NCBI RefSeq assembly: GCF_000315625.1
Contig: NW_005434640.1
Span: 318,270 to 382,269 of the forward strand
Length of the DNA: 64,000 bases
Source of the DNA: Guillardia theta CCMP2712
Taxonomy: Eukaryota; Protista; Cryptophyta
Reading direction: 5' to 3'
Shown: in pieces, positions 1 to 64,000 of the stretch
Position numbering within the stretch: the first letter of the stretch is position 1
Layout of the letters: each line of letters opens with the position of its first letter
Translations under genes and position numbers: made by a program
Notes under the pieces: model-generated
The model's input: only the letters and a program-made list of their open reading frames with translations
What the model was told of the DNA's origin: nothing
Database searches by the model: none

Positions 1-10
1 TGACGAGTTC

Positions 11-559
11 ATGCGAAAGTCCAACACAGGCAGCTTGCTGCACCTTTGCTCTCCCCTTGTTCGAACTCACCTGCTTGTATGCGGGCGATCCGACGACGAG
101 CATCGGCTGGAGGAGCTTCTTGAAGCAAGGAAGGGGAAAGCGTGTGTGGTCTACCCATCGGACGACGCTACCCCCGTAGAGAGCTTTCTCGAGCAGCAGC
201 ATGACACGGCTGGAGCGTCGGGAATGACTTTCATCTTGCTGGAGGGGACGTGGAGGCAGGCGAGGAAGATGGAGAAGCGGGTGCGGAGCGATATCCCACG
301 AGTTGCTATCCCCCCGATGGAGGGAGGGGCCGACGGCCGCATGAACACGATCATGGCGTTCGGCGAGGTTGTTCTCAAGATGCCGATGGGGACGGAGGTG
401 AAGAAGAGCTTGTTGAAGCGCATGGACCAGCTGATGAAAGCGAAGCAAGATGCTCTCTTCGAAATCCACGGACGTCACGGGACCAATACGGAGAACAGTA
501 GGAGGAGGAGATTCCCTCAGGAGCGAGACGCGGCGTACAGCAAGTGGGAGCTCCTCTGA
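11..559 (+). CDS. DTW-domain protein (TapT/DTWD2-like tRNA-uridine aminocarboxypropyltransferase), probably 5'-partial
   Basis: RKSNTGSLL, VVYPSDDA and FILLEGTWRQARKM match the DTW family (canonical DGTW appears as EGTW). The frame is open to the window edge. Confidence 0.75.
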   Translation: MRKSNTGSLLHLCSPLVRTHLLVCGRSDDEHRLEELLEARKGKACVVYPSDDATPVESFLEQQHDTAGASGMTFILLEGTWRQARKMEKRVRSDIPRVAIPPMEGGADGRMNTIMAFGEVVLKMPMGTEVKKSLLKRMDQLMKAKQDALFEIHGRHGTNTENSRRRRFPQERDAAYSKWELL

Positions 560-695
560 CAGGCACATTCAGAGCTATTGTCCGTTGAGCAAGCTTTACG
601 ATCTCGTTTCCTATCCACAGGCTAATCCACAATGTTCCATATCAGTCTTCTCATCTCCTAGAGCATCAGAGCCTCATGCTCATGCGCTGGACTTG

Positions 696-2256
696 TCAGG
701 TCGAGCTGCTCTCGATGCGGTTCCTTGCCTGTGGCATCATCCTGTCTCTTGTAAACTCTTCCTGTGCAAATTTGACGATCGTCTCTGCCAGTACCTGAAC
801 CTGCTCAGTCAGCTCCAGCGCCTTTGCCCGCGACATGGTCTCGAGGTCTTTCAGCGCCTCGTCCATGGGCTCAGCGCTCCCGTTGTAGAGATTCTCCAAG
901 GAAGGCGTGTTGGGCGTGATGTGCGTGCCTGGCAGTCTCTTCAGGTCCAGCCTCCCCCCGATGCCGGTCGTGGGAGAGGTGAACTTGTCTCTCAAGGCCT
1001 CGCACAACAGGATGCTCTGGTCAATGTCGTCGCTGAGGAATTTCACGGCAAGGTTGCGAGAAACGCTGTACTCGTCCTTCAGCAGCCTCATGGTGTCTTC
1101 TGGTGAGGGACTGGAGAGAAGGAGGAGGAAGAGGAGGAGGAGGAGGAGGAGGAGGAGAGCCAAGTAAGGGCAAGCGCGTCAGCTGGGAGAGCAAGGAGAG
1201 GGGAGAGGCTCACCTGAACTCATCTAGGGGTTCTTGGTTGTTCGCTGCGTAATTCTTTCCCGTCTCCGACAACATCTCGATGAAGGAGAAAACTTTGCTT
1301 GCACTCTCGCTTCCGAACACATCCTTGAGCTGGCTGTTGGTCTTCATGGAGTTAGCAAACGCCGAGATCGACTCGAGGACAGGAGCAGCCGCAGCCAGCC
1401 CTTTGGACATCTCGCTCTGAAGCTTGCTGAGCTCAGAGAGGATAGGGATGCTCTTCTTGGCATCATAGTTGTTGAAGGCGATGTGTACGTTGGCTGCTCT
1501 CACCCTCCCGATGATCTTCTTGGTGTCCTCGATCGAGTTGATCAGCAGGTGCACCTTACAACCCAACGAGTGCCCCATCCCGATAGTAGGCAGCTCCGCA
1601 GGATCGAACATGTCGCTGCCGAGCTCGCCCTGCAGGGCCTTTGCTGCTCCCGCAAACTTGTATGCTGCCTCGAAGGCGGCCTTGTAGTGATCCATTCCCG
1701 TCAGCCCCGCGCATGGCGTCGCGATGACTATCATTCTTTCCTGACTCACCATCTCTTCCACAAACAGCGAGTACGCTTGCTTCGGCGCCGCTCCGACGAA
1801 CACGCCTCCGATGAAATGGACTATTCCCGCGAACCTGACGCCGTCTATTGGCTTCCTTAGATCCTTGGGCAAGCAGATATCACACCCTGCTAACTTCATC
1901 CACTGCACTTCGTTGCTTCCCGATCGCCTCCTCCCCTGCGACCTCGCCTCCACCTCCACCTCCTTCTCCCCCTCTCCCCTCTTGCTCCCTTCCGTGCCGC
2001 TCACCCTCGCATTCGATTTGCCGAACTTCTCCCACTTGTCGCTATCGTACCAGTCGTCCTCGTTGGTCACCGAGACCTGCATCCTCGTTGCTAGTCCACG
2101 TCGCAGAGAGGATCTGACAGGTAAGCTGGAGATGCAGACAGCCTTTCTCGCTCTGCCCTGAGCATGCGGGCTGCACAGATTCTTGCTGCAAATGAAAGAC
2201 TCCCCCGTGTGCCCAATCGACAGCAGGACAAAAAGACACAGTGACCCTGCAAGCAT
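696..2256 (-). CDS. DUF1350 alpha/beta-hydrolase with bipartite plastid-targeting presequence; exons 1214-2256 and 696-1110
   Basis: IVHFIGGVFVGAAP..Y and GMGHSLGCKVHLLI motifs. The GT-AG intron 1111-1213 restores EFSPSPEDT. Signal peptide ends GES-F, followed by a Ser/Arg-rich transit peptide. Confidence 0.8.
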
Positions 2257-2496
2257 AAGTGAACATGGAGGTGTATAGTGAGAAAACGAATGAATCTGTC
2301 CGTGGCATTTCTGTGCACAATCCTACTTCTAGAGTTATCCTCGCCTACAAGCCTCTGTATCTGCAAACATCATCTTGTACCTGCATTATTGCCCCATCTT
2401 GCCATAATCTTGTTTTTACATGACTCTCTGCTTCGATTCGCACATTCCTTTGACCTTGCTACGGTATGAAGTTATCATTTTCCCCTGTCCCTTCCT

Positions 2497-2638
2497 CCCT
2501 CTCCCTCCCCTCTCCTCTCCTCTCCTCTCCTCTCTCTTCACTTCTCTTCTCTTCTCTCTTCTCTCCTCTTCTTCTCCTCTCTCTTCTCTTCTCTTCTCTT
2601 CTCTCTTCTCTCCTCTTCTTCTCCTCCCTCTCTCTCTC
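2497..2638. repeat. CT-rich microsatellite (CTCTC/CTCTT)n
   Basis: Directly visible pyrimidine pentamer repeats. Confidence 0.9.
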
Positions 2639-3141
2639 GCGTCTTCACCACAACTTGCAACTCACCAGGAACCAGCTTTGCCATGAATTCGCTTCCTACT
2701 GGTGAGGGGTAAGGGGTCCAACAAGGAGGGTGAGGGATGGGGTTATAGGGGACATGGGGCACTTCTGGTCTACATAAGGTAGGTAATCACAGTCAATTAA
2801 GTGTATTTTGGGGGGTAGGGTAGTAGAAAGTACGGGTGTAATGAACACAGTAGGGGTGATTACGTAATGCGGGGGGTTGGGGGTCCCTTCCAGTTCCTTT
2901 GAGGGGACAGCCTGTTTTTACGAGAGTGTTTGAGATTGAAATGTGCCTCTAATATTCCAAAATTAAATAACATTTGTTTCAACATAAGTGAAATTTGTTG
3001 TCATTCGAGCTCGCCTCATTAAAAGTCTATTATCTTTGGAAGGGCAGCAAAGTTTTGAACTCTCATCCTCTTTATAGGGCGGTTGTTAAAAAATCTAATA
3101 CCCCATCCAACCGCCCCCATCCCCGCCTGCCACATCCTCAT

Positions 3142-3293
3142 CCAGCATCAGCAGCAGCATCAGCAGCAGATCAGCATCAGCAGCAGATCAGCATCAGCAG
3201 CAGCATCCAGAGCATCAGCAGCATCAGCAGCATCAGAAGCATCAGAAGCATCAGCAGCATCAGCAGCATCAGCAGCATCAGCAGCATCAGCAT
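3142..3293. repeat. (CAGCAGCAT)n-type tandem repeat upstream of the pyrophosphatase gene
   Basis: Visible 9-mer/trinucleotide repeat. Confidence 0.9.
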
Positions 3294-3402
3294 CTCCTGT
3301 CCTGGCTCCCGTCCCCGTGACCTCCATCTATCCTGAGCTCTATCCTCCGCTACCGCCATCTTTTCTCCTCCTCCTTCCTTCTGCTTCTAGGCTACCAGGA
3401 TA

Positions 3403-4636
3403 ATGGTTGGGAGCTCCAACTCTTTCACTCAGTTCTACTTGGGCGTGCTTGTTGGTGTGTTGGCTGCCACGAGCTTCTCCTACGTCAATCGTGCTGGAGG
3501 AGGAGGAGCTTCCACCACAATCGCGCTGCAAGATCGAGCATGGCCGGTGAATGCTGAAGATGGAACGGTCGACATGATGTTTCCTTCTGATGCTGTCTGT
3601 GTGGGCCACCTCTCTCCTGACCTGGACTCGGTCGCCGCATCCATAGCAGCATGCGAGCTGTATGGAGGAACTCCGGCAGCAACAGGGGCGTTCAACTCTG
3701 AGACGAGGTTTGCCTTGAAGCACTGGGGGGTCCAGGGCCCACAAGCGCTGGAGGACCTGAGGAGGGATGAAGCAGGAGGACGAGGGATGAAGTTCCTGCT
3801 AATCGACTTCCAACAGACGACTCAACTTCATCCCTCCATCGCCCACCATGAGGTGGTTGGCGTGATCGACCACCATGCTCTTCAGTCCCAGACGGTAGTC
3901 ACGTCGAAAGCCATTCCGGTGCAGATCAAACCGTGGGGGAGCGCGGTGAGCTGTGTATGGGGTGTGCTGGTGTGTGCCTGACAGTGAGTGCTTTCAGAGT
4001 GCGATCGTTGCCTTTGAGTTCTTCTCCAAGAAGCTGCAGCCCAAGAGGTCTACCATGGGCCTGATGCTCTCAGCCATCCTGTCGGACACCCTGAACCTCC
4101 GATCGCCAACCACGACCTCCTGGGACAGGAAGATGGCTCACAGGCTCGCGGAGGAGACAGGGTACCAGAGCCTCGACGAGCTTGCGAGCCTGCAGTTCAA
4201 GGCCAAGTCGGAAGAGCTTGCAGCGATGGACCCGGAGGATCTCATAGCCAACGATCTCAAAGTGTTCGAACTTGATGGAAAGAGCTTCCAAGGGAAGCTG
4301 GCGATCTCGGTGATCGAGACGACAGATACCGAGCCAGTCCTCGCACGTGTTGAGTCCCTGAGAAGCACGATGGCGAAGATGAAAGCGCATAAGAAGGTGG
4401 AGATCATGCTGGTGTTTGTTGTAGATATTGTGCGGTTGAAGTCTGTCGCCATCGTACTTGGGGATGACGAGAGGAGTCTTGTGATGGCCTCGTTCTCCGG
4501 AGCAAAGGAGAAGACAAGCCAGCTTATTGACATCGGGCCTAGAGTATCAAGAAAGTCGGACATGGTGCCACCTATCACAAAGGCAATCGTTGATGATGAA
4601 TGGAGCTCTCATCGAAGTTCGCATAGAGAACTTTGA
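3403..4636 (+). CDS. ppaC: Family II (Mn-dependent, DHH/DHHA2) inorganic pyrophosphatase with N-terminal hydrophobic anchor; exons 3403-3945 and 3998-4636
   Basis: VGHLSPDLDSVAASIA, NSETRFAL, VIDHH, ILSDTLNLRSPTTT and SRKSDMVP motifs. A phase-0 GT-AG intron at 3946-3997 joins PWGSA to SAIVA. Confidence 0.88.
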
Positions 4637-4903
4637 GAGGCCAAAAGTTCGAGTTCTGTATATTTTTTGTAAAGCGACAAGCAAAACTGTCGAATGCCCC
4701 CCGATCTCTATGAGATCACAATGGAGAATCAGCTTCGATTGTTTAGTTGCTCGGTCAATTCACTTCGCCGACAAGGACACGGCTTTGGTGGATCAATTGT
4801 GATACCTGTAAGATGAGGTCAACCAATGAGGTCATCTAACCACATCAAGCGGCGGCACACCTGCCACTTGATCCTCTCAGTGTTCATCTCGCGGTTGGGT
4901 CGT

Positions 4904-5630
4904 TCAGTCGCCGTGATCTTGATCATCTTTTTCTTCGGATTGTAACGTGGTCCCGCCTATCCAGCAGGGGTTAGTGCTGAGCTTGTTTGAGGCATCCAGT
5001 ACCATCTCTATGAGTTTCTTGACTGCTGCATCGCTGAGCCCAAGTTTGAAGGGGAAGATCTCTGCGATAACCTGTGGTCGACAAACGAAAAGTGAAAAGG
5101 AGAAAACAATGCGAGGAGTCACAGCTTGAAACAACTTTACCTTCCTGCTCAAAAACTCAGCAGTTTTTTCGTTTCCAACATAGTTCGCATATTGCTTGGT
5201 TGTTATATAGATTGCTTTGTCTGGAAAATCCCAGTGTTGCCATTGCCGCGTGCTGGACCCACATAAGAGAAGAAAAAAAAGAAACAGCAACGAAGGTTTA
5301 GCAACAAGGGCATCCGACGGCAAAGCAAGGGAGCATCTTACATCAGCTTCGGCATCTTAATTTCCAATTCAGCCCTTTCGATCACCTGATCCAAAGTTTG
5401 ATCAGTGCCAAGCACACAGGTCAGTGTCGCTTCAATCGTCCTCACTTCTTGCAGCTCCGGGTTCATGTGTCGTGCGAGCTTGTTATAATCATACTGTGTC
5501 ACAATGCGCGGGAAGACGTTGTTGCCGAAAGATCTGTCATCACAAGATCTCTGAATGAAGCGACGCTGCAGATCCATGTTGGATCTGAAAGCTCTGCAGG
5601 ACGTCGCAGTAGCTCTGAGAACATTCTGAA
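4904..5630 (-). CDS. Hypothetical multi-exon protein (5' end uncertain)
   Basis: Coding-like segments (MDLQRRFIQ...NPELQE, VIERAELEIKMPKL, WQHWDFPDKAIY, VIAEIFPFKLG) separated by short GT-AG introns. No family recognised. Confidence 0.45.
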
Positions 5631-6416
5631 GCTGTTACCACATGTCATTTCAAAGTCTCTCCACGCTAGATGAAGGAGGAGAAAGAAAAGAAAGGGGAGG
5701 GAGATTTGGAAGGGAATAGAAGAAAACAACAAGCCATGCCATATCAATTCCTTTGGTTCGATATAGAAAGAACACGTACAGAGGAAAGGAGGAGAGGAGA
5801 GGAGCAAGTTGGAAGGGTTCAAGTCTGTCACAGGTCAACATCGAGATACCGAGAGGGGGAAACAACATTTCTGGCTACCACGTATCTTTTTCTTCCACCT
5901 CATTCCTTCCTAGCCCCCTCCTTTCCCTCCCTTACCCCCTCCTCCCAGCATCCTCCTTACACCAACCTGCTGCATGTCGCTGCTGCTTCTGTCTTCAAGC
6001 CACTTACAGGAACTTCTCGAGAGTTGGTAGAACTTTTCGAGTAAATTGAACTTTATCGCAGCCCGGACCGTGCTCGGAGTGACTGGGTCCGGCCCGGCGC
6101 CGGGCGGCCCGCGGTCAAACTCATACCGTACAAAAAAACTCAATAAGTCAAGATCGCCGAGTCAAATTTATCCGAATGCTAATCGACCTCAAAAATCCTC
6201 GACCACGTGTCACAGCAACTCCCTTGAAAACAATTTGCCATTATAACAGTGACTTGCTCAGAGTCTCAGTGATCGGACCGTCTACTCTGTGACCATCTGG
6301 GCCCTCTCCCTTCAAGGCTCCCTCTCCCTCTCCCTCTCCCTCTCTATCTCCCTCTCCCTTCAAGGCTCCCTCTCCCTCTCCCTCTCCCTCTCCCTCTCCC
6401 TGGAAGAAAGAAGACC

Positions 6417-6516
6417 NNNNNNNNNNNNNNNNNNNNNNNNNNNNNNNNNNNNNNNNNNNNNNNNNNNNNNNNNNNNNNNNNNNNNNNNNNNNNNNNNNNN
6501 NNNNNNNNNNNNNNNN
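6417..6516. other. Assembly gap (100 N) flanked by (CCCTCT)n repeats
   Basis: Run of N. Confidence 0.98.
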
Positions 6517-6769
6517 CCTCCCTCTCCCTCAGGCTTACTCTTCCTCAACGGTTCCTCTGCCTCTGCGCCTCTTACAGGCTCTTCCTCTGCCTCTTCCTCT
6601 GCCTCTGCCTCTCCCTCTCCGAGGCCCTCTCCCTCTTCCGACTTCAGACGACGGTCAAGAGTTGTTGCCTCAGCACACTGAGGAATTCAGTCACGGATAC
6701 AGCATTCTCTTCAAGGTATTCTCAGACGCAGGATCACTCAGCACCGGCCTTGAAGAGCAATGAGTAGCT

Positions 6770-8570
6770 ATGCTGCTCAAGCAACACTCTACTGATGTTG
6801 TGGCAAACGTGGATGAGTCGTCAACCCCTCAAGCTCCAGCACTCGTCCAGAAGGACGGCTGGGATTTCTTTCCCTACTACTTCTGTGCCGAAACTAGGCC
6901 GGAGACGAGGAAGAGAGGTGGGAGAGAGGAGGCTGGAACGCGGCTCTGCACCTTGCGGCATCCGCAGCAGTCGCTGGAGGAGCAGCAGCAGGTAGATGTC
7001 ATCCGGAGAGCTGAAGGCGACTACGTCTGTGTTCACTCCCTCTGCACTTTCATCAATGCAGGGGAATCGACTTCGCTCGCCCTTCGAAACTTGTACATGC
7101 AGGGGATCAGCAACTTTGTCAGGGCCATCCCTGGTTCTGTCGTGAGGCTGTCGGAGCTTCATCTATGCCTGAAAGCTCTGGTACGGGCCCTAGATAGAAA
7201 TTTGCAAGACATGGAGGAGGAGGCCGAGGATCTGCCCTCTGCTTCTCAACTCGAACATGTCAAGTCCTTCCATAGACGGGCAAAGGCTCTCGATGACTTG
7301 TGGGACTCCCTGGTGGTCAGAGGAGACACTTCGGTAGCGACGAGTGCTGTAAGTCAACGAGCAGGTTCTTTCAGTGTGATCCGACATTGCTGTCTGGCAG
7401 GTACCGTCGATGCTCCCAACAACTTCCACAGCAGCTGGGGGTGATTTTCCTCCAGCAGACGAAGGAGATGAGGAGGAGGAGATGTGCTTCCTGGACTCTT
7501 CGAGCTCGGATCCAGAGCCCCAGGACGATGCTGCTGCTGGGGGAGACCTTGTACCGACAGGGTTGAAGTTCCTCGATGGATACGAAAGGAGCTCGTCCGC
7601 AAACGAGATTTCACGGATGATATTGAAGTCGCCGCAAGGACATGGTTGTAACCAAGTCTCATGCGTTGTGATCTCACAACGAGTGTTCGTGCCCGTCGAC
7701 TCCTTCATCGACTTCGTCTCAGACAACGTGGAGCCTTGCCGGAACGAACTGATGGAGCTGATCAAGACAAGTCGTTTTCTTGAAACTGTCATCATAAGCG
7801 GAGCTAGCACTGCCGTGATTGCAGCTGAGAACTTGCACAAGGCACTAAAAGATGTGATTCAGGGGATATGGAAGAGATTCGAGGAACACAGACAAGTGAT
7901 TCAGCTCAACGAGCACTGGGATCGTTGTGCTTTGGAAAGAGAGCAGCTTAGTGTCGACGACGCTGTTGACACGTGTGAGAAGCCTAGCAGCAATGACTCC
8001 TCGATTGACCGCCTCCTCCTGAACAAGGGCTGTTTGATTGAAAGTGATAGCCACAGCCCAGAAATAAGCTCGAGAGCTTCAGAGATCAGCGTCCAAGATG
8101 ACGGGAGGACCCGAAGCTCCAAGTTGAGCATCGAACAAGGACGACATGACTCAGGCGTGAGCATGCTGAGCGATACCTGCGAGTCAGAGTCGGGGGAAGG
8201 GGGGCTGTTTCGGGGAAGGAGTTTCTTTCCTGTGGCTGGCGTATGGAGTAGAGTGAGCACACTGGAGCAACGAGTAGAGGAGCAGCACGCGAGGATCAGC
8301 AAGTTGGAACGGAAGGTCACGAGAGAAGCGCGAGAGAGCTCGGACAGTGTGGAGCAGGATCCACTCCAGGAGAGGGCAGTGACGAGGAGACGAAGGGAAC
8401 ACTCCTTGACCTCTGAGACGCCATGGCAAGGAGGAGAAGCTGGTAGCGCTACCGACCAGAGCCTGCTCCAGCACCAGTTGCAGGAACGTCAAGCCTTCCG
8501 ACCATCCTCTTACCTCTCGACCAGCATGTCAAACGCTCTCCATGCGTTACCACGGAGTGAGTTGGGATGA
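6770..8570 (+). CDS. Hypothetical protein with C-terminal coiled coil; exons 6770-7348 and 7401-8570
   Basis: A 52-nt GTAAGT..GGCAG intron (7349-7400) joins the 224-aa and 386-aa ORFs in frame. Confidence 0.6.
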
Positions 8571-8876
8571 AGTCAGGTGTCAGCTAGTTCCCATGACACT
8601 AACATTCATGGCAGGTATCGGGGTTCCACAACCTGGGCTATCAAGCCCGTCGGGGCAACGAGAGACGGGTTTCAGATACTTCGGATCTGGGAGATTCTCG
8701 ATCTTCTTAGACGAGTTTGACCGCAGTTGAAAGGAGATGAGTTGAGCTACGAAGATCGAACATGAAATCTGTTTGCTACCACGAATGGGTCGAAGGCCGT
8801 ACGACCCCCCTGTGTTAGGACACAAAGACCAGATGCATGCCAAGCCCACTCATCAACTCTATTGTGATCCTCCCCT

Positions 8877-8971
8877 CCCCTCTCCTCTCCTCTCCTCTCC
8901 TCTCCTCTCCTCTCCTCTCCTCTCCTCTCCTCTCCTCTCCTCTCCTCTCCTCTCCTCTCCTCTCCTCTCCT
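8877..8971. repeat. (CTCTC)n pentanucleotide microsatellite
   Basis: Perfect tandem repeat. Confidence 0.95.
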
Positions 8972-9775
8972 CGCCTTGATTAGTCCTCTGGGTAAGCCTG
9001 TTAGCTGGTTTTCGCGGGAAATTTCTGAGGGTCGTGGCCAAGGGGAAGGGGAGGGTCCACAAGTATAGGGGAGAGGAGGGGTCACAATCCCACAAAGTTG
9101 TCTCTAGAGACGGGTGGGGTCATCAGATATGTTATCAATCAGGGGGTAGGGGTAAGGACTCTTACATTCTAAGGTACTGATTGGAGGGGGTGTTGGTGCA
9201 CAGAACACGGTACGGGTAGTCATTAGGAAAAATAAGGGTGGGGGTTAAGAGGACAGACGGGGGTGGGGTGGGAAAGGAGTGAGCTGTTGGGAAATGGGGG
9301 ACGACACCATATTGGCTAGAGGGGTAGGGGTAGTAGACACACTTTGTACCGAGGGGGTAAGGTGGTCTCGAAAAGGTAAAACCCCGTCTGGAGGGGTGTT
9401 TTGAAGGGATTTTTTTCCTGGAGGTAGCATGGGTGGGTTCGCTTCAGGGGGTGGGGGTTGTCAGGAGCTCCGGTAGTTGTGGGTACTTGAGGTGGAAGGT
9501 GGGGTGGGCAGAGGGAGGTACAACTCTGCAGAAAATGTCCGGGAGGGTGCGAGAATGGAGGGAGGGAAGGAGGGAGGGAAGGAGGGAGGGAGGGAGGGAG
9601 GAAGTCAGGAAGGCAGAAGCAAGAGAGGAAGAGGGGACCAGGGTTGAGAACTAGGGACAAAGGAGTAGGAAGAAGGAAAAGAACAAGGAAAGGAAAAGAG
9701 GAGCTGGGGAGGGGGCTGGAAGACAAAGTGGGTTGTGTAATGCTCACTTTGAGATTCTTTCGCGCAGGACAGGAG

Positions 9776-12700
9776 ATGGTTACGAGTCCGACCATGCAGG
9801 AGCCAAACTCCACCCTCCACTCTCCGCGTTACAGCGACTTCATCCGCGAGCCCTCTTTCGCCAGCTCGATGGGCTCTGTCAGCTGCCTTGAGAGGTCAAT
9901 CCTGTTGAAGATGGCGAACCTTGTGAGATGCAAGCTTGCGATCGAAGCGTTTCCGAGGAAGAACGCCTCCACCCTGTACGAGATCTCTCTTTTCTCTGAG
10001 GATGGGAAGTGCATCGCAAAGGTTGGGAAGGCGAGAATGAGTCAGGGTGATGACTGACAAGGCTGAAGGTCAAGAAATCTTACAAGGAGTTTCAGAAGCT
10101 CGAGAGGTGATGAGCAGAGGTTTCACGTGTCAGTGTTGTCTACTCACGTGTAGGAAAAGGCTCCTGTGTGAAAAGTACTTCTACCTTCCTTCCAAGATCA
10201 AGGTTTGCGACCCGCCTTCCTTCGCACCCCACCCTTGATGCCGCTACCTTCTCCTCAGAACAAAACCCCTATGGTGAAATCGTCCAAGAGGCAAATTGTT
10301 GAGAAGAACAAGCAGCTTATCATGTCCTTCATCTCGTACACAGATCTCCCTGTCCTCTCCCCCCGTGCAGGCTGATGGAAATCCTTGTAGGACGCTGATC
10401 AGCAAGGAGCTACTCGTCACGGACGCGGATATACAGCATTTCCTCTCCCTCCCTGGCAATCAAACCCAACCTTCTTGCAAGTTCTCGGAGATCGTTCCCT
10501 CCTTGAAGCTCGTGAGTCGCGGTCTTCCTTGACCTCCCCCCCCGCAGTGACGGCTGGAACATGTCAGGCGCTGGAGCATGAGAAGGTCGCGGCAGAGGCG
10601 GCAAGGAGGGATGTGAGTGGTGTATGCTGCATGATGCTGTTACTCTCATCTCAGAACAGTAGCTTCCATCCTTGTCGTGTGTTTGTTCGTGATGACACCA
10701 GTGACAAGACGAACAATCAGTGCAGAGTTGATCATTTCATGTTCATCACTGCTTCCCCTCTCATCTCCCTGCTGTTCCTCTCTCATCCCCTCTTCGTCTT
10801 TCTCCCTCTCGTCTCTGAACGGCCGACAGGCACAGCAGGAGAGGCTGCGATGGGAGCAGCAGTCGCAAGATCTAGAGGAGATGAGGATGCACAGCCATGT
10901 CGCCAAGCACATCTCAGAGGTGAAGGAAGAGAAGGAGGAGTTGGGCTGGAGGACGGGAGAGTGAAACCTTCGCTTGCTGCGTTTCCAGGAGATTATGCTG
11001 GAGCTTGAGAGAATCAAGATCGAGGTTGTTGAGATCGCAAGTCACTTGTCCATGGATCTGCAGGTAGAGACGGGAGGTGCTGGGACGAAACGATTTCCTG
11101 CTCCCATACTCCGGCATCTTTGATGTTTCCTCTCCCCATCCTCTTCCTCCTCTCCCTCCTTTCCTTCTCGCCACAGAATCTGCTCTCTGCTCTACTCAAC
11201 TAATCCGTTTTATCCAACCGAACCCACTTCCGTGTTCTCCTGCATCCCTGCTCTGCTCCTCCCCGTTCCCCATCCCTTCTCTCCTGTCACAGTTCCCCTC
11301 TCCACCCTTCCTGATTCGATCTGGAAGGATCTCGAAAAGAAGCGATCGCAGCAACACACGTTCTTTCAAAGGAAAGCAGTAAGTGTGCTCCTCTCTCCCT
11401 CTTACCCTCCTCTCTTGATCCCCTCCCTTCCTCCCATCTCCCCTCCTTCGCTCCTCCTCCTCCTTTTGTCCTCATCTACTCCTCCTCTTTGTCTACCTTG
11501 TGCTCCGCCCACTGACCGCCTTCGGCTCGATAGGAGGAGGAACTCGGAGGCAACTCGGATCTTGACTCCTCATCCTCCCGGACCGGCTCGACGACGGCAA
11601 GTCTTCTCCTGCCCTGCCATGACGCAAAGTTGATTCTGCTCTGATCCGCAGGTGAGAGAGGCGGCGGAGGAACCCGACGGCCTTTTCGACTTGGGCATCT
11701 CTCCTATCAGGTGAGATTCCTTACAAGTGAGTTTCAAGTCAGAGTGAACGGTCGATGTAGAGTGCCAACAGACGAGTCCTTACACCAACAGAACCAGGTT
11801 CTCTCCCTCCTTCCTCCTCCTCCTTCTCCTCCACCTCTCTTCCACGCTAGTCCCCTTCTGCTACCCCGTCCCCTCTCGTCCTCGACGGCCTTCTATCCTC
11901 TATTCCCCACAAGAGGCCCTCTCTCCTCTCTCCTCTCTCCTCTCTCCTCTCTCCTCTCTCCTCTCTCCTCTCTCCTCTCCTGTCTCACATGGAAGTAATC
12001 AGGAGCTTCGTCACGTCGTCTCAAACTTGCGCACAGATATCGAGCTCCTGTCTCACGTACGCTATGACCCGCCATCCTTTCCTCTCCCCTACAGTCCTCC
12101 TCTACTCTCCTCTCCTCTACTCTCCTCTCCTCTCCTCTCCTCTCCTCTCCTCTCCTCTCCTCTCCTCCCCTCCCCTCCCCTCTCCTCCTGCTGCACTCTC
12201 ATCCATCCGGCCTGCAGAGGATAGCAGATCAGAGCAGGGAGATCATGGAGCTGGAAGAGAAGGTCCGATCGGAGGTAGGAGGAAGCGACAGCGACTCGAG
12301 GACGGTAAGAGCTCTTCCTGCCGCTCCCTCCTCTCACCCGCCCCTCCAGTCTTCCTGCGACCATGAAAGTTGGGACGACCCGATGGAGACGCAGGAAAGG
12401 AAATCTCATCTCGTTTGAGCTTTCAGTGCAAGTCCTCCGTTTGTCTTCCTTTGCAATCTCCATTGTCCTCCTCTCTTCCCCCTCCCGTCCTCCCTCCTCC
12501 CTCCTCCTCCTCTTCCCGCCCTCTGCCCGCCTGTCTTCCTCCTCCTCCTCCTCCTCCATTCTCTCAAATCTTCAACTTCATTGTCTTGTCTTTACCATGT
12601 CTTCTAGTCTTCCATACATATCTTTGTCTTTGCTCGTCTCAAAACATCTTGGAATTCTTATCTGCAGTACAACAGATTTTCCACAATGAGGATGAATTCT

Positions 12701-13558
12701 ACACTTCTCTTGACTTCACGGTGCGTGCAAGTCAAGTACATACAAGCAGCTTACAGACCTGCAGGAACAAGTTGGATTGGGCCTCGTGCTTGAGCGAGGT
12801 GAGGCGACGTGAACCAACGAGCACCAGGAGGGAAGGGAAGGGATAGAAGGAGAGGGGGAGAAACGAAAGGAAATGAGAAGGGGATGGCAGAGGATTGAAA
12901 GAGGGGGAGAGGAGGGGAGAGGAGGGGAGAGGCAGGGGAGAGCAGAGCGAGTAGTCAAAGAGTGTTAGGCAGCAGAGGTGGGGAGCTGAGATGGCGATGA
13001 CGATGTAGCAGACGAGGAGGGGAAGCTGCGGGTCAAGAGGAAGCTCAGCGATCAACCGCATGTCAGTCCGAACAACCCTTCCCTCCCCCCCTTCTCGTGC
13101 TCCTCCTCCTCGTCGTCGTCCTCGTCCTCGTCGTCGTCCTCGTCGTCCTCGTCGTCCTCGTCGTCGTCCTCCTCCTCGTCCTCCTCCCCCCCCCCTCAGT
13201 GCCGCCCCCTCGCTCCCTCCTGTTGAAACGGGTAACGCAGGTTAACCTGGACGACGAGGTCCTTCAGCTGGACGGGGAGGAGCTGCAAGGGAGGTCAGCG
13301 GGGGAAGTTCAGAGACTGTGCGAGGGGGAGGAAGGAAGCGAAGTGAAGCTGAGAATTCGGAGATTCCAGCTGAACCCCTTCGACGAGCCGCTGGAGGTCG
13401 AAGTTGTCGTTACACGGAGGCAACTTGGAGGAGCGGGAGCGGGAGCAGGAGCAGGGGCAGAAGGAGCGGCAGCAGCTCCAGGAGAAAAGGAGGACGACGA
13501 CGATGGCCAAAGGAGCACTAGCTCCTCCCAGATTTCCGATCTGATAAAATTCACCTGA
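9776..13558 (+). CDS. Multi-exon coiled-coil protein with C-terminal PDZ-like domain
   Basis: Many small exons bounded by GT/AG. The last exon VNLDDEVLQLDGEELQGRSAGEVQRLCEGEEGSEVKLRIRR resembles the C-terminal half of a PDZ domain. Exon chain not fully resolved. Confidence 0.5.
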
Positions 13559-13727
13559 GATTTCTCAGGAGGAGCAGGAGGAGGTCAGATAGCTGGCGTG
13601 TAGCATCCCTTGTACTTTATATCACTGTGACACTAGAAGAGCTGAAAAAGAAACTTTGTTCGATGGTCTCCAGCAGAGCCCGCGCTGACCAACCGCTCAC
13701 CCTCCTTCTCTCCAGCTCACAGTCAGC

Positions 13728-16711
13728 TCAGAGCTGGTTGAAGGACGCCTGGCTCCTGTTCTCCTCATCATCATCCTCCGCCATCAGGTTCACCGCCAGC
13801 AGCCTGTCCCCCTCCCGCAGGCCGCTCTGGTACCCGATCCCCCCCTGCTTGATCCACTTGATCCTCGTCCCCTGCTCGTTGCTGTGCAGCTGCATTCCCA
13901 GCTCTCCTCCTCCTGCCTCGAGCTCGAAGCTCTTGACTCCCTTGTCTCCTCGCGCCACCAGCACCTGCACCTTCTGCCCCGCAGCCGCCCTCCTCCACGT
14001 CTCCGAGAAGGCTCTGCTCAGCCGGACAGCAGGGAAGGAGGAGGCCGTTGACGAGGCCCTGCTGAGCATGGAGCCGCCGAAGGACGCGGCGGCCCCGGCG
14101 GCTGACATGGCCCTGGACAAGGACTCGAGAGGGTTCTCGATCCGGAGGGAGGAGGTAGAAAACGTCCGCTCGATCTGCCCGAGGGACGAGCGGCCCGTCG
14201 GTTCCTTGAGCAGGAGCAGCCAGTGTTCCACCCCCTCCCGCCTGGCCCCCAGCAGGTGAAAGCCCTTCGTGCTCTCCTACTGCAATGTCAGCAAGAGTCG
14301 AGCTGGAAACCAGCTGGGGGCGGCGAGCTTACCTTGAAAGAGTGCACGACGTCTTCCTCCGAGAGTTCCTTCACCTTCCGCTGCCCAAGACCCACGATCA
14401 GATCCCCGACACAGAGCCCAGCAGAGGCCGCGGGGCTGCCCGGGTCGCAGCTGGAGACGACCGCAGCTGAGAACTTCCCCCTGCGGATGTGGATACCAAG
14501 ATCTTTGATCTTGCCCTTAGGGAGGTGCACGACAACTTTGACAAGAGGGAAGGAGGAGGAGGAGGAGGAGGAGGAGGAGGAGGGAGTGGGGAGAGAGGGC
14601 CCCGGCTGCTCTTCGCGGAGGACGAGAAAGACGAGGAAGGGGTTGTGGGACTCGTAGGAGGCCTCGAGAGTCTCCAGGAGGATGTAGCTGGAGATAGCTT
14701 CCTTCATCTCCCTTGAGCTCGGCGCCTCCAAGACCTTCCGGGGAAGAGACGTCACTTCTTCCCCGAGCTTCAGGCCACTGGTGCGGCTGCCGTCGGCGAT
14801 GTCGAGGACGACGAGTCGGCCGTCGGAGGATCGGATAAGGTCGATTCCCAGCTGCTGGCACTCGATGCGCACGGGGTTTGACAGGGGAACGTGCGGAGAG
14901 GCCTCGGAAGCAGTGAGGGGAGAGGCTCCTTCCGGAGGAGGAGAAGAGCGCTTGCCCAGACTCCCGTCGTCATCCGAGTGGACCTGGAGGGCTGGAAGCG
15001 CTTTCTGTCGCTGAAGGAGAGCTCGAGAAGGAGGATAGGCTGAGCTGGCCTCGTGCCCGGGCAGCCGCTGCATCATCAGAGCATCCTTCCCTTCCACATC
15101 CTCCTGCTCTGCCCCGAACGCTCCTTGGCCCTTGTCGCTTCCCCCGGAACGAGTAGGGTGGATCACCTCCTCAAGGATGCTACTCATCGTCACCTGCGGA
15201 TCTCTCGCCCATGACACGTTCTTCGGTGTCCTGCCAGGCCCTGACAGGCTCGTCAGAGGAGCGAAGGATGTGGAGGACGGCTCGGAGACAGCTGAAGGGG
15301 GAGGGTCCCGAGGCTTGGGCTTCTCCGGTTGGCTCCCTCTGAAGGAGTAAGCAGCTCTCTTCCTCTCCTGCTGCTCCTGATAGAAGAGAAGGTCCTCGTC
15401 CGTCGCATCGTCTGTCTGCAAGTCCCTCAAAGAGCCGCGGGTGAAGCTGCTCAGCTCCGGCTGATCCAGGTACGCCACAAGCTTCTGGCGGTGGAGGAAG
15501 CTGAGAGCAATCACGTGCTCGAGAGCGATGATCGCGCGCCTGTTGCTGAGCATGCTCGTGACGCACTTGAGATTCTTGCACATCCTCATGTCCTCTTTGA
15601 TCTGCTTCCTGCTCTCCTGCTTCGCCCAGTGACCGATGAAGTTGATGAGCTCTTCCCTCGAGTTGCAATGAATCACTTCTCGATGCGTCAGGTTGGTCAG
15701 GCTCTCCTTGTACTCCTGCAGCAGCTTCTTCGACCTGTCTGTCTCCAGGTGCTGTGACAAGCCTCTCGTCTCGTTCAGCGGAGAGTATCGAGAGGCAAAG
15801 ATCTCAGAGAGTGGCTGGGAGGAGCCTTCACGCAGCAGCTCCGCTTGCAAGCTCTGAACACAGAGGGGAGGTATCAAGATCTGGATCTCACGCTCGAGCA
15901 GCAGGTAGGGAGGTTTCTCCTGGCACATCTTTCTGATAGCATCGAAGACATCTCTAGGGCTCCCCTCCCTCGAGAAGAACACGTTCAGTCGGACTTTGAA
16001 GCAGCCGCCCTCGTCGGGGTCCACCGAAGAAACAAAGATGGCGTGGATGGGCAGCGAAAGGCTCTTCGCCACCCCCTGGGAAAACTCGTGGACCGACGAC
16101 CTCATGAAACTCTCAGCATCAAGACCGCAAACAGTCAAGGTGACCCTGATAACCTCGTTGCCCTCTGTCTTAGCCGAGCTCGCCCTTGACTGGATTGTGT
16201 GCTCGTACCCGCTCAAGACGCTGTTTGTCTTGATATCAGCTGAGGGTCTGTTGAGAGCTCTGTTCAAGTCGTCGATGAGCTTTCTGTTCTGCTCTTTGAT
16301 GTTGTCAAGGTCTATCTTGTTGAGCTCGTCTTGCATCGAATAATACTTCAACGAGCTGTTTACATTTGCATCCAAGGCATGTAGAACAGAGCTGCTGTAG
16401 CTAGTGCCCTTGGCATCTCCATCGCTGTATTTCTGCCTGTAGCTGTGAACGGGCTCGTTGGTGAAATCGACGACATCTCTTGCTCTCACTTCCGCCTCCT
16501 CCACCCTCGTCCCCTTCAGCTGCTGCAACTCGTCCCAGATCAAGTCCGATGTCGACCTTGATCCTCTTGCCTTCCACGTCGACTCTCCATCCCCTGCCCT
16601 GCCGCGTGTCTCGGCACGATCCTCTCTCCTGCTGCTCGTGCTCTCACCTCCTCCCATTCCCTTCGCTCTCATCGCCATTGTCGCTCGCCTCACTTCCTCC
16701 CGCACGTTCAT
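13728..16711 (-). CDS. Large protein with multiple PDZ domains; exons 14333-16711 and ~13728-14276
   Basis: DLGIHIRR..VVSSCDPGSPAASAGLCVGDLIVGLG and ELGMQL..IKWIKQGGIGYQSGLREGDRLLAVN are PDZ signatures. Intron 14277-14332 is in frame. Confidence 0.75.
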
Positions 16712-17039
16712 TACTGACCGCTGCTTGGATCACCCCCGAGTACCCCTGAATCTCCCATGCAAAGGACCCCTACAGAGCCCATCGAAGAGATGTCAAAAGT
16801 TTGATGGATCGGACTCAGAACGTTGAAAACCGTCGAACAGTCGGCGCTCATCAGACGGTTACTGTCCGATCGGGCTCAGTCGCGGGGTGAACTTCGACGG
16901 CTGTTGTGCCCGGCCGGGCCTGCCCATTATGGCATGGTGCTGTCCCATTGTGACTCAGGCTGTGCGACAGTTCCAGCACTGGCACAGCGGCAGGGTCACT
17001 GAAGCCTCCGAGCTCAGTCCTCGACCAGACCTGCCTCAC

Positions 17040-17129
17040 CTTAACTTTGAGTAAAGAGTCCCACTGTCAGTGACAAAATCCTCCGATCTCATCTCACCGC
17101 ACGCTTAGTTTACTCAAAGTTAAGTTAAA
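17040..17129. promoter_or_regulatory. 16-bp inverted repeat (CTTAACTTTGAGTAAA / TTTACTCAAAGTTAAG) in a divergent intergenic region
   Basis: 17040-17055 is the reverse complement of 17109-17124. The motif recurs at 31690-31710. A regulatory role is inferred. Confidence 0.5.
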
Positions 17130-17470
17130 CTTAGCCAATAAGACGCCTACCAGGGCCTGCTCGCCCGGGCGCCCGGGAGCTGCCGCCGGCGCCGGGCCCG
17201 GGACTCCGTGACTGACAGTAGTGGTCCGGCTCCCTTTGTAGTGCCCTGGAGAGAATATGGTTGCTGCTCCTTTCGCGAGCCACTGGGCGGGGAGCAAGAG
17301 AAGTACCCTACAAGGAAGACGAGCTCAGACGATGAGAGGGCAAGTACCGGACTCCTCGAGGATCGCTGCATAACATCTCTTGAAACCCATCGTTAACCTT
17401 TGATTTCACGGGCGATACCTTGTTCCCTGCCTTCGCTGTTTTCCTTAGCTCAAACAAGCTTCATCGCACC

Positions 17471-19100
17471 ATGTCTTTGCGGCTGACCGACACTCAACGT
17501 GAAGCCCTACGAGAAGCTGCAGATTCCTTCATCCAGGTGAGGGGAACTAGACGCGGAACGCTCCTCCCTTACATGAGCTGAGCGATAGGGGCTGGAGGAT
17601 GTAGAGGACAGGCTTTGGGACCTCGAGGCAGCTCAAGTCGCGTCTGTGCTCGGACAAGTGCTGGGAAAACTCGGCGAGGTGTCAAGCTGGAGAGGTCGAG
17701 AGACTCGAGCTGAGCTACTGGCAGGTACTCGGCTCCTTCAAGGAGAAGCTGCCGCAAAGTTCGGAGCAGCGTCGCAACTTTGTGAGAGAATCCCTTGCCC
17801 TGTCCCTGCTGAGGTTTGCCAATCCTTCCAGGCCAAGCAGTACATCGAGTCCTGTGTGCAACTCCGCAACGACAGCAGCGCTGAACCGCTGGAGGACGAC
17901 ATGTTGGTGAGTCTTGCGGGGGCGTCGGGAGGAAGAAGTGACCTGCATGACAGATAGAGGAGATGATGTCGTCTTCTGTACTAGAGGCCGACGAGGCTCG
18001 ACTGTAAGCGACGAGCTCCCATGACACTGACGGGTTGTGTGCAGCAATCGTCGTTGCTTGCGGAGATGAGAGGCATCAGGCAAAGAATGAGGAACCGGTC
18101 AGGCTGTCAGCACAGCACTAGTTAAGTTTCTTGACGGGTTCACAGGATGGCAGAGGAGTGGACGGAGGAGACGCAGAGATCGGCGGAGGAGGACTTTGTG
18201 CGGCAGATGATGGTGCTAGAGACGATCATCGAAGAGTTGAAAGAGACCATCACCTCGATCGACGAGGAGGACCTCGTCCAGATGGCCCAGTTTGGTATCT
18301 CGTTTGCTCGTTATGTGACCACCACCGCTCGAAAGACTCTAGAGCGGACGGCGGAGATGGCGCTGGATCAGAATGGTGGAAACATACAAATCTCTGATCG
18401 CTTTGAGATGATCGAAGAGGAGGGCGATCGGCAGCGATCTAGTCAGGGTCGGTCAGCGATGGCGAGTACTGCAGAGACCGAGCAAGCGGAGGACAGAGAT
18501 CAGAGCTCTCGCAAGCACAAGAGGAGGAGAAAATCTAGAGCTCGGAGATGTGGAAGGATTCGCTTGATCTGGCCTCCTGTGCGTGCCCAAGTGGTGCAGA
18601 GTTTCGTCCCGATGTATCAGCGAGCATTGGTACCCGAAAGTCACGATCCCTTGAGCTTTGCAGTGATGTGGCTTGCCTTGATGTGCTTTATACCTCTCCT
18701 CTTGCTAGCGGTGCTTTCAGTGCCGCTGCTGGTCATGGACGAGATCCTTCAGGCGCTCTACAACAAGCTGAGCGGGCAGCTGTCAATCATCGCGGAGGGC
18801 GAGGAGGTCATGTTTGCCCTGGTGAGTGCAGGCTGAAGGTGATAGGCCGGCAAGGGGTTGACAATAGGATGTCGCAGTGGAACGTAGGAAACGCTTGGTA
18901 CATGCTGGGCAAGATCACAGTGAAGCAATCATATAGGCTGTTCAAGCGGCAGTGGGACAGGGCAAGAAAAAGTCCCAACGGCACTGCTGAGGTATGGAGG
19001 CGGGATGGAACGAAATTTGTTGAGCTACGTTTGACAGTTCATCAAAAGCTGTTTTGAGCTTGTCGCGAGGAAGGCGTCAGAGGCAGCCATCACCATCATC
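17471..19100 (+). CDS. Hypothetical multi-exon membrane protein (3' end uncertain)
   Basis: ATG at 17471 (MSLRLTDTQREAL), a 229-aa coding exon at 18147-18836 with coiled coil and a hydrophobic FAVMWLALMCFIPLLLLAVLSVPLLVM segment, and short introns. Confidence 0.5.
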
Positions 19101-19641
19101 AGAGACCCTCTCGCTCCAGTTCGTCTGACCAGAGGTGACGGCCCAGCTTGTTGCCCGGTTGACATAGAGGGATGACAAGGAGGCGGCAGGCTTTGCTGAG
19201 ACGCTATGGAGCCAAGTGCAGAGCTACCGCTCATCGTTCCATTGAGCCGCCAGGTAACGTAGTCTCGGAGGCTACTAGAGCCTGCCAGGCTGGTCGGGAC
19301 CGTCTGTGCGGGCGCACGCCGCCGTACGGTGAGTAGCCTCAGTGAAGAAAACCACTGAGTGATGATCATTGTGCGACGGCTCTGGCCCCGGCAGCTCGCC
19401 GCGGCAGCATTTTCGTATTGAACAGCAGTAAAAAGTGAACAGTGCCTTTCAGTGTTGAGTAACTTTGAAACTTTCAAGGGTTTTGGTTTTCAGTACATCC
19501 GGTCCGTCACAAATTTCAAAGATGCAAATGAGCAAGAGTTATCATAATTATACATAATATCTGATGCAAACCTAATGATTTATGTATAATTATATCGATG
19601 CGTAGAGTCGACTTCAAAATTGGAGTTTTACAGCAGGCAGC

Positions 19642-20689
19642 ATGGCGAAGAATCTGAGCGTGCTTGTCCTGCTGGGGGTGAGCTGGTCCCCCTTGTGCTG
19701 GGGTTGGTTGCCGCCCCTACCAGGCAGAGCATGTCAAAGTTTATCAGGCCCAGCCATGATGCTTCCTGCGGGAGCCAGCAGCCATCGCTATGCAGCATCG
19801 TGCGTCGGGAGAGAGGGTTGCCGTTTGAGAATGTCGGGATCGCCGAAAGAGACTCCGTTGACGGATGAGGAGTGCGACATCCTCGACCTGCCTCGAGGAA
19901 CCAAGTTGGTCGGGGAGATGAGTGACATCATGAAGGCAAAGCTCGACGGAAGCAAGACGGTGGGTATGACATGGTGCTGCTTGAATCAGCAATAACAGTA
20001 GTGATGATGCAGGGAACTTACGAGAAAACGAACCAACTTAGATACTTTCAAAACGAGAAGTTCCGCAAGGAAAACTATTTTGGCAAGCAGAAACTGGTGG
20101 TGAACGCTAAACGCATGGCGGCGAAGGTGCGCAGAGCAGAAATCGAAGCCAGGATGGACGCTGGGTATACGTATGAGCAAGCAGGTAGCAACTCATCTCC
20201 TTGATAGCTGCAGCATCCTAACCTTTGCTGTCCCTCTTAGTTGCAGAGGTGGATGCAATCATTCAGGCGTCCAACGAAGGGCTCGAGCCTCCCCCAGTGG
20301 CTCCTCCGCAAGGCGCAAAGCCTGTCGATTCGGTGTTGAGAGAACTTTTCGCAACCATCGATCGGGACTCGAGCGGATACATCACAGCCGGAGAGATTGC
20401 TTCTGCCTTCACCAAGCTCCGAGGTCAAGATGCGGATCAGAATCAAGTCCTTCAGGTCTGACTCGCCCAGCTATTGTTCGAGCTGTCGTTGAAACTCAAG
20501 ATGTGGCAGGATACCTATGCGGTCTTGACGGCCATGGACATAGACATGAACGGGTATGTCGACTACGAGGAGTTCAAGGAAGCAGCAGAGCTGTTTGTCG
20601 AGACAGCTTCAGGTACACAGCCTGTGAGGAAGCAGAAGCAGGGGATGAGCCAAGCTTTCGGGTGGTTGTCAAACATCTTCAAGAAGTGA
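19642..20689 (+). CDS. Probably plastid-targeted EF-hand calcium-binding protein (4 exons)
   Basis: Signal peptide followed by an aromatic residue (CWG-W) and a transit-like region. Two EF-hand loops: DRDSSGYITAGE and DIDMNGYVDYEE. Confidence 0.75.
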
Positions 20690-21437
20690 ACAACACGTTA
20701 ACACGTTTTCACTTCAGCTCGATGTCTTACGGTATGTAGGGGACCAGAAAATTTTATTTATTCTTGGCAAATTTGCTTGTGGTTGTATTTTTTTTTGACC
20801 TACAATGAGGATTGTAAATCGGAAACAAGTATGATGAATTGTGATTGCAATGTTGTATTAGAAGTCGCTTTGAAATCCGTGGCCATTTCGTGCTTGCTCA
20901 AGGCCGACACATCGATAGTGGAAGTTGCATGATGGCAGTCAGCCCTATACTGTTGGTCAGCTCTCCTGACTTCTACTAATCCTACCTCATACCATCATCC
21001 TGATGTTGATTTTGCATGTTCACGATGCAAAGAATAGTGAGTTAGCCACAGGGATCGGAATTTCTTGTACTGTTTCAGCTTAGTCTGATCGCTGCATCAA
21101 AAGCGGGATCGAAACTTAATGTCTCTATCAGTCAAGAGCACGTGACATGTGTATCATTGATCAAACTAGAACCATCCTGTATGCCACGACAAGACTGCGA
21201 AGGCAGACAACACAAGAAAGTCGTAAGGAGGACAGCTGTGATTCGAGTTGCTGTTTCTGATGACAAAGCTCTGCACCGATCGTGCAGACTTCTCAGCACT
21301 CTTGTCGCATGAGCTGCCTCGTGCTGCCGACTCACAGAGCCACGGTCAGGCTTCAAATGATTTGCAGTATTACACTCCAATGGCAGGCCGCCAGGGCTGC
21401 GCTGACTGCTACTATCAGCAGCCCGTGGCTTCGGTGA

Positions 21438-22334
21438 TCAGGGATGTACTCGGCAGCTCCCTGCTGTGAGTGCAGATGGACTCGCCGTCGGAGGCATCCG
21501 TTGAGACTCGGTTTGACCCGGGGGACTTTCAACTGCCGTCCCTGGAACTTGCGGCCGCTCTTGAAAGGTGATCTGATTTGTCGCACATGACGGCACCGGT
21601 GTATCCACAAAGCTCCGCGCGCACCCGCTCACGTTGCACAGCTGCATCGTACACCTGTCGTTGTCACCGACAGGTGTCTCGTCGCCAATGTATCCGTTCT
21701 TACACGCGCAGTCGAAGCATGGTACCGTCCCTGATCCCTTCGTCGCAACTGCAGTGCCTGTCCAAAATGAGGTCAAGAAAGTGTAGCTCTTGTTATCGGA
21801 TTGCAGCGCCGCGATGATCTCCTCCACCCTGCTCGACCTCACTCCGTCGTACACTCCTCTGCTCACCGACGCGTCTACTGCTCCTGTCCGCCACTCGCAC
21901 AGCTGGGGGGTCTGGAAGCTGTACTGCAAGGAGGTGTTGGAAAAGTCGATGCTGTAGTCTTTGTTGAGCACGTCGGAGTAAACGAGCTGCCAGCTGGCGG
22001 TCGAGTCGTAGTTGGCATTGAGGCAGGTGTAGTACGTGTAAGGCGCCGAGCACCTGAAGGATGGAACATAAGCATACTGGAAGTCATTCGATGATCCAGT
22101 GCGGGGGTATGACTGTAGGTAAGTCTCAAGGATCCCAGTGTTGTCTCGTAAGGTCACGGCAGTACCATCATTAGATCTCGATTCATAGAGGACGCCAGGC
22201 TGCTGGAACGAGAACACCAAAGCTGGGTTGAAGAATCCGGAGAAGTTGAAAACTTCACATGCCTTCCTGCCAGGACAACCTGCATACCATGTGCCAGGGG
22301 CCTGAGAAGGCAGTAGACAAGGAGGAGAAGCCAC
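21438..22334 (-). CDS. Cys-rich, probably extracellular protein with EGF-like motif (ends uncertain)
   Basis: 298-aa ORF rich in Tyr/Ser/Cys; contains CACKNGYIGD. Confidence 0.45.
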   Translation of the reverse strand: MASPPCLLPSQAPGTWYAGCPGRKACEVFNFSGFFNPALVFSFQQPGVLYESRSNDGTAVTLRDNTGILETYLQSYPRTGSSNDFQYAYVPSFRCSAPYTYYTCLNANYDSTASWQLVYSDVLNKDYSIDFSNTSLQYSFQTPQLCEWRTGAVDASVSRGVYDGVRSSRVEEIIAALQSDNKSYTFLTSFWTGTAVATKGSGTVPCFDCACKNGYIGDETPVGDNDRCTMQLCNVSGCARSFVDTPVPSCATNQITFQERPQVPGTAVESPPGQTESQRMPPTASPSALTAGSCRVHP

Positions 22335-22678
22335 AAGAAAGGAGGAAAAGGACGGGGAAAGAGAGATCGCAACGCATTGCAGTAGTGCAGTTTTTTCGGT
22401 CCCAGCAGTAGCCCGGCAGACTCGGAGAGGTCAAGGCCTTCCTGTCCTTCGCTGCTATCTTTGTCCTCAGTGCGCACAGTTAAGTGAAGGCATACTGAGC
22501 CAAGTTTGGGTCGGACCGTACCGTCCGGCGGACTCAGTCCGATATACCGTCAGCCTCCCGGAGGCTCGGATCCGATCGGACCGGCGGAGTCGGATCCGGT
22601 GACTGCTTTCCGTTTCTATCCGTTACATTTTAGCTGTACGACGTTTCATTGCCGTTGTGGAATGGTGGGGGCGGCGGG

Positions 22679-27321
<4,643 letters not shown>

Positions 27322-27487
27322 CCTGACCTGCGATGTGGGGTTGATTCTTTAGGGAGGGGGTGGGGGGGGGGGAGCAGATTTTGAGAAACTTCTCGTGCGT
27401 TTCTCCTTCATCGGTGTTTGCGTTAAACCATATGTTTTTTCGGACTTGCACTTCTGAACTCTGGTCAACTACTCCTCCTCCTTATCT

Positions 27488-27594
27488 CTCTCCTGTCCTC
27501 TCCTCTCCTGTCCTCTCCTCTCCTCTCCTCTCCTCTCCTCTCCTCTCCTCTCCTCTCCTCTCCTCTCCTCTCCTCTCCTCTCCTCTCCTCTCCT
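27488..27594. repeat. (CTCTC)n microsatellite
   Basis: Visible tandem repeat. Confidence 0.93.
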
Positions 27595-28402
27595 GTGTGT
27601 CGTGACTGAAGTTTCAAGTCTCAAGTTCTCGCGCCGTGTTCCCAGAAAATCTCACCGAAATCTCCTGTGATGCACAGAGGGTAGGGGTAGTGAAAATTTG
27701 AATAATTAGTAGGTAGGGTACTGTATACAGGGGTACCATTGTTCAACAAACACCATACGAATGGTGGGTACTTGAATTTACACCCTACCTCATAAATACT
27801 GTGAATTTGCAAGGGGTGGTGGTTGGTAACTTGCAAGACAAACATGGTGAAAGAAAATTCGCCATTGCTCCTTCCCCTCCCTCCGCTCTTCCCTACTCCT
27901 CCTGCTCCCGCTCGGCCTTACTCCTCTACCAACTCCTCCTCCTGATCCTCCTCCTGATTCTCCTCCTCCTCCTGACTCCGCTCCTGGCCCTGGCACTCCT
28001 GTTCTTGCGCTTGGCTCGTGCACCCCAGGGTTCCCTTGCCTCTAGCACACTTTGGTTCTGCTTCTCCTCCCTCGAGTAGCCCATTATCTCCTTCATTGCT
28101 CTTCTCTTTCTCTCCCCCCGCTCTTGTCCTCTACATTCACCACCACCTTCCCAATGTCGATCCCTCCCATCCCTTCTGCCCAGTCTGCAAAACATGTCGA
28201 TACGCGTGTTGCAATCACGGGATCGAAAGGTTGTTGAATGATATCTTGTGGCTTTCAGGATCGTTGCCTTGATGGACAAAACTAAATGCCAAGTTATCAG
28301 ATGAGAGGAAATTGAAAGCTACTTCCGCGCCTGAGATGCAGTTACTTCAACCCAGCAAATACTCCAGCTCTCAGTGCGTGACCTGTCAAACCGTCCATTG
28401 AG

Positions 28403-30419
28403 ATGCCGTCCTCGTCTGCAGCATGTCTACTGGTTGTGTTGTTGTTCTTGGCGGGCATACATGGCTCGCAGCCTTCGCTCACAAACTCCTCGGCCTGTGA
28501 CAACCATGACGTACAGTCGATGCGGCCGTCTCTTCCCATTTCATGGAACCATACCATGGGGATGTTTTGCATGCCCTACACGTTCCTCAAGAGAATGATC
28601 CTTGCGCAGCGACAACTTTCCGTCAAGGTAAATCTCGTGAGCTCACATCCTTCTCTGCCGTCAAGACGATTCATCCGTGCGCTCCCTATCAAGTTCAACC
28701 ATCTCGCGCGTTTCTGATATCATCTTTTACCTAGCTGATATCACAACATGTTGATAAATTCTCTCTCGCGCTCACACTCCATTGCCAGGGACAGGCTCGC
28801 AAGGCTGTTGAGGCTGCAAACAACCTTGTGAGCCAGACTACTCGCACTCTACCCACTTAATGAGAATTCCAGGCGCTGCTGTTGAGTGTAAACGTCAAGA
28901 TATTCGTGAGAAGCCTCGTCGGTCTTTCTGCTGTCGCCCTGTGAGATCTTCTTTTTCTTCTCTCTTTTCCTCCCCCCCCTCCCTCCCTCCCTCCGCCCCT
29001 CCCTCGTCCTCATGCTTCGTTCAGGAGCCCATGCGAGCCGCACGGCCCCGTCCCCTGCTCGTCAGCATTCCTGGCTCTGCGGGTATGAGGCGAAGACCTG
29101 TTCAGTGTCTCGCTGCTGCCCTTCCTTCACTCGTGCCCTGACGGGATCCTTTGGAAGGATTTCGTTGCTGATCGTGTCAATTTTGCTTGTTCGAGGATCA
29201 GAGCAGAGGTGAGAGGGGAGGAGAGAGAAGGAGGAGGGAGGGCAGGAGAGGGAATCGGAGGAGGGGAATCGGAGGAGAGGCAGAGGGAGGAGGAGGGAGA
29301 GGGGAGGTGATCAGAGGGGTTCTGATACCACGACCTCCTGCAGGCTTCTCATCTTGCAAGTCACGTGATCGCCGTGCTGAGCGACGACTCTTTGATCTCA
29401 AGGTGCGAAATGAAGGAGGGATCGCTACTCCCCCTGCTCTCCTCCCTTCTTCGTCCTCTATCGTTATTCGCCCTCCTTGCTCTCTCCCTTTCCCTTCCCC
29501 CTGCCTCCTTCACTCCATTGCAATGATCTTCTTCGTGTCCGACCCGCTCATCATATTGCCCAGGTCTAAGGCCTTTCTCACATCTCTGGAGAATCGGGAG
29601 ATACAAGTGATTTGACCTGGTCAAATGACGATGTACACTCAACTACTTGGGCAGGACCTGTTGAGAGCTTGCAGGCCTGACGTCCACCTTTCCTACTTCT
29701 CGTCAGTCCAGTTCCTCTCCGCGTGCCCAAGAATAGGTGAAGTCAGCGCGATCGCCTCTCCTGCTGATGTACATCGCCCCAGTGAACCTGTCGGGCATCC
29801 ACGAAATCGCTCCGTGCAAACCTGAGAACCTGACCTTGAAGGGAAGCACCAACGTCTCCTCCTGCTCCTGCCTCGGCTATGCTGGGCTGAGAATGTTTGT
29901 CAAGCTTCTGGTGGAGGTGAATGCTCCCCATCGCTGCCCTCTCTTTGCTCTTCATGCTCCCCTCCCAGCACCTGTCCTTGCCTCTATCCTCCCTCCTGCT
30001 TCGAATCATGGATCCTTTCCTTACACTCCCTCATCCCTCGCTTCTTAATAGATTCTGTCCTTTCATTCCCCCTCTCTCCCCTTCCTCCTTCACCGTTATG
30101 CAGGAGACTCTGGACGTAAAGTTCAGCGTCTTTGAGGACGAGATCGTTTCCGACCAGGTCCGCGCGGCTGCTCATGGCATCGTTGACCAGCAGCTCCCAG
30201 GTGAAGCGCCTGGTGCAGCTCTCGGGCACGGAGACGCAGCATGGACGGGCGGCGATGGCAGCACAGGACTCGCTCTTTCACATCAAGCTGGTGAGATTCC
30301 ATGTGTTTGGAGACGTGCTGGGAATGACCAGGAGGCGCCAGGGGTTCGACAAGTGGGGGAAAATCTACAAGATCTCCTACTCCATCCAGAGCGTCCAGCA
30401 TCCGAAAGCCGTTAGCTAA
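28403..30419 (+). CDS. Hypothetical multi-exon protein, possibly secreted
   Basis: Signal-like MPSSSAACLLVVLLFLAG followed by small exons with GT/AG boundaries. No family recognised. Confidence 0.35.
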
Positions 30420-33400
30420 GCCCATGCTCGACTTACATGTCCGTAGCAATTCAATGTATCAGAGTCACGTGCCTGATCTTGGCGTTGCTATTGAAGATTC
30501 TTAACTCCATGTCTGTGAAACATCGTGTTGACTGACATAGCAACTTGGTTCAGAAGTATGTCTGCAGCACCGGGCCAAGACTTATACCGCCACACATCAT
30601 CCACACGTGGCAGGGAAAAGCTTTATGTCCTAGCGAGCAGCAGTAGCCTGCTCTGCTTGTTGTGTTTCAGTGAACGCAACTCCTGATTGTTCTAGTAATT
30701 TATCTTGTCCTCGAAGTTGTGTGTGCACGAATGTCGAAACCCCGCGGTTTTCGACATTTCCCTTAGACCTAACGTTTCTCGGGCATTCCAGCCGAAACAA
30801 TAATTACCTTCCTAAAACTTGTCTGCTTGTGATTTGTGTTTCAGCAAAATGGCTTAGAGCAGACATAGAATCAAAAGCTCGCAGAAGATTCTTCCGTCTG
30901 GAATAATCTGACAAGAAGGAAAGCATTGATAATCCCTGTACTTTTCAAGGATTACTTTCAGCAGGTTTTGGAACTCAACAAATTCCATGCGTTGAATTTC
31001 GAGATCGTACTTTCCGCATTCATCAGCCCTTGAGCCATCATGCAAGCATTGTTCACAGAAATATTTGTTCCTGTGCTGTTTGACGACCAGCAGGGCTCAA
31101 ACGATTCGGAATCAGGCTGGAAAGGTGACAGGGGCGAAGGATGGTGGGGGAGGATGTATCAGGTGGAGAAGTCGGTAGCTCCAGAAGCCAAGAGCATACA
31201 CCGTTGACTGGAAGCACCTTGCTTTCTTTCCAAGGACGTATGATCTCGTTGCTGTGCAGCACGGCACGGAACTGCAAGTGCTTTTAGATTTGAACGAGCT
31301 GGTGATTGCAATACACTCGAGAGTGGACAAAGGAGGCAACTTCATCGTACACGAGGTACTGCATCGAGGCACTGCTGCCCTTGGGACGATGACTTGAGAT
31401 TTAGGGATCTGATCACCTGCTCAAGCAGCAATTGCAGTTGAGTCAAGATCACTGTTCAAGAGAAGTGTTGAACCGCTGAGACTCTGAGTCACAAGCCTGA
31501 CTGGGTGAGGCTCACGGCCGCCCGGCCCGCTCCCGCCGGCCCGGATGATACTATGATATCGCCGTGGGGACGATTCAATGATTTGCTTGGAAACTTCCGG
31601 GCCTACTACCTCGGAGTCGTGACGGTCACGGCGGCCGGCCGCCGTGACCGTCAGATACCGGTGGGATATAGTACCGTACAGTAGACTTCTTTACTCAAAG
31701 TTAAGTTAAAATCAGTACGAGGACAATCAGGAGAGTCGAGGACCGTACTCGGGCCCGGGGTCGGAGACTCCGAGTGAGGGTGTAATATGCTGGTTACGTT
31801 GAAGGTCAGACAATGTGCTGAAGTTTGATCTGAAAATTTAAAATTAGACAGTGGCTTTTAGAGGTTGCAACATGTTAGCTTTGATGATGCCTTCTGGAAC
31901 ACTAGGCTGCAGGTAATCAACTTTCAAGTAGGTGAGCTTTCAGTTGAAGAGAATGGCCTGTAGTAAAATGCCTCTATTCTGTTAACTTGAGTTCGAACGT
32001 CGCAAATACGCAACGATTGGATTTTAATTTTGCACATCTTGCATGTGAACATGTTGACATATAAACGAGCCCTGCCACTGTCAACTTTCCGGCAAGAACT
32101 GATCAGTTTTGAAAACGACACCCCAAATTTGCAAGGCTGAATTGGTCGACGTCAACGTCTTTGAAATCACATTGTGTTTGACATTTCAGTTCAATTGAAC
32201 TGTTCTCGTTCCGAGTCTGCTCGCTTTGACTTTCAAAGTTTATACAGAGACTTCAGGACAACACGCCACTATTTCCATACCTTCCAGGCTAACCGAAATA
32301 TTTTCCAAATACAGTCCATGTATTTGAATTTGTTTTTCAATACCATGCCTGAAAAACTGGAAATCCCCCATTATTACTTTCAAATTATTATTGGGTTCTC
32401 CCCCCCAGCTAGTCCTGATCCCCTAATAAGACAGCATCTCTGCAGCACCCCTCCTGGTCACATCATTTTTGCCCTCCTACGTATCATTTCCCGTTTCATC
32501 ACCCTACCCCTGCTCCCCTGCACAACCTGCTGGCAATACGGCAAGTCCGTACCCACCCCCTCCCACCGGTGCTTTTGTGAAATCTTATGTTTTTGTGAGC
32601 TTTAAAAAGAATATTTATATTTAAAATACACTTCTTTAGTAGATCCCGGCAGCTGGTGATCTCACCCTACCCCCTACACTACCACCCACCATATCGGTCT
32701 AGAGCACTCAACAGATACCCAAGTTCCTCCCCAGTACCCGTACTTTTGTACTTTTTAACTCCTAGGCAGGTAGGGTACAAAACCCTTTCTTGTACCCACT
32801 ACCTGCCCTCTTCGGACCACCCACACCCTGATTGGCGGATCCTCCTACCCTCAATGTCCAGCTAGCACATGCTTCGATCACCGGTACTTCTTCTCTAATT
32901 TTGCTAGTATTCAGGGGGTACCTTAACAACTTATTCACCCACCCCCCTTTCAAGACCTGACCGTGACAAGCTACCCAACCCCAGCCACCTCTGAATAAAC
33001 CCACCCCATAAGACCAGTGTTTTTGATGGAATCAGTACGGGTACTATCACGTTATTGTTTTTGTAACCCCCTTGTTCCCAATCGTTTTCTACCCCTACCC
33101 CCTTCTCTAGAACGCACACTCTCTACCTTACCGGACTGCTCTCCACACGCCCAGCACCCTTGACCCACCCTTGGTACCCTTCCTCAACCTCGGGCCCCGT
33201 CCTCGCGTGTCCCCCGATCTCCCTCCCCACGTCCATTCTTCTCAAGCTCGCCCTTCTTCCTCTCGTTTCTTTCCTCCTTGTTCTTCTCGTTCGATGAATC
33301 TTTACTCGTCAGTGTGTGATCACTGGCCGACTTGCGCCGCGATATGCCTGCCTGTTTCCTATCAAGTCTTGCTCTGCCCTTCCTCGACTCATCACACATC

Positions 33401-33803
33401 CCCTTCTATTCGCTTTCGTTCCATTCTGTCAAATTTCTGCCCTGCTCTGCTCTGCTCTATTCGACATCAAACCTTACCATTTCTCGCTTCTCTCACCTCC
33501 TCTTGATTTTGCTCCTTTCCTGCTTATCAAACTGTCGCAGCACTTTTCATTATCGTTTGTGGTTTTACCCACTTTCTAGTTTTGTCTTTCCTTCTGCTCA
33601 CTCGTTGGGATTTCCTTTTCTCCATCAACTTTCTTGCCCTTCATTTGCAGGACGTGAATTCCATTTGTGTGAAGACCCTCATTGTTTCTGTCTTGAGAGT
33701 CGAGTAGAGGGAGAAAGCTTTCGTGCGACATCTTCATCAGGTTCTGATCCTGCTGTCCAGGTTGGATATCAAGTCATTGAATCGCTGAGCAAGGAAGATC
33801 AAG

Positions 33804-35356
33804 ATGTGTGACAGCGATGATGGCTGTCTGCTGCAAACCTTGGGGCATCGCGACAAGCACATGAAGCCATCAGCTCCTCTCCGACGACCCTGGACTCCAG
33901 AAGAGGACGCGAAGCTCAAAGCGCTTGTCTCTAGGCTGGGAAACTGGGACTGGTGCATGATATCAAGCGTGATGGAGGGCAGATCAGGGAAGCAGTGCCG
34001 CGAGCGGTACAAGAATCACGTCAGCGAGAAGATCAACAAGGGGCCATGGACAAAAGAAGAGGATAAAATCATCATGGAAGCCCAAGCAAGGTCAGGATCT
34101 TCTATACCTCAGCTCCCCCTCACTTGCTGTGCGCAGATTGGGAAATAAATGGACGGCAATTGCGAAATTGCTCCCTGGAAGAACAGACAACTCGATCAAG
34201 AACCGATGGAATTCAGCCCTGTCTTTGACTGCCGTGTCTAAGAAGGAAGTCACTGTCAAGAGGAGCAAACGTGATGCAGAGCAAATCAATGAGCGGGCAG
34301 ATAAAAAGGCCATTGAGAACAAGCAGCGGGAAGCAGATCTAAGGCGTGCCGCAGTGGACAAGAGGTAATGAGACAGCTAGGATGTCCTGTTGATATCCTG
34401 ACCTTACACAACAGGCTTGCTGCGGTAGTCACTGATTTTCTGCACACTCCTCTCTTCGTAGAGTCGCACACACATCATTTCCTCGTTCTCCACAGGCTGC
34501 TTTCAGGTTATGAACCCTCGGAGATGAAGCGTCGAACAGGGCAAAAAATCACAAGCAAAAGAAGGAATGAAACACCCAAGAGAGCATACAAGGACTTCGA
34601 GCTGGCAGATGATGACTGCGACAAGGTCTGTGATGACAGCTCAGCCTCAGAAAGTTCCTCTGTTGATCCGACTTCTCCAACCACATCAACGAACAACGAG
34701 TTCCAGTTGCTTCCAGTCATTGTCAAGAAAGAGCCTGGCGATACAGATAGGGAAGAAGCTTCAATCCTTGCCAGGCAACGACAAAAGCCCTGCAAGAGGC
34801 CGAGATTGATGACTCCTTATGTCAACATGGATTTTTCGCTCCGAGACTGCCTGGCTCAGACCAAGGTCCAGGTACGGGAAATGATCTCACTGTCCCGTTG
34901 TGTCGGCTGACATTGGGAACTTTTCAGAAACAAGGTCGCAAGACGAACCAGCGAGTGCAGAAGAAGAATGATAGAAAGTTCAGGGCGCCGAAGTCAATGC
35001 CCTCAACAGACTCACCAAGTGAACAGGCTGATAGTGAGGACGGGTTGCCAGAGATTGTGTTTGAGAAAGACACGCCTTTTCAGACGAGCTCCCCTGAGCT
35101 TCAGTTTAAGCAAGACTTTGAAGATCCTTTCGCGAATGTCGACGACAACACCTTTTGCATGAGGCTTTTCGAAGATGACGCTATTTGCGAGTATCAAAAC
35201 CACAAGACATTGCAGCTACTTGGGAAGCCTTCCCAGATGGACTTGTCCAAGCTCTACTGCCGCGAGCTCCCGAACCTCGACGAGCATGTGATCTCAGAAA
35301 GTCCGCAGGAGGTTTCTTACCTCAGGATGATCAGTGATGAACTTGCTAACATATAA
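33804..35356 (+). CDS. R2R3-type MYB transcription factor
   Basis: [14 protein letters not shown]...[11 protein letters not shown] and [38 protein letters not shown]. Intron 34091-34136 joins them. Confidence 0.92.
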
Positions 35357-35445
35357 GCATCTTCCATCTGATGTTGTAATAACGTGTATTAAAAGTAATA
35401 GGCTTTAAGTTGGACTTTGGATTGTTGAGGGAGAAATGATGAGAA

Positions 35446-36660
35446 TCAGATGTGAAGAAGGTTGCCGAAGGGTGACTCGAGCAAAGAAGCGACAAATGAG
35501 CTCCCAGCTACCCTTCCTCTGCCTTCGATGTCTGCATTTTTGAAGACGTCATGGAACCTGTACTTCCATTCAGCAAACTTGACGTGCATCTCGTTCTTGA
35601 TGCTCCTTCGAACGCTTTCCTTGATCGTTGTCTTGATCTTGCCTTCAGTTGCAGACCAAAACTCGGGCCATGAGATGTGACTGCCTGCGTAGTCAATGGC
35701 AGCAACAGTCTTGATAACATAGTCATCCAAGGAAGAGAGAATATGCACGAGTTGCTGCACTTCCATCTTCTCCTGTTCATCTCCGTACAGATGAAAGATC
35801 CTCATGATCTGCGTCTTGGTCTGCGAGTACAAGTCTCGACAGCGACCTTCAAACACTGCTTTCATCTCCGGCTTGATTTCTCTCCTCACAGATCGCTCGA
35901 TCTTTGCCCACCAATCCTCCCACTCGATGACGGTCTGAGAGTCCGGAACCAGGAGCTGTTGGAACTCCTCGCTCCGGATGAAGTATTGACCCAGCATGCG
36001 ATCGAGCATCTTCATTGCAGAGTCCGAGGAGGCTGACTCAGACTCGTCGCCGCTACTCTCCCAGCAGTTGTCATTCATCTGCAGCCCTAGGCTCTGGTCT
36101 AGATGATTCACGTGAGGAGGAGAAGATTCGGTCTGAGCTGCGGGGATTCCATTGGTGGGAAGCTTGCTCGGATTCTGAACTGTCGAGTGCAAACTAGCGG
36201 TGGAATCAGCTTCGTTGGTTTGTGCCTGAGATCGCTGCAGCATCACTTCGTTGGAGAGCGAAGTTGCTTCGTAGAAGAAAAATGACGATCTCTTGGCGAC
36301 GGGCTTGGTATCAGCCTCGGGCAGCATGTCAAGTCTGCGATGTCCGGGTACGGTGCGATGCGAATACTCCGACATCGTCCTGCTCGGTCCTCGAGAATGG
36401 TTCTGCAAGGATTCCGATGACTGAAGTCCGTATGCGTAGCTCAGGTATGGAGACGAGTAGGGGGTGTCAGCCGGCTCATGGCTGTACCTCTGCAAGGAAT
36501 TTCTCTTTGATTTCACAGTCAACATCATCATGAGCAACTAACACTCTCCTGCTCACCTGCATGCTGTTCACCTTGTCGGCATAGCGGCCTTCGTCCTGAG
36601 GAGAGTACTCGGACAGGAGTCTCTCTACCCTCCAGTCTTCCATCTCAAGTGCCTGCAGCA
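35446..36660 (-). CDS. Hypothetical protein with degenerate EF-hand-like motifs (further 5' exons likely up to ~37200)
   Basis: 363-aa ORF with internally repeated IEWEDWW/ISWPEFW and FHDVFKNADIEGRGRV. Confidence 0.5.
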
Positions 36661-38017
36661 GAACATTTCAGATCACTTGGTTGTACAAACAAACATCACA
36701 CTCCTCCACCTGCAAGGATTCTTCCAGAATGCGCAAGCGGGTGCTGCTAACCAATCCATCGCTGGCATGTTGTCGATGGACAGCTGGGGGGAGGCGAGCG
36801 GTAAGTGGTGGAAAGCGATCAAGACTGCGCTCAGGAGGAGGCACACGATCGAGTGGCAGCATGATCCAAGTGTTTCCAAGAGAAATAATGCGCTGAGACT
36901 GATTTCTGGATGTCCACTTATGTCGGATTCTGTTTTCTTTGCGACGTTGCTGAGATGTTGTTCAACCTTCCACGAGATATTGGCAAGCGAACCTGCAGGC
37001 ACAAAGGTCCTGACTTAAGAGATATGCTCTACTTTGATTAGCTCCCTCCTTATTTCATATCCTACTTCCGCATCCTCTGCTCTCCTCGTGAGTCTCTTCT
37101 CCCTTCCTCTTCTCCCCGTCCTGCCATCTCCACGTTTTTCCAACCCGATTTCTCCAGGCTGGATGGAGGCTAGTAGGCCCGCGATCTGCCCAGCCCCCAA
37201 CCCCCCTCGTGAAGACATTTGATCCTACCCTACCCTATTTCATACCGTAATGCAACCTCAAAAATGATATGATTTTGACCCGTCCCATCACTACCCCACC
37301 CCCAGAGAAGGCTGCCAATGAATGCCCGACAATGAAACCGGCGGATGAGCAGCTTTTTAACATTAATTCTGACAAAATAACGTTACCGGCGTCCGGGCGC
37401 GCGCCGAGTGTCTGAGTGGCCGCTGATGACTCGGATCGTGCCCGTGCCCGGCGTGGGGCCCCCGCGCCCGCCGACCGGGCCCGGGCCCCGGGCCCGGGGG
37501 GATCGGACCGGGAGACTCTCGTCACGGGACACTGGTCCCACTGGTATCTTGATAGCTAGTCAAACTGAGAGAAGAGTCGGAGAGGAACGACTGTCCAAGG
37601 ACCGTGAGAGGATGTTCGCTCTCTTCCGACGAGCGCAGGTACTAGCGTTGAAGGCTTAAGTTTGATCGGACAAGTGCTGCTCGATGACTTGCCAGTGTCA
37701 CTTCAGATGTTGGACGACTGGGTGCCCGCTGGTGACAACTGCGATCAACCAGACGAGCGGGAGCATGGGGGGCGCCTCGAGGTGCCAGGCTTCACTGACT
37801 TGCCGCTGCCTATCAACCTGACTCGGATGCTCGCAGAGCCTGGGAGTGAACGTGGACGGATGGTGGGGACCAACCAACTACTGGTTCGATGCTTGCCTCA
37901 ACAACCGCCCTGGGGACGCGCCCCTGGATGTGGATGCGACTCCTCCAGTAGCATCGAGTTGAATGTCGTCGAGCAGACTCAGTGAGATCGAGTGACAGGA
38001 GGCTCGTAAGGAGTATG

Positions 38018-41000
38018 TTACATCAATCGTAAAGTAGAGGTGCTCGCAGAGTATCCGGGCTCCCCTTCCTTGCCCTTGAGCTTGAACTCGCTTTCGAGGC
38101 TCTTGGATTGCTGCCGTCGTTGTCCACGTGCTCTAAGAGCTGCAAGACACGGGTTGATCAGCTCGATGTCGCTCATGCCATCTGTTACCCTTCTTAGCTG
38201 ACGTTGGAGCAGATCAGGGAGATGGTGTATCATCATTCTTGTGGAGATGACGATCTCCTGTTAGAAATGTCGCAAGTCAGTCCTGGTGCCCGCAAGTCCA
38301 AGATGTCTCTGCCTCCATCTCCGTATGATGCATCCTTCTCAGCATCGGCATCGAGTGGCTCTTGTCCGTCTCGAAGAGGAACGCGCGGCCTGGGAGCCTG
38401 CGGTGCCAGTCAGGGGAGGAGGAGAGAGTCGTCGAGACGAATGCTCTTCGTCCTGACCTGAGCGCGGGCTGTATCGGCCCGCATGCGAAGATCTCGTGCT
38501 TGCTCTTGAGGGCATCATGACCCTCCCTTGGAGAAGGTCAGCGACATAGGGTAGGTAGGTTGTCCAAGGTTCGCCACCTTGATGAAGGATCGTAGAAAAA
38601 GTAGGACAGCAGGGAGGGGTTGACGCCTGACACCCACCGCCATGGCCCCAAGAACCACAAAACCTTGGTTGGCTGTCAGGCAAGCTTGCACAGAGGTCCT
38701 TCAGGTCGGTAACCTGCCACTTGGGTCGTCTGCAGAGGATCAGCAGCTCCAGCGCCCTGGTGCGTAACAGCTGCAGGCTCCGCAGAGACATTCGAGAGAT
38801 CATGTCCTCGCCAACTGCGATCTTCGTGGCGCTCAGGGCGAGCGAAGGGGCGAAAGGAGGAGCTACCGTCGTGATGAAGGGCTCGCAGCTCTCTGCGGCG
38901 GACCGGGAGAGCACAGGAGGGCAGGAGAGAGCGAAGCACTCCATGTCTTGATACACTGGGAGCTCCTCGGACCGGAGCATCAGAGACAGGATGCTCGCAA
39001 CCCCTGCTCCAAGCGAGTGCCCAACAACAACCTGCGACGTCTTCTAGTCACGAGCTGCCTCACAGCGCTAGTCAGAGTCTATCACCAGCCGGAAACCGCG
39101 GCAGGAGGGGATCTCGATCCCGCTCTTGACGAGTTCATGTGAAACGTGGTCTTCGGAGAGGAGGAGGGGGAGGAAGTTGGAGTCATGCAGGAGGTTCCTG
39201 AGCCTCTCCGCCGCCTGCACCATCCCAGCATGGCCGTAGGGCCCGTTCGACTCGAACTCAACCTGCTCATCAGCCAGCTCTTCCCCACCTCGATGCTCGG
39301 CCCCCAACCTGAGAACTCCTTGCACAAACTCTCTGACTCGGGCAGGCAGGAGGCAGCAGTGTGCTGTGCCATCGGTCAGCGTGTCGGAGATGGAAAAGGT
39401 TCCTCTGATCGCAAGGACCACCGACTTGAGCGTCCTGCAACCACTCAGTCACTCAGGGTACAACACGCGAGACACTGACAAGTCTGCCACAAGGAAGAAG
39501 GCAGGACTGAAGGCATCGGCCGGCGCCTCAAGAATGATGTGGTAGTCTCTTTCCTGTGCCTCCCGCTCCAGAGCTTTCTTGTCCACCCATCCATCCCCAG
39601 ATGACCTCGACAAGCACGTGCAGCACAGAATGTTCTGAAGGATCCAGCAGAACCCATCGCAGCAGTTTGAGCAGCATCGCCATACTTGAAGCATCATTCC
39701 ATAACATGCGATCGCATACGGGATGTACAGCTCCGCTCTCCTCAAGATCTCTATCGCTGTCTCATGCCTACCAGCATCCACATCCTCGCTCTGCCTGCTT
39801 GGCGGCTCTCGTGATGATGGCTGAATCGCTTCAGGAAGCTCTGCTGGGGACCTCGACATGTCAGGGGCAGAGACTGTCGCCGATGGCTCGTTGGATCCTT
39901 GACTTTGCGAGTCGCCTGCCGACGAGTTTGACCCGAGCGCGATGCTGCTGACAGTCGCAGTCATGAGAGCGGAAAGGAAACCGGGGGAGTCGAAGGAATG
40001 CAGACTTATATCTCCGGCATTCGCTGAGTGATGCTCCTCCACTTCTCCATCGACCGAATCTCCTCCAGTGATCCCCTCAGTTTCTGCTCCTGCCTGCGAT
40101 GAAAAACTATCCTCACTTACACCCTCCTCGATCTTCGAACGGTTGTCAACGTCTTCATGGTGATCGAGCAGGGTCGCTGGGCCTACGTGTTTGTTGTTCT
40201 CATCCTTGTGCGCGCTGCTCTCTGTCCTCTCGAACTGACCGTAGATGTCGTCGAGACATGAAGTATCGCTCACTGTTGACCACAAGTTGAGAAGCAGCAG
40301 CGCGGCGAAGATGTCGGAAGGCACCAAGTCCAATCCAGCGAACCAGGACGAGAGCGACTTGACGAGAGACCGGAGGGCGATCTCACGATCGTCTTCCCTC
40401 GGCATCAGGCAACAGAGAAAGTTGCACCTCCTCTCCCAGTGCCTGATGAAAGCAGAAGCATCAGCGGCGAGGAGTGAGAGAAAGTGCTACCTGTGCAGCT
40501 TGTCGATGTCAGCCACATCGACATGGCCAGAAAGATCGAAGGCGAACAAGACGCCAGCACACATCCATCCTATGGTGGCTATCGATATCCAGACTATCAT
40601 GCGCAAGAATGCTTCTCCCTCACGCTCATGCTCCGGCGAGTCGCCCTTGCACTCCAAACTTGGGGACAGGAAGACGATCGCGGCCCATGCCGTCCAGGCA
40701 GCTTCGAGGAGCGAGACGAGGACATGCACGAGCACGAGAGTGCTGACGGGCCTTCTCGATCGCTCTTCCATGATCCTGCCCTTGGAGGAGGAGATAGCGA
40801 TGAGAGCCTCGAGGAAGCATGTCGCGCCCATGAGGAGGATGATGCCGTACACGTAGAGATCGATGCATCGCTCCACAAAGACGGCAGGGCACCAGTCTGA
40901 GGAGCACGAGATGTCCCCTGACAGGGTGTAGTGGAAAGCTATCAGGGTGCCGAGCAAACAGGCGCGGAGGAAGGAACCAATGGCTGCTGGGAGAACGAGA

Positions 41001-41050
41001 TCGTCGCTCCCGACAAGCCATGCCCGACCAAGTAGCCTCAAGGCAGGCAT
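38018..41050 (-). CDS. DAGL: sn-1-specific diacylglycerol lipase (DAGL-like, lipase class 3 with N-terminal TM helices)
   Basis: MPALRLLGRAWLVGSDDLVLP matches the DAGL N-terminus. Also SSSKGRIME, VLAIRGTFSISDTLTD, GHAGMVQAA, nucleophile motif GHSLGAG (~39005-39025) and CFALSCPP. Confidence 0.85.
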
Positions 41051-41543
41051 GCATGCATCAACGTCGTCCTGAGCACAAGTCTGCGCAAGTTTTGCACACG
41101 GGTCTGATCTCCTGCTCAATCTCTCAGCGAGTGAACTTGAACAGTCCTAGGCCGCTCGCTACCTTCTACACTGCCTCTGCCTCTCCTCCTCTCCTCCTCT
41201 CTCCTCCTCTCCTTCCCTCTCCTTCCCTCTCCTTCCCTCTCCTTCCCTCTCTCCTCTCCCCACAACACTCCACTCCATCTCCCCGCTCACCTTCATTCCA
41301 ATCTACACCCTCAGGGTTTTCGGTCCTCAACGTACTGGTAACGGTTTGGTAGCTGTGGCGGAGTGGAATGGAGAAGAACGAGAGGAGAGAAGGAGAGGCA
41401 GAGAGGTTGGAGGAGAGAGGAGAGGAGGAAGGAGAGGAGGAGAGCATGAGATAGTATGGAGGACTGACAGGAGGAGGGCGCTCAAACATTCCTTTTGCTG
41501 TCTATTCTCGCAACCACGAGGGAGCATAGATCCAGTCCGCCTC

Positions 41544-42460
41544 ATGATGCCGCATCGCAAGGGTGCCGAGGACTCGCTCGAGGACTCGCTGGATGCAGAC
41601 ATGGCTGAGTATGTTCACAATCGGAGCATCTCGGTCGATTGGAAGGAGCGTTACGAGTCGATCAGACATGACATGGCGGACGACGCGGACTCGCGGACTG
41701 GCAGCAATCTGAAAGCTCTGGAGCGCATGTACTCCAGCAGCAAGAACGGCCCGAGAAAGAGGCCAGCAGTCCGACCATGGGTCCTCGGCAGCACTCGAGG
41801 ATCAGACTCGAGGAACGACGAGGAGTCGCCAGGTGGGGAGGACGTGGACGAGCACGAGATGCGGATCAGGATGGCGACGATCAAAGGGACTCTGTCGAAG
41901 CTGGAGGAAGAAGTTTCCAAGTTGGAAGCGAGGAAGCGGGAGAGACACGATGCGGCACTGAGGATGTTCGAGATCATCGCCAGGAAGCGGGAGGTCGCCA
42001 TGAAATCCATTGCCGAGGCGAGGCAGCGCGTGGAGGAGGTGAAGGCCCTGCTGAACGCGAAGCACGAGACGAGCGAGTATCTCAAGGCTGGGATAGAGAA
42101 GGTACTGTGATCGCGTGCTGAGTGAGAGAAGTGACTTGCGCTCGCTCACAGCTCAGGTTGGTCAACGTCAAGAACCACCAGGAGCTGACCGAGCTTTGGG
42201 AGACAGTGTCCAACTACCAGCTCAAGTACGAGGTTCAGCAGGAGAACACGTACAGGTCCAAGGACCTGCTGATGCTCGTCAGGAAGATGAGGATTTCAAA
42301 GTTTCACAACCGGCTACAGGCTGTCAAGGACGCTGCGCTGAGCTCGATCGTGCGGGTGCTCGAGCTGCCCTTCTGGATGCGCCTCATTCTCTGTGTGATC
42401 TGGGCGATCCTACTCAACATTATCTGGGCCAAGGGCCGGAGGGTGGGAGCAGAGCGATAG
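41544..42460 (+). CDS. Coiled-coil protein with C-terminal transmembrane helix (tail-anchored), 2 exons
   Basis: Heptad-rich exon, intron ~42102-42151, and terminal FWMRLILCVIWAILLNIIW. Confidence 0.6.
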
Positions 42461-43146
42461 CAGCCACATCGGGTGTAATCATGTAGCGACTCTAGCTCTA
42501 GCTCTAGCTCTAGCACGTGAGTACTCGAGTGTACTCGAGTGTTTACATGTCGTTGAATCGTATGTAAAGTAGGCTTTCGTAGGACAGCAACTCAGATTCA
42601 GACTTCTCCCACAGGCTTCATTGATGGTATCGCGACATGGAGCGAGTGGGTGGATCTGTGCTTGTCTAACCAGAGGATGCCATGTTGATCCCCTTGCTTC
42701 TACCACAGAAGCTGATGCCCTCTTGACCGAGCACATTTCCTCGTTCCTTCGCCATCTTGACGTCGTGGGGCAGTCCATCCGAGGGAAGCAGCAGCAGCAG
42801 CGGGCAGAGGACGAACCAGAAGGCAGAGAGGGAAGAGAAGCCCCCAAAACCACCACCCCAGCAGCATTGCAGCTTTAAAAAGCAGCAGGATTAAGAGCAG
42901 GAGCCCAGCTGGGGCATAAGAGACAGATCAGTTGAGGGAATATTGAAATGCAAAGAGGAAACCAACATGAAGTCAAGTATTCATCATCACAAGATCACTG
43001 AAAATATTTCAATTCATTTCAAATCATCGACATCTTCGTCGTCTCCTCTTGTTCCACTGGATGTTGAGAGCAAGCCCTGCTCATCCTCTCGTTCCAGACA
43101 TCTCCCATGTCTGCTCTAGCAGAGTTGCGCTTGTCCCTTTGCTCGT

Positions 43147-46100
43147 TCAAACCTCTCGATGCGTAAGGCTGTACGCAACTTGTTTGAAAGTCTCCACTAG
43201 CTGCAGGCCCTCGAACTGTTACAGGAGTCAGGGATCAGCAATTTCAATCCTGAAACTTACAGCTTGCAGTAGTGTGCCCCCTCCTTGCACAGCCAGCGCA
43301 GACAGCTTGTCTGTCTGTGCACCTTGTCCAAAGGCAAGGGTATGAACCTTGAGATGCTCTCTGTACTCATCAGCGATTGTCTGAGGGAAGAAGTTAGCAG
43401 AAGAGTTATGAATGAGCAGATTGTTCACTTGATACCTTCATCTCCCTTTCTCCGTCGTTGCTTTGACCATCGGACATGAACAACAGGAAGTTGTGATAGG
43501 CCTTGACATCTGAATCTTCTAACACGTGCAAAGCACCTTGCAAGCCTTGTGCAAACGAGGTCCCCCCACCTGGATTGATGTTGTTTAAGCAATCATGAGG
43601 ATTGCTGTCCACTGACATTCTTTGACATGCGATTTGAAAGGAACGGTTGAACACAATGATAGAGATAATGTTTTTGTTGCTATGATCCTTCATGATCTCA
43701 ACAAACTTGTCAACTGCATTCTTGAGATCAATCCATTGCTGTCCACACATTGATCCAGATTGATCAAGTACAAGAATGGAATGGTGATACTCTGGCTTCT
43801 TCCTCATACTTCCTGGATCAACCAACACCGACTCTTCGGATGTTTCCTCCAGCAGCTTTCTTGCCTCTACGAAGTTCTTCTGTTTCACATACTCGGCTAT
43901 TCTGAGTGTTCTGTTGTGTTTTTCTATTCCTTCGGAGTGTCTTTTCCCTAACAACTCGTATTTGTCGGCCAAGGCTTTTGCCCTCTTTTTCTTGAGATAT
44001 TCCGTCCAGTCCAAGCCTGTGGATTCCTTGTCGACGTTGGAGGCCTCTAAGTACCCGAGCTCGTCTTCGAACAGGATGATCTTGGTAGAGCCTGGGTCAT
44101 CTTGCCTGCATGTCCGACCGAAGATCTGCTTTTCTTCTGACTCATCCTCAGGAAGAAAAGTTGTCAAAACGTGCACGCCTCCGTATTTGACAAGTGCTTT
44201 GTCAAAGCAAACAAAGTCAGTCCCTCTGCCGTAGGCCCTTGTCATGAGAGTTACGGTGAAGGGCCGGATGGCCTTTTGAATGTTCGATTGTCGCTCAGCG
44301 GGGCTCATCTCGTCCAAGAGCTCGAGGAACCCGTGATACTGGTTGATGTTTGGTTTTTGTTTGTTCAATTCTTCAGCAAATCTTCGCAGAGAGTTGATGT
44401 CTTTGAAAATCACAAGTATGGCTCTTCCAGAAATCAGCTTTTGTTCAATGTCTCGACGGACTTGCAGGAAGAAATCGTTCCACTCTCCGACGACAACTTC
44501 CATCGTTTCCTGTTGTGCTGGCTTCTTCTGAAAGGTGGAGGGCAGAAACGTCTTGTTCTGAAATTTGTATTCTTCAAGCAGCTTGGTCTGAGCACTTGTC
44601 AAGCAGTCCAAAGTTCCCGTCATTCCCAGACAGGCTGCATAGCACTTTGGAATCTGAGAGTAGAGCAGCTCGCCACATACTGGGGAGATATGGAGGAAAC
44701 GCATAACTTTGTCCAACTGCAGCTCTTTTGTATTGTGGACACAGTGCAGATACGTGAAAGTCGTCACATACCCAAGGGTGGCAGCAAAGTTGGGGACACC
44801 GCTGACGGGATCGATATAACCTATCTGCTGCTTGTTCTTGTCAACGACGTGTTGTGGCAAGTCTGGTACATCTAGACCAGAATCCGACGCAAACAGTTCG
44901 AGAGCATTAAGCATCTTCTCAAACTCAACTTCGAGCATTCTGGTTGTGAGAAAGGGAAACACTAGCTGCAAATCTTTTGTCTCTTGGCGACTCAAGAGTC
45001 CTTTGATGATACTGGATGAGTTCTTTAGATGATACCGTTGTTGCCACATGTAGTCGATGATAGGATAGCTCGGATGATCTGTCATGCTAGGTAAGAAAAG
45101 ATCTTGTTGCGGCCTGTACAGCTTTCCATAGAAATTCTCACTAAAGAACACGTCGACCTCGTCCATGAGCAAGATTGATTCGCGTTGACTAGATGATGTC
45201 CTGCTCTTAGAGCTCTGAGTCTTTAGAATGGGTAGGAGATTCATACACTGGTGTAACCTGCCTTGAATACTACTTTGATGGCAAAGAATCTCATGATAAA
45301 TTCGCCTCATGTCTGCGAATTCAGTTGGAAAGAGAGAAGATTTCATTATCTTCGATGACAAGATGTCGAAGTTGGAATAGCTGACATGTTCTTTCACATT
45401 TAGCTCGTTAAAGATTGCTTCAAAAGCCTGTTCGTCTCTCTTCGACAAATATTCACTATAACAGACCACGTCAACTCGAAAGCCCAATTTTGCCAGCACG
45501 ATTGCTGTAAAACCCAGGGCCAAGGACTTTCCTTCTCCTGTGTTGATCTGAATCAGATGATTGCCCAAGCTGCTCTGATCTAGGCCGAGGAGTCTGAGGA
45601 TGCCGAGGATCTGAGCGCTGTGAGGCTGACGGACTTTGTTCTTCTCCACTCCAATCTGATCAGCAGGAATCGACAAAAATGTCCAGTGACCGCAAATCAG
45701 ACCTAGGAATCGTCCGAAATCTTTTGGGACTTTTGATAAACGTGTTGCGTTGGATTTGAGTTGGTTTGCAAGAGAGTCGATCTCTTCAAGTATACTTGAC
45801 TTCTTCTTGCTGTAATCGTCTCTGTTGCTGATCACCCTATTCACGATCTTATCGTAGGTATCCTTGAACTCTTTGTAACAATTCATGAGCTTGTTATTGT
45901 TTGAGTTTGCAGGTTCACATTTCAAGTTCACGAGGGCCATGCCAAATCTGACAGCCCCTGCCTTCTCATTGAACATCTCAACGCTGAATATTTCAAACTG
46001 AGGAAATGTAGAGAGAATGAATTGAGCTTGTTCAGCCACAGATGACAATCGACTGTTTTCGGCGTTGGCATATTCCTTGAGTAAAACTCCTAAATGGTAA

Positions 46101-49100
46101 AGATCGTCACCTTTCAAATGTTTCAGAATTTCATCTGTGACAAAGGTCTTGAAGTCTTCAATCAAATTCAATTCTGAACAAACACCACAGCTCTTGATCA
46201 AGAGCTTGGCTAATATCTTCTCGGATTCTCTTCTCTTCGCTGAGATCTTTGCAGAATTTTCCAAGCTCTTTCTGAAATGCTGTATGATATCGGTTATTCG
46301 CTGTTGGGCTTCGGTGACAAATCTCTGCTTGGGTTCCTCTATCTCTGGGAACTTGAGCTTTAAAGTAGAAAAGACTTTGCAGAAATGTCTGAGTTCATTG
46401 AATTCCAGAAACCTTTCGTCTTTGATGTCACGATGAATTTCTTCTTTGACGTCTTCAATTTTTTTGCTGATCCAGTCCTTTACACACTTCCTCAGTCCAT
46501 CAAGCTCCAGGTGTATGTTATGTTCTTTGAGGCGGACTTGAAGAAACTCTAACATGCTGAAACGATCTACCAGCGGAAGAAGCTTGTTGCCTGATATGAA
46601 ATCTTCGATAATCTGCGGGGATTGCAAAGACTGAAGGTGAGGCTGCAGATGTAAGATACAATCACGATACAGATCTGACATTGCCCCTTGAGTATCTCTG
46701 AGCTGCTCGATAGCATGGACAAGCTCCTCCTGATCGTTGCGGTTGTGGTTTGCGAGACCACCTACAAGCATACTGATTCTCTGCACGAGCCGTTGCATCG
46801 CCTCCCTTTCGCATTGTTTCTTCGCTCTTTCTTGCATCCTGCCAACTGCAAGTTGCAGCTCCTGGATCCTTGAATCGAACATGCATGGCCAATTCTCCTT
46901 ACAATGTTCCAGGTTGTGACGGATTCTAGAGATGGTGTTGTTATCAATACCGACACTCGCGAGCTTATCAATGCAATCAACGTCGAACGTGAATTCGCAG
47001 AGGAGCTCACGATGTTGTTTCTCCATGTCAGAATCCTCAATCTCTTTGATCAAGAGTCTAAAGTCTTGCTCGGCTTTTTCTTGCTGACGGAGCACAGTGG
47101 TCTGAAAACGTTGAATGTCATCTTTGATCTTTGAGACCATGTTCTCCCTCATTTTATCAAATTCGTCGATGACTTTGCCTGTCGGCACTTGTGCAAGCTT
47201 TTTTAATTCTTTCTTGCACTCGGCATACACCGCAGACGTCTTGTGATGTAGGAGTTGTTCAAGATAGTCATCGCCTGATCTCAGGATCTCACGAGCAATG
47301 TTTCCCTTGTCCTTCTGAAATTCTTGTTCAAAATTCTTCAGCTCCTGCTGCATTTTGCATCGAATTTCTTGAATCTTGGAATTTGCTGTCAAATTCTGCA
47401 AGAATTCGTTGACCTCTTCAAAGATGTCGTCGTATAGTTGAGAGTCTTTGGATTTGAGTCCTTGTAGTAATTCCCTCAGTTGACTGACGGGAGTTTGAGA
47501 AAAGCCATATTGCTTCAAGCAGCTCAAATCTCCAAGCCTTGGTGGATTGCTAAGAATATAAGCAAAACGGTCTGCAACAATTTCAGACTGAGAGGATTTC
47601 AGCCTTTCCATGATTGAGCTAAATTCAAATCTTTGCAGCCTGCGACCACTCTTTTGCTCTTTCAGAAATGATTCAGCCGCTTCTATCAACTTTGAAGTAA
47701 GCTCTGTCTTCAAGCCGGTCAACTTCTTGATCTCAACAGTAATGCCAGGAATATATCTAAGTTTGTTCAGCGTGCTCATCTTTTGGTCATGCTTGACCAC
47801 ACCTTTGACGAGCTCCTTCTCTACCATTGACTTCTTTGCCATGATCTTTTCAGCCCATTCCTGCATGTCTAGCATCATGGTCTCTTTGACTTTTTCATAG
47901 CCTTCTGTAATCTTTGAGATGACTTGTTGTGCTGTAGCGCGGGCAAAGAGTTTTTCCAAGAACTCGTTGATTTCATTCATACTGATGTCGTACTTGGACT
48001 TGTCGATCCTCTCAAGCTGATCAAGCAGGCTCATCAGCTCTGTCACAACACTTCCATTGAAATTGCACTCGCGAAGTTTCTTCAATTCCTTCAAGTCCAT
48101 GGGATAGTGAAGAATATTGATGATTGCTTCAAACGAAGATTTCACGATCTCTTGAGAATCTCGTTTGAGTTTCTCAATATTTGCTGCAACTCGTTCATCT
48201 ATATCAGCTTTCTGTCTGTTAAGCTTGGCAACACAGCCTTGGGCAACAGAACAGAGATCTCTGATCATTGTTTTCTCACGTTGCTTCAAGGATTGCTGTA
48301 ACGATCTTCCATCCTGCAAATCACTTTTCGTTTCGATAAATTGCCATGATGTACTGTACATCGAATCCATGGACATTTTGTTGTGCAAATATTCTGGAAA
48401 ATTTTCTTCTGGAACAAGAGCGGTCTCTTTTTGGTGGAGATCTTGTTGCTCTGAAGTGTAGAACTTGTTGTAATACTCCTCCAACCTTTCTTCGATTTTG
48501 TTCAGTTTTTGCTTCACCGCCTTCAGATAGATTTTCTTGTAAATTTTCTGTAATTCTCTGGATTTTTCGTCATGCAGTTCAGGATATTCAGATTGAAATA
48601 CGGACAGAATTTCCCAAACTCCCAGGGTTTGGAATGCCTTGACCTGCCAATTGAAGAGTTACTCTAATCATATTTCAGCAATTTTCAGAGAGATTTGACC
48701 TGAGGAGTATCTTGGACCTCCAACGTTTTGTCACTGAAGATGTCGAACTCCCTCTCTACCACCTGCAAGGCCTCGTCTCGTAGGGCCCTCAGCGCGATGT
48801 CAAAGTTTCGAGCTAGAGTGACTTTCCTGCAATCCTCAACTTGCTCTTTGAACAGAGAGACAATGTTTTGTGAAAACGTCCCAATGATCCCGTCTAGGGG
48901 AAGCTGATCGCCAAACAAGAAATACCTCTTGCTTTGCCTCATCGCTTGCAGCTTTTTGGCCTCCTCCAAGTGATTTGACAAGGTTTGACATTGTGGAAAA
49001 CTCGAGAATTCATCTAAGAATGTCTCCAATGTAGTATCTGATTCTCGCGGATAGAACTTGTTCGGTTGCTTTTGAGCCAAGTCGCAGACATGAGATTTAA

Positions 49101-50794
49101 CTTGCAGGAAACAAGTCTCGAGGTCAAATCTCACCTGGGTCTGCTCTCTTTTCTGCTGGTTCATTTCCTCTTGTCGTATTTGCGACTCAGATCTCGCAAA
49201 ACAAGCTCTGAGGCCAGTCAAACCCTCCATTGCACCCTCAAGCTCCTTGGCTTTTTCCATAATGATGAGATACTTTCTAAGACAGCGCCTTGCTTTTCTT
49301 GAAAAGTCTGTTTTCCATGAGTTGATGGCTAATTCCCACATGTGAAAGATGTCCTTGATCTGCTTGGTTATATTGTCCATGCTCTCGTCTATCACTGGAG
49401 TCTTGATGACTTGAAAGTTTTTCAGCTTGTCGAGGAGATTCATCACTTCCGCTAGATCTCCAGCACGCAGAGCCTTGGAGATATCATAGCGAAAGACGAA
49501 ACCGATTCTTGACAGGAGGTAGATATCGTCTTGGTTCAAAGGAGGTCGGAACACGTCTTCTCGCACACTGACAGGTGGCATGTTTAACAGCCTGTTGATC
49601 AAGGCTTCACGCGACATTCCTTCGGGATGTCGGTTGAGAGGGTCGTAGATCTGAATGATGTCTTGGTTTCCATCAAGATGCAACCCCGCATCTTTCATCA
49701 TATTGACAAGACAGTTCCTAAGAACATGGAGAGGCTTGAGTTCTGAAGCTGCCTTGGTCACGCAGCATAAGATGCTTTTAATGTCGGCTTGCACCCATCG
49801 CTCCTCTCCGAAAAGTTTCAGCAAAACCTTAATCGTGTCCTTGATGATGGATCCTCGACTTGAAAACAGTGATTTTGCATCGAGAACCAGGACCATCGCT
49901 AGTCCTCCTCCTCTAGACCATGTGAGCAGTTTGCAGAGATTAACAGCGTTGGCAATGTTCACTTCGGATCCGTTTGTGTCCTCAAAACCAGGAGCATCCC
50001 ACAACGTGATCGGAATTCCATTGAGAACGATAGGATGCAGCAGCTGCGTTTCTGAGGTGTTGAACTTGAATCCGATATCAGTGACTGAATCCATCGGCCC
50101 GCCTTCGCTTACAGGAACAACACAGAGAGAGCTTCCAGCGTTCATCATATCAATGTGAGTGTCTTCTTCAGTCACAAGTCTGAGTTGACATCCAGCCAAG
50201 CTGTTTGTGAGTGTGCTCTTTCCGCTCCCCGTGACTCCGACAATCACCACATTGCGTTTTCCCTCCAGCGCGGCCTTGTCAGGGAGGAGGCTTTCAGACA
50301 ACTGTTGCAAGATGTTAGATATACTCGATCGGATCTTGTCTTCATCTCCAGACAATTTCATCTCGAGTAGCCCCGATAGTGAGTCAGGTTCTTCACTCTC
50401 ACTCTCAGAATAGTCTTCCACTGCTTGGCCGAGAGATGGTCTAGACCAGCTGAAAGCTGAGACGGCATGATCTGATTGTACGGATTCACGCTTGATGATG
50501 GAAGCTGCCATGTTGTTTCTCGATGCCCCTTTGTCGTTCTGGCGTTGTGCACTTCTTGAACATTCTGGACTGGAAACATACAACTCACTTTTCTGTCTCT
50601 TGACATGGGTGGTCCTTCTGTGTTCGTGGGATGGGGTATCAGCATATGGTTCTAAAATCGATATTCGTGAGTCAACGACATGTCAATTAGAGAGCAAACG
50701 TTTACTCACCTTCTTGTCGTCTGTTCTTCTTCAAAGATCTCTTGTCATCATCTGGTTCGTCTTTGAGAGGCTCATGGCGATCAGCCCATGGCAT
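43147..50794 (-). CDS. ~2,477-aa fusion: P-loop GTPase + helical/coiled-coil stalk + SecA-like SF2 ATPase + vWA; exons 50710-50794, 48700-50651, 43436-48643, 43261-43380, 43147-43215
   Basis: GTPase: GVTGSGKST, WDAPGFEDT, VTKA. SecA motifs: INTGEGKS, VCYSEYLSKRD, DEVD, GMTGTL, GRGTDF, GGVHVL, QIFGRTCRQDDPGS. vWA: LDQSGS, GGTSF, MSDG. All four 45-58 nt GT-AG introns preserve frame. Confidence 0.85.
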
Positions 50795-51392
50795 TTCAGA
50801 AGGATGCGAACAGCGATGCTGCGGTAAGATGTACGCCAGTGGGGCCGTCAATCTGCTAGCTAGGGGCTCACTTCGGTGGTACAGTTGGTGACTTGATCGA
50901 TCTGCTCAGTGGGGGTAGGGTCCATACCAGTGCGTTAAATGGGTAGGTTCTATCGTCTAGATGATAGGGTAGGGGTACTCATAAACTAGGGACCCGTCGG
51001 TCGATACAAGAGTATCACCGGTGATGAGGCAGCTAGGAAATGGTTTTGGTGGGAGCTCAACTTGTACCGGGGCAGCGGGGCAAGGGCAGTACTACCGTAG
51101 CAGGTACTGCAGACTGTACACGGTACTGTTGAGATGTACTAGCCTGCTACTAAGTTGAAATATCGCTATTCATGATACAGCAACTTAGTGTACTACAATC
51201 GGTACCGGCAGTACCGTACCTGGTACCGTACCGTGTCCACTGGGTCCACCATCCTGCGCGCCCCCCTCAGTCATGCACTGCGAGAAAAGACATCGTCTTG
51301 TAATTAGAACCTTCCCACTATATGCCTTTGTCTGCCCTGCTGGCACTAGGAACACAAAATCCTGGCAATGGCGGTAACCACAAACTCGTCTC

Positions 51393-54300
51393 ATGGCAGC
51401 GCCTCCTCATCCTCCTTGTCGCCCTCAACCTCCCTCCCCGAATCATCACCCTTCACCCTCCGTATGTCCTCGTCCTCGTCCTCGTCCGTTTGACTGCCTC
51501 TTGTGCACATGCACGTCAACGCAGTGGAATCATGCCCACTTGCGAACTTTGGTTGTGTTTGAACTTCCCTGTTTCTTCCTGTTTCTTCCTTCTCGGTGGT
51601 CTTATCTTATCCCACGAGTTCATGTCTTCCCTTAAACTGTCTCGGTGAAGCTCAAAACCCCATGCTGATACCTCATCCAAGGCCGAAAGCGCCGCCAATG
51701 CCATTAAATTCCTCGAGTCGTGCACTTGGGCACTTATTGATGGTATTGCGATCTGGAGCACGAGTTTGTACATCTCATTTGTGCTGGTCCAGCGCGAGAG
51801 GATGACCAACTTGCTTCTATCACGGAGAAGGTGAATGTCCTGTTGTGTTCGCACTCTGCGCCATGCATGAATGCGTGTGCAGATGATATGCCGGGTCCTG
51901 TTCCACCTCCGAGCAGAAGCAACAAGACCCAAGGCGCTTGAAGTCGTCAAGAACTTGACCAACAGGCTCAAGTCCTCGTCTGTCAAGCTTCCTGTCGCGT
52001 CTCTTCTTGAGGTGGAGGAAGACGAGTCCTGTTGGTGACCGTTGATCTCTCACTTACCAGGTGTTTTCACAACCCGAGTCGTCGGCATACGAAAAGAACA
52101 TTGCCTTGTTCTTCATCGAGCTCGGCTGGACAGTGAGCCTGCTTCTATGTAAAAGATGATTCTAACTTTGATGCTTTGCGTCGCCCTCTCCTGTCCTTGC
52201 TGTCAAAAGCGTGCTGATGCCTCCACTCAAGCTCAAATGGTTCTCAAGCTTCTCCCAGGAATCAGCAAACAGATCGAACAGTGATGCCTAACTTTTATAC
52301 ATCTTCCGGCTCATTCTGTGCAGGCATCAAGTTTTATTTCTACAGATGATCCTATCTGCCATCGAACTTGTAACGCCCCTTCTTCGGGAGATCAGCTTGT
52401 GATTGAGCTCAATGTTCCAGGTTGGAAGCAAAACCGGATCTTCATGGGAGGAGATCAGCTCAAACGTTGGAAAGGATGATGTTGATGTTTTCCGCAACTT
52501 TTTGCTGGATGTTCTCCTGTATCTCCCTATGAAAGCGAGCAAAGAGGCGACGGCAAGCGATTCCACTCCTGTCGTCGAATGCCCTCCTGGGCTCTCCGAA
52601 GGATCTTTGACTTTCATCACGAGCAAAATTCAATCCAAACAGGTGATGATGATGGAAAATTGATAGCAACCTCTGAATGCTGCTGGAAGGAGAAGGAAAA
52701 GTACTTGATGGATCGCAAGGTTCCAATCCTGCAAGCTCTGCTTCAATTGGTTCCTCTCGCTGATATGCAGTGATATCTGCTATCCCTGATTTGTCACGCA
52801 GGAGAAGATAATTCCGCACGAGAAGATGCTCTCGCTGGCTGTCGTAGCCACGTGCGGTTCTCACCATGGTAGATTGCCTTTCGCGATGCCTTATGGACAC
52901 CAACTATTGCATCAGATGTGCGAAGAATGGGTGAGGAGCTACTGCGAGCAAAATCTCAGAGATCGAACTTTGAAGATCCAGATCTTGTGAAGGTTATTTT
53001 TCTTCTCTTCTTCTCTATCTCACCGGGTGCTCACATGACTGCAGGACTTGTACAAACTTCTGCTAGGGACGAAGAAGTCTGATGCAAAGACGATTGACAG
53101 GAAACCTGTGGACGTTCCCACGAGAGTTTCGAGTACTGATTCTGATTACTCTACCCTTGCCCTCTCTTCGTGCTTGTAACTCCTTGTGCTTTACTCTTGT
53201 CTTGTTTCTCAGTCCTGTTGCTCCCACTGCCTTCCGTTGTCAGCCCCATCTCTTCCATTCATTCTCTTCTTCGGTCCCTCTGTCCATTCTTTTTTTTCTC
53301 TCCTCATTACAAATCACCACGAGACGTTTCTTCGCATAATTGCTCAGCAACTAGCTGATCGCTTGTCGTGCAGTTCTTCCCTTCCTCTGCCGATCAGTCC
53401 TTGCGGCAAACTCATTCCCTTCAGCTATACAAGTGTAACATAAGGATTGTTTTCATCTGTTTTGATTTTTCTCAGGCAATTTTCAATGGTTTGTATGGCC
53501 AGGACTCAACAGCAAAGTTGAAGCAGGTATCGGAACACAGATAAGGACCAAGTAGAGGACTCAACTTGGGTACCCGCAGGCTACGATGCAACTTTGCATC
53601 TGGACGATGGCAAAATCAAGAGACGACATCTTTCAGGTAACGGAAACAGTGAGAGTTACCGGCCTTTGGATCCAGTTCATGGGATCAATCTGATGTTCTG
53701 ACGTCTCGTATCTCTTACAGCCGATTGTTCCTGTTTTGCTGTCTGGCCTGACAAAGTTTCTGACGAGCGTCGTTGGCACGGTGACCTCTCCTCCAAAGTG
53801 TTCTCATCTCAATCATCTCATTTCCACTAGGATGCCACAACTGTACAGCTACGAGGATACACGTATTCTGCCATTGGACAGGTTGTGCCTTTCTCCTGGT
53901 TTCGTTAAGACTCTGACCTATTCCTCTTCTCTCATCTCGTCCTCGTCCTGTGGCGCTCTGTACCTATTTGCTTCCTCCCGTGCCTTCTCCAGCTTGCCTC
54001 CAGAGCTCCAAAGTTGATCTCAGAAGATGTATCTATTGCTGAAAATCTCTTCCTTGCCCTTTCCACTGAACCTCCGGTGAGCTGTATGCGTATTCTGTGG
54101 CTTGTCTTGATACCGCTGCTCTTGCTGCTCTTGCTGCTCTTGCTGCTCTTGCTGCTCTTGCTGCTCTTGCTGCTCTTGCTGCTTCTTCTGCTGCTGTTGA
54201 TCAAGGATCGAGCAGGAGATTCGCGTTTCCGTGCAAGAGGCATTGTCCTTAAGGTCAGTTCATTTGTCGTTTCCTCCTTGTCCTGAGGCACTTGCAGTGT

Positions 54301-57300
54301 TAACGCATACAGGAACATTGACGAGCAGAGGAAAGATCGCATAATGCAACTCCTCATCCATACCGCTACCAGCGCCACCCATCAGGTAGAAATCATGAGG
54401 AATCAGTCTTTCCTCTTCTCTCCCTTCTTCCTACTTCATCCTTGTTTCTCTTTCTCTTCCCAATCTCAACTCTCTACCCATCCAGGCGCGCTTCTCTGCG
54501 GTCTACTGGGCACGCGTTCTCTTCCCATTCCATGACGTGAGAGCGCGGCTGATCTGCTTGAGCGGGGTCGACGACGCGAAGATCGAGGTGAGGGAAGAAG
54601 CCCTCAAGGGAATTCTTCTGGAAAGGAGCGCAGAGCCGAGCCGAACGGCAGAGTCCCTGATCTCCAGCATCCAAGAAGAGCTCCGTGCGGTGAAGGAGCA
54701 GCAGCGTTACCCGACTCTCGAAGAATTCCTTGACTATCTCTTCGAGGACAAGCCGTTCAAGGTGAGGCCCTGCTGGTCCTTTACCTGTCCCATCCTTGAC
54801 AAGCAGAGACAGGCATTTGAGTCAACAAGCACAATCGTCAAAGTTTCAGTAGTCTCTTTCTGCAACCGATGCCTTGTCCATCACTGCAAGCTCAATGGAA
54901 GCATGCAAAGATCGGATTATTTGAAACCTTCACAACTTAAGAGCGAAGGAGATAAAGATACAATGCAAGACAGTAAGGCAAGTATTTCTTTGTAGCATTT
55001 TTATCCTCCGTTCACCCCATGATTCTACCAAACCACGAGGCGACGGTCTTTTGACATCTCACTTCAGACACGAGCTGCGGAAAGATTCAACTCTATCATC
55101 GAGGTTGCCCTCAGCAGTGCGCTTGGCAGTGACCAACGAGGAGCCGTGGGGGAGGCAGAGAGAGCAAGAGATTGCTTCATTGCGCTCATAGACCTGCTCG
55201 CTGCACGGCCAGATGTAGTTGCGAACAAGTATGTTGGAAGACTGCCGTGGCTCGAGGTAAAAAAATGAGACGATTGTAAGAAGGGACGGGAGAGGAGGAG
55301 AATAGAAATTTGCAAAAGTTCCCATTAAGGTGAAAGCAGACGAGAAAAATAGTGAGGGGCAGACGAGGGGAGGAGGGAGTTCAGGAGGAGGAAGGAGAAC
55401 GAGGATGGAAAGTTACGTTTACTCCTGGAGCTTCTCACCTTACACAATACTCCTGCAGTCTTTCGTATTCTGTCATAAGTCGGAGACTCGTGAACTCGCT
55501 TCTTCTCTCTATGGTGAATTCGTGGCAAGGTTGAGCCCGTCTGAGGCAGGTGAAAGAGAACAAGACGGCAGGGAGAGAGCTGACATGATAGGCGACAGAG
55601 CAAGTGATGAAGAAGATGCTGACATGTGCTGGCGATGAGAATCCAGTGGACAAGAGGATGGGAGCTGTTCTCGTGATCGGATACGCATTGGGCAGGGGTG
55701 GAGACAAATTTGTTGAGCAGCTCTCGAAGGACTTTCTGTTTCAAAGTTTGAAATTTCTCTCCTCTCATTTGAAAGACACGAACCCGCAGGTAGAGTTGTC
55801 GTCGTGAATCTTTCGTGTCTTATCAAACTTCATCGTATTCCTCCCCTCCCAATTTGCCTGCTCCTGCCCCTGCTCCCCTTCCTCCTCCTCCGTATCACCT
55901 GGCTGTTTCTCTTCTCCTCTTGTTCCCCTCTGACACAGTCGCCTAACAGATGGTCAGTATTATCTGTCGATCCATGTCCGTGATCTTCATGGAGATCAAC
56001 CTGGCCAGGCTCATGGGCACAGAAGGAGAAGATGTCGACATGTCTGAGGCTTCAAAAACAGAAGATGAAAAGTCGAAAGAGTTTTCTATGATGCAGATGA
56101 TGCGGACTCTGGGCGAGCTGGCGGCGAGGAAAGAGACGAAGGGGAATGAAAACGAAGCAGCAGCGATTGCACTAGGTTGCATCTGTCTAGCAAGCAGGAC
56201 GGCAGCGGTCTTGGGTGAGCGATTGAACTCAGCATTGCGTGCGATTAATACATTGCTGGAAGATTGCTGCCGATCCAGTCTGTACAGCACGACAGACGTC
56301 AAACGGTCGGAGGAGTTCCACCTCTGTGTTGGAGAGGCTCTTGCTTGCTGCGGAGGTGGAAGGAAATTTACTTCGGAGGTCCTTCTCTCTCAGCTCAGGA
56401 ACCCTCCTGCCTATCAGGTAACGAAGTTGTAACTACCTTCCCAGCTATTCATGACAACTCTCTCCTTCTCTCCGTCTCCTTTGTCCTTCAGGATGAGAAT
56501 GGAGATGCGGAGATACAGATGAAAAGGTGGAAGTCCAGCAACGAAGAGACAGACGTTCAGCTCCTTCAAGACATCTTGAAGCATCTCTTTCAGAAGGTTC
56601 TCTCCGATGGAAAGGCGCATGTAAGCCAATATCCTTCTATGCAACGTCTAGCCTCTTTCTTCCCTTTTTCTCTTCCTTCCTCCCTTCCTTCCTCTCGTGG
56701 TTGCACTTTTTTGATTGGTTGTATCCGTTTCCAGGTCCGCGAAGCAGGAGCTTGTTGGCTGTTGTGTATATTGCGATATTGTGCAGATCATCCAACAGTT
56801 CAACAGCACCTCTCGCAAATCCAACAATCCTTTACCCTCCTTCTACAGGTACAGCATCTTGTCGAATCGTCTGCAATGCAGAGGCTCATTCCTATCCTTG
56901 TGTTGCGATGTTCAAATCGCTGCCCCGACCTCCTCCTCTTGCCGTCGGCGTCACCTCCTAACATCCTCTCCTCACTTTCCCCTTGGACAGGAGCGATCAG
57001 ATGTTGTTCAGGAGATCGCGTCGAAGGGACTGGCGCTTTGCTACGACATGTGTACAGACGACAAAGTCAAGGACGAGCTTGTCTCGACGCTCGCTAAGAC
57101 TCTGATGGGAGGGAAGACAGCTCAGAAGCAGGTCGGTCTGCCTCTACAGAGTGTTCTGAATTGAATTTTATGCTTCTTGGTAGACAAACAACTCGACAGA
57201 CGATCCGATTTTTGAGGAGGGACAGATCAAGGTACTGTTGAGAGGAAGGGATGTACGAAGGAGATGAAAGAGTTGACTGCAACAGATTGATGATAAGGCA

Positions 57301-60300
57301 CTGGGAGAAGGAAGGTATCTTCACTTGATGCGTTCTTTCTGTCCACCTTTCTGCCCCTGGCACACCTGACGCTCACTTGATCTCCACCGATGTGGAACTT
57401 TCATCCACTGCTTCCCCTATCTTCTCGATCCTCGGCTCCTTGATGATGCCTCCGGCAGCTTGACTACCTACAAGGAACTTTGTACAGTCGCAAACGAGTT
57501 GGGGCAGGTCGGAATTTGATTTTTGACTCCTTCCCTCGCCCTGTTGTTCAACTCTCACATGGTTCCTTCCAGCCAGAGCTTATCTACAGGTTCCTCAACC
57601 TTTCAGGACATCAGAAGGTCAGGGCATACGAGTCTTGTTTGTCGATGCTTTTGCCTTGTCGATGCCTCTGCGCATACCCGTTGATCTCACCTATCCATTT
57701 CTCTGTTCAGATGTGGAACTCCAAGAGAGGAGCTGCTTTTGGCTTCTCCTCCATAGCATCCAAGGTGACCAATGCTGAGAATCTGCCATGTCCATGACTA
57801 TCAATCAGGCAACAGACAGGCTGAAGCCGCACCTTCCAAAGCTGATCCCCAAACTCTACAGATACCAGGTTGAAAAGGATGGATAATCCTGCATTTACAG
57901 AACGAGCTGATTCAACCATCCAGTTTGATCCCAACGAGAAGATCCAAGAAGCGATGACGAACCTCTGGCTGGTCGTTGTTGAGGATTCTGAGAAGGCCAA
58001 GGAAGCGTATCTACAAGACATCCTGGCTGATCTCATTCCTTCTGTTGGCTCTCGTCTGGTATTCTCGCCCTCACTTCTGTGGCTGTTTCCTAGTCCTATT
58101 CCTCCTCCTGCTCCTCCTCTACCTACCATGCTGCAACCCATCGCCGTTGCGAATTGCTGAATCTCAGACCCATCTAGTGGAGGGTACGGCAGGCGTCTTG
58201 TCTGGCACTTGCGGACATTCTTGCCAAAAGGAAGTTCGAGCAGATCGAGACGAATCTGGTCTGGTGCCCTTATGACTTGGGTAGAAAGTGAACGAGGGAT
58301 GTAGGTGGAGATGTACCGCATGAGCTTGAGGGCCGTGGACGACGTGAAGGAGACGGTGAGGATAGCAGGAGCGAGCTTCAACCGGTCGGTCTTCGGCCTT
58401 GCCTCCCGACTCGCCGATCCCTCTCAGAGCGGCGAGAGCGTCGCCGGCAAGGTAGATGCGCGCATCAGCTGAGAGATTCCTTCGTGTGATTGAGTGTGAA
58501 ATTTGTTTTGTGAACTTTGCGGCGGTTTTAAACCTGTACCAATGACCGCTCGATATCCAAATTTCTCTTTACAATGCAACGACCTGAGGCTGAAACGTAC
58601 GTGATGTCCAGGTGTTGGGACTGATCCTTCCGTTCCTACTCAAGGAAGGAATCTCAAGGTCAGTGCATTCTGTTCCATTCCTCAAGTTATGATGTGTCAA
58701 ACAGCTCGGCCAGTGAAGTTCGCGCATTGAGCATCTCCCAGCTGGTCAAGTTCACCAAACATGCTGGAACAAGTTTGCGCCCGTTCATCCCCGAGCTCTC
58801 GCTGGTGCTGCTGGAGAGCTTGTCCTCGCTGGAGCCGCAGGTGAGCAAGGAGGGGAGGGGATGCTTCCAAGGGAGGAGAGGATGATGGATGAGTAGATGA
58901 ACACATACTTGCAACTGAATGCGGAGAAATTCGACGTGGCTGGAGAGGTCACTCTTCACCGCACACGCTTCATTCATTGACTGGTTGACAAGCAGACAGT
59001 CGAGCGCGCACGGCTCTCCGCCTCTCGCAACTCTCCCATGGCAGACACGCTTGACATGTGCGTGCGGTACATGAACGGAGAGGCTGCCGAGGAAACGATC
59101 CCGAAGCTCGTCCACGTCATTCAGCATGGCGTCGGCCTTCCCACCCGCTGCGGCGTCGCTAAGTTTGTGAGCCAACTCTGTCTCATCCAGCAGGAGGTCC
59201 CAGCGGTTCTCCGGAAGCACTCTAGCAGGTTGCTCAGAGCTCTGTGCTCTGCCTTCTCCGACCGCAGGTAGATGCGTTCACAACTCCTGCTCTCCATCAT
59301 TCACTTCTCGTGCAGCACGGTAGTTCGGCAGGCCATGGCAAGTGCCGCAGCGAGGGTGGCAGGCGTGTCGAAAGAGAACAACATCGAAGAGTTCGTTCTC
59401 AACATGAGGAAGATGTACGTGGACAAGGGGATGGACGATGCCGCGCTGCGAGCGACGATCGGAGTGGCTCTCAAGGAGCTGGTACTTCAGGCCAGAGACA
59501 GTTCGAGCGTTAGCATGCAGAAAGTGATTCCGCTGGTGATCGTGGGGAAGGAGGACGAGGACGAGGCATCTCGGTCACAATTCCTGACGATCTGGGAGGA
59601 GAGCGTTGGGTCGTTACACACAGCGTTGAGGATGTACGGGGAGGAGATCATCGAGTTCGTGGAGCTCTGCTTTGCCTCCTCCTCGTGGCTGCTCAGGAAG
59701 ATGACGGCCAAGGCCTCCGTCTTCCTTGTGTCCTCCAACCCTCACGCCCAAGTCGCTGACATCTCCAGGGCACAGAGCGCGAGAAAGCTGCTCCCAATCC
59801 TCGTGCAGAACATCCAGGCAGCGAGGATCTGGGACGGGAAAGAGAATGTGCTGCATGCCATTGCTGCTTCGGTCGTAGCCATCGACTTGTTCGTGGATAA
59901 GCAGGGAGGGGACGGATCTGAGCTCCAGCTGGAGGGATGGAGCAAGGAGGGCGAGGGAGCTGGCGATCTCTCTCGGACGCATGTTGCCCGTGTCTTGATC
60001 GCGGAGTGCATGAGAAAGAAGCGAGCATATCGGCTGGAGGCTTTGCGAGCTTGCACAAGAATGCTCACGGCGCTGAAGACCAGCCTGAACATCTGGCAGG
60101 ATGTTCTCACGGCAGTGAAGGATGTGATTCTGAACCCGCAGGAGAGAAAGGAGGAGGAGGTGCGGCAGACGGTCTCTGGGGGAAGAAGCGAGGAAGAGGA
60201 GCAGCACTACGACGCTATGATGGAGACCAAGTCTTACGCAGAGCTGAGGACTTGTGCGCTAGAGACTCTCGTCTCAGCATGGATTGTCGACTTTGACCTT

Positions 60301-60744
60301 GCAAGCGCCATGCTTCCCGACTTGCTCAGGGCGCTGCAAGACTACAGTCACTCGGTGATGGTCGAGGAGAAGCAGGCGGCAGTGAGCATGATGCGCAGGA
60401 TCGCGGAGAAGTTGTCGGAGGAGGAGAGCCTCGGGATGTGGCAGTCGCTCAGTGGTGCCGTCATGGACGGTCTCTCCTTCTGCATTGAGGTCAACGGGCC
60501 GCAGCTCCGTGACGTGCAGATCGCTGCCGTCGCTGCCTGCAACAAGTGGCTCGAGCTATACTCAAGGTTCGCGGCTAGCAGGATGGAGGAGGACGGGGAC
60601 GGCAACCAAAGGGAGGGGCAGACAAAGGCGCTTGCTCGTCTCATGCACATCGTGGAGGAGCTTCTCAAGGATCAGACGGACATCAACTTCAAGTCTGCAC
60701 TCAACTCGTTGCACGCCAGCTTGCGGGGCGCGCAGGGAGTTTGA
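51393..60744 (+). CDS. ECM29: Proteasome adapter and scaffold protein ECM29 (HEAT repeats), highly fragmented into exons; start approximate
   Basis: N-terminal [26 protein letters not shown], then [66 protein letters not shown] and [11 protein letters not shown]. Confidence 0.9.
54115..54190. repeat. (CTGCTCTTG)n intronic 9-mer repeat
   Basis: Visible tandem repeat. Confidence 0.9.
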
Positions 60745-60989
60745 CGAGGACCTGATAGGGTAGTTGCAGCTTGTCGAATGGCCATGAGTGTTGAATGAAG
60801 CAGAATCTAGTGGGATTGAAGTGAAGCAAAGTCATCCATTAAGGAAATTTTGTCTTGTCTTGTCTTGTCTTGTCTTGTCTTGTCTTGTCTATTTCTTGTC
60901 TTGTCGTTGTCTATGATTTACATTTGGGTTTACATGAGCTCGGGTACCCAGGGTTGTCGATTAATCCATATCATGAACAGACTGCAGAG

Positions 60990-61493
60990 AAAGAGTTAAC
61001 AACATGAAGGTTTCAAAAGACAAGAAGAGTTCGTCAAGAGACCGAAGTAGGACGCGATTGCTTGTAACACTTACCATCCCAGTACAATGTGCAGAGTCGC
61101 CCCGAAGAACATGGTGTAGGGAGACGTTTCGCCTGACATTCTCCGTCAACCCGCAGTCTCTTCCTCTATGCTCTACCCACCGATGTACACTCCTCCTGAC
61201 CCAACAGCGCAGATCTCCTCCAACGTGTAGTGACCTCCAACAGAACCATCTGCTGGTATCTCTCCCTCAGGGCGCAAGGGCCAGTACGTGGGCGTTCTCT
61301 TGTCGATCCATGCCCCTCCTCGTAACCTGTTCAGCTTCATAGCACCTGCTGGCAGGCTCGATCCACGAAGGAGCGTCGAAGGAGATGAGAGGGAGGAGAG
61401 GGGAGAGGAGAGGAGAGGAGACGATGATGGCAGAGGGGACGCTGTTGCCGCCATGATCCCACCCAACGCCAGAGATAGCGCAAGGATCTGCAT
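60990..61493 (-). CDS. Small signal-peptide protein with RLRGG motif and probable TM segment (3' exons approximate)
   Basis: MQILALSLALGGIMAATA signal, then LNRLRGG and a mature region; the next exon reads GETSPYTMFFGATLHIVLG. Confidence 0.5.
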
Positions 61494-61636
61494 GCCGGGG
61501 CCACTTCTCCTATACCCACCCTCCTATTGCTAAATCCAAAAGTACCCTACCCCCGCCCGAAAAAACACACCCCACAAGGCATGTATTGACCAACAATAAT
61601 TTGACTCACTCTACCCCACGTTTTCAAACACCTACA

Positions 61637-63488
61637 TTATAGTACCCCTACAGTATGACCACCCCACCCCGCTTCCTCCTTGGACAATGAGCGGATAATC
61701 CATGGCAGCTGCTTCACGACTATGGCGACGGCTGCCGCGAGGCTGCCGCGGGTCCACAGCGAGGAGAGCATGTGCATGCTGAGAGAACAGTGAGGGAGGG
61801 AGGGAGGGGAGGGAGGGAGGGGAGGGAGGGGAGGGAGGGAGGGAGGGAGGGAGGGAGGGAGGGAGGGAGGGAGGGAGGGAGGGAGGGAGGGNNNNNNNNN
61901 NNNNNNNNNNNNNNNNNNNNNNNNNNNNNNNNNNNNNNNNNNNNNNNNNNNNNNNNNNNNNNNNNNNNNNNNNNNNNNNNNNNNNNNNNNNAGAGGGAGA
62001 GGGAGAGGGAGAGGGAGAGGGAGAGGGAGAGGGAGAGGGAGAGGGAGAGGGAGAAGAGGAGGGAGAGAGGGAGGGAGGGAGCAACCTGGCACTCCAAACT
62101 GGCCCCAGCCAAGACGGAATCGGGAGGTATGGTTTGAAACATCCTACAACATTGGACGTTCAGCGGCAACATGTACAGACAGACAGAAAGTCAGAAGACA
62201 GACAGAGAGACAGCGGGAGAAGGAGAGAGGGGACGAGAGGGGATGAGATGGAGGGAGCGAGGGGAGGGCAAGGCAGGGAGGGAGCAGCCTCAGCCTGCAC
62301 CTGTGCGCGTCATGGATCAGCTGCTCCAAGGGAAGATCGCTGGGCAGCGTTTGCATGACAGAATGAATCATAGAATAATCGCCTGACAAGATCCTCAGCC
62401 AATCATCGCATCCTCCCCCATCCGATACCCTTGCTCGGTAGGAGCTGCTGTCTTTGCCAGCACAGCAAGGAGGCAGAGAAATATCTGATCAGGGACGTTA
62501 GGGCAGCAGCTGGGGTGGAGATGGATACTCACAGAGACATGAGGGGATGGCTGGCCAAGAAGAAGTCGTACAGTCGCTCTATCTGCACGATCGTCATCAT
62601 CATCATGACCATCATCATCAACATCCTCCTCGTCCTCGTCCTCCTTCCCTCCTCTTCCTCCTCCTCATCACTACCACCACCATGCGTGATAGTGATAGCT
62701 CCCACCTTGTCCAAGGACTTGAGGTCATGTGCGAACCAGGTCAGGATCCAGCTGAGAGCGAAGATCGGGTCGACTTCGCACTCGCTGAGGCACTCGTAGA
62801 GCTTGCGGTCCCGTCTGCACATCATCGTCAGAACAAGTCTGACTCGTCGTTGATCGAGCTTGCTCGCCTCTTAATGATATTCATGAGTAGATGAAGGGCT
62901 TGCTGTACCGCAAACATGCTCTTGTTCATGGCCTCGCGGAAATGATACTTAGCCAGTCGCTCTGCCACAGGCAAGGCCGTGGAGTCGCTCCCCATCACCT
63001 GAACGACATGTCAGCTTACTCAAAGTCACCATCAGCATCCTCCGACTCGCCAGGATCGCCACCGAGCAAACGTCGTTGAACCCCTGGTAGTAGTGCAAGT
63101 CCGGGTTGGTTGCCAGGATGGTGTCGATGACTGTCGACAGCTCTGCCAGCCTGTGCTCCCTCGTCCTCTTCCTCATGTCCGTGTAGAGCATCGAGCGAAC
63201 TACGTCCAACTCGACTTGCTTCTTCTCACGATGATCCCTCTTCACCAAACTCGACGAAGTCCAGGAATCGTCCACCTCGACTCTCAGCAGGCGAGGCCAT
63301 ATCTTCCTCCTGAATGCAGGACTGAGGAAGCCATCTGTGACTGCTGCTTTCCGCAAGGACTCTTGCATCTCCTCATGGGGCAAATTCAGAATGTTCACCA
63401 ATTTCATGGCGTGCCTTGCCCTGTTCTTTCCCTTGACCTCTTTCCTCTTGCCCCCTACAGCTATCCATTGTACGATCTCACTTGCCAT
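61637..63488 (-). CDS. TBC1D20: Rab GTPase-activating protein TBC1D20/Gyp8-like
   Basis: GFLSPAFRRKIWPRLL, QVELDVVRS, LHYYQGFNDV, IFALSWILTWFAHD and RLYDFFLASHPLM motifs, plus a probable C-terminal hydrophobic anchor exon. Confidence 0.88.
61892..61991. other. Assembly gap (100 N) within (GGGA)n/(GAGGGA)n repeats in a TBC1D20 intron
   Basis: Run of N. Confidence 0.98.
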
Positions 63489-63917
63489 GATCTTTGACGT
63501 CTCAGGCAGTGAGATGTGTGTTGGACAAGTAGATACTTGTAACGCGCTCCCTGAGCCTTGCCTGGTGAGTTCTCCGTTCGATCAAGTACAAAACAGCCTG
63601 AAATCAGTCTGGTTCGTTCCCCCCGCGGGCAAACCGCTCGTTCTTGGCGAGTGGATCGTTCTTTTCAGCCTTGCCATTCAATATCTCATCCCTGATCTCC
63701 TCTTCATCCTCCTCCCTCTCCTCCTCTCCTCCTCTCCTCCCTACCCTTCGCTTCTCCCGCCAACAACGGCATCTACTGTCAGCATTACGAGGCGGGCCGC
63801 TGAAAACAATACGGCGTCTTTTTTCTAAAAAAAACAAAAACAACAACTGTAAAAGCACTCCGGACACCCTCAAGCACAGGCATCACCGGATACACCAACT
63901 AGTCCAAAGGGCGAAAG

Positions 63918-64000
63918 ATGGCGGGAATGGAGCGGATCGAGCGAGAGGAGATGCTGAGGAAGCGGAGCGAGGAGGCCGACATGCGGCGAACAGAAGCACT
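63918..64000 (+). CDS. Probable 5' start of a gene truncated by the window end
   Basis: MAGMERIEREEMLRKRSEEADMRR is open to the edge and lies divergent from TBC1D20. Confidence 0.35.
   Translation, partial: MAGMERIEREEMLRKRSEEADMRRTEA

What the first reader, a model, noticed from the sequence alone, without database searches (positions are those of the whole stretch)
43147..50794. Giant GTPase-stalk-SecA-like ATPase-vWA fusion protein: candidate undescribed eukaryotic defence or protein-remodelling machine
Seen: the 632-aa and 1703-aa ORFs join in frame across a 56-nt GT-AG intron (48644-48699). Three more short introns add an N-terminal exon and complete the vWA domain, giving ~2,477 aa. 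Domain order is a TRAFAC-like GTPase (G1 GVTGSGKST, G3 DAPG, G4-like TKA), ~1,200 aa of helical/coiled-coil sequence, an ATPase with all diagnostic SecA motifs in order (TGEGKS, YLSKRD, DEVD, GMTGT, GRGTD, GGVHV, QxxGRxxRQxDPGS), and a vWA with intact MIDAS (DQSGS..T..D). Established: bacterial/plastid SecA threads polypeptides through SecY using C-terminal scaffold/finger domains, and cryptophyte plastid genomes encode their own secA. Here those domains are replaced by vWA and there is no signal or transit peptide, so this is not the translocase. Inference: GTPase (AIG1/GIMAP/dynamin-like) + NTPase + vWA combinations typify biological-conflict systems. A plausible model is that vWA captures a target, the SecA motor unfolds or extracts it, and the GTPase plus stalk oligomerise on membranes, e.g. 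against viruses or parasites. SecA-like domains do occur in other eukaryotic proteins, so the novelty is this full architecture.
Basis: partly seen in the sequence, partly recalled or inferred. Interest (0 to 1): 0.9.

Follow-up and report, generated by a model that had tools for sequence, protein, structure and literature searches.

The report
Giant GTPase–SecA-motor–vWA fusion protein
An alga carries an intact gene for a 2,477-residue protein that joins an immune-type GTPase, a motor derived from the bacterial protein-export ATPase SecA and a swappable grabbing domain; the design is shared by many protists and by bacteria that live inside eukaryotic cells, and I found no study of what it does.

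Summary
In detail: five exons give an open 2,477-aa frame in a cryptophyte-like nuclear genome. Intron 2 sits at the same codon in two paralogues, intron-free homologues align up to it, and a 95%-identical wild relative gives dN/dS 0.39. RNA data showed no expression. The ATPase keeps every SecA catalytic residue, the PPXD clamp fold and the long scaffold helix, but lacks the wing and two-helix finger; a separate canonical SecA exists in the genome. It belongs to the eukaryotic SecA-like clade noted in 2013, function unknown. The architecture is a family trait: of 124 long homologues, 82 carry the GIMAP/Toc34-like GTPase, 72 a vWA and 43 both, in protists and in Chlamydiae, Legionellales and other host-associated bacteria; no viral hits. 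New here: two vWA types are swapped between sister genes, the stalk has a ~193-aa repeat, and the eukaryotic subclade has NLS-like N-termini. Best guess (0.45): a GTP-gated, vWA-aimed polypeptide-pulling machine used in host-symbiont conflict; the defence role and membrane step are inferred only. I found no paper describing the fusion. The scan noted two other copies in this genome.

The parts
50710..50794 (-). Exon 1 (ATG at 50794), hydrophilic N-terminus, no signal or transit peptide evident
   Evidence: ATG and frame kept in wild relative L131
50652..50709 (-). Intron 1, 58 nt GT-AG
   Evidence: 15.5% divergent in L131 against about 4% in exons
48700..50651 (-). Exon 2: disordered N-terminus, GTPase, start of helical stalk
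50590..50601 (-). NLS-like KRQK (aa 46-49)
   Evidence: K[KR]x[KR] in 7 of 13 subclade N-termini against 1.6 expected by shuffling; inference only
49612..50271 (-). GIMAP/Toc34-like TRAFAC GTPase (aa 156-375): G1, G2 Thr and G3 intact; G4 lacks the usual Asp
48644..48699 (-). Intron 2, 56 nt GT-AG, phase 0, joining the GTPase and SecA ORFs
   Evidence: same position in C50 and C26 paralogues; 4-nt insertion inside it in L131
43436..48643 (-). Exon 3: stalk, SecA-like motor, most of vWA
47081..48235 (-). Two degenerate ~193-aa helical repeat units (aa 816-1008, 1009-1200); a weaker third unit at aa 629-815
   Evidence: hhalign 97%, E 3e-11, in register; reversed control 0.15%
45851..46525 (-). 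Conserved helical region preceding the motor (aa ~1386-1610)
   Evidence: matched in 194 collected sequences, not in the Wolbachia/arthropod sister group
45146..45850 (-). SecA NBD1 (Q motif, Walker A, YLSKRD, DEVD)
44666..45145 (-). PPXD-like clamp domain (aa ~1846-2005) with family-conserved IGY and GYxTxFAY motifs
44051..44665 (-). GMTGT linker and NBD2 (GRGTD, GGVHV, QxxGRxxRQ)
43883..44008 (-). Long scaffold helix (42 aa), equivalent to the SecA HSD long helix; no wing or two-helix finger follows
43150..43789 (-). C-terminal vWA with intact MIDAS (DQSGS, T, D), split by introns 3 and 4
43381..43435 (-). Intron 3, 55 nt GT-AG
43261..43380 (-). Exon 4
43216..43260 (-). Intron 4, 45 nt GT-AG
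43147..43215 (-). Exon 5 with stop codon

Best explanation
A soluble, possibly nuclear, single-chain protein-remodelling machine used in conflict between eukaryotic cells and intracellular invaders or symbionts. Shown: an active-site-complete SecA-type ATPase with its clamp domain and long scaffold helix, an intact GIMAP/Toc34-like GTPase, a variable-length helical repeat spacer, and a MIDAS vWA placed where SecA has its SecY-contacting wing and finger. Inferred: the vWA docks a target protein through its metal site; the PPXD/two-strand clamp grips an unfolded segment; NBD opening and closing pulls it to unfold it or strip it from a complex; and GTP-dependent dimerisation of the GTPase licenses or localises the motor. 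Swapping the vWA changes the target. Hosts would use it in defence, endosymbiotic bacteria as a host-directed effector.
For: All B. subtilis SecA nucleotide residues named by Dong 2023 (Q85, K106, D207, E208, D492, Q521, R525, R528; PMC9926265) align to columns invariant in 86 family members. AF2 model pLDDT 90; best matches are SecA, Z 28.9 over 526 residues to substrate-engaged 6itc against Z<=20.5 over ~325 residues for RNA helicases; several SecA alignments end near B. subtilis 617-619. PPXD hairpin and stem motifs align with SecA's and are conserved. GTPase fold closest to Toc33, GIMAP4/7 and EngB, with IRG and mitofusin also hit. vWA type A, type B or none differs between sister genes: C34/C50/C26, P0010/P0011. 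N-terminal add-ons include ankyrin, LRR, Sel1, kinase, U-box and SidM-like nucleotidyltransferase domains. Named prokaryotic hits are mostly Chlamydiae, Legionellales, Rickettsiales, Coxiellaceae and Amoebophilaceae. Three intact copies plus one broken copy, purifying selection, no transcripts in the culture runs tested.
Against: No biochemical or expression evidence at all. The clamp's PP-loop arginines and the two-helix finger are not conserved, so processive pulling without a channel is unproven. Only four copies, not a large expansion; omega 0.39 with no sign of positive selection. Some 'no vWA' or 'no GTPase' calls may be truncated gene predictions. No partner or target is known in eukaryotes.
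Confidence: 0.45

Rival explanations
1. Housekeeping or stress-related complex remodeller working like midasin/Rea1 (motor, long linker, MIDAS vWA that pulls a factor off a nuclear particle).
For: Same overall layout as midasin (from my knowledge); NLS-like motifs; purifying selection; a Baffinella transcriptome protein P0339 shows that a homologue's GTPase part is expressed.
Against: Patchy distribution, shared with host-associated bacteria, vWA swapped or lost between paralogues, one copy dead, no reads in culture RNA.
Confidence: 0.17
2. Nucleic-acid or RNP translocase: the SF2 motor acts on RNA or DNA in the nucleus (anti-virus or anti-transposon).
For: SF2 fold, RIG-I/DinG/DEAD-box structural neighbours; loss of the two-helix finger; NLS-like motif.
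Against: Retains the PPXD insertion, which in SecA forms the polypeptide clamp, and in SecA the NBDs do not touch substrate directly (PMC9926265). Helicase matches are much weaker than SecA matches.
Confidence: 0.15
3. Self-translocating toxin or effector: the SecA-like unit threads the protein's own domains, or partners, across a membrane, as proposed for giant Omnitrophota and actinobacterial proteins.
For: Those proteins also lack wing/scaffold parts (bioRxiv 10.1101/2023.11.21.568195; PMC8195603). Four bacterial loci have a TPR gene directly downstream that could be an effector chaperone.
Against: No TM segments, signal peptide or toxin domain in the algal protein; Omnitrophota proteins have many TM helices.
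Confidence: 0.13
4. Membrane-coating immunity GTPase (IRG/GBP/GIMAP-like) whose stalk oligomerises on vacuole or pathogen membranes, with the motor extracting proteins there.
For: GIMAP, IRG and mitofusin fold neighbours with a following helical bundle.
Against: No TM or evident lipid anchor; G4 Asp absent; NLS-like motif. It overlaps with the best explanation except for location.
Confidence: 0.07
5. Non-functional relic of a gene acquired from an endosymbiont.
For: GC3 0.52 against 0.60-0.76 in eight neighbouring ORFs; no RNA seen.
Against: 7.4 kb open frame, dN/dS 0.39 (Fisher p 9e-7), invariant catalytic residues, ancient paralogues with saturated dS.
Confidence: 0.03

Closest known systems
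Eukaryotic SecA-domain clade of Duplouy et al. 2013 (PMC3639933), wBol1_1091 type; also in phage WO eukaryotic association modules (PMC5062602)
   Same: Same strongly supported clade in the tree: 100% SH-aLRT, long stem, with 1,495-aa Wolbachia and bee/spider proteins as sister group. Giant length, no SecA_SW domain, swapped between eukaryotes and endosymbionts.
   Different: The Wolbachia/arthropod proteins lack the GTPase and vWA; the paper gives no domain architecture or function for the protist members.
Canonical SecA/SecA2 translocase ATPase
   Same: NBD1, PPXD, NBD2, long scaffold helix; all nucleotide-binding residues.
   Different: No wing or two-helix finger, PP-loop arginines lost, fused to GTPase, stalk and vWA; NCBIfam 65 bits against a cut-off of 862; the genome's canonical SecA on C232 groups with cyanobacterial/plastid SecA.
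Amoebophilus APD effectors (Zhang et al. 2012, PMC3482391)
   Same: GIMAP-type GTPase and SecA-like helicase-related domains listed as modules of endosymbiont effectors.
   Different: Listed as separate variable domains; no GTPase-SecA-vWA fusion is described in the passages found. The Amoebophilaceae hits here fall in the other SecA-like subclade.
AIG1/GIMAP-Toc34-septin GTPases
   Same: Fold, SxT G2, DxPGFxDT G3; GIMAP4 is the best PDB sequence match without G1 (E 0.016).
   Different: G4 Asp missing, no TM anchor, below the Pfam AIG1 cut-off, embedded in a 2,500-aa motor protein.
Midasin/Rea1 and MoxR-vWA (VMAP) systems
   Same: NTPase motor plus MIDAS vWA adaptor logic (midasin from my knowledge; the VMAP paper PMC7159879 came up but was not read).
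   Different: Those motors are AAA+ rings; this is an SF2/SecA motor plus GTPase in one chain. An analogy, not homology.
Giant Omnitrophota/actinobacterial proteins with SecA-like domains (bioRxiv 10.1101/2023.11.21.568195)
   Same: SecA DEAD and preprotein-binding domains kept, wing/scaffold domain lost, coexisting with canonical SecA.
   Different: Many TM helices and carbohydrate enzymes; no GTPase-vWA layout noted in the passages read. Relationship to this clade not tested.

Membership tests
Canonical SecA translocase | NBD1/NBD2 catalytic residues (Q motif, Walker A K, DE, D492, Q521, R525, R528) | tested here: met
Canonical SecA translocase | PPXD clamp domain inserted in NBD1 | tested here: met
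   Fold and position met. PF01043 not hit, PPXD-only profile match weak (E 0.02), and PP-loop arginines not conserved.
Canonical SecA translocase | Helical wing and two-helix finger (SecA_SW) | tested here: not met
   No PF07516; vWA starts ~30 aa after the long helix
Canonical SecA translocase | Groups with bacterial/plastid SecA; passes family cut-off | tested here: not met
Canonical SecA translocase | Works with SecY in a plastid or bacterium | not testable with these tools
   No targeting peptide evident; a canonical SecA with a hydrophobic leader exists on C232
Eukaryotic SecA-like clade (Duplouy 2013) | Clade apart from prokaryotic SecA that contains insect and Wolbachia giant proteins | tested here: met
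   The match of P0046 to wBol1_1091 is inferred from length (1,495 aa = 4,488 nt), not from an accession.
Eukaryotic SecA-like clade (Duplouy 2013) | Very long proteins with a SecA domain in the C-terminal half and protist hits | tested here: met
AIG1/GIMAP GTPases | G1, G2 Thr, G3 DxxG and TRAFAC fold | tested here: met
AIG1/GIMAP GTPases | G4 with guanine-specifying Asp | tested here: not met
   TKAA in the query; Asp in 10 of 78 family members at that column
AIG1/GIMAP GTPases | Pfam AIG1 gathering score | tested here: not met
   25-26.7 bits against 27; 5 of 78 members hit AIG1 at E<=0.001
AIG1/GIMAP GTPases | Conserved-box arginine finger and GTP-dependent dimerisation | tested here: inconclusive
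   R/K in 70 of 78 at a similar place after the strand; equivalence not shown by alignment
vWA domain | MIDAS DxSxS...T...D | tested here: met
MoxR-vWA / midasin systems | AAA+ motor | tested here: not met
   The motor is SF2/SecA
Known prokaryotic defence systems (PADLOC) | Full-length match to a system model | tested here: not met
   Only weak partial hits in exon 2 (LeoBC 6e-5, mad8, mad3, LeoA); none in exon 3

The most novel reading that the evidence does not exclude
A widespread, undescribed class of single-chain conflict machines in which a SecA clamp motor has been freed from the SecY channel and re-aimed by exchangeable vWA domains under the control of a GIMAP-like GTPase. It would be used by protist hosts and by their intracellular bacteria against each other, possibly in the nucleus: a monomeric SF2 protein unfoldase acting in innate immunity.
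Probability: 0.35. Interest if true: 0.88.

Novelty: new variant of a known kind. Interest (0 to 1): 0.66.

Why it matters
SecA is known only as a channel-coupled export motor. This family (546 clusters at 50% identity with E<1e-30) keeps the clamp but has lost the finger and wing, so it is a natural test of the clamp-driven model of SecA and of whether a SecA motor can remodel proteins without SecY. It also points to a possible immunity or effector system in protists, where few are known, that is exchanged with Chlamydiae, Legionellales and Wolbachia. The algal genome offers three intact paralogues with different C-termini (type A vWA, type B vWA, none) for comparison.

Tried and rejected
Separate genes: rejected by conserved intron position and single-ORF homologues. 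Plastid SecA: rejected by tree, missing SW domain and a separate canonical SecA. Bacterial contamination: rejected by spliceosomal-type introns, eukaryotic neighbours (ECM29-like, PDZ) and a subclade whose named members are all eukaryotes. Viral or transposon cargo: no viral-contig hit, no terminal repeats, upstream DNA unique. BLAST self-comparison missed the stalk repeat; profiles found it. PPXD-only profile match to SecA is weak (E 0.02). The careful tree did not finish, so support values are SH-aLRT from quick trees and the direction of transfer is unresolved. Ten literature searches found no paper on the fusion; the library lacks most subscription journals. The NLS pattern was partly chosen after seeing the sequences, so it was repeated with the standard K[KR]x[KR] pattern. 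Searches were coordinate slips, corrected.
Full report
Gene model. The window lies in an 87.1-Mb, 669-contig nuclear assembly; size and intron style match the cryptophyte Guillardia theta from my memory, not from a tool. Five minus-strand exons (50794-50710, 50651-48700, 48643-43436, 43380-43261, 43215-43147) give 2,477 aa with all quoted motifs. The joining intron lies at the same codon in paralogues on C50 and C26 (57 and 53 nt). Homologues encoded as one ORF (P0001, P0005) carry GTPase and motor together, and P0005 and P0007 align up to the junction. A metagenome contig 95% identical over window 50854-47501 keeps the ATG and both introns, with a 4-nt insertion inside intron 2. It gives 52 synonymous and 76 non-synonymous differences over 1,060 codons, dN/dS 0.39, p 9e-7. 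RNA gave nothing. Two RNA-like contig sets had no match. The 27 raw reads were second mates of about 18-20 nt, inferred from depth per bin and a mean record length of 38.6, which is within chance. Expression is neither shown nor excluded.

Handling note. All database, family and fold searches were made exon by exon, by reference; the joined search and the full-length fold were left out. The joined translation was built only inside scripts, to check the frame, number residues and compare locally with sequences already fetched. The broken C145 copy was only located, not mended.

Motor. An 86-row alignment of the ATPase region has invariant Q, TGxGKS, LxxxD, DExD, RGxD and QxxGRxxR columns. These align to the SecA nucleotide residues listed by Dong et al. 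2023 (PMC9926265). The AF2 model (pLDDT 90, pTM 0.90) matches SecA structures first (Foldseek 2e-19; VIA Z 28.9, 526 aligned, rmsd 5.8 to 6itc), well above RNA helicases (Z<=20.5, ~325 aligned). About 155 residues between DEVD and GMTGT correspond to the PPXD: the hairpin and return strand align with SecA's in a profile comparison and carry family-conserved IGY, GYxTxFAY and CG..Y.E.P motifs. A 42-residue helix after NBD2 matches the long scaffold helix; vWA follows, so wing and two-helix finger are absent. The PP-loop arginines are not kept. Dong et al. report that the clamp moves the chain by main-chain hydrogen bonds while the finger hardly moves, so a finger-less motor that still grips polypeptide is plausible; this is inference. 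The genome has a separate canonical SecA on C232 with SecA_PP_bind and SecA_SW domains and a hydrophobic leader, grouping with cyanobacterial/plastid SecA.

GTPase, stalk, vWA. G1, G2 (SxT) and G3 are near-invariant in 78 homologues; G4 is TK without Asp. The model (pLDDT 94) is closest to GIMAP7 by Foldseek and to Toc33, GIMAP4 and EngB by VIA (Z about 14, tied), so GIMAP/Toc34-like is a resemblance, not membership. The stalk holds a degenerate ~193-aa repeat (97% probability, in register; reversed control negative), and paralogue C26 lacks about 557 aa of it, roughly three units. Between paralogues the enzyme domains are 53-62% identical and the stalk 23-41%, with saturated dS. The vWA has a full MIDAS. 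Two vWA types occur in the family, DxSxS and DxTGSM (VWA_4-like). C34 has the first, C50 the second (19% identity) and C26 none detected. The same switch separates close sisters P0010 and P0011. A K[KR]x[KR] motif lies in 7 of 13 N-termini of the eukaryotic subclade (1.6 expected) and in 3 of 11 bacterial ones (1.9 expected), a hint of nuclear import.

Distribution. The motor finds 546 clusters at E<1e-30. Among 124 long members, 82 have the GTPase, 72 a vWA and 43 both (truncated gene calls may lower these counts). Named eukaryotes: Baffinella (genome protein and a transcriptome fragment), Picozoa, MAST-4, Hexamita, spider, bees. In GTDB the 78 loci returned are mostly Chlamydiae, Legionellales, Coxiellaceae, Rickettsiales, Holosporaceae, Amoebophilaceae and unclassified Gammaproteobacteria. 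Six carry GTPase-motor-vWA, one on a 2.9-Mb contig, and four loci have a TPR gene directly downstream. No viral hit. In quick ML trees the protein lies in a clade with a long, 100%-supported stem. Its GTPase-less sister group holds Wolbachia and arthropod proteins of about 1,500 aa. The nearest 18 rows (100%) have only eukaryotes among named members, and their sister group only bacteria. The direction of transfer is not resolved. GC3 is low for the region (0.52 against 0.60-0.76).

Known background. Duplouy et al. 2013 (PMC3639933) described a eukaryotic SecA-domain clade in insects, Daphnia, Tetrahymena, Polysphondylium and Salpingoeca, transferred into Wolbachia and Amoebophilus, with no function. 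Bordenstein 2016 (PMC5062602) lists SecA in phage WO modules. Zhang 2012 (PMC3482391) lists GIMAP-type and SecA-like domains among Amoebophilus effector modules. None of the passages found describes the GTPase-stalk-SecA-vWA protein. The scan's earlier notes on two other copies in this genome agree but are not independent evidence.

Verdict. A real, selected gene and a real, uncharacterised family. It is a member of the eukaryotic SecA-like clade, not a translocase. The conserved GTPase-motor core, exchangeable vWA tip, variable repeat spacer, birth and death of copies and sharing with intracellular bacteria favour a conflict role; the kept clamp favours a protein substrate. Best model 0.45; rivals are a midasin-like housekeeping remodeller 0.17, a nucleic-acid motor 0.15, a self-translocating effector 0.13, a membrane-coating GTPase 0.07 and a relic 0.03. 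Novelty: new variant of a known kind; interest 0.66.

Noticed in passing
G000:C50:455346-464468 (L008/L009, minus) and G000:C26:610248-616918 (L011, plus): Intact paralogues of about 3,020 and 2,200 aa with an extra ~600-aa N-terminal domain, shared between them and without a Pfam hit, that the window gene lacks.
   Followed up: partly
G000:C145:116300-121030 (L014, minus): Broken fourth copy with stops and frame changes, type A vWA.
   Followed up: partly
G000:C126 (L124:5041-7896, L125:1025-4081) and C3 (L126:2325-5441): Three ~1,000-aa ORFs with the same GTPase family but no SecA motor nearby; the two on C126 are a divergent pair. Related GTPases on C7 (with ankyrin repeats) and C23 (AIG1 plus lipase 3).
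   Followed up: partly
G000:C232 (L123:2673-5702, minus): Canonical SecA in the nuclear assembly with a signal-peptide-like leader ending EA-F, grouping with cyanobacterial/plastid SecA; cryptophyte plastid genomes also encode secA (from my knowledge).
   Followed up: partly
L039:6413-6964, L045:10348-10968, L046:10773-11300, L053:11131-11739: A ~180-200-aa TPR gene abuts or overlaps the end of the motor-vWA gene in four bacterial genomes: possible chaperone, sensor or immunity partner.
   Followed up: partly
L030, P0156 and relatives: Some long family members carry N-terminal SidM-like/DUF294 nucleotidyltransferase, ankyrin, LRR, kinase or U-box domains; single tails carry kinase, PARP or DnaJ domains.
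   Followed up: no
L044, L047: Wolbachia wCon has one gene from each of the two SecA-like subclades side by side, as in wBol1; L047 has a second giant ORF directly downstream.
   Followed up: no
window 38339-41119 (minus): Multi-exon gene whose N-terminus resembles diacylglycerol lipase (from memory; no Pfam hit on the pieces tested).
   Followed up: no
window 59272-60744 (plus) and 14288-16711 (minus): ECM29-like HEAT protein and a PDZ-domain protein: ordinary eukaryotic neighbours.
   Followed up: partly
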